Positions 1-64,000 of a stretch of DNA of 64,000 bases are shown one piece after another; positions within the stretch are counted from its first letter, which is position 1, and every line of letters starts with the position of its first letter. A program made the position numbers and the translations under genes. The notes beneath the pieces were generated by a model. It did no database searches. It saw nothing but the letters and a program-made list of their open reading frames with translations, and was not told the DNA's origin. Location of the stretch: sequence record MZ234031.1; one strand, written 5' to 3'. This DNA is from Escherichia phage vB_EcoM-CHD94UKE2.

Positions 1-348
1 CTCAAGAAAATTAATTTCTTTAACTTCATCATTGACCTTAAGCAAGCATTTAGATAACATATCGCTCACCGTTAAAAATTGTTCAAATTTTCCAGGAGGT
101 CTAAAATAAAATGTATTTCCTTGGTATTGAAATTCTAATCTTTGGCATACATAGACATCATTAATGTCATAAGTATAGCCATCTATTTCTTTACGAGATT
201 TAATCTTTCCATTAAATTCCAATAAATGAATAGAAACGAAATCAACTTCTGCCGGTGATAAATTCGGACAAATAGAATCAATAAGAAGTTTTAAATTTTC
301 ATCAGGACCTTTAACATCTTTTAAAATGTTATAATGTTTAAGACCCAT
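1..348 (-). CDS. 28: baseplate hub distal subunit gp28, N-terminal 116 codons (3' end beyond window edge)
   Basis: ATG at 346-348 (minus), frame open to position 1 (MGLKHYNILKDVKGPDENLKLL...); lies directly downstream of gp27 as in T4 order 51-27-28; not in ORF track because no stop in window. Confidence 0.6.
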   Translation of the reverse strand, partial: MGLKHYNILKDVKGPDENLKLLIDSICPNLSPAEVDFVSIHLLEFNGKIKSRKEIDGYTYDINDVYVCQRLEFQYQGNTFYFRPPGKFEQFLTVSDMLSKCLLKVNDEVKEINFLE

Positions 349-370
349 CTTAGGAATAGAAACTTCTTTA

Positions 371-1543
371 TTACTTATTGGAAGAACTACTTTCTTCAGT
401 GGTAGTATCAGATTTAAATTCATTTTTAACCTTAACTGGGTCTATTGTTTCCAGTTTCGTCGCATTAGTGAACATATATAGATGAGTTACTGAATTATTA
501 TTTGATAATTCATGGATAACTTCATCAACGTAAAATTCTGTTTTAAATTGGTTTTTACTATCATTAAAAATAATTTTAACACCAGGAGTCAAGTTAAAAT
601 TACCGACAGTAGAACATTTAGCATAGCCATCATATTGCGCCATAGTTTGAAGACGAATAGCTTCTTCATAGCCATTTCTATAAGTCATTTCAGAATAAGC
701 ACCTGACCTTGACACTACAATAGAGTTTTCACCCTTTCCTGTAGTAATCATTGGCAGTGAAGAATCTAAAAACGAATGAGCATAGATAGTAGCATTTTTC
801 ATTGGATCACGTTTATGCGGGTTTGATTTAGTCAACCAAACAAAATCATATGCTAATGGATATTTCAATTCTTGGACGAATTGACCTATTAAAGTTGGCT
901 CACCTACAATCATTGGATATGGTTCTTGATTTATCATCATATCATAGTCCATCATGTTAACTCCCATGATGTCTTGCCATACAAATACGAACTTATCGCT
1001 TCCTACCGCTAGAGCAACTTCTCTTACATAGGACAAATAATTTTCAAATGTACTAGTCCATGGAATATCAGGAACATAAGCATTTATAGCATTTATTGCT
1101 GGAGTTAATAATGTGCGGTCTTGATAAATGACACCAAGCATTTCTTTTATAGATTCACCTGCATCAGGGAAAAATGGTCTACCAAATTTAAGATTTTCTA
1201 TAGAATGAATAGTTCCCAATTCAATAGCAATGATGTTATCGCCTTTTGAATCTACTGACACGGAAAAATGTTTGCATCCATAAATTCGTGTTTTAACATT
1301 ATTAATATCGTTTGCATTAGCTACAGAAATTTGAATTATTTCATTTCCATCCATTTTTGTATGAATGTTTTTAGAATCATAAAATTGTAGCATTCCTTCA
1401 TTTCGACCATAAAGAGAGTCACGCATAGTTAATGTGGTAATAGTAGCAGCTAATTCAACAAATCTATTATTACTCCAAGCGTCATAACTCTCAAATAATT
1501 TAACGCTGAGATTTGGATATCCAGGACGTTGTAACATACTCAT
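371..1543 (-). CDS. 27: baseplate hub subunit gp27
   Basis: 390 aa, ATG start, [17 protein letters not shown]...; size and position match T4 gp27 (391 aa). Confidence 0.9.
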
Positions 1544-2292
1544 TGATGTTTATCCTTCTCAATCAGTTTTAATACGAATCCGCGTTCGGCAGGAATCATT
1601 TTCATTATTGAATTTAAGCTATAATTACTTTTTACAAGCGTGTGATTAATTTGATAAAAAGTAAATATCTCATCTGGATTAACTAATAGCTTAAACACAT
1701 CTACTATATCAGTGTATTTTTTAATGTACTTATCACAACACGACATGTGCAATGTTAAATTAATAGGATTCATTGCATCGAGAATTTTTTCTAATGTTTC
1801 TATCTCGATGGCGTCAACTAGTTCTATTTGACTGGACTCGCTAATTTCCTTCCAATCATACCATATTTCATCTACTTGAACAGAATGAATATTTTCAGTA
1901 ATCATCTTTGCTTTATTTTCATAAAACTCAGAAGGAAACTTTAATTTAATTTTAACATTAGCTACATCAAAAACAGGTTCCTTTAATTCTTTTTGATATA
2001 TTTCAAATGGAACTGTCTTTTCTTTTTTACATTTTGGACATACAAATGTGACCGGTACTTTAGTTTTACCTATTGAACCTACAAATACCTGCAAAAATAT
2101 AAATGGTTGCCAAGTCTTTGGATAGTCTCCAAAATAATCAGCAATTAAATCAGCAATTACTTCTTTTTGTTCTTGTGGTGACCGATGTTCTATATCGTTT
2201 CGAACTAACAAAAAATCTCGATAATCTTCTACCGTAAATGGTTTAAAACGATGAACACCATCTGGTAATTTACAACGAATAATGTTTGCCAT
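1540..2292 (-). CDS. 51: baseplate hub assembly catalyst gp51
   Basis: 250 aa, ATG start; overlaps gp27 start (ATGA-type junction); synteny 51-27. Confidence 0.85.
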
Positions 2293-2309
2293 AGATGCTC
2301 CTTTTATTC

Positions 2310-2321
2310 TATTTATAAATA
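2310..2321. promoter_or_regulatory. overlapping divergent late promoters (TATAAATA on both strands) for gene 51 (minus) and gene 26 (plus)
   Basis: TATTTATAAATA: minus-strand TATAAATA at 2310-2317, plus-strand at 2314-2321. Confidence 0.7.
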
Positions 2322-2342
2322 TGATAAATAAAGGAGCTAAAT

Positions 2343-2969
2343 ATGTATGAATACAAATTTGATGTGAGAGTTGGTTCTAAAATAATCAATTGTCGCGCAT
2401 TCACGCTTAAAGAATATCTAGAACTTATTACTGCCAAAAATAATGGTTCCGTAGAAGTAATTGTTAAAAAGCTAATCAAAGACTGCACAAATGCAAAAGA
2501 TTTAAACCGCCAAGAATCAGAACTACTGCTGATTCATTTATGGGCACATTCTCTCGGCGAAGTTAATCACGAAAACTCCTGGAAGTGCACCTGTGGAACT
2601 GAAATACCAACCCATATAAATCTATTACATACACAAATAGATGCATCAGAAGACCTCTGGTATACACTGGGTGACATTAAAATTAAATTCCGATACCCTA
2701 AAATTTTTGATGATAAAAATATAGCCCACATGATAGTATCATGCATAGAAACGATTCATGCTAACGGGGAAAGCATTCCAGTTGAAGACTTAAATGAAAA
2801 GGAACTAGAAGATTTATATTCTATCATCACAGAGTCAGATATTGTAGCTATAAAAGATATGCTTTTAAAACCTACCGTTTATTTGGCTGTTCCAATTAAG
2901 TGTCCAGAGTGTGGAAAAACCCATGCTCACGTAATAAGAGGCCTCAAAGAGTTCTTTGAGTTACTATAA
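2343..2969 (+). CDS. 26: baseplate hub subunit gp26
   Basis: 208 aa (T4 gp26 208 aa); divergent from gene 51 across bidirectional late promoter. Confidence 0.85.
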
Positions 2970-3367
2970 TGGCAAATATTAATAAGCTTTATTCTGATAT
3001 TGACCCGGAAATGAAAATGGATTGGAACAAAGATGTTTCCAGATCACTTGGATTAAGGTCAATTAAAAACAGTCTTTTGGGAATTATTACAACAAGAAAA
3101 GGTTCAAGACCGTTTGACCCTGAATTTGGATGTGATTTATCAGACCAGCTTTTTGAAAATATGACTCCTCTTACTGCTGACACAGTTGAGCGCAATATTG
3201 AAAGCGCAGTAAGAAACTATGAGCCACGTATTGATAAATTATCAGTTAATGTGATACCAGTTTATGATGATTATACTCTGATAGTAGAAATACGCTTTTC
3301 GGTCATCGATAACCCTGATGATATTGAGCAGATAAAACTGCAACTGGCTTCGAGTAATAGGGTATAA
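2969..3367 (+). CDS. 25: baseplate wedge subunit gp25
   Basis: 132 aa, [19 protein letters not shown]...; TAATG overlap with gene 26; matches T4 gp25 size. Confidence 0.9.
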   Translation: MANINKLYSDIDPEMKMDWNKDVSRSLGLRSIKNSLLGIITTRKGSRPFDPEFGCDLSDQLFENMTPLTADTVERNIESAVRNYEPRIDKLSVNVIPVYDDYTLIVEIRFSVIDNPDDIEQIKLQLASSNRV

Positions 3368-3393
3368 TGCTTCACGTATAAACGTGGTATAAT
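3366..3393 (+). promoter_or_regulatory. middle (MotA-dependent) promoter for uvsY
   Basis: MotA box AATGCTTCA (3366-3374) with TGGTATAAT -10 at 3388-3393. Confidence 0.65.
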
Positions 3394-3433
3394 GAATCTA
3401 AGTCCATCCAATAACAATTGAATAGAGAACAAT

Positions 3434-3847
3434 ATGAAATTAGAAGATCTTCAAGAAGAATTGAAGAAAGATGTGTTTATAGATTCGACTAAATTACAGT
3501 ATGAAGCAGCTAATAATGTGATGTTATATAGTAAATGGCTTAATAAGCATTCAAGTATTAAAAAGGAAATGCTTAGAATTGACGCACAGAAAAAAGTTGC
3601 TCTTAAAGCTAGATTAGACTACTACTCGGGACGAGGAGATGGTGATGAATTTAGTATGGATCGTTACGAGAAATCAGAAATGAAGACAGTTCTATCAGCT
3701 GATAAGGATGTTTTAAAGGTTGATACTTCATTACAATATTGGGGAATTTTATTAGATTTCTGTAGCGGAGCTCTTGATGCTATCAAATCACGCGGATTTG
3801 CTATTAAGCATATTCAAGACATGCGGGCATTTGAGGCTGGAAAATAA
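3434..3847 (+). CDS. uvsY: recombination mediator protein UvsY
   Basis: 137 aa, MKLEDLQEELKKDVFIDSTKLQYEAANNVMLYSKWLNKH...; near-identical to remembered T4 UvsY (137 aa). Confidence 0.95.
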   Translation: MKLEDLQEELKKDVFIDSTKLQYEAANNVMLYSKWLNKHSSIKKEMLRIDAQKKVALKARLDYYSGRGDGDEFSMDRYEKSEMKTVLSADKDVLKVDTSLQYWGILLDFCSGALDAIKSRGFAIKHIQDMRAFEAGK

Positions 3848-4071
3848 TGAGATATAGCATTGATGATGCTTTTAATTATGAAGAAGAATTTGAAACGGAA
3901 ATTCAATTCTTAATGAAAAAGCATAATCTTAAGCGTCAGGATATTCGTATCCTGGCCGACCACCCGTGTGGTGAAGATGTCCTTTATATTAAAGGAAAAT
4001 TTGCTGGATATCTTGATGAATATTTTTATTCTAAAGATATGGGCATTGATATGCATATGAGAGCTGTATAA
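3847..4071 (+). CDS. hypothetical protein (T4 uvsY.-1-like position)
   Basis: 74 aa ORF, ATG overlapping uvsY stop (TAATG). Confidence 0.6.
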   Translation: MRYSIDDAFNYEEEFETEIQFLMKKHNLKRQDIRILADHPCGEDVLYIKGKFAGYLDEYFYSKDMGIDMHMRAV

Positions 4072-4074
4072 ATA
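4067..4074 (+). promoter_or_regulatory. late promoter motif TATAAATA upstream of ORF 4100
   Basis: exact TATAAATA 26 nt upstream of ATG. Confidence 0.5.
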
Positions 4075-4099
4075 GATATATAATTCAGAGGAGACAATC

Positions 4100-4267
4100 A
4101 TGTCAGATAAGATTTGTGTTGTCTGTAAAACTCCAATCGATTCTGCATTGGTTGTTGAAACAGACAAAGGTCCTGTACATCCTGGGCCTTGCTATAATTA
4201 CATTAAAGAACTACCAGTTTCAGAAAGTTCGGAAGAACAATTAAATGAAACGCAACTTTTGCTATAG
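4100..4267 (+). CDS. small Cys-containing hypothetical protein (55 aa; uvsY.-2-like position)
   Basis: ATG 4100 preceded by GAGGAG RBS; MSDKICVVCKTPIDSALVVETDKGPVHPGPCYNY...; CxxC plus C motif; below ORF-track size cutoff. Confidence 0.5.
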   Translation: MSDKICVVCKTPIDSALVVETDKGPVHPGPCYNYIKELPVSESSEEQLNETQLLL

Positions 4268-4290
4268 TGTGACCTTTAGTCTATAGTTTT

Positions 4291-4319
4291 GGCCCTTCCT
4301 TTTTGGTTGGGCCTTTTTT
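4291..4319 (+). terminator. putative intrinsic terminator after ORF 4100 (convergent with uvsW.1)
   Basis: GGCCC...GGGCC stem followed by TTTTTT. Confidence 0.45.
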
Positions 4320-4322
4320 AAT

Positions 4323-4553
4323 TTAAAAGCTTTCTTCTACTTCATCGTCTGAATCTTCTAATTCAGCTCTTTTTCCTGCCAAAGCATCTCTGACTGAGAT
4401 GTCATCAGTATCTTTTAATTCAGTTTCTTTAACTCTTTTCTTATAATAAGCTTCAAGTTCTTCTAAACCTTCTAATGTTTGACAAGAGGCAATTTTACCC
4501 ATAAATTCATCAATAGAAGCTTCATAAAGAAATTGTTTAAATTCTAGTAACAT
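4323..4553 (-). CDS. uvsW.1: UvsW.1-like small protein
   Basis: ORF track starts at TTG (4565); first ATG in frame at 4551-4553 gives 76 aa (MLLEFKQFLYEA...). Confidence 0.7.
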   Translation of the reverse strand: MLLEFKQFLYEASIDEFMGKIASCQTLEGLEELEAYYKKRVKETELKDTDDISVRDALAGKRAELEDSDDEVEESF

Positions 4554-4578
4554 CTTTTTCTCCAAAGGGCCGAAGCCC

Positions 4579-6090
4579 TTATAAATTAACTGTTTTCATT
4601 ACGTAATTAAATTTTTCATCTGCGTAGCGCTGAATACGATCAATGCCGTGTTTTAAAAGATAGTTCAAGTGAACATATTTCTTTTTAGTATTAGCAGATT
4701 TTGGCTTGACACCACAGTCATCTATGAGGTCCCAGACTGTTGCGATTGTTTTAGAACCATGCTTACGTAATACACGACCGATTGTTTGTAATACAATGAT
4801 TTTTGATTTAACACCGTGCGCTAAAACAACGTGATGCAGATTTTTAACTGAAATACCAGTAGAAAATACACCATAACTAGCTACTATAATTATTCCTTTA
4901 CCATTTTCAGCTAAGGTTTTCATTATATTGCGGGTTTCGGTATCAACTTCCCCTGATACGTAATAAACTTTATCGTATTCATTTTTAATTAAATCGAAAA
5001 TAGCTTTACCATGTGATACATGTTTAAACATGACAAAAGCGTTTTCATCTTTTTGTGCAAGCTTAATAGCCAATTTAGCGATCCATTTATTTCTTTTACT
5101 AAGCCCCGTAATAATTTTTATTTCTTCTTGATAAGTTTTTCCCTTTAATTTAGTAGTGAACTCATCGGGATAGCGAAGAAAAATACTATTAATTTTTAGC
5201 TCAGTTACTTGTCCATCTTCCATTAACTTAGAAGTCGTTACTGGCTTAAATATTTCACCAAACATTCCAACATACTGCATGATATTGGCTTTGCCATCAC
5301 GTAATGAACCAGATAGACCAAATTTGAACATGCAGTTATTTAAACCTGATATGATAGATGAAATACTTTTTCCTGTAGCAAGATGGCATTCATCATTCAT
5401 CATCATTCCAAACTGTGAGAACCATTCTTTCGGTTGTTTTACTACAGTTTGCCATGTACCAACAACGACTGGTGCATCATTTTTATATTTATCATCTTTT
5501 GATGCTCCGCCACCAATTTTCTTTATCATTGCATGACTGAATAAACGATAGTCAACGAAGTCATCAGCCATCTGAGTTGTTAGAGCAGTTGTTGGAACAA
5601 TGATAAGAATTTTACCTTCATAATTTTCCAAATAATATCGCGCAAGCAAAGCTTGAATTAACGATTTACCAGCGGATGTTGGAAGATTAAGAATTCTACG
5701 ACGATTAACTAATCCTTCGAACACTGCATCTTTTTGATACCAATGCGGTTCAATTCTTTTATTTCCTGAATAGATTTCTAATTTAGAAAGCCATTCATCA
5801 AAATCTTTTCTTGATAATTCTTCTTTTTCGTTAATCTGTGGGTCAATCCAGGCTTTATAGCCAAAGTTATCGCAGAACTTTTTAATTTGCCCGACTAAAC
5901 CGAATGGAAGAAGGCGATTATAATCTAAAAGACGAATTCGTCCATCCCAGTGGCCATATTTGTACTTCGGATTAAAACGATACCCATCAGCTTCAAAGCT
6001 AAAGAAATCACGGAGTTCATGAAATGTACTTTCTTCGCAATCAATTCTCACGTGACTAAAATCATAAAAATGTACTTTAATGTCAGTCAT
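4579..6090 (-). CDS. uvsW: UvsW DNA helicase (SF2)
   Basis: 503 aa; Walker A LPTSAGKS and DECH box (MMMNDECHLATG); matches T4 UvsW length. Confidence 0.95.
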   Translation of the reverse strand: MTDIKVHFYDFSHVRIDCEESTFHELRDFFSFEADGYRFNPKYKYGHWDGRIRLLDYNRLLPFGLVGQIKKFCDNFGYKAWIDPQINEKEELSRKDFDEWLSKLEIYSGNKRIEPHWYQKDAVFEGLVNRRRILNLPTSAGKSLIQALLARYYLENYEGKILIIVPTTALTTQMADDFVDYRLFSHAMIKKIGGGASKDDKYKNDAPVVVGTWQTVVKQPKEWFSQFGMMMNDECHLATGKSISSIISGLNNCMFKFGLSGSLRDGKANIMQYVGMFGEIFKPVTTSKLMEDGQVTELKINSIFLRYPDEFTTKLKGKTYQEEIKIITGLSKRNKWIAKLAIKLAQKDENAFVMFKHVSHGKAIFDLIKNEYDKVYYVSGEVDTETRNIMKTLAENGKGIIIVASYGVFSTGISVKNLHHVVLAHGVKSKIIVLQTIGRVLRKHGSKTIATVWDLIDDCGVKPKSANTKKKYVHLNYLLKHGIDRIQRYADEKFNYVMKTVNL

Positions 6091-6119
6091 GTCTAAATAC
6101 CATGTAATAAATATATCTA

Positions 6120-6127
6120 TATTTATA
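6120..6127 (-). promoter_or_regulatory. late promoter for uvsW
   Basis: rc TATAAATA about 30 nt upstream of uvsW ATG. Confidence 0.6.
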
Positions 6128-6140
6128 CTGAGGAAATATT

Positions 6141-6821
6141 ATGATAGATAAAGATTATATTGCAGAGCTGAAGGCTCTTGATGATAATAAAGAAGCTAAA
6201 GCTAAATTAGCTGAATATGCTGAACAGTTTGGTATAAAGGTCAAAAAGAATAAATCTTTTGATAATATCGTTGTTGATATTGAAGAAGCCCTCCAGAAGC
6301 TCGCTAGTGAACCTATGCCAGAGACTGATGGGTTATCTATTAAAGACTTAATTGATGCTGCTGATGCTGCAGAGGGATTAAAATATGACGATGAAGAAGT
6401 CAATCCAGAAGCAGCACTTTTGATTGATTCTCCAGTTAAATCTGACATTAAAATTGAAGTAGTAGAAACGGATAAAATTCCTGAAAATACCGATGTTTTG
6501 ATTGAAGATACTCCTTTTGTTGAAGAAAAATTCGAACAGGCTGTAGCTGAGATTATTGAATCTGAAAAGCCGTCTGTATTTACTCTTCCGGAAAACTTTA
6601 GCCCGAATCTTCAGTTGATTGGAAAAAATCCAGGATTCTGTACTGTTCCTTGGTGGATTTATCAATGGATCGCTGAAACTCCGGATTGGAAATCTCACCC
6701 AACTAGTTTTGAACATGCGTCAGCACACCAAACTTTATTTAGCTTAATTTATTACATTAACCGTGACGGATCAGTTTTAATTCGTGAAACACGCAACTCT
6801 TCTTTCGTAACATTAAAATAA
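6141..6821 (+). CDS. inh: prohead protease inhibitor Inh-like
   Basis: 226 aa (T4 Inh 226 aa); position between hoc and uvsW. Confidence 0.75.
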   Translation: MIDKDYIAELKALDDNKEAKAKLAEYAEQFGIKVKKNKSFDNIVVDIEEALQKLASEPMPETDGLSIKDLIDAADAAEGLKYDDEEVNPEAALLIDSPVKSDIKIEVVETDKIPENTDVLIEDTPFVEEKFEQAVAEIIESEKPSVFTLPENFSPNLQLIGKNPGFCTVPWWIYQWIAETPDWKSHPTSFEHASAHQTLFSLIYYINRDGSVLIRETRNSSFVTLK

Positions 6822-6830
6822 GGATAACTT

Positions 6831-8249
6831 ATGGCTTTTACAGTTGATATAACTCCTAAAACACCTACTGGAGTTATAGATCAGACTCAGCAGTTTACTG
6901 CTACACCCAGTGGTGAAACTGGAGGCGGAACTATTACCTATGCTTGGACTGTAGATGATGCTCCACAAGATGGAGCTGAAGCAACTTTTAGTTATGTACT
7001 AAAAGGACCTGCCGGTCAAAAGACTATTAAAGTAGTTGCAACAAATACACTTTCTGAAGGAGGCCCGGAAACGGCTGAAGCGACAACAACTATCACAGTT
7101 CAAAATAAGACACAAACGACTACCTTAGCTGTAACTCCTAATAGCCCTGACGCTGGAGTAATCGGAACAGCTATTGAATTTACTGCCGCTTTAGCTTCGC
7201 AGCCATCGGGCGCAAACGCTACTTATCAATGGTATGTAGATGATTCTCCTGTGGGCGAAGCAACTAACGCTACGTTCAATTACACTCCTGCCGAAAGCGG
7301 GGTAAAAAGAATTAAGTGTGTGGCTCAAGTAACCGCGACAGATTATGATGCAAAAGAAGTTACTTCTAATGAAGTGTCATTGACTGTTAATAAAAAGACA
7401 CAGACAACTACTTTGGCAGTAACTCCCGATAGTCCTTCAGCTGGAGTAATTGGAACACCAGTTCAATTTACTGCTGCCTTAGCTTCTCAACCTGATGGAG
7501 CATCTGCTACGTATCAGTGGTATGTAGATGATTCACAAGTTGGTGGAGAAACTAACTCTACATTTAGCTATACTCCAACTACAAGTGGAGTAAAAAGAAT
7601 TAAATGCGTAGCCCAAGTAACTGCTGAAAATTACAATGAAAAGGAAGTTACTTCGAATGAAGTATCATTAACAGTTAATAAGAAGACAATGAATCCACAG
7701 GTTACATTGACTCCTCCTTCTATTAACGTTCAACAAGATGCTTCGGCTACATTTACTGCTAATGTCACTGATGCTCCAGAAGAAGCGCAAATTACTTATT
7801 CATGGAAGAAAGACTCTTCTCCTGTAGAAGGATCGACTAATGTGTATACAGTTGATACCTCATCTATTGGAAGTCAAACTATTGAAGTTACTGCAACTGT
7901 TACTGCTACTGACTATGATAGCAAAACTATTACAGCAGAAGGTCAAGTTCAGGTAACTGATAAAGTTGCTCCAGAACCAGAAGGTGAATTACCTTATGTT
8001 CATCCTCTTCCACATCGTACTTCAGCTTACATCTGGTGTGGTTGGTGGGTTATGGATGAAATCCAAAAAATGACCGAAGAAGGTAAAGATTGGAAAACTG
8101 ACGATCCAGATAGTAAGTACTACTTGCATCGTTACACTCTCCAGAAGATGATGAAAGACTATCCAGAAGTTGATGTTCAAGAATCACGTAATGGATACAT
8201 CATTCATAAAACTGCTTTAGAAACTGGTATCATCTATACCTATCCATAA
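6831..8249 (+). CDS. hoc: Hoc outer capsid decoration protein, expanded Ig-like repeat form
   Basis: 472 aa; two near-identical 96-aa Ig-like repeats (KTQTTTLAVTP...SLTVNKK) plus further Ig-like segments; T4 Hoc is 376 aa by recollection. Confidence 0.85.
   Translation: MAFTVDITPKTPTGVIDQTQQFTATPSGETGGGTITYAWTVDDAPQDGAEATFSYVLKGPAGQKTIKVVATNTLSEGGPETAEATTTITVQNKTQTTTLAVTPNSPDAGVIGTAIEFTAALASQPSGANATYQWYVDDSPVGEATNATFNYTPAESGVKRIKCVAQVTATDYDAKEVTSNEVSLTVNKKTQTTTLAVTPDSPSAGVIGTPVQFTAALASQPDGASATYQWYVDDSQVGGETNSTFSYTPTTSGVKRIKCVAQVTAENYNEKEVTSNEVSLTVNKKTMNPQVTLTPPSINVQQDASATFTANVTDAPEEAQITYSWKKDSSPVEGSTNVYTVDTSSIGSQTIEVTATVTATDYDSKTITAEGQVQVTDKVAPEPEGELPYVHPLPHRTSAYIWCGWWVMDEIQKMTEEGKDWKTDDPDSKYYLHRYTLQKMMKDYPEVDVQESRNGYIIHKTALETGIIYTYP
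7107..7682 (+). repeat. tandem duplication of a 288-nt Ig-like domain coding unit inside hoc (copies about 7107-7394 and 7395-7682)
   Basis: protein repeats KTQTTTLAVTP(N/D)SP...YQWYVDDS...GVKRIKCVAQVTA...KEVTSNEVSLTVNKK about 80 percent identical; DNA copies diverged mostly at synonymous positions. Confidence 0.8.
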
Positions 8250-8253
8250 TCAT

Positions 8254-8281
8254 AAGGGGCTTCGGCCCCTTTCTTCATTTT
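8254..8281 (+). terminator. intrinsic terminator after hoc
   Basis: AAGGGGC-TTCG-GCCCCTT hairpin (UUCG tetraloop) plus T-rich tract. Confidence 0.65.
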
Positions 8282-8338
8282 GAAAGCACACAAAACACAA
8301 TCAGAAAATGATGTATATAATGGCACCAACTCGATAAC

Positions 8339-8554
8339 ATGAGATTGATTATGAGAACTGAGGTTGTGGTGTTTACTCTTCATGAGTCTGGAAAGTCATT
8401 CATTGAAATTGCTCGTGAATTGAACTTACAGGCAAAAGAAGTGGCTGTATTATGGGCTCGAGCTATGACTGCTAAGAATAAATTTGAAACTCGAGAAAAA
8501 GTTGTCTATAGAAAAAGACATATCAATAAAAAGGTGAAAAATGGAACAGTATGA
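8339..8554 (+). CDS. hypothetical protein (T4 24.3-like position)
   Basis: 71 aa ORF, ATG start. Confidence 0.55.
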   Translation: MRLIMRTEVVVFTLHESGKSFIEIARELNLQAKEVAVLWARAMTAKNKFETREKVVYRKRHINKKVKNGTV

Positions 8555-8819
8555 TCTTTATGAAAATGAATCTTTTGCTAATCGATTACGCGAAAAAGCA
8601 CTTAAAAGCAAACAGTTTAAACTAGAGTGTTTTATTAAAGATTTTTCGGAACTTGCTAATAAAGCAGCTGAACAAGGTAAAACATATTTTAGTTATTATT
8701 GTACTGCTCGTGATAAATTGATTACTGAAGAAATTGGTGATTGGCTGAGAAAAGAAGGATTCATCTTTAAAGTTAATAGTGATCAGCGTGATGGTGATTG
8801 GTTAGAAATTACATTTTGA
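8541..8819 (+). CDS. hypothetical protein (T4 24.2-like position)
   Basis: 92 aa ORF overlapping previous ORF end. Confidence 0.6.
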   Translation: MEQYDLYENESFANRLREKALKSKQFKLECFIKDFSELANKAAEQGKTYFSYYCTARDKLITEEIGDWLRKEGFIFKVNSDQRDGDWLEITF

Positions 8820-8828
8820 GGATTAATT

Positions 8829-9833
8829 ATGTTTAAAAAGTATAGCAGTCTTGAAAATCATTACAACTCTAAATTTATTGAAAAACTTTATAGCTTAGGA
8901 TTGACTGGCGGCGAATGGGTAGCTCGTGAAAAGATTCACGGCACAAATTTCTCATTGATTATTGAGCGTGATAAAGTAACTTGCGCTAAACGTACTGGAC
9001 CGATTCTTCCTGCTGAAGATTTCTTTGGGTATGAAATTATTCTAAAGAATTACGCTGATTCCATTAAAGCAGTACAAGATATTATGGAAACTTCAGCTGT
9101 TGTGACTTATCAGGTATTTGGCGAATTTGCTGGTCCTGGTATTCAGAAAAATGTTGATTATGGTAATAAAGATTTTTACGTGTTTGATATTATTGTTACT
9201 ACCGAAAGTGGTGATGTAACTTATGTTGATGATTACATGATGGAATCGTTTTGTAATTCATTTGGGTTTAAAATCGCTCCACTTTTGGGTCGTGGTAAAT
9301 TTGAAGATCTTATTAAACTTCCAAATGATTTGGATTCTGTTGTTCCGTCTTATAATTTTACCGTAGATAATGCAGGTTTAATTGACGCTAACAAATGTGT
9401 TTGGAAAGCTGAAGCCAAAGGCGAAGTATTTACCGCTGAAGGATATGTATTGAAACCTTGTTATCCTTCTTGGCTTCATAATGGAAATCGTGTAGCCATC
9501 AAATGCAAGAATTCTAAATTTAGTGAAAAGAAAAAGTCTGATAAGCCTATTAAAGCTAAAGTTGAATTGTCAGAAGCTGATAATAAATTGGTTGGAATTT
9601 TAGCTTGTTATGTTACATTGAACCGAGTAAATAACGTTATTTCCAAAATTGGCGAAATTGGTCCAAAAGATTTTGGAAAGGTAATGGGGCTAACTGTTCA
9701 AGATATTTTGGAAGAAACTTCTCGTGAAGGTATTACTTTAACTCAAGCAGATAATCCTTCTTTGATTAAAAAGGAATTAGTTAAAATGGTACAAGATGTA
9801 CTTCGTCCGGCTTGGATTGAGTTGGTGAGCTAA
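8829..9833 (+). CDS. rnlB: RNA ligase 2 (Rnl2)
   Basis: 334 aa; nucleotidyltransferase lysine motif KIHGTN near N-terminus; matches T4 Rnl2 length. Confidence 0.9.
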
Positions 9834-9837
9834 ATAA

Positions 9838-9862
9838 AAAGGGACCTTTCGGTCCCTTTGTT
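9838..9862. terminator. bidirectional terminator between convergent rnlB and gene 24
   Basis: GGGACC-TTTC-GGTCCC hairpin flanked by A-tract upstream and T-tract downstream. Confidence 0.7.
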
Positions 9863-11146
9863 TTATTCATCAATGATAATTTTTGGTAATTTAACACCTA
9901 ATAAAACAGACAAATCTGAACGGCCCGCCATTTTATCCATGTCTCCACCATCAATTACTCTTGCTTCTTTTTCATCTTTTGCTACGGTGTAAGGATTTGC
10001 AGATAAAGCATATCTAACTAATAAACCGATAGACGGTTGCAAGCTTTCTGGATCAACAACAACTTTAAATGCACCTACATGTTCAGGGTCATCTAAGTCG
10101 AGACCTTCTGTATACGGAGCATAGAAAATTGATCCAACAATTTCTTTTTCACCGATATTTTCTACTACGCCAACGATTACATAATCTAATGGGCTGTTAG
10201 TATCGCAATAAAGCGGTAAACCATTAGCTAAGAACCCGTAGGCATTTTGTGAAAGATACTTATCATCTTCTGGTTTATGTTTTAACCAACCAGATGCAGC
10301 AAGAATCGCAGCGGCACGAGCTGAAGCAACACAGAACGTTGCCGTATAAGTTGATTCTTTTTGGATATGCGAAACCATTTCACATACCATTCGGTATAAT
10401 GAACGACCAGCTTCAGGTGCAGATGCATAACTCAAATCAATGAATCCAGTATCAGTAATTCCTGTAACTTTATAACGTTTTGATACTGTAATCAAAGACT
10501 GCAGAATATCTTTATTGATTTCATCTGCCATTTCAGTTGCAAGCAAATCTTCCAAGAAATTAGGAGCATCGAATCCATTTGCTTCTAAATCTTGTGCTAA
10601 TTCAACTGTGATACCAGTTTTAAGTTTACGAGATTTAACTGCGGTTTGCCATTTATTAATCTGGAATCTAGCATCCGCAATTTCACTATCAGAGCTTTCA
10701 AATTTGCTTGTTGACGCTGCGTCAGAAAATAGACGAACCTTTAAAAGAACAATTGCAATCTGAAGAGCTAATTCTAAATCGCTTTCTTCAATATCAGCAA
10801 ATGGTGTATCTTCTAATACTTTATAAACGATATTATTATATTTGAATAAATCGCCCTTATTGAGAGTTAATTTAGACTCTTCTGTTAATTCTGTGATTTG
10901 TTCTCGGTCTACATATCCAGCTTCGCCGGCGTAAGTAGCACCAGTTTTAAATGTAAATTCGTTATCCGGGTTAAGGTATTTGATACCATAAAAAGCAGCA
11001 ACAGGTTGATTAGTTCTTTGCGTTGCTACAATGTCAGAATATATTAATTTAGTGGTAGCGCGAGTCAAAGCAACGAGATTTGGGCGACCGATTGAGTTGC
11101 TATTCGTTGTGGTTGATTCGCGCAGAAGTTCGTTGATTTTAGCCAT
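9863..11146 (-). CDS. 24: head vertex protein gp24
   Basis: 427 aa, MAKINELLRES...; gp23-like fold paralog downstream of gene 23. Confidence 0.95.
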   Translation of the reverse strand: MAKINELLRESTTTNSNSIGRPNLVALTRATTKLIYSDIVATQRTNQPVAAFYGIKYLNPDNEFTFKTGATYAGEAGYVDREQITELTEESKLTLNKGDLFKYNNIVYKVLEDTPFADIEESDLELALQIAIVLLKVRLFSDAASTSKFESSDSEIADARFQINKWQTAVKSRKLKTGITVELAQDLEANGFDAPNFLEDLLATEMADEINKDILQSLITVSKRYKVTGITDTGFIDLSYASAPEAGRSLYRMVCEMVSHIQKESTYTATFCVASARAAAILAASGWLKHKPEDDKYLSQNAYGFLANGLPLYCDTNSPLDYVIVGVVENIGEKEIVGSIFYAPYTEGLDLDDPEHVGAFKVVVDPESLQPSIGLLVRYALSANPYTVAKDEKEARVIDGGDMDKMAGRSDLSVLLGVKLPKIIIDE

Positions 11147-11173
11147 TGCGCTTTCCTTTCAGTTTATATGATT

Positions 11174-11181
11174 TATTTATA
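11174..11181 (-). promoter_or_regulatory. late promoter for gene 24
   Basis: rc TATAAATA 28 nt upstream of gene 24 ATG. Confidence 0.7.
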
Positions 11182-11182
11182 C

Positions 11183-11216
11183 CATAAAAACAACTAAAGG
11201 GACCCGAAGGTCCCTT
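11183..11216 (-). terminator. intrinsic terminator after gene 23
   Basis: AAGGGACC-CGAA-GGTCCCTT hairpin followed (minus strand) by TTTTT. Confidence 0.7.
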
Positions 11217-11229
11217 AAATCGTCAAAGA

Positions 11230-12795
11230 TTAGATACCTTTAACATATACACGGCGGAAGTAAGCGTTTTTACCAAGGCTATTCAGAATAGAAGGCATAC
11301 CGCTCTGGATGCGAGAAGCCGGAGCCTGAGCAGCGGATTCTGCAAATGGGTTGATACCGATACCGTAACGAGTTTTGAATCCCATTACCGGTTGGAAGTT
11401 CTTCGGATCAGAACCACGCAGCGGAGTCAGAGCTACATATGGAGCATAGTAAATACCAGCATCCATTTCGTTCGGACCTTTATAACCTACGGTGAAATAA
11501 TCCTGTTTAGCATACTGGTCGATATATACACGGTATTTACCACCCAGAACACCAGCAAATACTGACTTGGTAGTATCAGTGTTAAAGCCAGTAGCCAGAC
11601 CTTGTGCAGCATAAGAAATGCCGGTATCAACTGAAGCCAGAACGTTAACTACGTTACGGGAAGCGATAATGAAGTTACCTTCGCCGCGACCAGTCTGACG
11701 AGCAATTTCAACTGCTTCTTTGTCAATCTGGAACAACAGAGCTTTAAAGGATTCACCTGCCCAGCGAGCACCACGAATATCGATTGGGTCCTGGAAGTCA
11801 AATACACCAGCTTTAGAACCCGGAGTCAGGGTCATACCAGATTTACCAACCTGAGCGGAGTAGTTAATCCAATCAACAACTTCGCGGTTGATTTCCAGCA
11901 TAATTTCGGTAGCCAGAATACCAGACAGTTCAGCATCAGCATCCATACCGTGAACAGCGCGAAGGTCTTGTGCTAATTCAATAGAGTAAGCAGCTTTCAG
12001 CTGACGAGATTTAGCTTCGATAACTTGTTTATCGATACGGAAGCCCATTTCATTCCATGGGTTATCGGTAGAACCGTTGAAACCTTCCTGAAGTTCAGCG
12101 ATAGAAGTAGCCATACCTTCAGCGATTTCTACCAGTACACCAGCTTCCATTTGTTTCTTAATTTCAGCATCTAATTTGTCTGCGTCAGATGCGCCTGAAT
12201 CAATTTGTTTAGCTGCTGTAGCTTGCAGATATACTGTACCAGTTTCCTGGAAGAAGTGAGTGTAAATAGTTCCGACTTCAAGAGTATCACTTGCTTTCAA
12301 AGCAGCGAATTTCTTAGCAGCACCCTGACCAGAGAACATTGCATCTGGACCATACATTGGGTGGAATGCTTCTTTAGCGCCGGAAGCGATTGGATCTTTA
12401 CCATATACTGCGCGCAGCGCGAATACCTGGCCAGTCGGGCTGTTCATTGGCTGAACACCACAAATATCGAAAGCAATCAGGTTAGGAATAGCACGACGTA
12501 CCATACCCATAACAGCTGGGCCAATCTGAGTTACTGCGCCAGAAGTCTGACCTGCGGCGATGTTGGTAGCATTGTAACCGTGGTCACCACCGATTTCAGC
12601 TTCTGTTAAGAAAGAACCGAATGCCTGAGCAATTTTTTCGTCTTTATATTCCGGAGCTGTCTGGAAATCTTTTTCCTGGTTTTCAAAGATTTTAGCGATA
12701 ATCGCTTGTTTGCTATTAGCAATTTCCGGTAAACCTTCACCTTCCAGTAATGGCTTCCATTTGTTCAAAAGTTCAGCTTTAGTTTTGATAGTCAT
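11230..12795 (-). CDS. 23: major capsid protein gp23
   Basis: 521 aa, MTIKTKAELLNKWKPLLEGEGLPEIANSKQAIIAKIFENQEKDFQTAPEYKDEKIAQAFGSFLTEAEIGG...; gp21 cleavage-site context; matches T4 gp23. Confidence 0.98.
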   Translation of the reverse strand: MTIKTKAELLNKWKPLLEGEGLPEIANSKQAIIAKIFENQEKDFQTAPEYKDEKIAQAFGSFLTEAEIGGDHGYNATNIAAGQTSGAVTQIGPAVMGMVRRAIPNLIAFDICGVQPMNSPTGQVFALRAVYGKDPIASGAKEAFHPMYGPDAMFSGQGAAKKFAALKASDTLEVGTIYTHFFQETGTVYLQATAAKQIDSGASDADKLDAEIKKQMEAGVLVEIAEGMATSIAELQEGFNGSTDNPWNEMGFRIDKQVIEAKSRQLKAAYSIELAQDLRAVHGMDADAELSGILATEIMLEINREVVDWINYSAQVGKSGMTLTPGSKAGVFDFQDPIDIRGARWAGESFKALLFQIDKEAVEIARQTGRGEGNFIIASRNVVNVLASVDTGISYAAQGLATGFNTDTTKSVFAGVLGGKYRVYIDQYAKQDYFTVGYKGPNEMDAGIYYAPYVALTPLRGSDPKNFQPVMGFKTRYGIGINPFAESAAQAPASRIQSGMPSILNSLGKNAYFRRVYVKGI

Positions 12796-12813
12796 TTGTG
12801 TTAACCTTTAAAA

Positions 12814-13623
12814 TTAGAAACGAGATGCGACTTTCGCATATACACTTACAATATCTTCTGCACCTTGTGCAGATTTATCTTCTACAGCTTCAGTGACGAA
12901 ATTCAGTCCGGCTGCTTCAGTATCAGGAGTATTTATACTCTCAGTAATAGTGCTTTCATCTTTATTAGATTTCTTCACCATTTCTACGATTGCACTCAAT
13001 TTACTTGAGAATGCATCTGAATAATCCATACCTTCGACCAGAGCAGAGACTTTTTCTTTTTGAGACTCAGTCAGATCTTTAGTACTTTCGCTCAATGCCA
13101 CTTCACGCTGCACATAATTGATATATGCGTCACGCTTATTGAGTTCTTCGAACAGACGAGCTGATTCTTCTTTATGTTCTTGCAGTTCTTCTTCCATTTC
13201 AGCTACAACATCAACTGATTCTTCTGGAACAACAACGTTGTGTTCAACGAAGAGCTCTTTCAATCCACCAAGCATGGATTCAAACAGTTCGGCTTTGATA
13301 CCTTTATCTACTGCTAATTTATTTTCAGTGAGCCATTCTTTTGCAAGATGGTCAAGGAATTTAGAAGCTTGCTCAGCGATTTTCTTCTCAGCTTTTTCTT
13401 CTGCTTCTTCTTTATTTTTTTCTACTTCTTCTTCTGCTTTTTCAGCAATTTTAGCGATATGAGATTCAGCTAATTTAACGGCGTGCTGCTTGACGGTAGC
13501 TTCGAATACAGTGCCGAAAGTTTCTTTTGCTTCCGGAGAAATATTAACTGATTCGAAAATACTATCAAGAGCAACGGAAGCATCAATTTTCTGCGCTTCG
13601 GCAATCAGTTGTTCTTTAAGCAT
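12814..13623 (-). CDS. 22: prohead core scaffold protein gp22
   Basis: 269 aa, highly charged coiled-coil; T4 gp22 269 aa. Confidence 0.95.
   Translation of the reverse strand: MLKEQLIAEAQKIDASVALDSIFESVNISPEAKETFGTVFEATVKQHAVKLAESHIAKIAEKAEEEVEKNKEEAEEKAEKKIAEQASKFLDHLAKEWLTENKLAVDKGIKAELFESMLGGLKELFVEHNVVVPEESVDVVAEMEEELQEHKEESARLFEELNKRDAYINYVQREVALSESTKDLTESQKEKVSALVEGMDYSDAFSSKLSAIVEMVKKSNKDESTITESINTPDTEAAGLNFVTEAVEDKSAQGAEDIVSVYAKVASRF
12930..12937 (-). promoter_or_regulatory. late promoter for gene 23 (inside 3' end of gene 22)
   Basis: rc TATAAATA within gene 22 coding sequence, about 135 nt upstream of gene 23 ATG. Confidence 0.5.
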
Positions 13624-13650
13624 TTTGTAGTCCTGTTGTTTAGATAATAA

Positions 13651-13658
13651 TATTTATA
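13651..13658 (-). promoter_or_regulatory. late promoter for gene 22
   Basis: rc TATAAATA 28 nt upstream of gene 22 ATG. Confidence 0.7.
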
Positions 13659-14292
13659 ACGCTTTTTTCATGGCCTCTGCGAGAGCCATATAGGCGTCAT
13701 CGGCACTTGTATCGGCTTCCGCCGTCTGTGATTCGGTAATTTCCTTAGGAGTTACCCATGCATCTGGAGCACTTGGACCCCATACTGCATCAACACCTAC
13801 AGTTAATTTGAATCCTTCGTTTACGATACGATAACCTTTATTTGTGTCAGTCAATGAACCTAATCCACGAGAAGAAACTCCTGGAATCCATCCGGCACGA
13901 ATATTAGCTGCTAATTTATCTCCAGGACCGTGGTCACCTTCAATAACACGAGCTCGTCCGTATACGTCATTTCCTTTCCACCACATATCTTCTATAATGA
14001 TAGCGGCTTGCATCGGGTCAACATTAGCGCGTGGAGGATGATTTAATTCTCCGAGAGCTTGTTTAGTTAAAACTTGCTCATTAATATAGTCTTTTACCGC
14101 TTTTTCTAATATACGTTTTGGATAAAGACGTTTATTTCTATTGACGACTTCCGCTTGCATGAATATTCCTTCGATGTATAAACCCGGTTTTAAACCTAAG
14201 TCTTTTCCATCATGAGATTCAAGCATTGGTACGCCATCAATAATTTCGCCAGGTTGACCCCAAGTTTCAATTAGTAATTGGGGTTCATTCAT
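13654..14292 (-). CDS. 21: prohead core protease gp21
   Basis: 212 aa; T4 gp21 212 aa; synteny. Confidence 0.95.
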   Translation of the reverse strand: MNEPQLLIETWGQPGEIIDGVPMLESHDGKDLGLKPGLYIEGIFMQAEVVNRNKRLYPKRILEKAVKDYINEQVLTKQALGELNHPPRANVDPMQAAIIIEDMWWKGNDVYGRARVIEGDHGPGDKLAANIRAGWIPGVSSRGLGSLTDTNKGYRIVNEGFKLTVGVDAVWGPSAPDAWVTPKEITESQTAEADTSADDAYMALAEAMKKAL

Positions 14293-14717
14293 TAGCTTAA
14301 TCCTAATGCTTTACGGCGTTTAAGAGCTTTTTTACGCTTACGCTGAGCACGAGATTGACCTGCTGGATTGGCAATCTTCGTTTTGGTAGCTTTACGAGCA
14401 ATTTGTCTACGTTTTGCTTTAGACAACCCGGTAGTTTGAAATGCATTACGTTCGCGGGTTTTGCGATCTTTAGTGCGAGTAATTTCACCACGGGCAGAAA
14501 CATGTTTAACGATAAATTCATTTAACGGCATATTTTCATTAATAGAAGCTAATGCAACCGCTAAATCAGTTTCATCATCAAGCATATTCTCGACAATTGT
14601 ATTTATATCGTCTTTATTTAAAGCAGAAGACAATTCGTCAAAGCGACCCTGTGCTTCAGGAATAAGTGCTTCGACATTCTCGAGAACTAATTCATGAGTT
14701 TCAGGGATCAGAAGCAT
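14292..14717 (-). CDS. 68: prohead core protein gp68
   Basis: 141 aa; basic C-terminus; overlaps gene 21 start. Confidence 0.85.
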
Positions 14718-14955
14718 TATTCATCATCCTCGTCTTCGTCAGAGTCTTTGTCTTTTTTGTCGTCTTTATCATCACTATCTTCGTCTTCGTCATCATCCTC
14801 GTCATCAGGTTCTTCACCTTCGATTAAGAAATTACGAGCGATAGCGATTTTTTCTTCTTTAATTAAATCAGTCGTTCTTGCAGCCATGGCTTCAGCAAAT
14901 AATTTACGAGCGGCTACGAGGTCGTTTGATTTAATAGCTTCAATTAAACCTTCCA

Positions 14956-14956
<1 letters not shown>
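14717..14956 (-). CDS. 67: prohead core protein gp67 (acidic internal peptide precursor)
   Basis: 79 aa with poly-D/E C-terminus; synteny. Confidence 0.85.
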
Positions 14957-16581
<1,625 letters not shown>

Positions 16582-16590
16582 TTAAGCAGG

Positions 16591-16608
16591 ATGGGGATTT
16601 CTCCCCAT
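16591..16608 (-). other. RNA hairpin between gene 20 and gene 19
   Basis: ATGGGGA-TTTC-TCCCCAT perfect 7-bp stem. Confidence 0.5.
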
Positions 16609-16613
16609 TCATT

Positions 16614-17105
16614 TTATTCCCAATAATCGAGAGCAAGAGTTACTTCAAAGGTTTGGATTTCATTGTTTGAATCCCAATCTAATTGAAGTTCACCCACGTT
16701 AGTAGGCCACAGACCTTTAATTTCAATTTCTTTTGTTACTGTTTTAGCATCACGAGCATATTGACGAACAATAGCGCTCTTTTTATACTCTGCAGGTTTT
16801 CCACCAGTAATTTCGTTTCCTTGACCAGCAGCAATGCTTTGCCAATCAACAAACTTCTGGCGAGCATCATGAGCTTCATCGTTCATTACTGTAACAGTCC
16901 AGTCATCGAATGTACGATCGCCTGCTACGTTAATTTTACGGTTCATAAATCCGACTGGAATTTTTTCTACAATACCAGCTGGTAAAGCAGTGGCTTTACA
17001 TTGGAATGTAAAATTTTGTCCAAGATAAGAAATTTCTACTTGGAATAAGTTAGGTCGAGCAAAATCACCAGATTCAAACGCTCGTGTTACATCATCTATA
17101 AACAT
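16614..17105 (-). CDS. 19: tail tube protein gp19
   Basis: 163 aa; T4 gp19 163 aa. Confidence 0.95.
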   Translation of the reverse strand: MFIDDVTRAFESGDFARPNLFQVEISYLGQNFTFQCKATALPAGIVEKIPVGFMNRKINVAGDRTFDDWTVTVMNDEAHDARQKFVDWQSIAAGQGNEITGGKPAEYKKSAIVRQYARDAKTVTKEIEIKGLWPTNVGELQLDWDSNNEIQTFEVTLALDYWE

Positions 17106-17119
17106 ATTAGCCTCTGTAG

Positions 17120-17127
17120 TATTTATA
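17120..17127 (-). promoter_or_regulatory. late promoter for gene 19 (proximal)
   Basis: rc TATAAATA 15 nt upstream of gene 19 ATG. Confidence 0.6.
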
Positions 17128-17178
17128 TCCCTATGTTTAACCTAGGGCATATAGAATTAAAGAATTAAGGATATAGTG

Positions 17179-17186
17179 TATTTATA
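17179..17186 (-). promoter_or_regulatory. second late promoter motif upstream of gene 19, adjacent to hairpin GGCCTG-CCGAAA-CAGGCC
   Basis: rc TATAAATA; hairpin at 17188-17205. Confidence 0.5.
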
Positions 17187-17221
17187 TGGCCTGCCGAAAC
17201 AGGCCTTTAGAATGCACCGTA

Positions 17222-19201
17222 TTAACCAGCAAGACCAGTTAACTCATCGAAATCTGCACCAGTAGCAGTTGCTACGAAGTTCAAGGTAATGTAGTTAATG
17301 CTTCTAGCCGGTTGAATGTAGAATGTTGCAACAAACTCATTTCTATCAATTACTGACGGAGTGTTATTTGTTGTATCGCAAACTACACGATATTCATAAA
17401 TTCCACCGAGAGCTTTAATTCCCTGTAAGTATTGGGCAGTTTCTGTGCGGAATGATGAACGAGTAAACGCGTTGTTTAATTCGAACAAACGATATTTTGA
17501 ACTACGTCCGATATTCGTTTTCAACATATTAAACAGACGACGAACGTTAATACGATCAAATGGAGAAGGAACAGAAGTAGCTGTTTTATCACCATACAAT
17601 ACGTAACCATCGCCACCTGTACCAGTTACTGGATTAATAGCTTCTTGGTATAAACGGTCGCGCTGAGCTTGGCGAGTTTCAATAGCAAGTTTAATAACGT
17701 TAAGAATCTGGCCACGATTATAACCAGCTGGAGACATCCAAGTCTGAGATACGTTATCAGTTCTTGCGCATAAACCAGCAATATCAGCTGCTAATGGAAC
17801 CCAACGATTCACATCATTATATTTGTCATACTGATATTTGTAGTTACCATCAATTGCTGCGTAGGTTGAACTGATATTAAAGTTATTATCAGTGTATGAA
17901 CCTGCTGCAGTTCTCCAGTTAACTAAATTATCTACTGCACGAGTTACAGGAATTCCAACTACAGTTTCACGCGGAGGTGAGCACAATACTAAGCAATCTT
18001 GACGAGCATCACCAATTGAAACAACATGTTTTTGGACAGTAGATGCTGTTTCAAGAGATTCACCGGCACAAGAACCCGCAATAAACAACTGAACGTCAAC
18101 AGATTCGCGGTCAGCAAAGAAGTCCCAAGCTTCCATCAAATCTCCTGCTGTTACTTCAGCATTTGATGATAATCCACCAGACAGAGTTAAAATTCCAGAG
18201 AAGCCTTCTGGCCAGTTTTGCGCAGTTGCGAAAATATATTCTGAACCACCTTTTGCGAAAAAGTCATCAATATAGATGTTACTATCGTAAATATCTTTTT
18301 CACCACGCTTAGTTGAAAGAACAACGCTTTGAACAATAGCATCATTTCGACGAACTATAATAGCGTACTGTGAGTCAGTCTGCGGCCCATATCCAAATAC
18401 TGCCTTGGCAGTAGATGCACGAGTACCACCACCTGGATAAATTGGCAGTAATGCAGAAGCGCCTTTCGCATAGTCAGCTTTAGATACGATTTCAATTTCA
18501 ATTTTATCGCCTAATTCGCCTGGATAGAGAGCTACTACTCCTGGAATTCCATATTTTTCAAGATTTGCCTGAAAATCAACTGCTGTCATAGCAGTTTCAG
18601 CGCTCTCGATTTCAGCTAATAAAATACCGGAATCAGTAATAATTTTTCCAAGAGTTATTACTGCAGCTAAACCGGAAGAAGATGAAGAAATTTCTGCAGT
18701 CCAGTTAGAACCTAATGTTGGGTATTCGCCAACTTCTTTAGCTTTAGCAATAATTTTTGCAGTAGGAATATTAATTTTCTTAATTTTTCCATCAGCATCT
18801 ACTTCGGTAATTTTACCTTCTGTTTCAACATCTTCTGAAACATATTTGACCGTGATTTTATCTCCAACCGCGTAGTTACTACCTGGGGTAGAAATTGTGT
18901 ATTCAATATTACCAGCAATCGGAGATGAGTTTTTAGCGGTATCTCTATCGACAGCGCGCACAACTCGCAAATCATTTCCATATTGTAAGAAATTCATTGC
19001 AGACATAAAATAGTCAGCAGTTTCAGCTGTAGGTTGACCAAAAGTATTAACTAAATCTACTTCGTTTGTAACCTGTTTAATCTGAAAAGCAGGACCCCAC
19101 TGGAATTTACCGGCCAAAGCTGCTGTACCAGTAGAGTTATTAACCACGGTGCTTTGAACCGTAGTTTCTTTGAGCTCAATGCCCGGAGATAATAAAGTCA
19201 T
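17222..19201 (-). CDS. 18: tail sheath protein gp18
   Basis: 659 aa; T4 gp18 659 aa. Confidence 0.97.
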   Translation of the reverse strand: MTLLSPGIELKETTVQSTVVNNSTGTAALAGKFQWGPAFQIKQVTNEVDLVNTFGQPTAETADYFMSAMNFLQYGNDLRVVRAVDRDTAKNSSPIAGNIEYTISTPGSNYAVGDKITVKYVSEDVETEGKITEVDADGKIKKINIPTAKIIAKAKEVGEYPTLGSNWTAEISSSSSGLAAVITLGKIITDSGILLAEIESAETAMTAVDFQANLEKYGIPGVVALYPGELGDKIEIEIVSKADYAKGASALLPIYPGGGTRASTAKAVFGYGPQTDSQYAIIVRRNDAIVQSVVLSTKRGEKDIYDSNIYIDDFFAKGGSEYIFATAQNWPEGFSGILTLSGGLSSNAEVTAGDLMEAWDFFADRESVDVQLFIAGSCAGESLETASTVQKHVVSIGDARQDCLVLCSPPRETVVGIPVTRAVDNLVNWRTAAGSYTDNNFNISSTYAAIDGNYKYQYDKYNDVNRWVPLAADIAGLCARTDNVSQTWMSPAGYNRGQILNVIKLAIETRQAQRDRLYQEAINPVTGTGGDGYVLYGDKTATSVPSPFDRINVRRLFNMLKTNIGRSSKYRLFELNNAFTRSSFRTETAQYLQGIKALGGIYEYRVVCDTTNNTPSVIDRNEFVATFYIQPARSINYITLNFVATATGADFDELTGLAG

Positions 19202-19229
19202 TTTTAATCCTCTTTAATATGCTTTAATA

Positions 19230-22370
<3,141 letters not shown>

Positions 22371-22411
22371 GATTTCTCCTAATCTGGGCTTTAATTAGTT
22401 TATAATATTTA

Positions 22412-24113
<1,702 letters not shown>

Positions 24114-24126
24114 TTAAAATCCTTTG

Positions 24127-24144
24127 GGGCCTTGCGGCCCCATG
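24127..24144 (-). terminator. hairpin between wac and gene 13 (weak terminator or processing site)
   Basis: TGGGGCC-TTGC-GGCCCCA. Confidence 0.45.
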
Positions 24145-25602
24145 TTATGCTGGTGATAAAAAGGTAGAAAGTAGTACCCATTCGCCGTCTTTACGAACGT
24201 AAGCTTGGCCATCTTTTGGAGCTTCAGGAATATAACCCGCTTCTTGTAGAGCTTGAACGCTGCTCTGTAAAGAGGATATATTGTCTTTAGCTGTATTTAC
24301 TTCATGCGTGACTGCCGCAATGTTAGTTTCATTCGTTTTTATAGAATTAGTTAATCCTCGTTCTTCAACAGTTGATCCGTCAGGATTATTTCCATTTATA
24401 AGTGAAGTAAGTTCAATAACTTGACCTTTAATTCCTGTTCTATTATTTCCTATTTCAACTTGTATATTTTGAACATTATTGTTTAAAACTGAAACTTCTC
24501 CTTCAAGCACTGAAACTTTATTTAATAGAGATCCAGAAGGAGACGGTTGTCCTCCGCTGGAGTCAGTTCCAACAATTTGATTTAACCACGAAACATTCGC
24601 TCTTAAACCAGACGAAGTGTTTTCACCAACAATTCCGTTTAAAGACTCAATAGAAGTTGTGTGATTTTTAATTTTTCCTTTAATACTAGAAGGAATATCA
24701 TCTGAACCTATAGAAGTTTCAATAGCCGTTAAGCGCTGTTTAACACCTTCACTCTGATTTAATTCATTATTAATAGATTCAATGCTACTTTTGTTATTAT
24801 TAATTTCTGTTATTATAGAAACATTTTCTGGGTATCCAATAGAAGATTTAATTTCTGCTATATCAGAATTTATTAAAGTTTGTTTATCATCTATAGTGTT
24901 TAATCTATTATAAATATTTGGTCCAAAATCTACTGGTTTATTACCAAGTTCATCGCGTAATTTACCAACTTCAACCGTCAATGATCCTACGTCAGATTCA
25001 GTAAATTTATTTTCTAATTCACTTAAACGAATGCCTTGTGAAGATAATAATGTACTATTTGTTATTATTCTATGTTTCATTCCTGTGCTAGCATTACCAA
25101 CAACAGGAAGACCGTTAATGTCTTGGCCAGAATATTGCCCTAGTTCTTGTTTAATCCACAATAAATCATTTCTAATTGTTCTATAAACAGAGTTTTCTTC
25201 ATCATTAAATGGACCTATATCAGCAATAATTTTGTCAACTGTATTATTAGTTCCAGTTAATATATCAGTGTGTTCATTAGTAAGTGTCTTTAAATTTGAT
25301 ATGTCATTTTTATTAACACTGATCTGCGATAGTGCTTCTATATCTCCTGATACATCTAAAACTCCTTGAATTGTTTTAATATCTTTCTGCGATGTTTCAA
25401 TGGCAGTTTTAAGAATTCCTATATTTTCGTCAAGAACCTCAACATTTTTAAACACGGAAACAATTGGTCTATTCATTGATCCATCGTTTCCATACTTAGT
25501 GCTAGCTCCTAGTATTTCTTCACCATTTTTAATCCATGAAATACGTTCCTGACCTTCATCAGGAACGCTATCAACAAAAGGTAAATCTTTTAATTCAATC
25601 AT
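24145..25602 (-). CDS. wac: fibritin (whisker antigen control, neck whiskers)
   Basis: 485 aa coiled-coil; C-terminal foldon [27 protein letters not shown] (T4 has PRDGQ). Confidence 0.95.
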
Positions 25603-25611
25603 TTGTAATCC

Positions 25612-27162
25612 TTAGTAATGAACTTTAATAATATAGTTTAATGATATATTCCATGGTCTAGTTTCATAACCAATTAATCCTTCACGATTAAGTGTACCAA
25701 GGGCATCTCTCGGTCCGCCTAATTCAAATCCATCATTAGTGAAGTATGAAGCATTATCCCAGTCGGCATATTTTCTAGTTCCAAGATATCCTTGATAAAC
25801 AGACGCGCCAAATGGGCCTTCACTTCTGTTATATTCCCCCCAACCACCGGCGTGTTTATGGTATGACATTTGTTGTGCTTGAACACCACCAACATGCATT
25901 CCGTCACATCCTACGCCAAGTCTATCCTTTCCATAACCATCTTGTCCTCGTTGATTTAAAATATGACCGCCTGTGCCAGCTCCTCTGACGAAAAGACCCC
26001 GCATATCAGGAACGCCAGGATTATTCCAATCGCCACCAAATCTTGTTCCAACTACGTTTCTATAATCAGGAAATTGGTCACCTGACACGGTTCCACCATG
26101 ACACATAATCCAACCTGGAGGTGCTGAATCACCCGCAAACATCATAATAGTTCCAACCGGAACTCGTTCGGACGCATATCTTTCAGTGGCAACAGGTTGA
26201 TCGCCATTTTTCCACATTCCACCGCGTGACCAAATTCCATTTGCTGTAAGATGGTCTAAATTTAAAGAACCATTAATAGTTTGTCCACCACGCGTATTAA
26301 TTACATCTGCGTTCCACGCTAATGCTCCAGAACTATCACCTTCAGGGGCAATACCGGCTTGCGTCGTTAATTTAACTACTCCACGCATAGAACCAGTAGC
26401 TCCTCGACCATTTAGTGTTTCACCTGTTACTGCAACATCTCCTAAATTACTGTTAATTTCCGATTGTGTTCCTAAACGTATAACACCCTTATATTCTTGT
26501 GTTGCAACAGAATTCATAAAGGTATACGGAGAAATTGCATATCCTTCGCGGAGAGTTCCTTGACGAGTTTGCGCAACAGTTGATAATTGAACCACACCTC
26601 TCACAGATTCTGATGCAGTATCTTCGGAAGGAGCTATTTGTGAAATTAATTTTATTGCGAGTTTTTGGGTTTTTAGCGGAGTCATCGCCGTAGTATCATC
26701 AACACCAGCCAAAGCCGCAGGCGTAGATGATATTTTAATAACCCCGTTTGATGACTCAGATGAATATCTATTTCGGAACACATCATCAGTATGGTATTTC
26801 AGTTTTTGCGGCGTTATTGATGAATTATTATCTGAGCCTTCTAATGTTTCTTCATTTGTTGAATAGCGCGTTAAACCATATTTAGTTTCAGTAGCATTTG
26901 GATACAATAATCTTGTTGCTAATGTAGCTGGTGTAACGATTTTAGAATTATTTGTTCCATCTAAAACCTCTTGCTCTGATGCAATCATTGCTATTCCTTT
27001 AACTTCCATAGTTGCATCAGGAATACCATTTACGCCGATATTACTTATTTTTGATAATGCAGACTGTACTGTCGTAACAGTGCCAGGAAAATTCGATCCA
27101 GTAGGATCGAATTTAACATATTTTGATTCATTTGATACGTGCTGATATGTATTGTTACTCAT
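25612..27162 (-). CDS. 12: short tail fiber protein gp12
   Basis: 516 aa; synteny between wac and gene 11. Confidence 0.9.
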
Positions 27163-27818
27163 GCTATTCTCTCAAAATAATAAAATACTGTAGGTTGTGT
27201 GTGACTATCTAGCGTAACAGTTTGCGCACCTAATAATTGCCAAGTTCCATACCCGGGTTTAGAAGGAGAAATTATTTCTTGTTTGAAAGTAATTCCTTTA
27301 TCAGAGTATTGTTCTAAGATATGTTCTTGGTTATCTAAATACTTAACTTGTATTTTATTCCCTATGGTAGGATGGTCTTCAAATGAATCAATTGCAATAA
27401 ATTTTACAACCATTTCCTGTAGAGCTGTTCTAACAGCACTAGTAAATTCAATTGAAGTCATTCCATTAGTAGCTTTAACTGGAATACCAAACATGTTAAC
27501 AATAACTGGGTCACCTGGTTTGGCTGAAGTATCAGTAACAGTTCCTTCAAATGACCAATAGTCGGTTTGTTGCACGCCAGTAGGAGATACGCCGCTTATA
27601 TTAATTAATACAGCTCCAACCTGTTGCTCTGCCATATTTCTAACATCATTGATAGCAGATTCTACATTTGAGTCATAAAAACCTTTTGCTATTTGTGAAA
27701 TTGTTACAGCGCCTACCGGCTGATTATTCATAACCGAAATATCATTTTTCTTAGTTCTAAAACCAAGAAAATCTGCTAAGCGGGAAATAACTCCCGCTTT
27801 ATTATTAAGTAAACTCAT
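27159..27818 (-). CDS. 11: baseplate wedge / short-tail-fiber attachment protein gp11
   Basis: ORF track begins at TTG (27836); in-frame ATG at 27816-27818 overlapping gene 10 stop gives 219 aa ([10 protein letters not shown]...). Confidence 0.88.
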
Positions 27819-29623
27819 TATGCAATCCTTATCCAACGGTATACAGTAATAGACGGTTGAATATTACTAATATTAGTAGGAGGAGTGTGTGAAGAGTTTG
27901 TTGTTGCGTAGTCTTCACGATATTTTGTATATATAGGACCAGTTTCGTCTGGGTCATATTGACATCCTCCAATAATAACTGATCCATTTTCGTCTTCAAT
28001 TAAAACTCTTTCATCAGTTTTAGTCGCAGGAAGATTTGCGTTTTCAAGCGTTACTGATGTTGTACCAACTGTTCCACCGGCAGTATGTGAAGGATTTCCG
28101 CTAGAATCTAAATCATTATTGTTTAAAGCAAAGTTTGGATCCGTAACATCATCATTCCATCCTACTAAAACTTGTCCTTTACCAAATAATTTCCATGAAC
28201 CAAATCCCATATAAGTCACCGGATTATTTGGGTTTATAGCATTTTCATAAATTGAACCAACAGGATAAATGCTGTCGAAAATAGATGATATTGAATTATA
28301 CGTTCTAGTATAAGAATCAACTTTTTCAACATTTGGCCAACCGATTTTATCAAAATCTGTTAAGGCTACATCCCCAGTAACTTCAGTAGATGATCCTTTA
28401 CTAACATAACGGTCATCAGTTAATTCAATAATGTCATCTTTTTCTAAAAGAGTTCCTAAATCATTATTAAACCATGTTATAACGATTATATCACCTGATT
28501 CAAATTTTCTATCAAATAAAAGACTGACAGGTTTTCCATCTTCATATTCTATAGAATAATCTGTGTTTGATTCTTTCCATTCGCCACCAAGAGATATACA
28601 TCCTTCTTGCGTATCTGAATTAGCGCCTTCGCACAAAAACAGAGGATACCCAGCTGTTCCAGCCTGTTGCTGTAAAATTCCATTAAAACGAACCTCAAGA
28701 GAATTAGGATTAATGGGTTCGCCAGGAATTAATCCAAAAGCTGAAAATGGAATTGATTTCATCGCCGATAAATCAGTAACATAAATGCTTCCTTCTAAAG
28801 AAGTCTTTGATGTTAGTTTTGAATCTAGCACTTTTATTTGGCGTCTTGTATATGAACTTCTCCATTGTGATACACCATCCATAAACGTTTCAATTTGAAC
28901 AGTGTCGCCAATATTACAAGGCTGTCTTAACCTAATATTAAATCCATCAAGAGGAATTAATTCTCCTTCATTTTCCCCCGGAGAGCCAAAGTCACTGTTT
29001 TCACTAAATACATCGCCGTAATATAATTCGTTACCGCGGTGTTTTACTCTGATGTTATTGACATTATAACTAGTTCCATGGAAAACATCTAAAAAGTCAG
29101 TTTGTCCTTGAACTTCTACTAAAAATTCTTTGCGAGCTACATTACTAATATCTGAACTAATAATTTTATCAATTTGTTTGTTTTTGACATATTCCCAACG
29201 TCCTGGAGCACAATAAACTAACTCTAAATCGCTAAATTGAACATTAATTTCAACTGATGACGATGATCCTTTAATAGTATCACCAGAAGCGGCTACTAGA
29301 GTAACTGGATTAACATTCCATGTTGCAAATACATCCCTAGCTTTAATTACTTTATTATAATCATTAACGGTTCCTTTAGGAAGTTGTAGAGTTACTCTTC
29401 CAGATGAAGTGTTAATAGCATATGATTTTCCCCATTCTGCTGTTAATGTTTGTCCTGATGAAGCATTATAAGTTTTCCAGGCACCGGCTGAATATGGAAC
29501 ATCTCCATCACCAAGCTCGTAATAAAGCTCATCAAAGTTTTCATTTATTTTTATACCACCTTTACGCAGGTAGTCACCGGTACCATCATCTACAACATTA
29601 CCGATATTAATATTTTGTTTCAT
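27818..29623 (-). CDS. 10: baseplate wedge protein gp10
   Basis: 601 aa; synteny. Confidence 0.9.
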
Positions 29624-30489
29624 TATTGAGCCACCCCGATTTTCTGCGTAGCGATAACTTTAACTGCTGCTCTCATACCGACAGTTGAAGAACTTATAGT
29701 CGCTGTTACATAATTTGTTTTAATACTAAATGCAATATTAGCGATTTCGTCTTCTTCAGTTTCATTCCCAACTCGCATGACAGCATATTCAGAAGAAATG
29801 ACTTCTGAATTAACAGCATCTACAAGAATATTTATTTCTGCCGTTTTAATTTTTCTTCCATCTACCGATTGGCACGTAACTAACAATTTAGCCATATTGT
29901 ATTCAGTGCGATGAAATAGTGGAATATCAACTGATCCGGATGTAGAAATATTCCATGTACCTTCAGCTGGTGATTCCTTTTGTCCAAACATACTTTCAAT
30001 AGAATAATTCCAAACCGATGTAGAATTATCAGATGAAATACAGCGTAAAGTTACTTTACTATATGGGCTAGTTACTACTAAATTACCTGAAACACCTTTA
30101 ATTGAATCAATAGCTTGAATTGTTAAAGGATTAGTAACTGATATTGATCCATTAGAGTTAATGAATTCAACACAATCGCCGAGTTCGCCTCTTTCAATAA
30201 TAACTTTAACACCTACAGTAGAGGTATCAATATCATGTCTAGTGCCAACTTTCACTGGAGTTGCGTACTCTGTAATAGAGTGTTTTTGATAATACCCAGT
30301 AGCATGGATAATTTGACCATCTGCTCCAGTGCCATTTGCTACTGCCATTTTACGCTGATCGCCAAACGCATTATAAATTGCGTTAAAATCACTATTAATT
30401 TTATTACCACCGTCGAATAAGATATCACCAGTAGAAGCGTTACCAATTTCGCCGGTATCAATCAATTTCTTTGGTTCTTGAATGAACAT
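29623..30489 (-). CDS. 9: baseplate wedge / long tail fiber socket protein gp9
   Basis: 288 aa; T4 gp9 288 aa. Confidence 0.9.
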   Translation of the reverse strand: MFIQEPKKLIDTGEIGNASTGDILFDGGNKINSDFNAIYNAFGDQRKMAVANGTGADGQIIHATGYYQKHSITEYATPVKVGTRHDIDTSTVGVKVIIERGELGDCVEFINSNGSISVTNPLTIQAIDSIKGVSGNLVVTSPYSKVTLRCISSDNSTSVWNYSIESMFGQKESPAEGTWNISTSGSVDIPLFHRTEYNMAKLLVTCQSVDGRKIKTAEINILVDAVNSEVISSEYAVMRVGNETEEDEIANIAFSIKTNYVTATISSSTVGMRAAVKVIATQKIGVAQ

Positions 30490-30513
30490 AGCGGTTTCCT
30501 TATGAGTTTATAG

Positions 30514-30521
30514 TATTTATA
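30514..30521 (-). promoter_or_regulatory. late promoter for gene 9
   Basis: rc TATAAATA 25 nt upstream of gene 9 ATG, abutting gene 8 terminator palindrome. Confidence 0.65.
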
Positions 30522-30527
30522 AAGAAA

Positions 30528-30549
30528 AAGGGAGCCCATGGGCTCCCTT
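30528..30549 (-). terminator. terminator-like 18-nt perfect palindrome after gene 8
   Basis: GGGAGCCCATGGGCTCCC followed on minus strand by T-rich tract. Confidence 0.55.
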
Positions 30550-30552
30550 AAT

Positions 30553-31557
30553 TTAAAATGTAAACAGAATATTGATTTCTTCTGTTTGATCCATTGCCAT
30601 AATAATAGGTGGCCTATTTTCCATATAAATCATTTCGCCCGAATGCCTCATTAAATCTTCTGGGTCATAATAATCCTTTTCAGCTTTAACGTTTGGGTCA
30701 TTTGGATGAGCTTTAGCTTCAAGAGGATTCGTGATTATTGATATTTGTCTAAATCCTTTATTTCCTGGCAATGCAGCATCAGGAAAATAAACTGAATCTA
30801 AATATGCTTTAAAACGGATAGTATTTGCCTTAACCCGGTAAATTAATCCAAAATCATCTTGTTGCCAAGTGAGATTATCTTCATATCCCCATCTAGTCGG
30901 GTCTTCTTTTAATTCCTCAGGCCAAGGAACCACAATATATTCATTCGTGCATCTATTTATAGATACATCGGGTGGAATCTCAAAAAGATATTCCCATACA
31001 TACCCGTCTCCAGGTTCGATTGTTCCTTCCGCGTCTCCTCGACCTTCAGGAGGAGTCATTGACCTAACAGAAGGAGTCCATTTTCCACCTAACTTAAGGC
31101 ATTCATCCTTATTAGTTAAAGACTCAATTGAACACATTCCGGTATCAGGAACATCTAAACAACGATATACTAACCAGCCTGCGCCTGATTCAGTAGCGTT
31201 GTAAGGAGCTGAGTTACACACTACAATATCGTTAATTCTAAATGTATACGGATCCGGATATCTAGTATCTCCCCAATCTCGACGAGGAATAACTGCATCA
31301 AGCATAGATGGAAGAACCTTCACGGTTCCCATCATATGAGTCCACATGTCAGTTACACCTAACACAGAATCGGTGGGATAAGGTGGGGCAAATCCCACCT
31401 CATTTTCGTTTGATGACCACGGTTCTGATCTTCCAAATGTAATAAAGATAGTGTTTTTATCCGGACCACTTCCAATTGAATTATAAAAATTCAACATTTT
31501 TTCTGTTCTAAATTTTGAAGTAACTATCGCACGATAGATAACACTTGAATCATTCAT
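30553..31557 (-). CDS. 8: baseplate wedge protein gp8
   Basis: 334 aa; T4 gp8 334 aa. Confidence 0.9.
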   Translation of the reverse strand: MNDSSVIYRAIVTSKFRTEKMLNFYNSIGSGPDKNTIFITFGRSEPWSSNENEVGFAPPYPTDSVLGVTDMWTHMMGTVKVLPSMLDAVIPRRDWGDTRYPDPYTFRINDIVVCNSAPYNATESGAGWLVYRCLDVPDTGMCSIESLTNKDECLKLGGKWTPSVRSMTPPEGRGDAEGTIEPGDGYVWEYLFEIPPDVSINRCTNEYIVVPWPEELKEDPTRWGYEDNLTWQQDDFGLIYRVKANTIRFKAYLDSVYFPDAALPGNKGFRQISIITNPLEAKAHPNDPNVKAEKDYYDPEDLMRHSGEMIYMENRPPIIMAMDQTEEINILFTF

Positions 31558-34500
31558 CTATTTTAACCTGTGTTGGATTTTCAGGGTCTCTTGGATTTCC
31601 TATATTATCTTTTAAACGTTTATTAACTAAATCCCTAAATTGCGCAAATGTTGTTCCAGATGCATCAAATAGAGGACTCATTAACTTGCGTCGTTCAGAA
31701 GGCAATCGACCTTGAAATATTGAATTATTATTTTCAGCATTATAGTCGTCAGGAAGAGGATATTCTACACCAGCCATTGGGCCAGGTTCATAAATTGCTT
31801 CGCCTGTTACTGAGTCATGCTCAATTTCACCGATTGGAGTTAATTTAGCTACTCGATCAGCATATTCAGTAGGCAATCCAGAATCCCATTTATAGTTTTT
31901 GTATTTATTAATTATAGTCTCTGTATGTTTAAGAGTTAAACCGACATTAATAAACATTGTTAAAAGAGTAATTGCTATAAATCCAAATCCTACTGGATGA
32001 ACAAAACGAATAACGTCAGATTTCCAGCGGGAAGAAGGTAAATTGGATTTAATTTTCATTACATAATATGATCTACTTCTATTAATATAGTCTATATTAT
32101 TTTGAAGCAAATCCTTTCCTTTAACCCCGCGAATAATTTCGCCTTCGAAACTAGGGAGTCTTTCTGCTTTAACTTCTTGACCAGCAATTAATCTTCCCAA
32201 AAGATTATGAATAGTTACGGTCCATTGCAATTTACCATTAGAATAACTTCTTTCTATATAAGTAACATTACATCTTCCTGTTGCCGTATAAATCGTTTGT
32301 CCTACTAAATCTTCAGTCAAAGAATCAGATTGAACGATTATGTCATATTCAGTACCGGCCCCAGATTCAATTTCAATTTCAACTTCTTCATTATAAAGAA
32401 CTTTAAAAAGAAACTTGTATGATGCTTCAATTCCTTTAGTAGAATAAAAATCATAGCTACGTGATTCAAAGAATCTCGCAACAGCATCACGTTTATCAGC
32501 ATTTAAATAAATGTTTCTTTTATATATCTCTGACCACAAATATTCCCACGCATGCTCTTCTCGTGGATATTGGTTACGAATTAAATTTCGTAAATTGTTA
32601 TACTGAGTTCCATATCCATCAGAAAGATACTGAATATATGCTTCGCAAAATGCCTCAAAATTCGAATCCTGCAACAAATAAGAATCAGGCATCATTGTGC
32701 CAATTAATGGTCTTAAATCAGGATCAGCTAATCCATGCTCTTCTTCTGGTGACCAAGGAGTCTCATGCTCTTGGTTTTGTAAAAATGCTTTTAAAAATAC
32801 TCCAGTCGGCTTCCAAATAATTTCTACTGTATCTCTCACACGATAGTTAAAATCATAGTAAGAAATTATTTCACCAGAAGATTTATAAAAAAGCATCCCA
32901 GACGCATATTTTTTAAATCCCGTGAATTTAACATTTGGCATTACTATCGTACAATCACCATCATCCCAGTATTCATGAACTAATCTATCTGGTGATGTTT
33001 CCGGAATATTTTCTATAACTTTAGTGTATTTTAAATCAGCATAAACTACTACAGCTCTATTAGAGTTGTTTATCCAACAGCGTGTGTTAGATTTTTTAGA
33101 CCAATTAAAGAACGGTTCTGCGTAGTATTTCATTGGTTGAGGAGTAAAAGTCTCCCAATCAGATTTTTCATCCGCTATAAATGCCATCATATGATAATGC
33201 TTATCAGCTAACCATTCACGGGGAAATTCATATTTAACAGCACCGATTAACTGATATTTCACCATAGTTTCAGGGTCATTAACAACATTATCACTTAAAA
33301 ATTTAAAATTACTCGAAGACAGAGAAACTAATTTACCGTCAGTTGACATGTTTGCGTATCCAGGTTGAATACGTCTTCTTTCTTCTTCGGTATTACCGAA
33401 AACTCTTTTCCATGTTTTTTCGTCATGATTTAAAACATATATTCCTTTATCAGCAGAATCAATTATTTTTGAAGTTCTCGGATTGGCATTTAATGTTTCA
33501 ACTTCACCAATAATAAGAGCAAAAACTTTATCACCGATAGAATCCATTTTATAGCATACTGCTTTAGGATTTCCAGTTATAGTCATTGTATCAGGTTCAA
33601 AAAGTCTTTCCGAGTATGTTGGTGATAACGGGTCAGAATCTATAGGTGCATTACTCGTTTTTATATATCTAACTTTATCTCTGGCAACAACATAGATATA
33701 ATCATCCGTACAAGTAATGGCTTCAGCTATACGATATACATTCGCTGGTAAAGTCGCATAAGTACCAAAGATTTCTACATCAAATCCTAAATGTAACTGG
33801 TCGCCAAGTTTAGCAAATGTTATATCCTGCGAACTGAATCTGACATCATCTGCTGACCATCTAACGTCAGTCGATTTACGGCCATAGAAAATCTTGTCGT
33901 ATCCTAGAACGTATGTTGTGTTCGCAGATTGGTAATATACTGTCTTAGATAAAGGATATCCTACACGGTCATTGAAGAGCTTCACAGCTTTCCAGGTTTG
34001 TCCTTTATCATTAGATACTTTAACCACGGGTTGATAACGCTCAAAAAGATATAGAATCCCTTCTGATTCCATCAAATAAACTCGGTTAATATCCTTACAT
34101 ACTTGCTGAATGGAACCTTGTATTTCATGATACTCATTTTCACCAATAATAAAATTACTGATTGATGAAACATCAACATATGATGGGCTGAATTGGAACG
34201 ATTCATTCATCAATGCAGCTATTATAGTGTCATTATTAAAATTGACATAATTAGAATTGTTAAGAGTAAATTTTTCCTGAATGAATTTATTGGCTAATTG
34301 CATTTCAATCATGTTTTGAAATGTGTAAGCATTTGTAGCAAAAGTTTCAAACTCTTCGGTATAAATCCAATCAGATTGCTCAAAATCTTGTGCAGCTGTA
34401 GCTACTCTGATAATGTATGATGTTAGTGGATCAGCATCATCAAAAAAGAAACTATTGTTTGCTGTATATCCTAAATTAATCCAACGATATTGATCACTCG

Positions 34501-34648
34501 GGAGATTTTCCCCCGAGTCTGTTTTTGTCTCAGCGATTTCTACAAAATAGTAGAAATTAGCACCAACGTCATCCCAGCGTACTTGCACCTGATTTGCGGA
34601 TAACTTGGAAATTCTGAGACTAGTGACTGAAGGTGCTTTTACTGTCAT
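31550..34648 (-). CDS. 7: baseplate wedge initiator gp7
   Basis: 1032 aa; T4 gp7 1032 aa. Confidence 0.95.
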   Translation of the reverse strand: MTVKAPSVTSLRISKLSANQVQVRWDDVGANFYYFVEIAETKTDSGENLPSDQYRWINLGYTANNSFFFDDADPLTSYIIRVATAAQDFEQSDWIYTEEFETFATNAYTFQNMIEMQLANKFIQEKFTLNNSNYVNFNNDTIIAALMNESFQFSPSYVDVSSISNFIIGENEYHEIQGSIQQVCKDINRVYLMESEGILYLFERYQPVVKVSNDKGQTWKAVKLFNDRVGYPLSKTVYYQSANTTYVLGYDKIFYGRKSTDVRWSADDVRFSSQDITFAKLGDQLHLGFDVEIFGTYATLPANVYRIAEAITCTDDYIYVVARDKVRYIKTSNAPIDSDPLSPTYSERLFEPDTMTITGNPKAVCYKMDSIGDKVFALIIGEVETLNANPRTSKIIDSADKGIYVLNHDEKTWKRVFGNTEEERRRIQPGYANMSTDGKLVSLSSSNFKFLSDNVVNDPETMVKYQLIGAVKYEFPREWLADKHYHMMAFIADEKSDWETFTPQPMKYYAEPFFNWSKKSNTRCWINNSNRAVVVYADLKYTKVIENIPETSPDRLVHEYWDDGDCTIVMPNVKFTGFKKYASGMLFYKSSGEIISYYDFNYRVRDTVEIIWKPTGVFLKAFLQNQEHETPWSPEEEHGLADPDLRPLIGTMMPDSYLLQDSNFEAFCEAYIQYLSDGYGTQYNNLRNLIRNQYPREEHAWEYLWSEIYKRNIYLNADKRDAVARFFESRSYDFYSTKGIEASYKFLFKVLYNEEVEIEIESGAGTEYDIIVQSDSLTEDLVGQTIYTATGRCNVTYIERSYSNGKLQWTVTIHNLLGRLIAGQEVKAERLPSFEGEIIRGVKGKDLLQNNIDYINRSRSYYVMKIKSNLPSSRWKSDVIRFVHPVGFGFIAITLLTMFINVGLTLKHTETIINKYKNYKWDSGLPTEYADRVAKLTPIGEIEHDSVTGEAIYEPGPMAGVEYPLPDDYNAENNNSIFQGRLPSERRKLMSPLFDASGTTFAQFRDLVNKRLKDNIGNPRDPENPTQVKIDE

Positions 34649-36627
34649 TGTGATATAGGCTCCAAATCGATAGTTAAGTATTGCGGACGTAAATCATTTT
34701 CAAATACAATCAGTGAACCATCACGGGTAAAGATAACATCATCGGTTGGGTCAGAATATAATTCAATAGTCTGAACCTCAAATTTTTCAGATGTTAAATT
34801 AATTTTAGCGATATTCCAATAAATCATGTCAGCCGGATAATTTATTTCACCGATAACATAGTATTTGTCGCGTCCATCAGAATTTGCTAATTTATTAAAA
34901 TCATTGCCTGTATATGGCTGAATGTTTTCATTTTCTGTAACATCGCCAGAAGCAAATGGACCAATAATAACTTTACCAATTCCTTTAGAATCTCGGTCTG
35001 TTGATACTATACGAACATCATATAATACATCTTCTTCTAAACCAGTATCAGGATTTACAACCTTTCGTCCAGAATTAAATGAAAACGTATTAGATTCCAT
35101 AGAACGATCTTTTATTTGATTATTGTATTTAATACCTGCTTCAGGCGTTTTATAGAAGTTTTGTACTTCACGAACAATTTGAATTGTCGCTGATGAGCCA
35201 ATGATAGAATGATCTGCATCATCTACATATGTCAACATCTTAGATTTAGCGAAAGATGAATTAAAAATTTCTACGTCTTCGGTATAATAACGATCAATTT
35301 TATCAATTATTTGACCTTCGAGCCACTGTTCGGATTCTTGCAGCTTATTTAAAGCATATGTGACTTTTAAATTAGTCTTAATAAAAAGATAATTAGGAGA
35401 AATAATTGATGGCGTAATAGGAGCTAAATTATAGTCTTTGAGATAATTTTTAATATCTTCGCGCTGTACAGTAGTTAAATACAGACCTGATTTAGGTTTA
35501 GCAGCAATAAATGCATAACCAGGTTTAGTAGAATCAGTGAAAGTCTGAACTGCTTGAATAATAGAACCAAATCTCTCTGAAACGAATGTATCATAGTCAG
35601 TCGCAGTTACGCAGCGTTGCTGGGTTTCGCGTTTAATAGTACCCAATTCGCGAATACGCTCAATATCTTCTGGATCACCGCCGCCATCTGCCCCAACAAA
35701 ATCTGGGTCACCGTTTGGATTTTCATTAATATTGATGACAGTTATATTTGTTAATGTATCTGCGTATGAAAATCCGACTGCTCCGTTCGCGTCAGCACCA
35801 TTAGTACTGATGTACTCAATAACAATCGTAGAGTTCTGGGTAGGTTTAAGACCTCCAATATAGTTAGCAGTTAGAGCTCCTTCAGAAGCATTAACGGAAA
35901 TTTCACCTTCGCCAAAATAGAATTCAGTGTTTCCATCAATAGTTTCACGCATGTAGTAAATTGTTGATGTAGAACCAGCATGAACCATTGACTTTCTTGT
36001 CCAGTTAATCCATTCCGCTCCATCAACGTATAATTTAACCTGGTTTCTATCAATATTTTTATCATAAATGATAATAGGTGTTAATTTATCATAAATGATT
36101 TCAGTTCTTACTATACGTCCCTGAGCCAATTTTAAACGCGGAAAATATTGGTTATTTTTATCACGAATAGCAATAACATCTTCGGTAGATACAAAGTTAT
36201 ATGGATTAACAGAAGTATCTTTTGCATATGCTAAAAAGCGAGTTCCGCGAGGAATTGTAATGTAATTCCTATTCAATGCGTCGGTGCATGTTAACATAAT
36301 TTCGGTCTGCGCAGCGGATTTTGAAGTAGGTAAATATCCGTTATCTTGTGCAGCTTGAACAACTGAACTTCGTAAGTTAGCAGTACGCATAAAGCTTTCA
36401 TACACAGCAGCATTACCAAACTGCTGAATGTACAATGTATTATAAGCCAAAAGGTCACACAGAACGTTTAATCTTGAGCCTTCAAAATCATAATCCAAAA
36501 ATTCATTTTGGCCATTAAGCCATTCAATGAGGTTTTGTTTTATTTCAGCAAACGTACCCCCGACGAATATCTCGGGAATAGCATTTGCTGTTCTTGTTAA
36601 TTGATAATTTACAGGGGTATTTGCCAT
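34645..36627 (-). CDS. 6: baseplate wedge protein gp6
   Basis: 660 aa; T4 gp6 660 aa. Confidence 0.95.
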   Translation of the reverse strand: MANTPVNYQLTRTANAIPEIFVGGTFAEIKQNLIEWLNGQNEFLDYDFEGSRLNVLCDLLAYNTLYIQQFGNAAVYESFMRTANLRSSVVQAAQDNGYLPTSKSAAQTEIMLTCTDALNRNYITIPRGTRFLAYAKDTSVNPYNFVSTEDVIAIRDKNNQYFPRLKLAQGRIVRTEIIYDKLTPIIIYDKNIDRNQVKLYVDGAEWINWTRKSMVHAGSTSTIYYMRETIDGNTEFYFGEGEISVNASEGALTANYIGGLKPTQNSTIVIEYISTNGADANGAVGFSYADTLTNITVININENPNGDPDFVGADGGGDPEDIERIRELGTIKRETQQRCVTATDYDTFVSERFGSIIQAVQTFTDSTKPGYAFIAAKPKSGLYLTTVQREDIKNYLKDYNLAPITPSIISPNYLFIKTNLKVTYALNKLQESEQWLEGQIIDKIDRYYTEDVEIFNSSFAKSKMLTYVDDADHSIIGSSATIQIVREVQNFYKTPEAGIKYNNQIKDRSMESNTFSFNSGRKVVNPDTGLEEDVLYDVRIVSTDRDSKGIGKVIIGPFASGDVTENENIQPYTGNDFNKLANSDGRDKYYVIGEINYPADMIYWNIAKINLTSEKFEVQTIELYSDPTDDVIFTRDGSLIVFENDLRPQYLTIDLEPISQ

Positions 36628-36635
36628 TTTAAATC

Positions 36636-36929
36636 CTATTTAATGAATACTTTAGATGATGCCTGAGCCACAGTATCACCGCATGATATTGGATCAGCCA
36701 TTTGAACAGCTTTCTTTCCAGTGACATATACCTTAGAAGTTCTGGGTTGTGTCACTCCGCCATGTGTTTCATATGGCTTTTTAATTTCTGTATGTTCTGT
36801 AATTGGATCACCTGCTACGAGAACAGCAATTCCTCCAGTGAATACTTTACTTTGTGTGGCATTCACAACTGTTGGAGGCCATGCTTCATGGCCAGCAGTA
36901 ACACACTTATCATAACTTAATCCTGACAT
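36636..36929 (-). CDS. 5.4: baseplate spike tip protein gp5.4 (PAAR-like)
   Basis: 97 aa, Gly/Val-rich; T4 gp5.4 97 aa. Confidence 0.85.
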
Positions 36930-37484
36930 CTATGACCTCTCATACACATAGCTTCTTAATTTATTAGCCCAACGACTCCAATTTCCAACTATAGTTTTTG
37001 TGTAATTTTTAACTAGAGTTTTTCTTACTGGAGCAGGAGGATCCGTCGGTTCAGTAGTATCAGAGGATGACCTAGAATTACTGCCAGAACCTCCAGATTC
37101 ACTTTGTTCTTGGTAGTCATATATTAATGTTACTTCGTAAGTGAATGTCTTCTGGAGGTTTTGAGGAGCTTTCCATAAATACAACTGAGTATCAGAATCA
37201 GTAGGAAGTTCTTCCCATGAAGCAGCAGTTTTAAATTCATCGCCTAAACGATATTTCAACGCGTCATTTCCAAATCCAAACACAGATTCATATGTTCCGT
37301 ATAAGCGATTTTCTTCTACTAAAACCCCAGGAGTTTCTTCGTAACTAGTTATATTTATAGATACTAACGTTTCACCTGTTTCTAATTGAGCGGTAAAGGT
37401 GACGTCGATAGAAGAACCTTCCATGGATTCTCCTAAATCAGCGCTCATTGGAAGTATATTAGCCAATGTCAATCCTCGATCCAT
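36930..37484 (-). CDS. 5.1: gp5.1-like hypothetical protein
   Basis: track start is TTG (37487); adjacent ATG at 37482-37484; about 184 aa; overlaps 3' end of gene 5. Confidence 0.7.
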
Positions 37485-39186
37485 CAATTGTGTATTGACC
37501 AGATGAAATAGAACTCATAGATGCCATTTTTTCTGTCCAATCACCACCAACGTCCCAATCAACTGTCCCAGCAACTTTCCAAGAAAGATTTCCATTTACT
37601 GTGTTAGTTTGATTTCCTTCAACTAAAGTGGTAGCATCTCCTTTAACTGTAATGTCAGCATTACCTTCAACTACAATAGTAACATTACCTTTAACTAGGA
37701 TAGTTCCATTGCCTTCAACTGTCTTAGTTTCATCGCCACGTACAAATATTGTATTGCTTCCATCTATTTGGTGAAGACGATTATCCATGTTGTAATAAAT
37801 TTCTGATCCACCGACGTTAGTCTTTTTATCACCGGCTACCAAAAAATTACCATCAGCGTTGGTTATATCATACAAATTATCGACAGTTTTTCTTGTTCTT
37901 CTTCCTGACGGTGATACTTCTTCATAAGTTCCAGTCGGATGAACTAATCTGTATCGTTCTTGCCCAGGAGTATCATCAAATTCCTGAATATGTCCGCTTT
38001 CAGTTTCCATTGTATGCACATAAGGATATTCACCTTTATATGAAGAAACTGGTTCTTTGAATAAAATTCTCGAGTCATTTGGAATAGGAGGGTCAGCCGG
38101 GTCAGAAGATTTAGCTACAGTAGCAGCCATTGCTGATAGAGACCTAGCTGGGGTTTTCACTTCAACACCATATGATTCCAAATTCCCCGTAAGAATAATC
38201 ATGGTAACACGGGATGCACGGCCTTTTGTTTGTTGATACCACAATGAATCACGACCGGCTTTATATGCTTTTTCCCAATCTCCGGCTAACATAGCAGTTA
38301 ACATTGTGTTAAATTTAGCTACACCGCCAACACCCATTTGAAATGCCATATTTTCTAACGCCATTTGACGAGAACGGTTGACAGCTTGCCAGACTGGTCC
38401 TACTTTAGAATGTGATTTAATGTCCCGTTGCATATCAGCCAAATCACGTTCAAATAAAGTCGTCGCCTCTTCCATCGTAATAGAACCTGGGTTTCCAGTA
38501 ATTTCACGACCAACTTGTTTTGATAAAACTTTATTAATTTGAGCCATATCACGAACTGGCTGCTTCATGATAAGATGACCAATACCAATTGTCGGATATC
38601 CTTCAGTATCCCAATAAACTTTTAGTCTTAATCCTTCATCACGGCGAAGCATGTCAGCCATTGACATATTTGGATTATCATCGGTTGGAATCTCTGATAG
38701 TGGTCTATCATCGGGATTTATTGCAGTGTCTAAGTTACTATCTTGGATAATGTTAGAAGACGAATCATATCCTACTTCTCCGCCTTGGTTTAATACATTA
38801 GTATCATTTCCTAAACGTCTAGGATATTGCCCAGTTGGGTCAGAAAATCCTTCAAGTCTATTCGGTTTTTCGCGAACTATTCCACCATACGTGCCAAGGA
38901 CAATTCCGTTAGTTTTCCATTTGTCTAAAAAATGACCATAAACTCTAGTTCCTTCTACCGGTCCAGTAACAGAACCTCCAATTCCAGACATTGCTGCAGA
39001 AGTTATAGGTTGAATAACTGACATCCATGGTAATTTTTCAGTTGGAATACCCATTACATCGCCTTGTGCTCTTTGAGGTGGATGCAGACCAACCACACGA
39101 ACACGAACACGACCTAATTTTAATGGGTCCATTCTATCTTCAACAACACCAACAAACCAATTAAGGTTATTACTTATCATTTCCAT
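37459..39186 (-). CDS. 5: baseplate central spike with tail lysozyme domain gp5
   Basis: 575 aa; T4-lysozyme-like motif (RLKVYWDTEGYPTIGIGHL) plus C-terminal beta-helix repeats (VxGxxxxxV). Confidence 0.97.
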   Translation of the reverse strand: MEMISNNLNWFVGVVEDRMDPLKLGRVRVRVVGLHPPQRAQGDVMGIPTEKLPWMSVIQPITSAAMSGIGGSVTGPVEGTRVYGHFLDKWKTNGIVLGTYGGIVREKPNRLEGFSDPTGQYPRRLGNDTNVLNQGGEVGYDSSSNIIQDSNLDTAINPDDRPLSEIPTDDNPNMSMADMLRRDEGLRLKVYWDTEGYPTIGIGHLIMKQPVRDMAQINKVLSKQVGREITGNPGSITMEEATTLFERDLADMQRDIKSHSKVGPVWQAVNRSRQMALENMAFQMGVGGVAKFNTMLTAMLAGDWEKAYKAGRDSLWYQQTKGRASRVTMIILTGNLESYGVEVKTPARSLSAMAATVAKSSDPADPPIPNDSRILFKEPVSSYKGEYPYVHTMETESGHIQEFDDTPGQERYRLVHPTGTYEEVSPSGRRTRKTVDNLYDITNADGNFLVAGDKKTNVGGSEIYYNMDNRLHQIDGSNTIFVRGDETKTVEGNGTILVKGNVTIVVEGNADITVKGDATTLVEGNQTNTVNGNLSWKVAGTVDWDVGGDWTEKMASMSSISSGQYTIDGSRIDIG

Positions 39187-39760
39187 AAGATTTCTCCATT
39201 ATACGTATAAGGTCGTTCATAAATGAATTAATGTCTGATTTTGCTATTATTTTTATTTGACGAAGTTTTTCATTTTCAAGAACAGCATCTTCATACGTAT
39301 TAACAGCAGCAAGTGCTCCTTCATATTGAGGATATTTTCTAGCTTTATCACCTTTATCATACCAAACATATGGATTATCATCGTATGATATTAAATTATA
39401 AAATTTTTCACCGTTCTCATTCACATGATATACTATTTGGTCTCCACCTACATTTTTGTATTTTTGTATAGATGCTTGATAAGCTGCTTCTTGTGAAGTA
39501 ATCCATCCATAATACGGGTCATAATTATCATTACACATCAATAAAACCCAATACAACTGTGGATTTCCATATATAGTATTTGCTAATTCTTCCGGGCGTG
39601 GTGAACCTTTGATATAATAAGTACGTAAGCGGTATCCCGCAAGAGCGCGTTTAAAATAGTCTTTATAGTTTCTAAAAATATCTGTCATAGGAATAGTCGG
39701 CGCGTTTTTATTCACCGTTTTGGCCGCATATTCAATCGGATCAAAAAATGTAAAGAGCAT
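39170..39760 (-). CDS. 53: baseplate wedge protein gp53
   Basis: 196 aa; first gene of the late baseplate operon; T4 gp53 196 aa. Confidence 0.9.
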   Translation of the reverse strand: MLFTFFDPIEYAAKTVNKNAPTIPMTDIFRNYKDYFKRALAGYRLRTYYIKGSPRPEELANTIYGNPQLYWVLLMCNDNYDPYYGWITSQEAAYQASIQKYKNVGGDQIVYHVNENGEKFYNLISYDDNPYVWYDKGDKARKYPQYEGALAAVNTYEDAVLENEKLRQIKIIAKSDINSFMNDLIRIMEKSYGNDK

Positions 39761-39773
39761 GGGCCCTCCTGTT

Positions 39774-39796
39774 TATAAATATATTATCTATTTATA
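39774..39796. promoter_or_regulatory. divergent late promoters for gene 4 (plus, 39774-39781) and gene 53 (minus, 39789-39796)
   Basis: TATAAATA on plus strand and TATTTATA (rc TATAAATA) 8 nt apart. Confidence 0.7.
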
Positions 39797-39807
39797 AGGA
39801 GAATCCA

Positions 39808-40260
39808 ATGGCATATTCTGGAAAATGGGTTCCTAAAAATATATCAAAGTATAGAGGTGACCCTAAAAAAATTACGTATAGATCAAATTGGGAAAAATTC
39901 TTTTTTGAATGGTTAGATAAAAATCCAGAAATTATTGCATGGGGTAGTGAAACAGCAGTAATTCCTTATTTTTGTAATGCAGAAGGGAAAAAACGTAGAT
40001 ACTTCATGGATATTTGGATGAAAGATTCTTCTGGACAAGAATTTTTTATTGAAATAAAACCTAAAAAAGAAACACAACCACCAGTTAAACCAGCACATCT
40101 AACAACTGCAGCGAAGAAAAGATTTATGAATGAAATTTATACATATTCCGTTAATACTGACAAATGGAAAGCAGCTCAAGCTTTAGCTGAAAAGCGTGGA
40201 ATAAAATTTAGAATTTTAACAGAAGATGGATTACGAGCTCTTGGCTTTAAGGGGGCATAA
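39808..40260 (+). CDS. 4: head completion protein gp4
   Basis: 150 aa; divergent from gene 53. Confidence 0.9.
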
Positions 40261-41084
40261 TGGCTATTTTTCAAATAATTAATGAAAGCACTCCCCAAGT
40301 TCCAAAGGTTAAGCAATCATTAAACGAAAAGAAATGGATTCAGATAGGTCTTGAATATAAAAAGGCCAAAGCAAAAGGAATGACCGGAAAGCAATTTGCT
40401 GAAGAAAGAGGAATCAAATACTCTACGTTTACTTCAGCAATGTCAAAATATGCTTCAGGAATTAAAACGGCTGAAAAGATTCAAAAGCTTGAATCAAAAC
40501 CAATGAATAAACTCAATAAGCAAGAAAGACAACTGCTTATGATAAATTCATTCAGACAAACATTGCGCGATAAAATTCGTAATGAAGGCGCAGCAATTAA
40601 TAATAAAACCAGAAAGTGGTTTGCTGAAACTATTAAGCAAGTAAAAGGACATAAAGTTGTTCGCCCGCAGCCGGGACGAATATATGCTTTTGCTTATGAT
40701 GCTAAACACAAGGAAACTCTTCCTTACTGGGATAAATTTCCTTTGATAATTTACCTTGGTTTAGGTAAGCATAATTTAATGTACGGATTGAACTTGCACT
40801 ATATTCCACCTAAAGCTCGTCAACAGTTTCTAGAAGAGCTTTTAAAGCAATATGCAAATACACCTACTATTACTAATAAAACGAAATTAAAAATTGATTG
40901 GAGTCAAGTGAAAGGATTTAGGGGTGCAGACCAAATGATTAAGGCATATATACCTGGTAATATTATGGGTAGCCTTGTTGAAATCGCCCCGAAAGACTGG
41001 GCGAACGTTGTGTTAATGCCACTTCAGCAGTTCGTTTCAAAAGGAAAACGTTTCTCTGCAAACAAAGTCTGGTCAAATATCTAA
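40260..41084 (+). CDS. 2: DNA end protector protein gp2
   Basis: 274 aa; TAATG overlap with gene 4. Confidence 0.9.
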
Positions 41085-41190
41085 TTCTATTATCTTCCAT
41101 TCTTTTCTGTTGTTTGTTCTAAATGGAATTGAATGGAAGGGACTTAGACCCATTATACCACCAACAGTTATAAAGCATTATGAGGAATAT

Positions 41191-41721
41191 ATGTCGCAAG
41201 CACTGCAACAAATTTTTAACCAAGCAAATACAACTAACTTTGTAGTATCAATACCACATAGTAATACTACATCTGCTTTTACTTTAAATGCTCAGTCAGT
41301 TCCTATTCCAGGAATTAGAATACCTGTTACTGATACCGTGACTGGGCCGTTTGGACTGGGCCGAGCACAACGTCCAGGTGCTACATTTGAGTACGATCCA
41401 CTCATCGTGAGATTTATAGTTGATGAAGAACTTAAGTCATGGATAGGAATGTATGAATGGATGCTAGGAACTAGCAACTATCTTACAGGTGAAAATACTG
41501 CCCAAAAAACAGGTCCTGAATACATTACGCTTTACATTTTAGATAATAGCAAAACTGAAATCGTGATGTCAATAAATTTTTATAAGCCTTGGGTTTCTGA
41601 CCTGTCTGAAGTAGAATTTAGCTACACAGAAGATTCAGACCCGGCTTTAGTATGTACAGCAACGATTCCTTATACGTATTTTCAAGTAGAAAAAGATGGA
41701 AAAATTATAGCGGAAGTTTAA
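41191..41721 (+). CDS. 3: tail completion / sheath terminator protein gp3
   Basis: ORF track begins at TTG (41110); ATG at 41191 preceded by GAGGAA gives 176 aa (MSQALQQIFNQ...), equal to T4 gp3. Confidence 0.85.
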   Translation: MSQALQQIFNQANTTNFVVSIPHSNTTSAFTLNAQSVPIPGIRIPVTDTVTGPFGLGRAQRPGATFEYDPLIVRFIVDEELKSWIGMYEWMLGTSNYLTGENTAQKTGPEYITLYILDNSKTEIVMSINFYKPWVSDLSEVEFSYTEDSDPALVCTATIPYTYFQVEKDGKIIAEV

Positions 41722-41745
41722 TGCTTCAGTTTCATGTGTTATAAT
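41720..41745 (+). promoter_or_regulatory. middle (MotA-dependent) promoter for gene 1
   Basis: MotA box AATGCTTCA (41720-41728), -10 TATAAT 41740-41745. Confidence 0.65.
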
Positions 41746-41770
41746 CTTAACTAAATTTGAGGAGAAACAT

Positions 41771-42498
41771 ATGAAACTAATCTTTTTAAGCGGTGTAAAG
41801 CGTAGTGGAAAAGATACTACTGCTGATTTTATCATGAGCAATTATTCTGCAGTTAAATACCAACTTGCTGGTCCTATTAAGGATGCATTGGCTTATGCAT
41901 GGGGAGTATTTGCAGCAAATACCGACTATCCTTGCTTAACTCGTAAAGAGTTTGAAGGAATTGACTATGATCGTGAGACTAATTTAAATCTAACTAAATT
42001 AGAAGTAATCACGATTATGGAACAAGCATTTTGCTATCTTAATGGTAAAAGCCCAATTAAAGGTGTGTTTGTTTTTGATGACGAAGGGCAAGAATCAGTT
42101 AATTCCGTAGCATTTAACAAGATTATTGACGTTATAAATAATATTGAAGATCAATGGTCAGTCCGTCGTCTGATGCAAGCCCTAGGTACGGATTTGATTG
42201 TTAATAACTTCGACCGCATGTACTGGGTAAAATTATTTGCTTTAGATTATCTTGATAAATTTAACTCAGGTTATGATTATTATTATATCGTTCCTGATAC
42301 CCGTCAAGATCATGAAATGGATGCGGCTAGGGCGATGGGTGCTACAGTAATTCATGTAGTTCGTCCTGGTCAAAAATCCAATGATACACATATTACAGAA
42401 GCTGGATTGCCAATTCGTGATGGCGATTTAGTAATTACAAACGATGGTTCTCTTGAAGAACTTTTTTCTAAAATTAAAAATACACTAAAGGTACTATA

Positions 42499-42499
<1 letters not shown>
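41771..42499 (+). CDS. 1: deoxynucleoside monophosphate kinase gp1
   Basis: 242 aa; P-loop LSGVKRSGKDT; middle promoter upstream. Confidence 0.95.
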
Positions 42500-43184
<685 letters not shown>

Positions 43185-43196
43185 TTTCACAAAGTT

Positions 43197-43236
43197 GTTT
43201 ACATACTGATGAGGTAGTGATACTATTACCTCATCA
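43197..43236 (+). promoter_or_regulatory. early promoter (GTTTAC, 17 nt, TACTAT) embedded in 10-bp-stem hairpin TGATGAGGTA/TACCTCATCA (PeSL-type)
   Basis: -35-like TTTACA 43198-43203, -10 TACTAT 43221-43226 lying in hairpin loop; upstream A/T-rich tract. Confidence 0.75.
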
Positions 43237-43257
43237 AAATTAATTAGGAAAATAAAA

Positions 43258-43515
43258 ATGAAAACTTTCAAAGAGTTTGCTACAAAAACTACTATCACTG
43301 AATCTTCCCACGGTATGGAAGTAAAGCTTGGAATGGCTTTAGCTGAAGCTGAGCGTCTTTTCTCTCGTATTAAAGAACTTGCTGCTGCGGTCGATCCTTC
43401 ATCTTTTAAAGGAGACCAAACTAAAGTTAAAGCACTTTTAGCATTATGCTCCGATGCAGGAGAAATTGCTAAAAATGGTTCTAAGATGAAGAAACGATTA
43501 GAAGATTTAAAATAA
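43258..43515 (+). CDS. internal-protein-like small protein with degenerate capsid-targeting leader
   Basis: 85 aa, MKTFKEFATKTTITE|SSH (ITE fits gp21 (I/L)xE cleavage motif); paralog of ORF 51409; preceded by early promoter stem-loop. Confidence 0.6.
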   Translation: MKTFKEFATKTTITESSHGMEVKLGMALAEAERLFSRIKELAAAVDPSSFKGDQTKVKALLALCSDAGEIAKNGSKMKKRLEDLK

Positions 43516-43527
43516 TTTCACAAAGTT

Positions 43528-43564
43528 GTTTACATAGGGTTTTAGTTGTGATACTATTACCCTA
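43528..43564 (+). promoter_or_regulatory. early promoter, PeSL-type (repeat of 43197 element including upstream AATAATTTCACAAAGTTGTTTACA)
   Basis: TTTACA 43529-43534, TACTAT 43552-43557, flanking inverted repeat ATAGGGT/ACCCTAT. Confidence 0.75.
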
Positions 43565-43586
43565 TCAAAACCAAATGGAAATCAAA

Positions 43587-43820
43587 ATGAAAACTTACCA
43601 AGAATTTATTGCTGAAACTGCTGATGTAAAAGTTGAGTTTATTTACACTGGCAAGAAAGATAAAATGGGTGAAATGCCTCATGGAGTTCTTCGTGATGCA
43701 TTAGATAATTTCGGTCAACTCGCCGCAGAAGATTACGGTGATAAAATTGTTGTTACTGGTCCTGCTGCAGTTATTGAAAAATGGGCAGCAGAAAATAAAT
43801 CAATTTTTCGTAAAAAATAA
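43587..43820 (+). CDS. internal protein with canonical capsid-targeting sequence (IP)
   Basis: ATG 43587 (track ORF starts at upstream GTG); MKTYQEFIAE|TADVK..., 77 aa; preceded by early promoter. Confidence 0.7.
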   Translation: MKTYQEFIAETADVKVEFIYTGKKDKMGEMPHGVLRDALDNFGQLAAEDYGDKIVVTGPAAVIEKWAAENKSIFRKK

Positions 43821-43860
43821 GTTTACTTTTAGATAGGGTAGTGATACTATTACCCTATCT
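43821..43860 (+). promoter_or_regulatory. early promoter, PeSL-type with perfect 10-bp inverted repeat AGATAGGGTA/TACCCTATCT around -10
   Basis: GTTTAC 43821-43826, TACTAT 43845-43850. Confidence 0.75.
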
Positions 43861-43878
43861 ACTACTGAGGAGAATAAA

Positions 43879-44064
43879 ATGAAACGTTGTGAATTAATTC
43901 GAAATGTTGCTATTGCAATTTCTGCTTCCGCTTTCAGTTTTTCAATGTTTGTTGGATTTATATGCGGATTATTGACTACGGCAGAAAATGTTTTTTCACT
44001 TGTAGTAGCATTTTTAATTGGTTTAATTGCTATTGTTATGGATAAAATTTCTAAAGGTGAATAA
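43879..44064 (+). CDS. small hydrophobic membrane protein
   Basis: 61 aa, two hydrophobic helices; GAGGAG RBS; own early promoter. Confidence 0.55.
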   Translation: MKRCELIRNVAIAISASAFSFSMFVGFICGLLTTAENVFSLVVAFLIGLIAIVMDKISKGE

Positions 44065-44462
44065 TGAACGTTGAATATTATGTATATGCGGATTACGAAA
44101 ATAATCCGTCTAAAGATGAAGATAATCGTTTAGGTGTAGATGCTTTCGATTCCCCTGCGGCGGCATGGCAATGGGTTGAAAGAACCGATATTCCTTACCG
44201 TTATATTGAAGTGGTTGACCACGCAGGAAACAAGTATCCTAAGGAAGCATATGTTGCTTCCGGGAAGGTAAATTTCCTTTTGTTTGCAGGTGATAATTAT
44301 TATCCCCGTGGTGGGTATACCGATTTAATTGCTAAAGCATTCTCTGAAGATGAACTCCGTGACATTATCAAAGAAAATGAAAACAAACCGATGGATTCTA
44401 ATCGCTTTGATTGGTGGCAAATCGTAAATGCTAATACTCACACTATTGTTGATGAAGGCTGA
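44064..44462 (+). CDS. hypothetical protein
   Basis: 132 aa; TAATG coupling with previous ORF. Confidence 0.6.
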   Translation: MNVEYYVYADYENNPSKDEDNRLGVDAFDSPAAAWQWVERTDIPYRYIEVVDHAGNKYPKEAYVASGKVNFLLFAGDNYYPRGGYTDLIAKAFSEDELRDIIKENENKPMDSNRFDWWQIVNANTHTIVDEG

Positions 44463-44464
44463 TA

Positions 44465-44752
44465 ATGATTCTTTATGCGAAAGTATCATCCATTGAAAAT
44501 GGATATAAATATGATCAAGACGCGGCTAAAGCTTTGATTGATGATTATGGCATTTTAACATGTTTTGAAGTTGAAAAGGTTTACATTGACCGTTCATCTT
44601 CTCAAGTTAAATTAGTGAAGGAAGAACGTAAATTTAATACAGTAAATTTTGATTTCTTTATTGAAACAGAAAAAGGTCCTCTTGAATATGATATTTTCAA
44701 GAATCCTTTGGGTCTTGAATGCATCGTAAATATGTATTATTATAAATGGTAA
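44465..44752 (+). CDS. hypothetical protein
   Basis: 95 aa ORF immediately upstream of tRNA cluster. Confidence 0.6.
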   Translation: MILYAKVSSIENGYKYDQDAAKALIDDYGILTCFEVEKVYIDRSSSQVKLVKEERKFNTVNFDFFIETEKGPLEYDIFKNPLGLECIVNMYYYKW

Positions 44753-44849
44753 ATATGCTTTAAGAATTATTTGTTATTATTAACTCATATCGCACTGATT
44801 AATACCCTCTATCATCAAGGGTTCTTGCTTAAGAGCCTTTGTTAATAAT

Positions 44850-44922
44850 TGGGAATTAGCCAAGTTGGTAAGGCACTGGATTTTGATTCCAGGATGCAAA
44901 GGTTCGAGTCCTTTATTCCCAG
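44850..44922 (+). tRNA. tRNA-Gln (anticodon UUG)
   Basis: cloverleaf read by hand: acceptor TGGGAAT/ATTCCCA, anticodon loop TTTTGAT, T-loop GGTTCGAGTCC. Confidence 0.85.
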
Positions 44923-44923
44923 C

Positions 44924-45010
44924 GCGAGAATGGCCAAATTGGTAAAGGCACAGCACTTAAAATGCTGCGGAATGATTTCCTTGTGGGTTCGAGTCCCACT
45001 TCTCGCACCA
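44924..45010 (+). tRNA. tRNA-Leu (anticodon UAA), type II with long variable arm, CCA encoded
   Basis: acceptor GCGAGAA/TTCTCGC, anticodon stem CAGCA/TGCTG loop CTTAAAA. Confidence 0.85.
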
Positions 45011-45015
45011 AATTT

Positions 45016-45089
<74 letters not shown>

Positions 45090-45099
45090 ATTTAATTTA

Positions 45100-45173
45100 C
45101 TCCGTGTAGCTCAGTTTGGTAGAGCGTCTGCTTTGGGAGCAGAATGTCGTAGGTTCAAATCCTGCCACGGAGA
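45100..45173 (+). tRNA. tRNA-Pro (anticodon UGG)
   Basis: acceptor CTCCGTG/CACGGAG, anticodon stem TCTGC/GCAGA loop TTTGGGA. Confidence 0.8.
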
Positions 45174-45175
45174 CT

Positions 45176-45265
45176 GGAGGCGTGGCAGAGTGGTTTAATG
45201 CACCGGTCTTGAAAACCGGCAGTCGCTCCGGCGACTCATAGGTTCAAATCCTATCGCCGCCGCCA
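45176..45265 (+). tRNA. tRNA-Ser (anticodon UGA), type II
   Basis: anticodon stem CCGGT... loop CTTGAAA, variable-arm hairpin GTCGC/GCGAC, T-loop GGTTCAAATCC, CCA encoded; acceptor position 3:70 reads A:G. Confidence 0.8.
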
Positions 45266-45270
45266 GTTTT

Positions 45271-45346
45271 GCTGATTTAGCTCAGTAGGTAGAGCAACTC
45301 ACTTGTAATGAGAAGGTCGGCGGTTCGATTCCGTCAATCAGCACCA
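45271..45346 (+). tRNA. tRNA-Thr (anticodon UGU)
   Basis: acceptor GCTGATT/AATCAGC, anticodon loop CTTGTAA, CCA encoded. Confidence 0.8.
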
Positions 45347-45347
45347 A

Positions 45348-45422
45348 GGCCCTGTAGCTGGAAGGTTCAAGCAAGCGACTCATAATCGCCAGATGGTGGT
45401 TCAATTCCACCCAGGGCCACCA
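45348..45422 (+). tRNA. tRNA-Ile (anticodon CAU, presumably lysidine-modified to read AUA as in T4)
   Basis: acceptor GGCCCTG/CAGGGCC, anticodon loop CTCATAA, CCA encoded. Confidence 0.75.
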
Positions 45423-45431
45423 AATTAATTT

Positions 45432-45518
45432 GGGGAGTTATCCCGTAGAGGTAGCGGTGTGGACTGTAAATCCATTGTCATTGCGACTCGGGTGGTTCGA
45501 CTCCACCATTCCCCACCA
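45432..45518 (+). tRNA. tRNA-Tyr-like (anticodon GUA), type II; D-arm atypical
   Basis: acceptor GGGGAGT/ATTCCCC (one G-U), anticodon stem GTGGA/TCCAT loop CTGTAAA, long variable arm, T-arm GGTGG-TTCGACT-CCACC, CCA encoded. Confidence 0.6.
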
Positions 45519-45522
45519 ATTT

Positions 45523-45597
45523 GGATGTGTAGCTCAATGGCAGAGCGATCGCCTGTTAAGCGATTGGTTATAGGTTCGAATCCTATCACGTCCGCCA
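45523..45597 (+). tRNA. tRNA-Asn (anticodon GUU)
   Basis: acceptor GGATGTG/CACGTCC, D-stem GCTC/GAGC, anticodon stem ATCGC/GCGAT loop CTGTTAA, CCA encoded. Confidence 0.8.
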
Positions 45598-45601
45598 AAT
45601 T

Positions 45602-45617
45602 TGTGACAACTGTCACA
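45602..45617. repeat. perfect palindrome TGTGACA-AC-TGTCACA in spacer between tRNA-Asn and tRNA-His
   Basis: read directly; 7-bp inverted repeat with 2-nt spacer. Confidence 0.7.
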
Positions 45618-45711
45618 TTAATATCTACTTGACGCGATTATAGGGGTTGAACTGATCACTCTTCTCTTAATTTCGTGTGAAGACATCTTGATTGTTGGAG
45701 TAGGTATTAAT

Positions 45712-45787
45712 GTGGCCGTAGTTCAGTTGGTAGAACTCGAGATTGTGATTCTCGTAGTCATGGGTTCGACTCCCATCGGTCACCCCA
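45712..45787 (+). tRNA. tRNA-His (anticodon GUG)
   Basis: acceptor GTGGCCG/CGGTCAC, D-stem GTTC/GAAC, anticodon stem CGAGA/TCTCG loop TTGTGAT, discriminator C, CCA encoded. Confidence 0.8.
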
Positions 45788-45791
45788 ATTA

Positions 45792-45867
45792 CGGGGCATA
45801 GCTCAGAAGGAAGAGCAAGGACCTTCTAAGTCCTAGGTCGTAGGTTCGATCCCTACTGCCTCGACCA
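45792..45867 (+). tRNA. tRNA-Arg (anticodon UCU)
   Basis: acceptor CGGGGCA/TGCCTCG, anticodon stem AGGAC/GTCCT loop CTTCTAA, CCA encoded. Confidence 0.85.
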
Positions 45868-45885
45868 ATTATAAGTGAGGAAAAT

Positions 45886-46236
45886 ATGAAAGGTAATGTT
45901 TATTTAGTAGTTCATGATTTAACATTCTATTTTAATCATAATGATACTGTTATTTCTGAACGTGTAATTAATTTGCTTTATCAGCATGCAGATTATGTTT
46001 ATGTCGAAAACGAATATGGTCATTGGCAATTTCTCAAAAATCGTTCATTTGGTTTAGATGGTTACGAATATTTTGATCGTAAAGACCTTTTAGATACAAT
46101 TCCGTTATCTACACAATATCAAAATCATAAGTCTTTACATAAATGCCGGCTAATTCGAAATGCTGAATCCGCGTATGAAGCAATTGATTTGTGGCGTAAA
46201 CGCCGTGAACAGGTTGATGCTTTAAAAGAATACTAA
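45886..46236 (+). CDS. hypothetical protein
   Basis: 116 aa; ATG 45886 with GTGAGGAAAA RBS directly after tRNA-Arg. Confidence 0.65.
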   Translation: MKGNVYLVVHDLTFYFNHNDTVISERVINLLYQHADYVYVENEYGHWQFLKNRSFGLDGYEYFDRKDLLDTIPLSTQYQNHKSLHKCRLIRNAESAYEAIDLWRKRREQVDALKEY

Positions 46237-46571
46237 GAAACCGGGTCGCTACCGGTAAGTCGTCGGACTGATGTTCCCTGGAGTATAGTTTCTCCCACAG
46301 TTTTACTGTGTTCTGATTCTTTACTATCACAGCAGAAACGGCGCACAGAATTATCGATTCGAGGAAATATCTTTGCCGTAAGCCGAGTAGCGTTTTTGAC
46401 GGAACGTTCGGATATGGTCGAGATATGGCCTTTTAAAAATATTAAGTAGCGTCAACTGCTTAATAACCGGGTTCGAATCCCGGCGTTTCGTACAAACACT
46501 TGCCTTAGCAGGTGGAACCCCGACAAGGTTGCCGCAAGGCTTAGCCCCGACCGAAAGGTTGGGGCTTTTTA
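46237..46571 (+). ncRNA. candidate structured non-coding RNA region with tRNA-like T-arm motif, ending in strong intrinsic terminator
   Basis: about 330 nt without plausible ORF; GC-richer than surroundings; CCGGGTTCGAATCCCGG T-arm-like element; terminator hairpin 46543-46566 plus T5. Confidence 0.3.
46543..46571 (+). terminator. strong intrinsic terminator ending the non-coding region
   Basis: AGCCCCGACC-GAAA-GGTTGGGGCT (10-bp stem, GNRA loop) plus TTTTT. Confidence 0.75.
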
Positions 46572-46660
46572 GTTTGAATCACATAGAGAATGCTGTTACG
46601 GATAATAACAAAGTAATAAATAATTAATAACCAACCGATAAATTATTTCAAGGATTTTAA

Positions 46661-47224
46661 ATGAAAACCTATGCCGAGTTTTTAACCGAAGCAGCAAAAT
46701 TACCATCTGAAGCAGATCTTACTAAAGTATTCTTCCACTTGGACCCAAAAGACCGCGGCGATTTTCTTAAGTGGAAAGCTAAAGCTATTGAAATGTATAA
46801 CATTGATAATAGTTCTTTTACGATGAGTCAAGAAAATAAATTCAATAAAGCATTTTTCAAAATTTCTAAGAAACTGGCATCTGGCGCTCAGGTTCCTAAA
46901 TCTGCCTTAGCTACTCCTGAACGTGCACCTGTCAAAATTTCTAAGAATATGTTCGACACTAAAAAATACGTTAATGCTTTGAATAAAGCTCTTGATGCAT
47001 TGGATGATGCAAAGAAGGCAGCCCGTGATCTTCAAGATGTGTACACCGATTTTGATCGTAAAACTAAAGGTTCTATTTCAAATAGCGAACGCAATAGTGT
47101 AAGTGTTTATTCTGATAGTCTTGATGTTCTTGGCGATGCGTATACTGAAATTAAAAATCGTATTAACACCGCATCTAAGCTAAAAGCTGCCGCAGAAGCT
47201 ATAATAACTAAACTAGATAAATAA
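46661..47224 (+). CDS. internal-protein-like protein with capsid-targeting leader (187 aa)
   Basis: MKTYAEFLTE|AAKLPSEADL...; LTE fits gp21 cleavage motif; terminator follows. Confidence 0.7.
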   Translation: MKTYAEFLTEAAKLPSEADLTKVFFHLDPKDRGDFLKWKAKAIEMYNIDNSSFTMSQENKFNKAFFKISKKLASGAQVPKSALATPERAPVKISKNMFDTKKYVNALNKALDALDDAKKAARDLQDVYTDFDRKTKGSISNSERNSVSVYSDSLDVLGDAYTEIKNRINTASKLKAAAEAIITKLDK

Positions 47225-47232
47225 TTTTAAAT

Positions 47233-47256
47233 CCCTATCTAAATGATAGGGTTTTT
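47233..47256 (+). terminator. intrinsic terminator after ORF 46661
   Basis: CCCTATC-TAAAT-GATAGGG plus TTTTT. Confidence 0.7.
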
Positions 47257-47391
47257 AGTATCTAGGCCTTTCTGGACCTCTCTAGGCATCATTTAGTTTC
47301 TACCCTTTATAATATATATTATCCTATCCTTTAATTGCCCCTCCCTGCCCTAGAATTCCCTAAAACTTTTCAAAAATTTTTTCACAAAACT

Positions 47392-47421
47392 GTTTACATC
47401 CCTGTTCTTCCATGGTACTAT
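47392..47421 (+). promoter_or_regulatory. early promoter
   Basis: A/T UP-like tract CAAAAATTTTTTCACAAAAC, GTTTAC, 17-nt spacer, TACTAT. Confidence 0.7.
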
Positions 47422-47464
47422 ATCAATATCAACTACTGATACAGAAAACAACTTGGAGAATAAA

Positions 47465-47728
47465 ATGGATAATTACGGCGAACTGTTTAACTTCTTTATG
47501 AAATGCGTTTCAGAAGATTTCGGTCGTACAGTGAATGATATTAAAGTTATCGGTCCTGACCATCCGATGTTTGAAACTTACGCAGTAATGGGTAATGAAG
47601 ACGGTCAGTGGTATACTGTAAAGGTTGTGATTAACATGTTCACTGCTGAAGGTTATGTTAAACTGTCTTCTAAAGTTTACCATGATAACGACGAAATCGC
47701 AGAAGAATATTTCAATAATATGAAATAA
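47465..47728 (+). CDS. hypothetical protein
   Basis: track ORF starts at TTG 47453; ATG 47465 preceded by GGAGAATAAA; 87 aa; early promoter upstream. Confidence 0.6.
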   Translation: MDNYGELFNFFMKCVSEDFGRTVNDIKVIGPDHPMFETYAVMGNEDGQWYTVKVVINMFTAEGYVKLSSKVYHDNDEIAEEYFNNMK

Positions 47729-47796
47729 GTGTGTACAAACACCAAGGACGGTGTTATTATAGATTTATCAAAACAAATACAGAAACGGAGAAATAA

Positions 47797-47973
47797 ATGA
47801 CTACTTTAACTATTTGGTTTGACGAAAATGAAGAAACATACTGTGTGAACATTGATGAAAGTCCAATGCCTGACTTTGAATCTTCAGATAAGAAGTCGGT
47901 TATATCTTGGGCTGAAGGTTATAAAGCAGCAAAAGGCGATGTTAAAATAGTTTATAAACTCTTTGAAATATAA
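47797..47973 (+). CDS. small hypothetical protein (58 aa)
   Basis: ATG preceded by ACGGAGAAATAA RBS; MTTLTIWFDENEETYCVNIDE... Confidence 0.4.
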   Translation: MTTLTIWFDENEETYCVNIDESPMPDFESSDKKSVISWAEGYKAAKGDVKIVYKLFEI

Positions 47974-48016
47974 TATTCTCACGGATTTTAAATCTTAATC
48001 AACCTAAGGAAATACT

Positions 48017-48610
48017 ATGAACACACTGAAGAAAATTGTTGAGTTTATTCGCACTAAACTTGGTTCTGCTATGGCTAAGAATCTATCTGTTGAAGAACAG
48101 TATACTGCTGCAGCAGCAAAACTGCTTGATAAAATTAAAGACCTAAAAACTGCTTCTGTTAAATCTATTAATGAAGAAAAACGTATTCGTGAACTTGTTA
48201 TCGAAAAGAATCGACAAGCCGAATCAAAAGAGCGTGAAATTCGTAAACTTCTTTCCGAAGGTCAAGATGTAACAATGCATGCTAAACTCGGTTTACTATA
48301 TCGTCGAACAGCTGAGCAGTTGACTACTAAAGCTGATGGTTATGCTGAAATGCGAATTGAAATCGCCAAGAAAGTAGTTGAGTTAGATGATGCTCGCCAA
48401 GAACTTGCAGTTAAATTGGAATATATCCGTGAAACTCGTGCAGCAAATGCCCTTGGAATTAGTACTGCCGATGATGTAGTTGAAATTGCAGCACTGACTA
48501 AGGTTGATATTGAAGATACTCTTGCTCGAGTTGAAACCTTTAATGGCAATATTTCTGGGGTTGAAACCACCTCTGCTGATGTTCAGGAATACATTAATTC
48601 TCTGAAATAA
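48017..48610 (+). CDS. coiled-coil protein, possibly PspA/IM30-like (speculative)
   Basis: 197 aa, heptad-rich, Ala/Glu/Lys/Arg-rich helices; hairpin terminator-like element downstream. Confidence 0.6.
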
Positions 48611-48615
48611 TGATA

Positions 48616-48631
48616 AGGGGCTTCGGCCCCT
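48616..48631 (+). other. stable hairpin after ORF 48017 (UUCG tetraloop)
   Basis: AGGGGC-TTCG-GCCCCT; weak T-tract, so possibly RNA stability element rather than terminator. Confidence 0.5.
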
Positions 48632-48651
48632 ATTACTTGGAGTAAATAGGA

Positions 48652-49260
48652 ATGAGAATGCAAAATGATTTCAATTCAATGGTTGAAGAGTTCCAAAGAC
48701 AGGTTGATGTTCCAGACCAATTACTGAATGCTCTTAAACGTATGGCAGAAGGACGTAATTACTATTGGGGGTCTTCATATGAAACTGACGAAAGTCTTTC
48801 TGGAAGATTTTATAGAGGTAAAAAGTCTTTAATACGCCCTGGAATACTCATTAAAAGTATTGAATCAATTCATTCATTGACGTGTGATTTTGATGTTGAA
48901 TTTACTGATTTCATTTCTCCTGAATGGACAGTTTGTTATTTAAACGACGATTATGATTATCTTGGCGTTTATAGTTTAAGTGACGCATGGTTTAAACGTA
49001 ATTTACAAAAGTCAAATTTATTTTATATTGATACTACGGTAAAATTTCAGGGAAAGAAATATTTCTTTACTCTTATAGTTGACTCTGAAACAAAATATGA
49101 AAATAAGCGTATTCTTAGTAAAAAGAATATCTTGACTATTATTGATGATCTTTTTGATAAATTCGTGGAAAATCCCAGTTTTGAAAGCGATTTATTACTA
49201 GAAAAATTTGTTAAGGAATGTAGAGAATATGTCAAAGCCATCACTATACCTTCCAAGTAA
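48652..49260 (+). CDS. hypothetical protein
   Basis: 202 aa; C-terminal FVKECREY region encoded over the ribosome-binding region of the next gene. Confidence 0.6.
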   Translation: MRMQNDFNSMVEEFQRQVDVPDQLLNALKRMAEGRNYYWGSSYETDESLSGRFYRGKKSLIRPGILIKSIESIHSLTCDFDVEFTDFISPEWTVCYLNDDYDYLGVYSLSDAWFKRNLQKSNLFYIDTTVKFQGKKYFFTLIVDSETKYENKRILSKKNILTIIDDLFDKFVENPSFESDLLLEKFVKECREYVKAITIPSK

Positions 49261-49621
49261 ACCTTTGAAATATGAACTAAAGCGCCAGATAATTTCTACC
49301 GATGCATTAATGGGTCCTGTGGTAGCTGTATCATTTGTAATTCTACTGATTGCTGGAATGGTTATAGACGTTATGACAGATATTGAATCTGGCGTAATAT
49401 TTGGAGCAACGTTAATTCTTCCATTAGTAGTTCCATTTTTATTGGTACCTGTAAATTGGGTAGGATACTGGTATCAAGGAAGGCATTATCGTAAACGCGT
49501 ACGTGAATGGAAAGCTCAGTGTAAAAAGATTAAAAAGGAACACCAGCTTAAACTAGATATGTATGAATTTAACGAAATTATGAAATTTGTTAAGGAATCA
49601 CGATGCAAAAGCCAAAACTAA
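49229..49621 (+). CDS. two-TM membrane protein, paralog family member A
   Basis: track start TTG 49208; ATG 49229 after AAGGAA; two hydrophobic helices; C-terminal FVKESRCK. Confidence 0.6.
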   Translation: MSKPSLYLPSKPLKYELKRQIISTDALMGPVVAVSFVILLIAGMVIDVMTDIESGVIFGATLILPLVVPFLLVPVNWVGYWYQGRHYRKRVREWKAQCKKIKKEHQLKLDMYEFNEIMKFVKESRCKSQN

Positions 49622-49965
49622 ATAAAGTCAAATATTCGTTTCTTGAGGCACTATTAATTCTTGCCGTATCAGTATTTGCAGCTCTTGCGGGTAGTCTTAT
49701 TGGACTAATGATTGACTGTTTTATTTTAAACGTCGATAGTTCAGCAATTATAACAGAGGTTTGGAGCGAACTTCGTTATACTATAGCGATTTCATTATTT
49801 TCATTCTTTGGTACTATACTATATTTTCATTATGATAATTTTAAAATAAATTGGCAAAGAAAAAAGGATTATAAAATACAATTAAAAGAATATAACAACT
49901 ACATGTCTTATATTGAAAATGAATCAATGAAAGAGTTTGTGAGTGATTGTAGGAAAATCAGATGA
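49603..49965 (+). CDS. two-TM membrane protein, paralog family member B
   Basis: 120 aa; N-terminus MQKPKL similar to member A MSKPSL; C-terminal FVSDCRKI. Confidence 0.6.
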   Translation: MQKPKLNKVKYSFLEALLILAVSVFAALAGSLIGLMIDCFILNVDSSAIITEVWSELRYTIAISLFSFFGTILYFHYDNFKINWQRKKDYKIQLKEYNNYMSYIENESMKEFVSDCRKIR

Positions 49966-50450
49966 TTTTAAAAACTCGCTGGTATGATTTAGATGATGGG
50001 GATGATGGCATTCCAGTTGATAGAGTTGACTGGAATGGCTGTTCCGAAGATATGAAAAATTTGCTGATTAGGGAGTTTAGAATGGGATATCAACCAGTTA
50101 AGCCATCTACTGCAACAGATGATAAATTCGTGTGTATTCATAATGGTCGCGCTAAATTAACGAACGCTGATTGGTTCACAGATAAAATTATGATTCTGTG
50201 GTATATTATTAGTCTTCCTGTGACATCATTCGTATTTTACTTTTTTATAAAAAATCCAATGGACAGAATAGGAGATTGGATTCTTTTAACCATACTTGTT
50301 AATATTTTTACAGCAGCAATACTATCAGGAATATGGTGCGTGTTCATTGAAATGCCATGGCGGTTACGCAGGCAGCAAAAGATTTTTGATGAAAAGAAAT
50401 ATACTCAAAATTTAAATAACTTTATTACTGAATGCAGGAAATTAAAATGA
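49962..50450 (+). CDS. two-TM membrane protein, paralog family member C
   Basis: 162 aa; hydrophobic helices; C-terminal FITECRKL; ATGA coupling at both ends. Confidence 0.6.
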   Translation: MILKTRWYDLDDGDDGIPVDRVDWNGCSEDMKNLLIREFRMGYQPVKPSTATDDKFVCIHNGRAKLTNADWFTDKIMILWYIISLPVTSFVFYFFIKNPMDRIGDWILLTILVNIFTAAILSGIWCVFIEMPWRLRRQQKIFDEKKYTQNLNNFITECRKLK

Positions 50451-50887
50451 AAACATTATCAGCTGGTATTATCTTTATGACAGAAGATAAAGATTTATTT
50501 ATGGGTCGAGTTACTGGTTCTCGTAAGCCTGGAATGATGGCACATCGCTGGGATATTCCAAAGGGCCGCGTAGAAAATTCTGATTTAAGCGCACTAGATG
50601 CAGCACGAAGAGAATGTTTAGAAGAGACTGGTTTTAGCAATTATAATCCAGACCTTCTAGAAGACCTATGTGTATTTAAATATTCTAGTAATAAAGACCT
50701 ACAGTTATTTTATTATACGATTCCAGTAGAGCATGAGATGTTTAGAAATTGCCATTGCGAGTCTTATTTTGAAAATAAAGATGGCGTTATGATTCCAGAG
50801 ATGGATGCTTTTGCTCTTATTCCTCGTACTCAGTGGCAATATGTGATGGGTCCTTCACTTTACCGAATAATGAACAACCTCTTTTAA
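50447..50887 (+). CDS. nudE: Nudix hydrolase NudE
   Basis: Nudix box GRVENSDLSALDAARRECLEETGF; ATG 50447 in ATGA junction (alternative ATG 50432); immediately upstream of e as in T4 (e.1). Confidence 0.8.
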   Translation: MKTLSAGIIFMTEDKDLFMGRVTGSRKPGMMAHRWDIPKGRVENSDLSALDAARRECLEETGFSNYNPDLLEDLCVFKYSSNKDLQLFYYTIPVEHEMFRNCHCESYFENKDGVMIPEMDAFALIPRTQWQYVMGPSLYRIMNNLF

Positions 50888-51690
<803 letters not shown>

Positions 51691-51691
51691 T

Positions 51692-51721
51692 GTTTACTTC
51701 CTCCAAGTACTTTGATACTAT
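51692..51721 (+). promoter_or_regulatory. early promoter upstream of denV
   Basis: GTTTAC 51692-51697, TACTAT 51716-51721, 17-nt spacing. Confidence 0.7.
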
Positions 51722-51748
51722 ACATTCATCAACTACTTGGAGGAAATT

Positions 51749-52162
51749 ATGACTCGTATCAATTTAACACTTGTTTCTGAACTGACCGACCAACATCTTA
51801 TGGCTGAGTATCGTGAATTACCACGCGTATTTGGTGCAGTCCGTAAACATGTTCAAAACGGTAAACGTGTAAAGGATTTTAAAATCTCTCCAACATTTAT
51901 CTTAGGCACAGGTCACGTAACATTCTTTTATGACAAACTCGAATTTTTACGTTTACGTCAAATCGAGCTAATCGCTGAATGCTTGAAACGTGGTTTCAAA
52001 ATCAAGGACACGACTGTCCAGGATATTTCCGACATCCCTGTCGAATTTCGTAATAATTATGTCCCGTCCGAAGCGTCCATTGCGATAAGTCAAGCTCGCT
52101 TAGATGAAAAAATTGCTCAACGCCCTACTTGGTACAAATACTATGGTAAATCAATTTACTAA
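51749..52162 (+). CDS. denV: endonuclease V (pyrimidine dimer DNA glycosylase)
   Basis: track ORF starts at TTG 51737; ATG 51749 after GGAGGAAA; [29 protein letters not shown]... matches T4 EndoV. Confidence 0.95.
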
Positions 52163-52168
52163 GGAAAA

Positions 52169-52429
52169 ATGAAAATGTATCAAGAATTTATCGCTGAAGC
52201 AGATGCCAAAGGCCCCAAATTTAAAGTTAAAGCTTTCGTTGGTGATGCCGAAGATTTTGGCTCATTAAAACGTAATGGGTATTTTTTCTTAGGTGGTGAT
52301 GGTAAAGAAATCAACACCTATGCAAAACGTAGTGAAATTGCTTATGTTGCTGCAAGTCCTAAAGTAGATGTTGACGATATTGGATACGATTTTAACAACT
52401 TCGGAATTATTTCTGGCGGTGAAGCTTAA
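52169..52429 (+). CDS. internal protein with capsid-targeting sequence (ipII-like size)
   Basis: MKMYQEFIAE|ADAKGPKF..., 86 aa. Confidence 0.75.
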   Translation: MKMYQEFIAEADAKGPKFKVKAFVGDAEDFGSLKRNGYFFLGGDGKEINTYAKRSEIAYVAASPKVDVDDIGYDFNNFGIISGGEA

Positions 52430-52432
52430 ACG

Positions 52433-52462
52433 GTTTACGCTTAAGTATTAATATGGTATAAT
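52433..52462 (+). promoter_or_regulatory. early promoter upstream of ipIII-like gene
   Basis: GTTTAC 52433-52438, TGGTATAAT -10 at 52457-52462. Confidence 0.65.
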
Positions 52463-52492
52463 TACTCTATCAAAACAAACAAGGAAACAAAA

Positions 52493-53071
52493 ATGAAAAC
52501 ATATAAAGAATTTATTGCTGAAGCTTCTGTAGTAAAGGCCAAAGGCATTAATAAGGACGAGTGGAACTATCGTGGTGGAAACGGCTTTGACCCTAAAACA
52601 GCCCCTATTGAACGATACTTAGCTACAAAAGCTTCCGATTTTAAAGCTTTCGCTTGGGAAGGACTTCGCTGGCGTACCGATTTAAATATTGAAGTTGACG
52701 GACTTAAATTTGCTCATATTGAAGATGTTGTTGCTAGTAACTTAGACGCAGCTTTTGTTAAAGCCGACAGTGATCTTCGTCGCTGGAATTTAAAACTGTT
52801 CTCTAAACAAAAAGGCCCGAAGTTTGTGCCTAAAGCCGGTAAATGGGTCATTGATAATAAATTAGCTAAGGCTGTCAACTACGCTGGTCTTGAATTCGCC
52901 AAGCACAAATCATCATGGAAAGGTCTTGATGCAATGGCTTTCCGTAAAGAATTTGCCGATGTTATGGCTAAAGGCGGCTTTAAGGCAGAAATAGATACCT
53001 CTAAAGGTACGTTTAAGGACGCTAATGTTCAGTACGCTTACGCCGTTGCTAATGCAGCCCGTGGTAATTAA
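52493..53071 (+). CDS. internal protein with capsid-targeting sequence (ipIII-like size)
   Basis: MKTYKEFIAE|ASVVKAKG..., 192 aa (T4 IPIII about 194 aa); own early promoter. Confidence 0.8.
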   Translation: MKTYKEFIAEASVVKAKGINKDEWNYRGGNGFDPKTAPIERYLATKASDFKAFAWEGLRWRTDLNIEVDGLKFAHIEDVVASNLDAAFVKADSDLRRWNLKLFSKQKGPKFVPKAGKWVIDNKLAKAVNYAGLEFAKHKSSWKGLDAMAFRKEFADVMAKGGFKAEIDTSKGTFKDANVQYAYAVANAARGN

Positions 53072-53248
53072 TAAGGCCGATACTTAGGCCTATTTACATT
53101 CAAATAACATGGGAACAACCTGGACCTCATGATTCTATGAGGGATTCCCGCCAACCTGTAATAAGGTCGAGCCCAAGTGCGGTAATGGGTAAATACAGAA
53201 ATGGACAATTCACGCGCCATGGAATGGCCCAAATTTAGAGAGAATAAA

Positions 53249-53791
53249 ATGAGAACATTTTTAACTGGTCCTTATCTATCCCTGATGAATGCTTTTACAC
53301 ACCATTCTGATGCTAGAGTAGAAGAAATTTGTAATAGTGGATTTTATGTACCTGATTCGCCACATTTATTTAAAGAATACTGCACACTTCGATTAGATGG
53401 TGGACGTCAATTCGGTAAATCAACTGCAGTAACTAATTTTGCCGCTAATTGGTTGTATGACGGTGGAACAGTTATTGTTCTTTCTAATACTTCAGCTTAC
53501 GCTAAAATTTCTGCGGGCCACATTAAAAAAGAATTTTCACGCTATTCTAATGATGATATTCGATTCCGTTTATTTACTGATTCTGTCCGTAGTTTTGTTG
53601 GTAATAGAGGTAGCAAGTTCAGAGGTTTATCGCTTTCGCGGATTTTGTATATAATCGATGAGCCTGTTAAATCTCCTGATATGGATAAAATTTACGATAT
53701 TCATATTGAAACTGTGCAATACTGCTGCAATAGTAAATGTTGCATTGGTGGTATTACTCGTCCACAGTTTTTCGTAATTGGAATGCAATGA
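53249..53791 (+). CDS. P-loop NTPase-like hypothetical protein
   Basis: Walker A GGRQFGKST and Walker B-like ILYIIDEP; ATG 53249 after AGAGAGAATAAA (alternative ATG 53201 used by ORF track). Confidence 0.55.
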   Translation: MRTFLTGPYLSLMNAFTHHSDARVEEICNSGFYVPDSPHLFKEYCTLRLDGGRQFGKSTAVTNFAANWLYDGGTVIVLSNTSAYAKISAGHIKKEFSRYSNDDIRFRLFTDSVRSFVGNRGSKFRGLSLSRILYIIDEPVKSPDMDKIYDIHIETVQYCCNSKCCIGGITRPQFFVIGMQ

Positions 53792-54117
53792 TGACAGATA
53801 CGCAACTTTTCGAATATCTTTATTTTTCGCCAAAAACTATTAAAAATAAATTGGTGAATCATTTTGAAATTTTGGCAAATAACAACGTCTTGAGCGAATT
53901 TTATCCTAAGCAATACAAATTACAAAAAGGCGTATTCAAAGGATGCAGAGTTTTGTGTACTGCTCCTAATGCAAGATTAATGAATAAAATTCCATATTTT
54001 ACCATGGAATTTATTGATGGACCTTTTAAAGGACTAATCACCCAAAGTTTAATGGCATATGATTCTGAGCCATTTTTAATTAAAGAACAATCTTGGATAA
54101 ATTTATTTTCTAATTGA
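53788..54117 (+). CDS. hypothetical protein
   Basis: ATGA junction with previous ORF; alternative in-frame ATG 53737. Confidence 0.5.
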   Translation: MMTDTQLFEYLYFSPKTIKNKLVNHFEILANNNVLSEFYPKQYKLQKGVFKGCRVLCTAPNARLMNKIPYFTMEFIDGPFKGLITQSLMAYDSEPFLIKEQSWINLFSN

Positions 54118-54123
54118 GGTTAT

Positions 54124-54486
54124 ATGAAAGCATATCAAATTCTTGAAGGCACGCATAAAGGTACTATTTATTTTGAAGATGGTATTCAAGCACGAATTAT
54201 TGTCTCTAAAACTTTTAAAGAGGACTCTTTTGTAGACCCAGAAATTTTCTATGGTTTGCATGCCCGTGAAATTGAAATTGAACCACAGCCTACGGTTAAA
54301 ATTGAAGGTGGTCAACACCTGAACGTTAACGTTCTGCGTCGCGAAACTCTGGAAGATGCAGTTAAGCATCCGGAAAAATATCCGCAGCTGACCATCCGTG
54401 TATCCGGTTATGCAGTTCGCTTTAACTCTCTGACTCCGGAACAGCAGCGCGACGTTATCGCTCGTACCTTTACTGAGAGTCTGTAA
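54124..54486 (+). CDS. autonomous glycyl radical cofactor GrcA/YfiD-like protein
   Basis: C-terminal glycyl-radical signature ...[29 protein letters not shown]; 3' half has host-like codon usage. Confidence 0.85.
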
Positions 54487-54707
54487 TGGCAAAGATAATT
54501 ATTGAAGGTTCTGAAGATGTGCTAAATGCTTTCGCCGAGTGGTTTAGTAATTCAGGCGAACAGCAATTTAATGAAGCGTGGAACATGGGTGATATTAATG
54601 GAATTTATCCTACGACAGAAATTTCTGTTCAGGGATATGGCATTCATGAACCTATTCGTTTAGTTGAATATGATTTGGGTACTGGTGAGGAAGTAAAATA
54701 TGATTGA
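54486..54707 (+). CDS. hypothetical protein
   Basis: 73 aa; TAATG coupling. Confidence 0.55.
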   Translation: MAKIIIEGSEDVLNAFAEWFSNSGEQQFNEAWNMGDINGIYPTTEISVQGYGIHEPIRLVEYDLGTGEEVKYD

Positions 54708-54966
54708 AGATATTAAGGGTTATAAGCCACATACTGAAGAGAAAATCGATAAAGTGAATGCTATCAAAGATGCTGAAGTTCGTTTAGGACTTATCTTTGA
54801 CGCTTTATATGATGAATTCTGGGAAGCACTAGATAATTGTGAAGATTGTGAATTCGCGAAGAATTATGCTGAAAGCCTCGATCAGTTAACTATTGCTAAA
54901 ACGAAACTCAAAGAAGCCAGTATGTGGGCTTGTCGTGCTGTGTTCCAACCAGAGGAAAAATATTAA
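54700..54966 (+). CDS. hypothetical protein
   Basis: 88 aa; overlapping start. Confidence 0.55.
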
Positions 54967-55244
54967 TGGCCCAATTAAGCGCAGGGTTTGGTTATGAGTA
55001 TTATACTGCCCCTCGTCGTGTATCTGTTGCTCCTAAGAAAATTCAAAGTCTTGATGATTTCCAGGAAGTAATTCGTAACGCTTTCCAGGACTATGCGCGT
55101 TATCTTAAAGAAGATTCACAGGACTGTCTCGAAGAAGATGAAATTGCTTACTATACGCAGCGTCTTGAACAGCTTAAAAACCTACATGAGGTCCGTGCAG
55201 AAGTTTCAAAGTCTATGAATAAATTGATTAGATTTAAAGAATAA
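54966..55244 (+). CDS. hypothetical protein
   Basis: track starts at GTG 54924; ATG 54966 in TAATG junction; 92 aa. Confidence 0.55.
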
Positions 55245-55246
55245 CT

Positions 55247-55276
55247 GTTTACTTTTCCTCTTGACTGTGGTATAAT
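55247..55276 (+). promoter_or_regulatory. early promoter upstream of regB
   Basis: GTTTAC 55247-55252, TGGTATAAT (-10 55271-55276). Confidence 0.7.
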
Positions 55277-55303
55277 TTTTCTATCAGTTAAGAGGAGAAT
55301 AAC

Positions 55304-55765
55304 ATGACTATCAACACAGAAGTTTTTATCCGTCGAAATAAGCTCCGTCGTCACTTTGAGTCGGAGTTTCGTCAAATTAACAATGAGATTCGTGAGGCAT
55401 CAAAAGCAGCAGGGGTCTCATCGTTTCATCTAAAATATTCTCAACATCTTCTTGATCGTGCAATTCAACGGGAGATTGATGAGACATATGTTTTTGAATT
55501 ATTCCATAAAATAAAAGACCATGTTTTAGAAGTTAATGAATTCCTAAGTATGCCTCCGCGTCCTGACATTAATGAGGATTTTATTGATGGGGTTGAATAT
55601 CGTCCTGGGCGTTTAGAAATCACCGATGGAAATCTTTGGCTTGGATTTACAGTTTGTAAACCTAACGAGAAGTTCAAAGACCCGTCACTTCAGTGCAGGA
55701 TGGCAATTATCAACAGTCGTCGTTTACCGGGAAAGGCTTCTAAAGCAGTAATTAAAACTCAATGA
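55304..55765 (+). CDS. regB: RegB site-specific endoribonuclease
   Basis: 153 aa, MTINTEVFIRRNKLRRHFESEFRQINNEIREASKAAG...; matches remembered T4 RegB; early promoter upstream. Confidence 0.85.
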   Translation: MTINTEVFIRRNKLRRHFESEFRQINNEIREASKAAGVSSFHLKYSQHLLDRAIQREIDETYVFELFHKIKDHVLEVNEFLSMPPRPDINEDFIDGVEYRPGRLEITDGNLWLGFTVCKPNEKFKDPSLQCRMAIINSRRLPGKASKAVIKTQ

Positions 55766-55772
55766 GGTAAGC

Positions 55773-56318
55773 ATGAGAAAAGCACTACTCGCTGGTCTAT
55801 TGGCCATTTCAATGATGGCACATAGCTCCGAGCATACTTTCAGTAATGTCCAACTCGATAACATGCGTTACGCGTATCAATTCGGGGAACAATTTTCTAA
55901 GGATGGAAAATATAAAACACATAAAAATATCCACAAGAGCGGATTAGGTCATATAATGGCTGCTATTTTATGGCAAGAAAGCTCTGCCGGAGTTAATTTA
56001 AAATCTAAACCAAAGCATCATGCCTATGGAATGTTCCAAAATTATTTGCCGACAATGCGAGCAAGAGTTAAGGAACTTGGTTATAATATGACCGATGCTG
56101 AAATAAAAAGAATGTTGAATAAACGGTCCAATTCAGCTTCCTGGGCGTACATTGAACTTTCTTATTGGTTAAATATACATAAGGGTGATATAAGAAAGGC
56201 AATATCCTCTTATAATTCGGGATGGAATGTTAAAGCAGGTTCTAAATATGCTTCTGAAGTCCTAGAAAAGGCTAACTACCTTAAAAATAATAAACTACTG
56301 GAAATAGTAAATGACTAA
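55773..56318 (+). CDS. secreted lytic transglycosylase-like protein
   Basis: N-terminal signal peptide MRKALLAGLLAISMMAHS; SLT-like motifs ILWQESS, AYGMFQ, SYNSG. Confidence 0.7.
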   Translation: MRKALLAGLLAISMMAHSSEHTFSNVQLDNMRYAYQFGEQFSKDGKYKTHKNIHKSGLGHIMAAILWQESSAGVNLKSKPKHHAYGMFQNYLPTMRARVKELGYNMTDAEIKRMLNKRSNSASWAYIELSYWLNIHKGDIRKAISSYNSGWNVKAGSKYASEVLEKANYLKNNKLLEIVND

Positions 56319-56652
56319 AATTTTGGTTTTATGTATAGGATTAATTTCATTTTCTGCGTTAGCAAATACATCATATACTGAAATTAGAGAGTATGTAAAC
56401 CGTACTGCCGCGGATTATTGCGGGAAAAATAAAGCATGCCAAGCTGAATTTGCGCAGAAATTAATATATGCATATAAAGACGGAGAAAGAGATAAATCAA
56501 GCAGATACAAAAATGATACTTTATTAAAACGATATGCTAAAAAGTGGAATACCTTAGAATGTTCAGTTGCGGAGGAGAAAGATAAAGCCGCTTGTCATTC
56601 AATGGTTGACCGTTTGGTAGATTCTTATAATCGAGGATTGAGTACTAGATGA
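56311..56652 (+). CDS. secreted hypothetical protein
   Basis: 113 aa; signal peptide MTKILVLCIGLISFSALA; four Cys. Confidence 0.6.
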   Translation: MTKILVLCIGLISFSALANTSYTEIREYVNRTAADYCGKNKACQAEFAQKLIYAYKDGERDKSSRYKNDTLLKRYAKKWNTLECSVAEEKDKAACHSMVDRLVDSYNRGLSTR

Positions 56653-57128
56653 TTGTAAAATATATCAAGGGCGATATTGTCGCCCTATTTCTTCAAGGTA
56701 ATATTATTGCGCATGGGTGCAACTGCTTTCATACTATGGGTTCAGGTGTAGCAGGTCAATTAGCAAGGGCCTATCCTAAAATTTTAGAAATAGATAAAAC
56801 CACTACTGAGTACGGTTCTCGTGATAAATTAGGTGATATGTCTATTGTTTTTAAACATAATCCTACAGGATTTGGTATATGCTATAACCTGTATACACAA
56901 TACGAACCAGGTCCTAATCTTGATTATGGTGCTTTAGTAAACTGCATGATAGAATTAAATCTACAGGCAGAAACCCTTTTGTTTAAACCAGTAATTTACA
57001 TTCCACGCATAGGTTGTGGTATTGCTGGCGGTGATTGGGATAAGGTTTCTAAATTAATCGACATGTTTACTCCTGATATTGATTTAATAGTGGTGGATTA
57101 TGAAAGCACATTACCCGCATCCGTTTGA
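56649..57128 (+). CDS. macro-domain-like protein (putative ADP-ribose binding/processing)
   Basis: 159 aa; macro-like motifs KGDI, GNIIAHGCNCFHTMGSGVAGQ, IPRIGCGIAGGDW. Confidence 0.65.
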   Translation: MIVKYIKGDIVALFLQGNIIAHGCNCFHTMGSGVAGQLARAYPKILEIDKTTTEYGSRDKLGDMSIVFKHNPTGFGICYNLYTQYEPGPNLDYGALVNCMIELNLQAETLLFKPVIYIPRIGCGIAGGDWDKVSKLIDMFTPDIDLIVVDYESTLPASV

Positions 57129-57312
57129 TCCTAAAAACAAAGTGGAAATTATTCGTCAATGGGAACGCATTTGCCGTACTAAATGCCCAATTAATAGTCC
57201 ACATGATGTAGATAAAGACTATATTGGAACATTCGTTGAATATACCTTTATTGATAAGAAAGGTCGTAAACAGCATGTAGAAGAATATTGCTTAAAGGTT
57301 ACATGGTTATGA
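57100..57312 (+). CDS. hypothetical protein
   Basis: 70 aa; ATG start overlapping previous ORF. Confidence 0.5.
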   Translation: MKAHYPHPFDPKNKVEIIRQWERICRTKCPINSPHDVDKDYIGTFVEYTFIDKKGRKQHVEEYCLKVTWL

Positions 57313-57515
57313 GCCAAATTAGCATTCTTAAAAATGCACATTGTGAAAAGTGTAAACGGCCAGTTGTTTTTGCTTTATGCAATGATGAAATGGCTTGTGA
57401 TTTCGATTATTGGTGCTATTGCTCTAATAAAGGATGCATTAATCATAAAGGTGAAGGATTTTATTCAGGATTTTATCCTTATCCCGATTTTGTTAAAGAA
57501 GGTAAACCAAAATGA
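57309..57515 (+). CDS. Cys-rich small protein (putative zinc-binding)
   Basis: track start TTG 57288; ATG 57309 in ATGA junction; 68 aa with CEKC...C...C...CYC...C. Confidence 0.5.
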   Translation: MSQISILKNAHCEKCKRPVVFALCNDEMACDFDYWCYCSNKGCINHKGEGFYSGFYPYPDFVKEGKPK

Positions 57516-57685
57516 ATAGTTCTGAGTTACAATATGAAGTGTTACGTGAGCTTGATAATTTAATTGAACTCGCTGTTAATAAAGGTTTTGCCATCGGAAT
57601 TGGTCAAAAAGATACTGATCATTTAACTATGGAAATATTTAAGCAAAAGCGAATTATTTTAAAACTTCTGGAAATTAATATATGA
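57512..57685 (+). CDS. small hypothetical protein (57 aa)
   Basis: ATGA junctions on both sides; below ORF-track cutoff. Confidence 0.4.
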   Translation: MNSSELQYEVLRELDNLIELAVNKGFAIGIGQKDTDHLTMEIFKQKRIILKLLEINI

Positions 57686-57867
57686 GTCTGAGTAAAGAAC
57701 AAAAAGATAAATTGTTTGAGCTTATCCATGAACTTCTAGATGAGCATACAGAAGCAAACACCTTTTATGATGAATACGGCCCGCTATCTCCCGAACACCA
57801 GGAAGAATTTGCTGATCGGTTTGATAAGAAAGAAAACGAATTAATAGCTTATGTGAATACGCTTTAA
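57682..57867 (+). CDS. small helical protein (small-paralog family)
   Basis: 61 aa, MSLSKEQKDKLFELIHELL... Confidence 0.55.
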   Translation: MSLSKEQKDKLFELIHELLDEHTEANTFYDEYGPLSPEHQEEFADRFDKKENELIAYVNTL

Positions 57868-57876
57868 GAAGGTGAT

Positions 57877-58458
57877 ATGGCGAGTTTAATTTTTACTTAT
57901 GCAGCAATGAATGCTGGAAAATCTGCTTCTCTTTTGACTGCTGCGCATAATTATAAAGAACGTGGAATGAGTGTATTAGTTCTTAAGCCTGCTATTGATA
58001 CTCGCGATTCTGTCTGTGAAGTCGTTTCTCGCATTGGAATTAAGCAGGAAGCGAATATTATTACGGATGATATGGATATTTTTGAGTTCTATAAATGGGC
58101 TGAAGCACAAAAAGATATTCATTGTGTATTTGTAGATGAAGCTCAGTTTTTAAAAACTGAACAGGTGCATCAATTAAGCCGAATTGTCGATACATATAAT
58201 GTTCCTGTTATGGCTTATGGATTAAGGACTGATTTCGCTGGAAAATTATTTGAAGGTTCTAAAGAACTTTTGGCGATTGCAGATAAACTTATTGAACTAA
58301 AAGCAGTTTGTCATTGTGGTAAAAAAGCTATTATGACAGCTCGATTAATGGAAGATGGAACACCAGTTAAAGAAGGTAATCAAATCTGTATTGGTGATGA
58401 AATTTATGTTTCTTTGTGTAGAAAACATTGGAATGAATTAACTAAAAAGCTCGGTTAG
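57877..58458 (+). CDS. tk: thymidine kinase
   Basis: 193 aa; P-loop AAMNAGKSAS; C-terminal CHCGKK...CRKH zinc ribbon; matches T4 Tk. Confidence 0.97.
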   Translation: MASLIFTYAAMNAGKSASLLTAAHNYKERGMSVLVLKPAIDTRDSVCEVVSRIGIKQEANIITDDMDIFEFYKWAEAQKDIHCVFVDEAQFLKTEQVHQLSRIVDTYNVPVMAYGLRTDFAGKLFEGSKELLAIADKLIELKAVCHCGKKAIMTARLMEDGTPVKEGNQICIGDEIYVSLCRKHWNELTKKLG

Positions 58459-58467
58459 TGCAAAAGT

Positions 58468-58475
58468 TATAAATA
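58468..58475 (+). promoter_or_regulatory. late-promoter-like TATAAATA upstream of ORF 58501
   Basis: exact motif 26 nt upstream of ATG. Confidence 0.4.
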
Positions 58476-58500
58476 GGTTTATCTAACTAAAGGGGTATAT

Positions 58501-58713
58501 ATGCTACAATTAACTGAAAAGCAACTTCGCAATCTTACTGTTCTTCAATTAGATGAAATTCGTAGGGAAGTTGGAAATATCATTTCAGCTTTGCGTCGAG
58601 AAGTATCACTCAACCAATCTCCGGCAGACTATACTAGATTGCGAAATTTTGAAAAATACCTTGATAAAGTTAAGGCCGTGCATCGGCATAAAGTAAATAC
58701 AGGACAAAAATGA
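58501..58713 (+). CDS. hypothetical protein
   Basis: 70 aa; late-promoter-like TATAAATA upstream. Confidence 0.55.
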
Positions 58714-58725
58714 TAGGAGGCCTTT

Positions 58726-59019
58726 ATGGCCTTAAAAGCAACGGCACTATTTGCCATGCTAGGATTAGCGTTTGCTTTATCTCCACCGATTGAAGCGAAT
58801 GTCGATCCTCATTTTGATAAATTTATGGAATCTGGTATTAGACACGTTTATATGCTTTTTGAAAATAAAAGCGTAGAATCATCTGAACAGTTCTATAGTT
58901 TTATGCGAACGACCTATAAAAATGACCCGTGCTCTTCCGATTTTGAATGTATAGAACGAGGCGCGGAGATGGCACAATCATACGCTAGAATTATGAACAT
59001 TAAATTGGAGACTGAATGA
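58726..59019 (+). CDS. secreted hypothetical protein
   Basis: 97 aa; signal-peptide-like N-terminus MALKATALFAMLGLAFALSPPIEA; TAGGAGG RBS. Confidence 0.6.
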   Translation: MALKATALFAMLGLAFALSPPIEANVDPHFDKFMESGIRHVYMLFENKSVESSEQFYSFMRTTYKNDPCSSDFECIERGAEMAQSYARIMNIKLETE

Positions 59020-59402
59020 AATTCAGCGACTTTTCACAAAGTGGAAAACCTTCAAAGGCAGATGAATACTTAGGTTTACTAATGGCTGCACAAGCTTATT
59101 TTCATTCTGCGCATTTTGAAACTAAAAGTTATGCTAGACATAAAGCATACGATTTTATTTTCTCTGAGTTACCAGATTTGATTGATAAATTTGGTGAGCA
59201 ATATTTGGGGTATTCTGGTAGAAAATACACACCTTCAATTCCAGATGCCAGTAAACTTCCTACCGACACAATTAAAATGATTGATCGCATACTAGACCAA
59301 TCTAACAGCATTTATAAAGAAATGCCTCCAGCCATTCAAAGCACGATAGATGATATTACTGGAATGTTTTACCAGAGTAAGTATCTTCTTTCCCTCGAAT
59401 AA
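59016..59402 (+). CDS. hypothetical protein
   Basis: 128 aa; followed by intrinsic terminator. Confidence 0.6.
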
Positions 59403-59406
59403 CATT

Positions 59407-59430
59407 AGTCTCCTTCGGGAGACTTTTTTC
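59407..59430 (+). terminator. intrinsic terminator after ORF 59016
   Basis: AGTCTCC-TTCG-GGAGACT plus TTTTTT. Confidence 0.75.
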
Positions 59431-59439
59431 ATTTTACCG

Positions 59440-59469
59440 GTTTACTTTCCGTTTGAGTTGTGGTACTAT
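59440..59469 (+). promoter_or_regulatory. early promoter (with short stem AGTTGT/ACAACT around -10)
   Basis: GTTTAC 59440-59445, TACTAT 59464-59469. Confidence 0.7.
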
Positions 59470-59497
59470 ACAACTATCAGATAAAGAGGAGAACATC

Positions 59498-59686
59498 ATG
59501 AAAATTGAAGCACTCAATCAAGAAGGAAATATCTACGTCATCATTAATGGTGATTTTTTCGTCGACATGGATGAAGTTACTAGTGAAGAACTTGTAGAAC
59601 TTCTTAAGAAACGTTATAATATGTGTGATGAAGTTGCAACTCACATGGCGTGTGCAATATTCTCTCTTTCATATGTGGTAGAATAA
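59498..59686 (+). CDS. small hypothetical protein
   Basis: track start TTG 59453; ATG 59498 after AAAGAGGAGAAC; 62 aa. Confidence 0.55.
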
Positions 59687-59889
59687 TGATTAGTATCGAA
59701 CAAGCGGATAAAATTAAGGAATTGGTATCTTTAATTCGTAAAGCAGATGAGGAACTTAGTGACTTTGCTTGGTTTTCGTCAGGCATTGCAAATAAAAGTA
59801 TTGAAGAACTTGAAGATAAAGTTAATAATGCTGTAGAAGCGTTAGATATGTTTCTTGATGAAATTATCGATCATAATACGAGAGTTTAA
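59686..59889 (+). CDS. small helical protein (small-paralog family)
   Basis: ATG 59686 in TAATG junction; [19 protein letters not shown]... Confidence 0.55.
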   Translation: MISIEQADKIKELVSLIRKADEELSDFAWFSSGIANKSIEELEDKVNNAVEALDMFLDEIIDHNTRV

Positions 59890-59891
59890 GT

Positions 59892-60086
59892 ATGCTAACA
59901 CGCGAACAGTTTGAAAAAATCATTAAATTAGCACGTGATATTGAAATAGATTCATATCAATTAGCAGTTGAGCATTGTGAAGGATATTCATACGATGGTA
60001 TAGAAGCAGCTAAAAAGGATTTGGATAAATCTAAAGCTAAGTTAGTTCAATATCTTGAAATGATTAGGTGGAATAATGAAAACTGA
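59892..60086 (+). CDS. small helical protein (small-paralog family)
   Basis: 64 aa, MLTREQFEKIIKLARDIE... Confidence 0.55.
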   Translation: MLTREQFEKIIKLARDIEIDSYQLAVEHCEGYSYDGIEAAKKDLDKSKAKLVQYLEMIRWNNEN

Positions 60087-60249
60087 AAAGCAGATGTTTT
60101 TAATGAAGCTAATTGAAGAATATGCTAATGCAGTTTCTGACTATGAATGTTCTTCTCGTGAAAGAGGTACAGCTTTCGCTAAAGAAGAATTGAAAATCAT
60201 GGTTGATGCTCATACAAAGCTTCAGAATTTTATTGAAAACGTCATTTAA
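60076..60249 (+). CDS. small helical protein (small-paralog family), 57 aa
   Basis: ATG 60076 overlapping previous ORF end; MKTEKQMFLMKLIEEYANAV...; below ORF-track cutoff. Confidence 0.4.
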   Translation: MKTEKQMFLMKLIEEYANAVSDYECSSRERGTAFAKEELKIMVDAHTKLQNFIENVI

Positions 60250-60251
60250 TG

Positions 60252-60281
60252 GTTTACAAGTTGGCAAGGTTATGATATAGT
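60252..60281 (+). promoter_or_regulatory. putative early promoter
   Basis: GTTTAC 60252-60257, 17-nt spacer, TATAGT 60276-60281. Confidence 0.45.
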
Positions 60282-60309
60282 AATCTTGTCAACTGCCAAG
60301 GAGAAGAGA

Positions 60310-60414
60310 ATGAAAGTTTTGTTTGTTGTGTATGTGATGATTCAATATAATTACCCAATGTTTACTTATAATCTGGTGAACAACATTATTGATATTATTC
60401 AAAGGAGTATGTAA
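60310..60414 (+). CDS. 34-aa hydrophobic upstream ORF, translationally coupled to next gene
   Basis: ATG after AAGGAGAAGAGA; MKVLFVVYVMIQYNYPMFTYNLVNNIIDIIQRSM; stop overlaps next ATG (TAATG). Confidence 0.3.
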   Translation: MKVLFVVYVMIQYNYPMFTYNLVNNIIDIIQRSM

Positions 60415-60599
60415 TGACAAGTGAGCAGGCTTTTAAATTAAAAGAATTAATTGAAACATATAGCAAAGCTGTTCATACAGCAACAGTTATTGATGAATCA
60501 GCTTTCTCCGGACATGCTAACAAGATTAAATACAAAACTCTTATGGAAGAAGCTAAAGTAAATCTTGATTCTTATATTGAAACTTTAATTGGTGAATAA
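60414..60599 (+). CDS. small helical protein (small-paralog family)
   Basis: 61 aa, MTSEQAFKLKELIETYSKAV... Confidence 0.55.
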   Translation: MTSEQAFKLKELIETYSKAVHTATVIDESAFSGHANKIKYKTLMEEAKVNLDSYIETLIGE

Positions 60600-60600
60600 C

Positions 60601-60867
60601 ATGGGCTTTCCTAAATTAGAAGTAGGTGATTTAGTTTTAACAAAATTATGGAATGGTGTTCAATCAGTAGAAATCTGCCAATATCGTGGAGCAACAGGTA
60701 ATTTGATGTACACGATTTATAATCCAGAAATTTTGTTAGAGTGTCATTTGGAACGCTTTATAAAAGACACCGATAGTATGCCTTATAGTGTATCAATTGT
60801 ACGTAAATCTGATACAAAGGAATATTCTAAAATTTTAGAACAAATTCGTGCCAATAAAAAGGATTAA
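60601..60867 (+). CDS. hypothetical protein
   Basis: track start TTG 60589; ATG 60601; 88 aa. Confidence 0.55.
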   Translation: MGFPKLEVGDLVLTKLWNGVQSVEICQYRGATGNLMYTIYNPEILLECHLERFIKDTDSMPYSVSIVRKSDTKEYSKILEQIRANKKD

Positions 60868-60868
60868 T

Positions 60869-61402
60869 ATGAAACGATTAGTATTAGAAGTTAGTCCGCT
60901 TTTTGGTGAATTGGCTATAGAAAAAGTAAATAACATGTATCGTTTGACGCAAGAAGACGATATGCTATATTTTACGCCTAGTGAAATCATTCATTTAACC
61001 CAAATTGAATATCCTTATACTGATAAAATAGTAAGCATCAATGATGAGCACAAAATTCATTTTTATTCTTCATGCCCAGGATTTAATATTAAAAGTGAGT
61101 CAATGTGTTTATCAGTTATCCATTGGGATAGTTTTATAGATAAGATTAAATATTTTTATTATTCTAATGAAAGAAAACATAGTTTAAAATGGCTCAAAAA
61201 TTGCAATGCTATTATTACTAACGCTTGCAATCAGAATGATGAAACTCTTTTAAATGTATCAAAATGTTATGAAGAGGGAGATGTCTTAACTATTCGCCAA
61301 ATTGACGATTTTCGATCACATATTGTCACATTTACCAAAGACGAAGCTATTGCGTTAAAGACTTATCTTGATTCTGTCATTCCAACTATGATTTCAAAGT
61401 GA
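60869..61402 (+). CDS. hypothetical protein, paralog pair member 1
   Basis: ATG 60869 (track starts upstream at 60848); C-terminus FTKDEAIALKTYLDSVIPTM shared with next ORF. Confidence 0.6.
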   Translation: MKRLVLEVSPLFGELAIEKVNNMYRLTQEDDMLYFTPSEIIHLTQIEYPYTDKIVSINDEHKIHFYSSCPGFNIKSESMCLSVIHWDSFIDKIKYFYYSNERKHSLKWLKNCNAIITNACNQNDETLLNVSKCYEEGDVLTIRQIDDFRSHIVTFTKDEAIALKTYLDSVIPTMISK

Positions 61403-61408
61403 GGAAAT

Positions 61409-61930
61409 ATGTTTATTTCAAGTGGAAGCGGTTTAATTCGTGTTGAATTTAAAAATGACATCTTTCTTAGTCAAGGAGATGATATTATTAAAATGAGTTA
61501 TGACGAAATCAAGAAAATTTGTCATGCTCTTGAAAGTCATGGAAAGGAAAATGCTACTATCGATATAGGTGATTTATGGGTGACACTTTATGAAGTATCC
61601 GAAGGATTTAACATTGAAGATGAAAACAACATTTTAGCTATTGATAAAAGAAGTGATTTGTTTGATGTATTAAAAGTTTATGAACAGTCAAATGGTGGAA
61701 GAAAAGCTGTATTAGTTTATCAAAAACCACATTCATGTGGAACTGCTTCAATCATTTCAAATATTGAAGATGAAACTGATACTTATATGTGTGTTTTAAA
61801 AGCTGGTGGTGACCGTCATCCGGATTTTATTTCTATTCGTCAAAATAATGGAGAAATTTCATTATCAAAATCAGAAGCTGAAGCTATGATTAAGTATTTA
61901 ACAACTGTTACACCTTCAATGAAAGGATAA
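61409..61930 (+). CDS. hypothetical protein, paralog pair member 2
   Basis: 173 aa; C-terminus LSKSEAEAMIKYLTTVTPSM. Confidence 0.6.
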   Translation: MFISSGSGLIRVEFKNDIFLSQGDDIIKMSYDEIKKICHALESHGKENATIDIGDLWVTLYEVSEGFNIEDENNILAIDKRSDLFDVLKVYEQSNGGRKAVLVYQKPHSCGTASIISNIEDETDTYMCVLKAGGDRHPDFISIRQNNGEISLSKSEAEAMIKYLTTVTPSMKG

Positions 61931-61932
61931 TT

Positions 61933-62394
61933 ATGATTATTAATGAAAACTCTTGGCATTATAAATTATTCAAAATGTTTAACGACGAATGGAAACGACC
62001 TAAGACACTTTGTGCATATTTTTGGTCTATTGTTATCCCTACATTTTTCGTTTCTTTTTTCGGATGTACTATACTCGCAGGTCTAACTATTATCTGTGCA
62101 GAAATCATACAGAAATGGCTTATTTTTGGTAGTTTATGGACTCTTATTCCATCAGCATTTATACTTGCCATTTTGCTTGTTTTACTTATTATCGGTTCAT
62201 TTGTTATTCCTGCACAACTACATGAAAAATATAAAGATTATAAATGGAAAAAGGATTATGCTTTACATGTAGAAAATATTGATAGGGCGTATAAAGGTTT
62301 ACCTCCTATTCAACCCAAGAAATCTATTATCGTCGAATTTTTAAAAGCGCGTAAAGCTAAAGTATGTCCTGTTATTGAATATAAGGCTGAATGA
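61933..62394 (+). CDS. multi-pass membrane protein
   Basis: 153 aa; at least three hydrophobic helices. Confidence 0.6.
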   Translation: MIINENSWHYKLFKMFNDEWKRPKTLCAYFWSIVIPTFFVSFFGCTILAGLTIICAEIIQKWLIFGSLWTLIPSAFILAILLVLLIIGSFVIPAQLHEKYKDYKWKKDYALHVENIDRAYKGLPPIQPKKSIIVEFLKARKAKVCPVIEYKAE

Positions 62395-63404
62395 TGAAAA
62401 CAGTAATGAAAAGCTATTTTGGTAGTCATCTTTATGGAACTTCTACTCCAGAATCTGATGTAGATTTTAAAGAAATCTTTGTTCCTCCTGCTCGCGATAT
62501 TCTTATCGGAAATGTTAAAGAGCATATGAGTAAAAACACTAACAACACATCATCTAAAAACACTAAAGATGATATTGACCATGAACTATACAGTCTTAAA
62601 TATTTCTTTAAATTAGCAGCAGATGGTGAAACTGTAGCGTTAGATATGCTTCACACTCCACCTGAGTTAGTGGTTAAATCTGATTTGCCTGATGTGTGGA
62701 AGTTTATTCAAGACAACCGTTCTCGTTTTTATACGACTAACATGAAATCCTATTTAGGATATGTCCGTAAGCAAGCTTCTAAATACGGCGTTAAGGGTTC
62801 TCGTTTGGCTGCATTACGTGATGTATTGAAAGTAGTTAATCAAATCCCTGAGCAGTGGGTTGATTACCAAGAAGATGGTTCTATTAAGCAGCGTCGTACT
62901 AAAGTTGAAGATATTAAGCATCGTCTTCCAGAAAACGAATTCTGTGAATGGGTGTTCCATAATCATGAGAAAACAGGCCCACAGACGTTCTACACAGTGT
63001 TGGGTCGTAAATATCAGACAACGCTTTCTCTTATTGAGCTTAAGCAGTCACTGAACAAATTAGATGCTGAATATGGTGAACGCGCTCGTAAGGCCGAAGC
63101 CAATGAAGGTATTGACTGGAAAGCTCTGAGTCATGCTTGCCGTGGTGGACTCCAACTATTGGAAATTTACAAAACTGGTGACTTGGTTTATCCACTCCAA
63201 GATGCTCCATTTATTCTCGACGTGAAGTTGGGTAAACATCCATTTAAAACGGTTCAAGAGTTTTTGGAAGATGTGGTCGATCAAGTAGAAGCAGCATCTA
63301 CTGAAGCTTCTAAGAACGGTATGCAGCAAAAAGTAGACATGAGTTTCTGGGATGACTTCCTTGAGAAGGTCTATCTTGAAAACCATCGAAGTTATTATAA
63401 ATGA
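62391..63404 (+). CDS. hypothetical protein with Pol-beta-type nucleotidyltransferase-like N-terminal motif
   Basis: 337 aa; N-terminal GSHLYGTSTPESDVDF resembles hG[GS]x9-13Dh[DE] NTase signature; terminator downstream. Confidence 0.6.
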   Translation: MMKTVMKSYFGSHLYGTSTPESDVDFKEIFVPPARDILIGNVKEHMSKNTNNTSSKNTKDDIDHELYSLKYFFKLAADGETVALDMLHTPPELVVKSDLPDVWKFIQDNRSRFYTTNMKSYLGYVRKQASKYGVKGSRLAALRDVLKVVNQIPEQWVDYQEDGSIKQRRTKVEDIKHRLPENEFCEWVFHNHEKTGPQTFYTVLGRKYQTTLSLIELKQSLNKLDAEYGERARKAEANEGIDWKALSHACRGGLQLLEIYKTGDLVYPLQDAPFILDVKLGKHPFKTVQEFLEDVVDQVEAASTEASKNGMQQKVDMSFWDDFLEKVYLENHRSYYK

Positions 63405-63405
63405 T

Positions 63406-63430
63406 AGGGAGCCTTCGGGCTCCCTTTTTT
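63406..63430 (+). terminator. intrinsic terminator after ORF 62391
   Basis: AGGGAGCC-TTCG-GGCTCCCT plus TTTTTT. Confidence 0.75.
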
Positions 63431-63455
63431 ATTTTAAAAATTTTTTCACAAAACT

Positions 63456-63485
63456 GTTTACAAGCATAAAGCTTTATGGTACTAT
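63456..63485 (+). promoter_or_regulatory. early promoter
   Basis: UP-like AAAAATTTTTTCACAAAACT, GTTTAC 63456-63461, TACTAT 63480-63485. Confidence 0.7.
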
Positions 63486-63521
63486 ACAACTATCAAAACA
63501 AACACTTAAACGGAAAACAAA

Positions 63522-63671
63522 ATGAAAATTACACCAATTGAAGTAAAAAAGTTGATTGATACAGAAGAAATTTCAGAGTGTTTTGAAAGTTTCTTAGAAG
63601 ACGCAACTGAAGATAACGCGGTTTATCTCGCCCAGAAAATTATCGAAACTTATTTGGAGAAGAATCAATGA
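63522..63671 (+). CDS. small hypothetical protein (49 aa)
   Basis: ATG after early promoter; ATGA coupling to next ORF; below ORF-track cutoff. Confidence 0.4.
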   Translation: MKITPIEVKKLIDTEEISECFESFLEDATEDNAVYLAQKIIETYLEKNQ

Positions 63672-63931
63672 CAGTTTACGTAGATGTTTTAATGAATCAT
63701 GGATGGAAACTTCGCGGTCATCCAACTAAAAATTGTCATATGTTCACTGATGGAGATATTGAAGAGCTTCATGAAATGGCAGAAGCAATAGGAATGAAAC
63801 GTTCTTGGTTTCAAGATAAACGCATTAAACATTATGACTTACACGCTCGCCGACGCCAAAAAGCTGTAGAACTTGGAGCTGTAGAAGTATCTCGCCGTGA
63901 AGCAGTAAAAATTTGGCGAACGTTAAAATAA
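63668..63931 (+). CDS. hypothetical protein
   Basis: 87 aa, MTVYVDVLMNHGWKLRGHPTKNCHMFTDGDIEELHEMAEAIGMKRSWFQD... Confidence 0.6.
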   Translation: MTVYVDVLMNHGWKLRGHPTKNCHMFTDGDIEELHEMAEAIGMKRSWFQDKRIKHYDLHARRRQKAVELGAVEVSRREAVKIWRTLK

Positions 63932-63934
63932 ATT

Positions 63935-63964
63935 GTTTACAGAAGGGTAGTAGTGTGATACTAT
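63935..63964 (+). promoter_or_regulatory. early promoter, PeSL-type (GGGTAG...TACCCTATC)
   Basis: GTTTAC 63935-63940, TACTAT 63959-63964. Confidence 0.7.
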
Positions 63965-64000
63965 TACCCTATCAAAACAAATGTGAGATTGGAGAATAAA

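Follow-up and report, generated by a model that had tools for sequence, protein, structure and literature searches.

Within the 64,000 nucleotides of Escherichia phage vB_EcoM-CHD94UKE2 analysed here (record MZ234031.1; referred to below as the window), a gene of 120 codons begins with AT-rich DNA of phage type and ends with DNA that has the composition and codon usage of Escherichia coli. The locus raises the question of how this host-like DNA came to lie in a phage gene, whether as a cassette joined to an unrelated reading frame or as a replacement within a homologue that the phage already possessed, and of when and from which hosts such DNA was taken. The reading that we prefer, at a probability of about 85%, is that the gene is the orthologue of T4 vs.6 (Y06I) and encodes a GrcA-type spare part, and that it is an old and diverged phage homologue in which 175 nt have been overwritten by E. 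coli grcA, an independent event of the same kind having involved Klebsiella grcA in the genus Jiaodavirus.

The gene and its product

The open reading frame spans positions 54124–54486 of the plus strand, stop codon included, and starts with ATG. A Shine–Dalgarno-like GAGG, read from the sequence, is situated at 54116–54119, 4 nt 5′ of the start codon, where it overlaps the stop codon (TGA, 54115–54117) of the upstream gene. This neighbour, on the same strand at 53788–54117, is vs.7 according to the annotation of an identical phage record and of T4. The downstream neighbour, vs.5 (54486–54707, plus strand), begins within the stop codon of vs.6, the two genes overlapping in the sequence TAATG with the vs.5 ATG at 54486–54488. 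The genes of this region are co-directional and tightly packed in the order denV, vs.8, vs.7, vs.6, vs.5, vs.4, vs.3, regB. The location of the ORF between vs.7 and vs.5 in the denV–regB block, taken with its high identity to T4, places it in the vs.6 orthologous group; identities to T4 in the region around it are 94–99%, and the protein is identical to T4 Y06I at 119 of 120 residues, with Arg73 here and His73 in T4. Positions 53200–55300 are 100% identical to Escherichia phage vB_EcoM-G3F7 and 97–98% identical to many other phages. NCBI annotates T4 vs.6 as ‘autonomous glycyl radical cofactor GrcA’, and the vB_EcoM-G3F7 copy, 100% identical to the ORF studied here, is annotated as ‘autonomous glycyl radical cofactor’. 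The source phage is a T4-like phage of the genus Tequatrovirus, and the ORF is the orthologue of an already known T4 gene; the gene itself is not new.

In the search for a promoter or terminator dedicated to vs.6, consensus matches were no commoner than in shuffled sequence, and no separate sigma-70-like promoter was found directly upstream of the gene. On the minus strand, an ORF of 129 residues with a TTG start (54103–54492) runs antisense over the whole of vs.6. It shows no sign of expression and is probably a by-product of the codon pattern of the sense strand.

The product ends in [29 protein letters not shown]. As the original prediction had stated, the 3′ half encodes a glycyl-radical signature, RVSGYAV, which is found at residues 92–98 (54397–54417) and aligns to the end of the Pfam Gly_radical domain (PF01228; 66.8 bits against a cutoff of 22.2). 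The radical glycine is Gly95 (codon 54406–54408), which in alignments with PDB chains matches Gly734 of PflB and the equivalent glycine of GrcA. The match to E. coli GrcA (PDB 6OWR) has an E value of 8.6e-42, and the protein is of GrcA type in being small and stand-alone with a glycyl-radical domain that carries RVSGYAV at its end. Its score against the NCBIfam GrcA profile TIGR04365, in an alignment of residues 20–120 with profile positions 25–126, is 153.3 bits; because this lies under the 170-bit equivalog cutoff, the protein is by that threshold a relative of GrcA and not an equivalog. For comparison, E. coli GrcA scores 234 and a Karamvirus copy without host-identical DNA scores 154.9. 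E. coli GrcA (YfiD) and the phage protein have in common the glycyl-radical motif, a two-part architecture and a homologous N-terminal region; residues 61–120 are identical as protein, and the DNA is identical up to residue 118. The phage protein is 7 residues shorter, its N-terminal half is only some 30% identical and, unlike its E. coli counterpart, it is the product of an operon in a virulent phage.

A function can be proposed from the T4 orthologue, which differs by a single residue. The passage of PMC8683613 that cites Wagner et al. 2001 describes T4 Y06I as a spare glycyl-radical protein for oxygen-cleaved pyruvate formate-lyase (PFL), in agreement with what the original prediction had said of it. 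According to that passage, PFL activase puts a glycyl radical on Y06I, which then binds the oxygen-cleaved PFL so that activity is restored. The window protein presumably acts in the same way. The host activase PflA would install the radical on the glycine of RVSGYAV, and the radical-bearing protein would dock onto oxygen-cleaved host PFL and bring back its activity. The benefit may be that, in micro-oxic conditions, fermentation in the infected cell continues once the phage has switched off the expression of host genes, and this shut-off may be why the phage carries a copy of its own. A radical domain identical to that of the host would be well suited to PflA and PflB as its host partners.

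A different client would leave the origin of the gene as we describe it. The protein might serve the phage's own glycyl-radical enzyme, the anaerobic ribonucleotide reductase NrdD, in place of host PFL; T4 encodes both NrdD and its activase NrdG. This client was suggested by Nolan et al. 2006 (PMC1524935), who proposed a role for vs.6 in nucleotide metabolism. However, the domain is identical to that of host GrcA and closest to the C-terminus of PflB (E 5e-26 to PFL chains), its identity with the host suits it to the host partners PflA and PflB, and the cited passage of PMC8683613 reports that PFL-AE activates Y06I, which restores cleaved PFL. We consider NrdD an improbable client.

The host-identical tract and its boundaries

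The composition of the gene changes abruptly. The 5′ part (54124–54301), comprising codons 1–59 and the first base of codon 60, is AT-rich, with a GC content of 0.343 and a GC3 of 0.20, and the following 175 nt (54302–54476) have values of 0.497 and 0.44, respectively. The GC content of the whole window is 0.358, and the mean GC3 over its 66 long ORFs is 0.25 ± 0.06; only 1% of 175-nt windows are as GC-rich as the tract, most of them in the tRNA cluster. The 3′ half uses CTG six times, CGT or CGC six times and CCG three times, and the 5′ half contains no CTG, CGC or CCG codon. The switch in composition and codon usage that had been predicted at about 54300 is therefore present, with its joint at 54302.

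Nucleotide alignment with E. coli grcA gives 175 identities in 175 positions from 54302, and neither a uniform composition nor a low identity to the host is seen. This tract, 54302–54476, is the longest exact match to E. coli grcA, corresponds to the K-12-type allele and encodes the whole glycyl-radical domain. The difference from Klebsiella pneumoniae over the same length is 21 of 175 nt. Taken on to the end of the gene (54302–54486), the identity is 183 of 185 (98.9%) to the grcA of every one of 5,426 complete E. coli genomes. The 5′ part gave no nucleotide match to E. coli, and a search of the whole 64 kb at megablast sensitivity matched E. coli chromosomes nowhere but in the tract.

Other GC-rich spots were considered as possible further host DNA and rejected. 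The largest such block, which is the most GC-rich of the window, is a phage tRNA cluster (44850–45867), and positions 1–40000 have no E. coli match. The cluster holds 11 tRNA genes (Gln, Leu, Gly, Pro, Ser, Thr, Met, Tyr, Asn, His and Arg); T4 itself has eight. Pieces of the segment 45267–53191 are matched at 80–90% by about 200 records of non-mobilizable plasmids from E. coli, Shigella and Salmonella, the best being CP057073 with three pieces at 90.8%; these matches may represent tRNA genes on phage-plasmids.

The direction of the transfer is from host to phage, since the tract has the composition of the host, E. coli grcA lies at normal enterobacterial distances from its relatives, and its locus is fixed. 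Over the tract, E. coli differs from Citrobacter at 15, from Klebsiella at 21 and from Salmonella at 30 of 175 positions, distances that are usual between related genera of enterobacteria. The E. coli gene is uniform throughout, and each of the 5,426 genomes has it at the same place in the chromosome, between ung and eamB. Nothing beyond the identity itself speaks for the opposite course, in which a phage would have supplied E. coli with the 3′ half of grcA, and we regard that course as effectively refuted.

The gene had been predicted to be chimeric, with a C-terminal cassette captured from host grcA. The host origin of the 3′ DNA is borne out by the 175 identities; the picture of a host cassette set on an unrelated N-terminus is not. 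A true fusion of this sort, made by illegitimate recombination between the 3′ part of host grcA and an unrelated phage ORF, would fit the sharpness of the composition boundary, and Pfam indeed returned no match for the 5′ half alone. However, when a phage profile and a host profile of the N-terminal halves alone were compared with hhalign, they proved homologous by themselves (probability 94.1%, E 1.2e-7, 47 columns, 30% identity), and the alignments to TIGR04365 and 6OWR begin at residues 20–22, inside the 5′ half.

The end of the gene tells against a fusion also. The last 10 nt (54477–54486), comprising the last base of GAG followed by AGT CTG TAA, are of phage type, E. coli having GAA AGC CTG TAA. 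Both differences from E. coli in the 3′ half are synonymous and fall in these 10 nt, with none in the preceding 175 (Fisher p = 0.003), and the same G and T recur in the distant Slopekvirus and Pseudotevenvirus copies (GAG AGT CTA TAA). This tail marks the 3′ end of the host-derived tract, a boundary that rests on two to three sites, which could instead be changes made after conversion and selected for vs.5 translation. The GAGAG in it may act as the ribosome-binding site of vs.5, and the overlap with the start and ribosome-binding site of vs.5 may explain why such tracts end short of the end of the gene.

The distribution of the gene points the same way. In the comparison of T4-like genomes by Nolan et al. 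2006 (PMC1524935), vs.6 is one of a small number of ORFs without known function that every genome shares. Homologues in phages number about 1,500 and are present in many genera of the Straboviridae and in T5-like phages. The copies of Karamvirus, Krischvirus (JSE, RB49) and T5-like phages (T5.056) belong to the same family and carry the same motif as the window protein, with a similar neighbourhood of vs genes in Karamvirus and JSE and a location among the tRNA genes in T5. They share the full-length architecture but, unlike the window copy, contain no host-identical DNA, and so show the gene as it is without a recent patch. There is little or no GC step in them, their tracts differ at 38–58 of 175 positions from each of 83 host grcA genes, and at synonymous sites the differences from every host have reached saturation (pS 0.6–0.76).

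What is found, in sum, is a segment identical to the host at 175 of 175 positions, with diverged homologous phage sequence on both sides, the 3′ flank being 10 nt long and resting on only two to three sites. Since the 5′ half is homologous to the N-terminus of GrcA and the last 10 nt are of phage type, the sequence comparisons support the view that the host DNA is an internal patch, probably produced by gene conversion, in a grcA homologue already resident in the phage. A fusion to an unrelated frame we consider very improbable.

Age of the patch and number of events

Patch and flanks are discordant in their divergence. Between the window and RB69 (Mosigvirus), identity is 71% in vs.7, 89% in the 5′ half of vs.6, 99.4% in the patch, 73% in vs.5 and 68% in vs.4. 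Comparison of Tequatrovirus with Mosigvirus gives a pS of 0.325 for the 5′ half and of 0.045 for the patch (Fisher p = 2.6e-5), and within Tequatrovirus the corresponding values are 0.124 and 0.057. Because both pS and identity differ in this manner between patch and flanks, the patch is much younger than the split of the phage sequences that surround it. The 5′ half of vs.6, at 89%, is itself more similar in the window and RB69 than are the neighbouring segments 53788–54117 and 54486–54966 (68–73%), which reflects either a stronger constraint or a movement of the whole gene between the genera later than that of its neighbours.

Identity to the host could in principle be old. Had the capture been ancient, nucleotide-level selection, through codon optimisation, mRNA structure or regulation, would have had to hold the 3′ half identical to the host; grcA is highly expressed with preferred codons, and the domain is extremely conserved as protein. 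Yet in this same domain synonymous sites vary freely between host genera (pS 0.34–0.59) and are saturated in the other phage genera (0.6–0.76), and the phage tract follows the alleles of particular host genera down to neutral differences. An ancient capture without recent transfer can be given hardly any credence.

This following of host genera is seen in Jiaodavirus, a genus of Klebsiella phages. Its vs.6 copies (such as those of KPV15, PSE-D1 and UTI-K1) represent the same gene, with the same junctions and the same kind of GC step as the window copy (0.37 to 0.54–0.56), but the patch is of Klebsiella grcA origin. It differs at 6–11 of 175 positions from K. pneumoniae grcA and at 19–21 from that of E. 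coli, the distance between the two hosts being 21; in KPV15 there is a single difference from K. pneumoniae in about 165 nt, so that the range over Jiaodavirus is 1–11. The residues TLLDAVEHPEK of Jiaodavirus, which include Leu77 and Glu81, are of Klebsiella type, and the corresponding [11 protein letters not shown] of T4 and RB69 are of E. coli type. The phage collection contains 642 records with an E. coli-type tract at an identity of at least 95%, and 202 at at least 99%; a K. pneumoniae-type tract is carried by 106 records at 95–99%. On these sequence comparisons, the Jiaodavirus patch clearly appears to be the result of a second and independent conversion, from Klebsiella grcA. The pS of the Jiaodavirus patches (0.15–0.26) indicates either that they are somewhat older or that they came from unsampled Klebsiella alleles.

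Several records touch on the Klebsiella-type patch. In KPV15 (KY000080) the 5′ half of vs.6 lacks 1 nt, which disrupts the reading frame, the Klebsiella-type tract being almost perfect; the break may be a sequencing error or the mark of a pseudogene. Klebsiella phage vB_Kpn_AM_K4 (288 kb) was rejected as a third lineage, its 5′ half being identical to that of Jiaodavirus at 171 of 178 positions; the record, which is over-long or arranged differently, belongs to that lineage. A candidate Yersinia-type patch, in contig L123, was excluded, since this contig, filed as viral, carries an entire bacterial grcA. On the host side, an extra A in a homopolymer, probably an assembly error, truncates the annotated grcA of Klebsiella aerogenes NCTC10006 (LR134122), and CP125156, a K. 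pneumoniae chromosome of 5.4 Mb, is filed as a plasmid in PLSDB.

The E. coli-type patches of Tequatrovirus and Mosigvirus admit of two histories: either both genera were converted by E. coli sequence, or a single one was and the patch then passed from phage to phage. The latter history supposes a single capture from E. coli and a later spread by recombination between co-infecting phages of the two genera. The two genera share the 5′ and the 3′ junction, their patches are only 1–3 nt apart, and T-even phages recombine freely. Against this, shared junctions are expected in any case where homology ends, the Klebsiella-type patch is left unexplained and calls for a second host-to-phage event anyway, and each genus contains exact matches to two E. 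coli alleles, albeit by way of a single hotspot site. We think that spread between phages is possible, though on balance doubtful.

For the conversion itself we propose the following course. T4-like phages have long carried a diverged homologue of grcA, in which, in the lineage of the present phage, homologous recombination with the host chromosome, to judge from the sequence patterns, swapped an internal 175 nt for E. coli grcA sequence. The stretch exchanged is the conserved glycyl-radical domain in its entirety; no other part has kept the similarity needed for pairing. The 5′ joint lies at the point where the similarity of phage and host collapses, and the 3′ joint about 10 nt before the stop, at the overlapping vs.5 start and presumed ribosome-binding site. 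The recombination may have proceeded by the phage UvsX pathway or by host RecA acting on fragments of host DNA. In Jiaodavirus the same replacement appears to have taken place independently from Klebsiella grcA.

Possible continued exchange and host labels

Once a copy had been converted, 175 bp of perfect homology would ease further exchange, and the patch might in this way stay matched to the host. One position bears on this. Site 219 (54342, plus strand), the variable third position of codon Arg73 (CGC), lies within the palindrome TCGCGA (54339–54344) and has the K-12-type C in the window. The site, a synonymous one, is C or T in E. coli and C, T or G in closely related phages. Like the window, RB69 has the C allele; further contigs of Tequatrovirus and of Mosigvirus are identical over all 175 nt to the T allele, and one Mosigvirus contig has G. 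T4 vs.6, which is the same gene between vs.7 and vs.5 and likewise encodes 120 residues with a host-like tract, has CAT (His) at this codon and differs from E. coli at two of 175 positions, the window copy being an exact match one residue away at the protein level. The polymorphism that the phages share with the host was taken at first as proof of repeated conversion and was downgraded to suggestive on account of the third state, G, in Mosigvirus. Because this third state occurs in phages, site 219 may be a mutational or selective hotspot in host and phage alike. In Jiaodavirus the isolates differ from one another at two sites at the 3′ end of the host-like stretch (ACC TTT and ACT TTC). Taken together, the allele patterns are no more than suggestive of ongoing, repeated conversion within a genus.

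A stronger claim can be put forward tentatively, at a little short of even odds: vs.6 would evolve in concert with host grcA, the host repeatedly overwriting the phage copy by way of the 175 bp of perfect homology, despite the phage being virulent and destroying host DNA. If so, the patch would be a built-in record of the recent host genus of a lineage, of E. coli or Klebsiella type, and could flag a mismatch between the label of a phage and its evolutionary host, as in PSE-D1 with its Klebsiella patch or PsgM02F and PYps5T with their E. coli patches. It is a possible sequence marker of recent host genus for therapeutic T4-like phages, with two host genera so far.

In broader terms, a strictly virulent phage would repeatedly take sequence from a chromosome under degradation, by homologous recombination into a resident homologue. 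The outcome would be a domain that stays identical to that of the host, whose activase PflA and cleaved PflB it has to work with. This would make the locus a clean and experimentally tractable case of gene conversion from host to lytic phage in the best-studied phage–host pair. A similar case is provided by the psbA and psbD genes of cyanophages, for which intragenic recombination between host and phage copies was reportedly described by Zeidner and colleagues in 2005 and by Sullivan and colleagues in 2006. There too, a phage copy of a host metabolic gene bears host-like patches visible in sequence and composition; the gene, the hosts and the phage group are different, and in vs.6 the patch forms one block with sharp limits and 100% identity to the host. 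The function of the protein is already published, and what recurrent host-matched conversion adds is an evolutionary point that can readily be put to the test. A literature search, which did not extend to older subscription papers (Wagner 2001; Miller 2003), found no paper on the mosaic at the DNA level or on recurrent host-matched patches, and neither vs.6 nor grcA is mentioned in the reviews PMC2993671 and PMC6071114.

Matching to the host is not universal, since no phage with a Salmonella-type tract was found in the phage collection; the best match, at 84%, is simply an E. coli-type tract. Several phages labelled with a Salmonella, Yersinia or Pseudomonas host carry a tract of E. coli or Klebsiella type. 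Pseudomonas phage PsgM02F and Yersinia phage PYps5T have the E. coli-type tract, at 97.6% and 99.4%, respectively, and Salmonella phage PSE-D1 has the Klebsiella-type tract with six differences from K. pneumoniae.

Two further groups of sequences lie outside these types. In two Slopekvirus copies from Klebsiella phages (L009 and L111), gene positions 179–353 encode the Klebsiella-type Leu77 and Glu81 with synonymous sites that are saturated relative to all hosts (pS 0.59–0.69), which could represent a much older conversion from Klebsiella or convergence. Six IMG/VR contigs of 32–154 kb (L113–L118) contain vs.6-like genes of 130–137 residues with an N-terminus between the phage and host types. 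In four of the six (L113–L115 and L117) the closest host tract is that of Haemophilus parainfluenzae, at 81–83%, and these contigs hint at T4-like phages of Pasteurellaceae.

Follow-up and report, generated by a model that had tools for sequence, protein, structure and literature searches.

The open reading frame at 56649..57128 (+ strand) of the genome stretch of Escherichia phage vB_EcoM-CHD94UKE2 analysed here (sequence record MZ234031.1; 64,000 nucleotides, referred to below as the window) is the positional orthologue, and a strongly diverged allele, of the T4 gene tk.4 (adfM). Its product is a stand-alone, single-domain macro protein that belongs to the ALC1-like class. By analogy with characterised relatives, this protein probably takes the role of T4 tk.4 and would remove the ADP-ribose that the toxin DarT2 attaches to thymidine in phage single-stranded DNA (ssDNA), in a manner like that of SCO6735. 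The gene is already known, having been annotated in T4 for years as A1pp (macro), and an anti-DarTG2 role was reported for it in 2025.

Genetic context of the macro-domain gene

An initial annotation had placed a macro-domain-like protein in the interval between regB and tk, and an ATG-to-stop reading frame of 159 amino acids (aa), recognised by its matches to Pfam Macro and T4 Tk.4, was found at exactly the coordinates and on the strand given above, with regB (55304–55765) upstream and tk (57877–58458) downstream. The vs reading frame (56311..56652) lies directly upstream, and because its stop codon overlaps the start codon of the macro-domain gene in an ATGA sequence (56649..56652, + strand), translational coupling of the two genes in one transcription unit is suggested. 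The 3′ end of the macro-domain gene overlaps the start of tk.3 by 29 nt (57100..57128, + strand), whereas the corresponding tk.4/tk.3 overlap in T4 is 4 nt.

The order of genes in this part of the window (vs.6, vs.5, vs.4, vs.3, regB, vs.1, vs, the macro-domain gene, tk.3, small open reading frames, tk, rI.1, rI and rI.-1) was matched gene by gene to that of T4 (NC_000866), and the macro-domain gene therefore occupies the tk.4 position between vs and tk.3. Its product shares 58% aa sequence identity over 155 aa with T4 Tk.4 (NP_049723; E value 1e-70), which is found in the same position and belongs to the same fold family. The first 14 residues of the two proteins are identical, and the window protein has four extra residues at the C-terminus (159 aa compared with 155 aa in T4).

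A 3.2 kb stretch that includes the macro-domain gene was 100% identical to the sequence of Escherichia phage vB_EcoM-G3F7, and 95–99% identical to sequences in several hundred Tequatrovirus records. The RefSeq label of T4 tk.4 is 'phosphatase; Tk.4; contains A1pp phosphatase motif', where A1pp is an older name for the macro domain, and in other records the gene is labelled 'hypothetical protein', 'phosphatase' or 'macro domain-containing protein'.

A perfect 8 bp hairpin, rich in GC and with a T-rich run after it, was observed at 56668–56686, within codons 7–13 of the macro-domain reading frame, and is labelled 'terminator' in MT682709. It is located where the sequence is 100% identical to that of T4, and divergence from T4 starts just within the 3′ end of the hairpin (56677). 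As a terminator it was not significant, with a fold z-score of –1.26 and a terminator-like count of 4 compared with 2.5 ± 1.8 in shuffled sequences. A promoter scan also revealed no enrichment (15 sites compared with 17.4 expected). Upstream of regB, the vs.5 homologue is a single 73 aa open reading frame (54486–54707), but the 58 aa Vs.5 protein of T4 matched this region in two different reading frames, residues 1–17 at 54486–54536 and residues 17–58 at 54535–54660, which indicates a frameshift difference between this phage and T4.

Macro-domain fold

The proposal that the product is a macro-domain protein was supported by similarity far beyond that expected by chance. The protein matched Pfam Macro (PF01661) with an E value of 5.8e-08 and a score of 33.1 bits, compared with a gathering cutoff of 22, over profile positions 2–117 of 118, and also matched PHROG 335 (1.6e-71). 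When the single protein was used to search PDB sequences, BT1257 was retrieved (1.6e-10), followed by yeast Poa1p, SCO6735, DarG and TARG1. A search of PDB sequences with a family profile of 56 sequences recovered the same set, with values of 2.9e-19 for BT1257, 5e-17 for TARG1, 2e-15 for SCO6735, 6e-15 for Poa1p and 1e-11 for DarG.

An AlphaFold2 model, generated on the family alignment with the T4 row left out, had a mean pLDDT of 94.7 and a pTM of 0.89, and displayed the three-layer alpha/beta/alpha macro fold. A Foldseek comparison of this model with the PDB returned TARG1, Poa1p, BT1257 and DarG, each with a probability of 1.00 and a TM score of 0.7–0.8. Fold prediction, which had been named as the check on the macro-domain assignment, thus returned macro folds. 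The model was structurally nearer to the ALC1-like class (TARG1, DarG, Poa1p and SCO6735) than to the MacroD, viral, PARG or macroH2A classes, and the protein was assigned to the ALC1-like class from these profile, AlphaFold2 and Foldseek matches.

Active-site residues

Two motifs that had been likened to the ADP-ribose-binding loops of macro domains are both present in the window protein, and correspond to the two loops, as they align with those of TARG1, DarG, SCO6735 and BT1257. Loop 1 (residues 17–37, GNIIAHGCNCFHTMGSGVAGQ; 56697..56759, + strand) was defined using the family alignment, a residue census and alignment with characterised enzymes, and loop 2, which is the diphosphate-binding loop (residues 118–130, IPRIGCGIAGGDW; 57000..57038, + strand), using alignment with characterised enzymes. 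An NLYTQ motif (residues 80–84; 56886..56900, + strand), identified from the family census and column equivalence, is located between them.

The census covered 57 family members sharing 38–79% identity with the window protein. Six loop 1 residues, H22, G23, N25, C26, G33 and A35, were invariant, as were D49, N80, Y82, P119, G122, G124, W130 and Gln84, the last of these present in 57/57 members. T4 Tk.4 shares the family invariants H22, N25, N80, Y82, Q84, G122, G124 and W130. However, the loop 2 sequence in the window protein is that of the family consensus (IGCGIAGGDW), whereas it is altered in T4 (IGAGIGKGNW).

Equivalent residues in the characterised enzymes were obtained from one joint alignment that included TARG1 and PhiKZ gp104, with the residues of SCO6735 recovered through BT1257, and those of the Thermus aquaticus (5m31) and Mycobacterium tuberculosis (5m3i) DarG proteins recovered from the PDB using a Haliscomenobacter DarG as a bridge. 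The residue at position 84 is Gln in the window protein, T4 Tk.4, BT1257 and SCO6735 (the essential Gln85 of SCO6735), whereas it is the catalytic Lys84 in TARG1 and Lys in PhiKZ gp104 and the DarGs (the catalytic Lys80 of DarG). Asn is found at position 25 in the window protein, T4 Tk.4, BT1257, SCO6735 (Asn27), the DarGs and gp104, with Ser in TARG1. At positions 122 and 124, Gly is shared by the window protein, T4 Tk.4, SCO6735 (Gly126 and Gly128), TARG1 and the DarGs, and gp104 has Gly at 122 and Ala at 124. Position 126 is Ala in the window protein, BT1257 and SCO6735, Gly in T4 Tk.4, the DarGs and gp104, and the catalytic Asp125 in TARG1.

As Gln84 occupies the column of DarG Lys80 and TARG1 Lys84, as does the Gln in SCO6735 and BT1257, the window protein and T4 Tk.4 are predicted from sequence to be Gln-type macro enzymes of the SCO6735/BT1257 subclass. 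Other features of SCO6735 found in the window protein are N25, the equivalent of the Asn27 that locks the Gln in place, and the glycines G122 and G124. However, the extended mobile loop of SCO6735 with Lys89 and Lys94, and its Lys34, were not found in the window protein in the alignment. SCO6735 (PDB 5e3b) and BT1257 (2afc/2fg1) share 26–27% identity with the window protein, in which the loop after the Gln is 5–6 residues shorter than that of SCO6735 and lacks both Lys89 and Lys94, Lys34 is replaced by Ser32, and Val25 is replaced by Gly23. C26, D49 and Y82, which are invariant in the Tk.4 family, are missing in SCO6735. As the window protein lacks both DNA-binding lysines (K34 and K89), the DNA-binding mode of SCO6735 is not directly transferable.

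SCO6735, a Gln-type enzyme, cleaves thymidine-linked ADP-ribose off ssDNA, and rescues both E. coli and Streptomyces from DarT (PMC9411070). Its activity is lost in a Q85A mutant and almost all lost in an N27S mutant, and from molecular dynamics simulation and mutagenesis a water-mediated catalysis, in which the Gln positions the distal ribose, was proposed (PMC9411070). The role proposed for Val25 is via its backbone.

Relationship to DarG and PhiKZ gp104

DarG was the sole PADLOC model that matched the window protein. However, membership of the DarG family was ruled out. The score against the NCBIfam DarG model (NF048014) was 27.8 bits, compared with a cutoff of 250, over profile positions 2–142 of 338, whereas a true DarG from Haliscomenobacter scored 415.7 bits. 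The catalytic Lys80 of the DarG macrodomain (5m31 and 5m3i) is replaced by Gln84 in the window protein, DarG has Asn in place of His22, and the C-terminal DarT-binding domain of DarG, its second domain, is absent. No darT (DUF4433) gene was found beside the macro-domain gene, where the neighbours are vs and tk.3.

The DarT-linked relative on the Haliscomenobacter hydrossis plasmid pHALHY02 was rejected as a Tk.4-type protein, as it is a true Lys-type DarG. The plasmid carries a complete DarT-DarG operon (2360–4065 of the stretch examined), which scored 218.8 bits for DarT and 415.7 bits for DarG on NCBIfam equivalog models. The RefSeq labels of the two genes do not go beyond 'DUF4433 domain-containing protein' and 'macro domain-containing protein'. 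The nearest named bacterial homologue, from Pelagimonas (40% identity), is encoded by a solitary gene, and neither a toxin gene nor darT was found nearby. A homologue with 43% identity to the window protein was also encoded by the E. coli 'plasmid' CP057073 (137.6 kb), where it sits among 16 consecutive genes annotated just as 'hypothetical protein', a context uninformative on function. It may be that CP057073 is not a conventional plasmid but a phage or a phage-plasmid.

PhiKZ gp104, also a stand-alone phage macrodomain that counters DarTG2, removes DarT2-made ADP-ribose from DNA in vitro (Cell Rep 2026; PMC13309987), whereas the evidence for T4 Tk.4 is genetic. The two proteins share the name AdfM, which was given independently to gp104 (PMC13309987) and to T4 Tk.4 (bioRxiv 10.1101/2025.11.20.689424). 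However, gp104 is DarG-type, with an FPTK lysine and a VNVVGVMG loop 1, and BLASTP detected just a 33-residue local match (E value 0.001) between gp104 and the window protein, ruling out equivalence with the PhiKZ AdfM. On the basis of these sequence differences, the two AdfM proteins are non-orthologous and represent separate recruitments from different macro subclasses.

Allele replacement and distribution

The macro-domain gene represents an allele swap with sharp boundaries, within a backbone sharing ~97% identity with T4, as the protein shares 58% identity with T4 Tk.4 and those encoded by flanking genes share 93–100% with their T4 counterparts (regB, 99%; vs.1, 99%; vs, 96.5%; tk.3, 93%; tk, 99.5%). 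Nucleotide identity to T4, calculated from a pairwise MAFFT alignment over windows of 60 columns, was ~97% up to position 56676, 43–80% over 56677–57138 and 88–98% over 57139–57318. Together with the per-gene protein identities, this defines the extent of the replacement as 56677..57138, without reference to strand. Within the protein, identity to T4 Tk.4 was 84% for residues 1–50, 34% for residues 51–79 and 24% for residues 131–155, and the differences, which affect 42% of positions, are mostly in the latter two segments.

Relatives of the macro protein were found in 2,777 phage records from many host genera. The window allele is common, as it was present at ≥90% identity in 312 phage records. 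The T4-type allele was found at ≥90% identity in 224 records, and a further type, 80–90% identical to T4, in 159 records. Hence, at least three allele classes co-occur among T4-like phages.

A second block that diverges from T4 (57319–57876; <50% nucleotide identity) begins ~200 nt downstream of the macro-domain gene. T4 carries tk.2 and tk.1 in this region, whereas the window has three small open reading frames instead. These encode a Cys-rich protein of 68 aa (ATG at 57309; phrog_2306), a protein of 57 aa (57512–57685; phrog_3452) and one of 61 aa (57682–57867; phrog_653) with 54% identity to T4 Tk.2. No match to T4 tk.1 was found among the small open reading frames between the macro-domain gene and tk.

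Predicted function

T4 lacking both of its anti-DarTG1 factors, AdfA and AdfN, remains resistant to DarTG2, and a further factor was predicted in 2024 (PMC11257639). In a HIDEN-SEQ study, the only transposon hit obtained on a host with DarTG2 was tk.4, and a clean knock-out of tk.4 sensitised T4 to DarTG2; the likeness of the product to the DarG macrodomain was noted, the gene was named adfM, and de-ADP-ribosylation of DNA was proposed (bioRxiv 10.1101/2025.11.20.689424). The 58%-identical allele in the window would be expected to have the same activity and target as these relatives. The suggestion in the initial annotation that a macro-domain hydrolase could reverse or sense ADP-ribosylation in host defence holds in outline, the gene itself being the known tk.4/adfM.

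The macro-domain gene would be expressed along with the neighbouring regB, vs and tk genes, and its product would bind the ADP-ribose put by the host toxin DarT2 on thymidine in phage ssDNA. ADP-ribose would be gripped by loop 1 (H22 and N25) and loop 2 (G122–G128), and Gln84, positioned by Asn25, would hold the distal ribose. Cleavage of the N-glycosidic bond by water would then release the ADP-ribose and restore a replicable template, and it is by this template repair that the phage would escape the abortive defence of DarTG2.

An alternative is that the protein acts as an ADP-ribose-1″-phosphate phosphatase, or degrades small soluble ADP-ribose derivatives such as RNA-repair by-products and NAD-derived immune signals or toxins, and does not act on DNA adducts. 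An argument for this is available (PMC9503650), and the invariant H22 aligns with His23 of Poa1p. The equivalent of Poa1p Ser30, at position 29, is Thr in 35/57 family members and otherwise variable. However, the match to Poa1p is strong just in the N-terminal 80 residues, as the C-terminal half of the yeast protein (6lfq), which is ~20 residues longer than the window protein and has a small molecule from tRNA splicing as its substrate, aligns poorly. This alternative is unlikely, given also that the 'phosphatase' label reflects the old domain name and not an assay, that the T4 orthologue has a specific DarTG2 phenotype, and that the Gln/Asn/Gly constellation is that of the DNA-acting SCO6735. 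The reasoning in the initial annotation, by which the protein would have proteins as its main or second target, either undoing the action of a host ADP-ribosyltransferase or tuning the marks made by the phage enzymes Alt, ModA and ModB, is highly unlikely to hold. SCO6735 and TARG1 do also hydrolyse protein-linked (Glu/Asp) ADP-ribose, but nothing in the genetics of tk.4 points in this direction, and DarG, a close structural match, acts on DNA only. The residue modified by Alt, ModA and ModB is arginine, and the ALC1-like macro class is not known to cleave this linkage.

Protection might instead be mainly non-catalytic, in that the protein could attach to DarT2 itself and block it, or serve as a sensor or sponge that binds the adduct. 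The catalytically dead Q85A form of SCO6735 still inhibits DarT in vitro, and more strongly than dead DarG or TARG1 (PMC9411070), and the much greater variability of the macro-domain gene relative to its neighbours would follow from direct protein–protein contact with a variable toxin. However, the residues of the catalytic pocket are all invariant across the census, a pattern characteristic of enzymes, and with the DarT-binding domain of DarG also missing, this explanation has a very low probability. A specificity shifted from that of T4 Tk.4, towards another DarT variant, another modified base or RNA-linked ADP-ribose, such that the window allele may not protect against the DarTG2 tested, appears very unlikely. 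It could be reconciled with the low identity of this gene amid a highly conserved backbone, the allele classes among T4-like phages and the departure of T4 loop 2 from the consensus kept here. However, the two alleles do not differ at the residues equivalent to the substrate-contact residues of SCO6735, and mosaic gene exchange among T-even genera, of which the second replaced block may be another instance, can yield such blocks with function unchanged.

Removal of DarT2-made ADP-ribose from phage DNA is thus the preferred reading. In a broader scenario, considered rather unlikely, the Tk.4-type proteins, as Gln-type enzymes recruited independently of the PhiKZ AdfM, would owe the fast turnover of their alleles either to a direct protein–protein arms race with DarT2 variants, involving inhibition of the kind seen with dead SCO6735, or to substrate shifts between allele classes. 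If substrate shifts were responsible, different alleles would protect against different DarT-like toxins.

Implications

The macro-domain gene is of little weight as a discovery, and the additions made here to what was known of tk.4 are modest, namely the Gln-type assignment, the clash in the AdfM name and the sharply bounded allele replacement. The name AdfM now covers two unrelated macro subclasses. A firmer functional label can be given to the gene in records where it is called 'hypothetical protein' or 'phosphatase', and the T-even AdfM, which is without the catalytic lysine of DarG and TARG1, would be better modelled on SCO6735 instead.

Follow-up and report, generated by a model that had tools for sequence, protein, structure and literature searches.

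The nrdC.11 gene of Escherichia phage vB_EcoM-CHD94UKE2 encodes an RlaP-family nucleotidyltransferase with a proposed role in RNA 3'-end repair

A stretch of 64,000 nt from the genome of Escherichia phage vB_EcoM-CHD94UKE2 (MZ234031.1), hereafter called the window, encodes a 337-aa protein on its plus strand (62391-63404) that is almost certainly the ortholog of T4 NrdC.11 and adopts a Pol-beta nucleotidyltransferase fold. The gene is known, and its product is already catalogued as a nucleotidyltransferase of the RlaP family (PF10127) within the Pol-beta superfamily. The reading that is favored here, with fair but far from complete confidence, is that NrdC.11 patches RNA 3' ends before ligation and that the 153-aa membrane protein of the phrog_944 family encoded directly upstream (61933-62394, plus strand) is independent of it. 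A sequence-only reading of the same DNA had proposed a nucleotidyltransferase joined to a membrane partner, an architecture also found in signaling and defense modules; the nucleotidyltransferase was borne out, but the partnership was not, as the pairing is not conserved and the two genes are unlinked in some phages.

The window originates from a T2/RB27-like Tequatrovirus. A megablast search with positions 61400-64000 returned 696 phage records, including Escherichia phages G3F7, G3F10, WilhelmHis and UTI-E2 at 100% identity. The gene order corresponds to that of the T4 early region, which lies on the T4 minus strand, and comprises tk (57877-58458), rI.1, rI, rI.-1 and small mobD.x-like genes. 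In T4, mobD.1 is followed by mobD, coding for an HNH homing endonuclease, and by nrdC.11, while the window contains two mobD.1/y05I-like genes followed by the membrane gene and nrdC.11. This comparison indicates that the membrane gene fills the slot that is held by mobD in T4. The mobD gene is confined to 47 phage records, all of which show at least 99% identity.

The ATG of nrdC.11 at 62391 overlaps the TGA of the membrane gene at 62392-62394, which creates an ATGA motif (62391-62394, plus strand). An AAGG Shine-Dalgarno-like element is found 7-10 nt 5' of this first ATG; the alternative ATG at 62394, which is the start chosen in most GenBank records, would yield a protein of 336 aa. The overlap had been read as translational coupling of the two genes, and it is indeed present. 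It is not distinctive, however, as 4-nt overlaps connect 11 of the 85 same-strand neighbor pairs within the window (any overlap: 37 of 85), and an overlap of the ATGA type is likewise seen in KVP40 and a Klebsiella phage, where the gene joined to nrdC.11 on its 5' side is unrelated and does not code for a membrane protein. The ATGA motif is thus an instance of general tight gene packing. Minus-strand ORFs across the interval do not exceed 76 aa, and all of them lie within the two conserved plus-strand genes.

Downstream of nrdC.11, a strong intrinsic-terminator-like hairpin, AGGGAGCC TTCG GGCTCCCT (63406-63425), with an 8-bp stem including six G-C pairs and a subsequent T-run (to 63433, plus strand) closes the transcription unit. 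It is followed by a promoter-like site (TTTACA-N17-TACTAT, 63457-63485), a 49-aa ORF and an 87-aa DUF4031 ORF that extend up to 63931, so that the two genes do not end the window, as had been stated. Upstream, the previous terminator-like hairpin was located at 59407-59424, and a predicted sigma-70/T4-early-like promoter (TTTACA-17-TATAGT with TG, 60253-60281, plus strand) would most plausibly drive the unit ending at 63425. These promoter assignments are weak, because the consensus scan identified 31 sites against a shuffled expectation of 26.6 +/- 5.7, i.e., no excess.

The 337-aa protein is identical to its RB27 counterpart and shows 99.4% identity to T2 nrdC.11 and about 99% identity (four substitutions) to T4 NrdC.11. 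At the codon level, 27 synonymous and no non-synonymous changes separate the gene from RB27, and 37 synonymous and four non-synonymous changes separate it from T4; nrdC.11 is under strong purifying selection. The protein matches the Pfam family PF10127 with 44.6 bits (gathering score 23; E=1.8e-11), although only residues 7-135 are aligned, which correspond to profile positions 23-142 of 249. A precomputed PF10127 match was present in 120 of the 120 homologs listed. In addition, the PHROG family phrog_388 (“nucleotidyltransferase”) is matched from end to end (E=5.9e-137).

The nucleotidyltransferase signature described in the sequence-only reading was confirmed, although its position was not: the stretch GSHLYGTSTPESDVDF comprises residues 11-26 (codons 62421-62468, plus strand) and is not the literal start of the ORF. 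It contains G11-S12 and the candidate metal-binding residues D23-x-D25. In an alignment of 137 relatives with 26-99% identity (A1), G11, S12, Y15, S22, D23, D25, E65 and D85 are invariant, and a conserved C-terminal set consists of K135, R138, K207, R231, D242, K244, S247, H248 and R251. The residues G11, S12, D23, D25 and D85 are also invariant in a second alignment of nine distant viral and cellular relatives (A5). D85, located in the sequence ALDMLH (codon 62643-62645, plus strand), is a candidate for the third catalytic carboxylate, and a further conserved acidic position is represented by E65, invariant in A1, and D63 in A5. The catalytic signature of RlaP, consisting of G-S, D-x-D and a third carboxylate, is therefore strictly conserved among NrdC.11-type proteins in both alignments. 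Judged at the sequence level, G11-S12...D23-x-D25 is no chance match, since PF10127 is matched above its threshold and the catalytic residues are invariant in the 137 relatives.

An AlphaFold2 model computed from the 137-sequence alignment (pLDDT 85.6, pTM 0.69) contains an N-terminal alpha/beta domain that carries the motif, helices at 116-151, a beta-rich insert at 155-209 and helices at 214-335, the terminal one being 317-335. Foldseek comparison of this model with the PDB yielded weak matches, all of which are transferases of the Pol-beta fold: Hailong HalB as the top match, 3c18, KNTase/ANT(4'), Tam41, AadA and LinB. The model and these matches place the motif in the Pol-beta-like context that the sequence-only reading had required of it. 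Sequence searches of the PDB, both with the protein and with the 137-sequence profile, gave nothing significant, the best match being Mnt with E=0.23, and an hhalign comparison of the NrdC.11 profile with the canonical RlaP domain aligned 38 columns that cover the catalytic motif only. The crystal structure of PfRlaP did not surface among the sequence or fold matches in the PDB copy used. Among the families that had been suggested for comparison, the Pol-beta fold thus held, whereas membership of the MNT/KNTase family (PF01909) was rejected because the score of 13.7 bits fell short of the required 21 (MntA_antitoxin: 13.3 against 60), and identity with the CD-NTases of CBASS was rejected because neither similarity to CD-NTases nor a PADLOC match was found.

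Because only the N-terminal half of the protein resembles canonical RlaP, the genomic contexts of full-length NrdC.11-type relatives were surveyed in 80 viral NrdC.11 loci (38-99% identity) and in 54 bacterial and archaeal NrdC.11-type loci (26-54% identity). T4-like viral loci contained no repair gene within 6 kb of nrdC.11. In these phages, nrdC.11 does not adjoin pseT, rnlA or rnlB; the Pnkp and Rnl1 enzymes of T4 are encoded elsewhere in its genome, and the nearest ligase in the window, Rnl2 (8829-9833), is 53 kb away from nrdC.11. At three loci (L126, L127 and L128) whose NrdC.11-type proteins share 40-41% identity with the window protein, genes for an HD-phosphatase and P-loop polynucleotide kinase, an Rnl1-type ligase (PF09511) and the NrdC.11-type protein are contiguous on one strand. 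A nearby ligase was also found at two viral loci (Rnl1 at L116, Rnl2 at L123). A CCA-adding enzyme is encoded within 5 kb at L109, L117, L118 and in Barba31A, and it is an immediate or near neighbor at L006, L109, L117, L118, L155, L157, L166 and L174. Within 5 kb of the 54 cellular genes, RtcB was found six times, RtcA twice, a CCA-adding enzyme five times and Pnkp together with Rnl1 once, with RtcB or RtcA near seven of the 54 loci; at L155 and L157, the CCA-adding enzyme, the NrdC.11-type gene and RtcB form a row. In Desulfovibrio and Synergistaceae, fusion proteins occur in which the NrdC.11-type domain precedes a complete canonical RlaP domain (250-287 bits). The distant relatives are collinear with the window protein and have kept the catalytic as well as the C-terminal invariant residues. 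The end-healing and ligase cassettes, RtcB, the CCA-adding enzyme and the RlaP fusion therefore support an RNA 3'-end repair role for the NrdC.11-type subfamily, with the chemistry extrapolated from characterized relatives.

RloC and similar anticodon nucleases not only cut but also trim. An earlier prediction, cited in PMC7824862, holds that nucleotides lost from cleaved RNA are restored before ligation. In a preprint of December 2025, RlaPs of Pseudomonas fluorescens and P. aeruginosa were reported to extend RNA 3'-OH ends by one or two NMPs or dNMPs, with a preference for Mn2+ and with neither DNA nor protein serving as acceptor (PMC12776372). On a tRNA mimic, these enzymes act preferentially at the broken end of the anticodon loop, and they partly rescue aminoacylation of a tRNA that is one nucleotide short (PMC12776372). 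In the similarity network of PF10127 from the same study, T4 NrdC.11 was explicitly assigned to cluster 5 and described as an “RlaP of unknown function” (PMC12776372).

Based on these activities and on the genomic contexts, we infer an RNA 3'-end activity of the NrdC.11-type subfamily and a role in tRNA repair. In this model, NrdC.11 would add one or two nucleotides, independently of a template, to damaged RNA 3'-OH ends prior to ligation. It would act chiefly on tRNA halves after these were cut and trimmed by host anticodon nucleases such as RloC. D23, D25 and D85 would coordinate metal ions, probably Mn2+, and the patched ends would then be sealed by the end-healing and ligase enzymes of the phage, Pnkp, Rnl1 and Rnl2. 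The product of 61933-62394 would be an independent small inner-membrane protein whose position results from the inherited gene order of the early region. Any role of NrdC.11 would be conditional, because the nrdC.11-mobD.3 segment of T4 can be deleted with viability retained on laboratory hosts (PMC9825161).

A different use of the same activity is conceivable, though we consider it unlikely: NrdC.11 might rebuild or cap the CCA end of the tRNA acceptor after its attack by a host defense, or might tail or modify host RNA during early takeover. The CCA-adding enzymes that neighbor NrdC.11-type genes at the loci named above and the location of nrdC.11 in an early-type transcription unit are in line with this reading. 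Moreover, substrates labeled by the characterized RlaPs include full-length tRNA and rRNA besides cleaved tRNA, and the enzymes discriminate little between NTPs (PMC12776372). However, the tightest contexts, Pnkp with Rnl1 and RtcB with RtcA, point to the rejoining of broken RNA, and there is no indication of toxicity or of a function in host shut-off. The repair of broken 3' ends before ligation is therefore retained as the preferred reading.

The 153-aa membrane protein matches phrog_944 over its full length (E=3.5e-50), while no Pfam family was matched above threshold. Hydrophobic segments were detected on the Kyte-Doolittle scale at about 29-60 and 62-98, and an AlphaFold model (pLDDT 88.5) contains transmembrane helices at residues 26-61 (62008-62115) and 68-89 (62134-62199), together encoded at 62008-62199 on the plus strand. 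The rest of the model consists of one strand per terminus (2-4 and 149-151) and helices at 8-16, 93-120 and 132-144. The presence of two hydrophobic helices implies a two-pass hairpin, which narrows the earlier description as a multi-pass membrane protein to exactly two passes. Both termini are rich in K and R and are therefore predicted to be cytoplasmic (N-in/C-in) according to the positive-inside rule. Conserved motifs are found near the N-terminus (NSWHY...PK.LC.YFW) and the C-terminus (KARKAKVCP.IEY).

An exhaustive profile search for this membrane family returned 2177 representative clusters at E<=1e-3. Among 121 diverse members, C27 and C145 are the only invariant residues, and S7, W8, H9, Y10, L26, Y29, A139, K143 and P146 are near-invariant; one might guess at a cytoplasmic Cys/His site. 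A fold search with the model against the PDB yielded only noise (all E>1), and HalA was not matched. Paralogs of the gene were found neither elsewhere in the window nor in the 46-61 kb region of T4. Compared with RB27, the membrane gene has accumulated 20 synonymous and 13 non-synonymous changes, which indicates weaker constraint than for nrdC.11. Furthermore, it is frameshifted or shortened in T2 (135 aa), Bas43 (116 aa) and other records in which nrdC.11 is intact.

The survey speaks against a module of the two genes. In T4 and 46 near-identical records, nrdC.11 is accompanied by mobD where the membrane gene would be, and in KVP40 and Barba31A unrelated soluble proteins are encoded upstream. 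One or two genes separate the membrane gene from nrdC.11 in Klebsiella phage Wolf_ER13 and Acinetobacter phage Apostate. A membrane gene was present upstream at 45 of the 80 viral NrdC.11 loci and missing at 35; it abuts nrdC.11 in 13 of these 45 cases and is located 0.3-2.6 kb away in the other 32. None of the 54 cellular loci contained the membrane gene beside the NrdC.11-type gene. Conversely, 25 of 44 viral loci selected by their membrane gene showed no nucleotidyltransferase within 3 kb. The sole recurrent neighbors at membrane-gene loci were genes that are syntenic in T4-like phages, for example rI and nrdC.10, and a search for a recurrent neighbor of the membrane family beyond T4-like phages found none. 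Both genes occur about 72 kb apart in IMGVR 2974605215 (L012 and L117), and they lie on opposite strands at a distance of several kb in 3300031418_000008 (L026 and L085) and two other contigs. Wherever the two genes lie no more than 6 kb apart, the membrane gene precedes nrdC.11 on the same strand (45 of 45 loci in several Straboviridae genera). This invariable arrangement would fit a loose functional connection, but it is explained well enough by the inheritance of gene order in Straboviridae. The membrane gene is thus a common phage gene that is found beside nrdC.11 by inheritance and not as a working partner.

In the Hailong system, the HalB nucleotidyltransferase makes oligo-dA, which gates the HalA channel. 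Because HalB was the top structural match and Hailong likewise combines a transmembrane protein with a nucleotidyltransferase (PMC13434031), it was weighed whether the two phage genes form a nucleotidyltransferase and membrane effector module of the Hailong or CBASS type, or a phage countermeasure that imitates such a signal. This is very improbable. Identity to HalB is 14%, and KNTase and 3c18 reached comparable scores, so that the resemblance is one at the superfamily level; HalB is also absent from the PDB entries that the A1 profile matched at E<=10. Neither protein matched a PADLOC model, and no solved structure, HalA included, matched the membrane model at E<1. In addition, the partner is missing in T4, KVP40, Barba31A and all 54 cellular homologs and unlinked in some phages, most members of the membrane family have no nucleotidyltransferase nearby, and ATGA overlaps are generic within the window. 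The neighbors of the nucleotidyltransferase clade in cells and divergent viruses are, instead, RNA-repair genes. A Hailong-like pair was accordingly rejected on account of its unconserved pairing and the lack of a structural match for the membrane protein.

A narrower version, in which the small, Cys/His-bearing membrane hairpin and NrdC.11 cooperate only in Tevenvirinae that possess the overlap, for example through an oligonucleotide made by the nucleotidyltransferase that gates the membrane protein as a Hailong-like analogue or antagonist, and in which the T4 pairing was lost secondarily upon mobD invasion, is given hardly any weight. A non-RNA acceptor, i.e., nucleotidylylation of a small molecule or antibiotic (KNTase, ANT, LinB) or AMPylation of a protein (DrrA, GlnE, MntA), is similarly far-fetched, as the structural matches are generic for the superfamily (5-13% identity), the PF01909 score remains below its cutoff, no HEPN toxin or GlnA partner is encoded nearby, and the characterized RlaPs label neither protein nor DNA (PMC12776372).

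These results clear up the annotation of the locus. The gene is the nrdC.11 ortholog and does not code for a thioredoxin, as labeled in many GenBank records, and it is neither half of a signaling pair nor half of a defense pair. If the favored model is true, NrdC.11 would provide the missing nucleotide-restoring step in the Pnkp/Rnl1 tRNA repair of T4-like phages and would thereby allow them to beat nucleases of the RloC type. The idea of nucleotide restoration was raised earlier by others, in the prediction cited within PMC7824862, and was put to the test with bacterial RlaPs (PMC12776372). The contexts described here strengthen this hypothesis for the NrdC.11-type subfamily specifically and supply concrete orthologs.

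In comparison with known systems, the closest counterparts are the NrdC.11 proteins of T4 (NP_049709), T2, RB27 and RB69, which represent the same gene as the 337-aa protein and share its position in the early tk-nrdC region, with mobD.1-like genes on one flank and the nrdC.10 side on the other. The loci differ in that mobD is immediately upstream of nrdC.11 in T4, where the CHD94UKE2 window has the membrane gene, and in that RB27 lacks the 49-aa ORF and the DUF4031 gene that follow nrdC.11 in the window. The 153-aa protein resembles members of phrog_944, a phage “membrane protein” family, in its hairpin of two helices and in the motifs conserved at the termini (SWHY, LC.YFW and K.CP.IE). Hailong differs in being a conserved two-gene unit of HalB and HalA and a bacterial defense island system, whereas the pairing of nrdC.11 with the membrane gene is not conserved and nrdC.11 is a phage early gene. 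KNTase and MNT proteins share the fold, the GS-DxD signature and the combination of a nucleotidyltransferase domain with a helical bundle, but identity is 9-12%, and the nrdC.11 locus has no HEPN partner or antibiotic context. Compared with the characterized RlaPs, NrdC.11 aligns by its N-terminal half only, both to the Pfam profile and to the canonical RlaP domain, carries the additional beta-rich insert, belongs to similarity cluster 5 instead of 1a and, in the CHD94UKE2 phage, is not encoded beside a ligase gene. It nevertheless resembles them in its Pol-beta N-terminal domain with the GS...DxD...D residues and its helical C-terminal part, and the NrdC.11-type clade is genomically linked to RNA ligases and end-healing enzymes. 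The crystal structure of PfRlaP consists of an N-terminal nucleotidyltransferase domain and a C-terminal helical domain, the last helix of which is packed back on the nucleotidyltransferase domain.

Several proteins of approximately 640-720 aa were found to carry an NrdC.11-type domain at their N-terminal side, joined to a canonical, full-length RlaP domain (PF10127) that scores 250-287 bits. These fusions are encoded on Desulfovibrio/Synergistaceae MAG contigs at four of the surveyed loci (L152:4884-6800, L156:4854-6785, L166:3010-5175 and L172:4678-6834). Such an arrangement suggests that the NrdC.11-type and canonical proteins represent two distinct RlaP subtypes that act jointly. No mention of this fusion was found in the consulted sections of the papers.

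RNA repair genes are present both in the window and at the loci of relatives. The window encodes a T4 Rnl2-type RNA ligase (8829-9833, + strand; PF09414 and PF18043), which is separated from nrdC.11 by 53 kb. In the non-T4-like, 84-kb Rheinheimera phage Barba31A (L006:2250-4900), an HD-domain CCA-adding tRNA nucleotidyltransferase, a 139-aa protein and an NrdC.11-type RlaP protein follow each other in this order on a single strand. On a 107-kb viral contig, a second P-loop kinase (AAA_33/Zeta-toxin-like; L126:2285-2992) lies immediately upstream of a cassette of kinase/phosphatase, Rnl1 and RlaP genes.

The membrane protein encoded directly upstream of nrdC.11 (61933-62394) belongs to phrog_944, a very large family (2177 clusters at 50% identity) for which neither a Pfam model nor a solved structure was found. 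Two alignments of the family (A2 and A4) revealed two invariant cysteines, C27 and C145, and a near-invariant SWHY motif, predicted to be situated on the cytoplasmic side.

Many GenBank and UniRef entries name NrdC.11 orthologs “thioredoxin,” and one ortholog is entered as “putative HNH homing endonuclease”; both labels look like errors spread from the names of the adjacent genes nrdC and mobD. Likewise, T4 mobD.4 is annotated as [quoted passage not shown]

The surroundings of the gene pair differ in part from those in RB27 and T4. In RB27 and T4, nrdC.11 is directly followed by nrdC.10, whereas here, between nrdC.11 and the window end, a 49-aa ORF (phrog_6888) and a gene for an 87-aa DUF4031 protein (PF13223) are found (63522-63931), each with a nearby upstream promoter-like site (TTTACA-N17-TACTAT). 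The absence of both small genes before nrdC.10 in RB27 and T4 marks this stretch as an insertion in a hyperplastic region. Upstream of the pair, a row of small ORFs (59650-60599; ~57-79 aa each, at 59650-59889, 59892-60086, 60076-60249 and 60414-60599), whose helical sequences show an evident likeness to one another, resembles T4 mobD.2a-mobD.5 and tk.1 and looks like a locally amplified family. It is followed by two genes for mobD.1/y05I-like putative transcription factors (60848-61402 and 61409-61930; PF24449 and PF24448). The first copy shares only ~55-63% DNA identity with the RB27 sequence, which indicates a mosaic region, and the two stand as tandem paralogs where T4 possesses a single copy.
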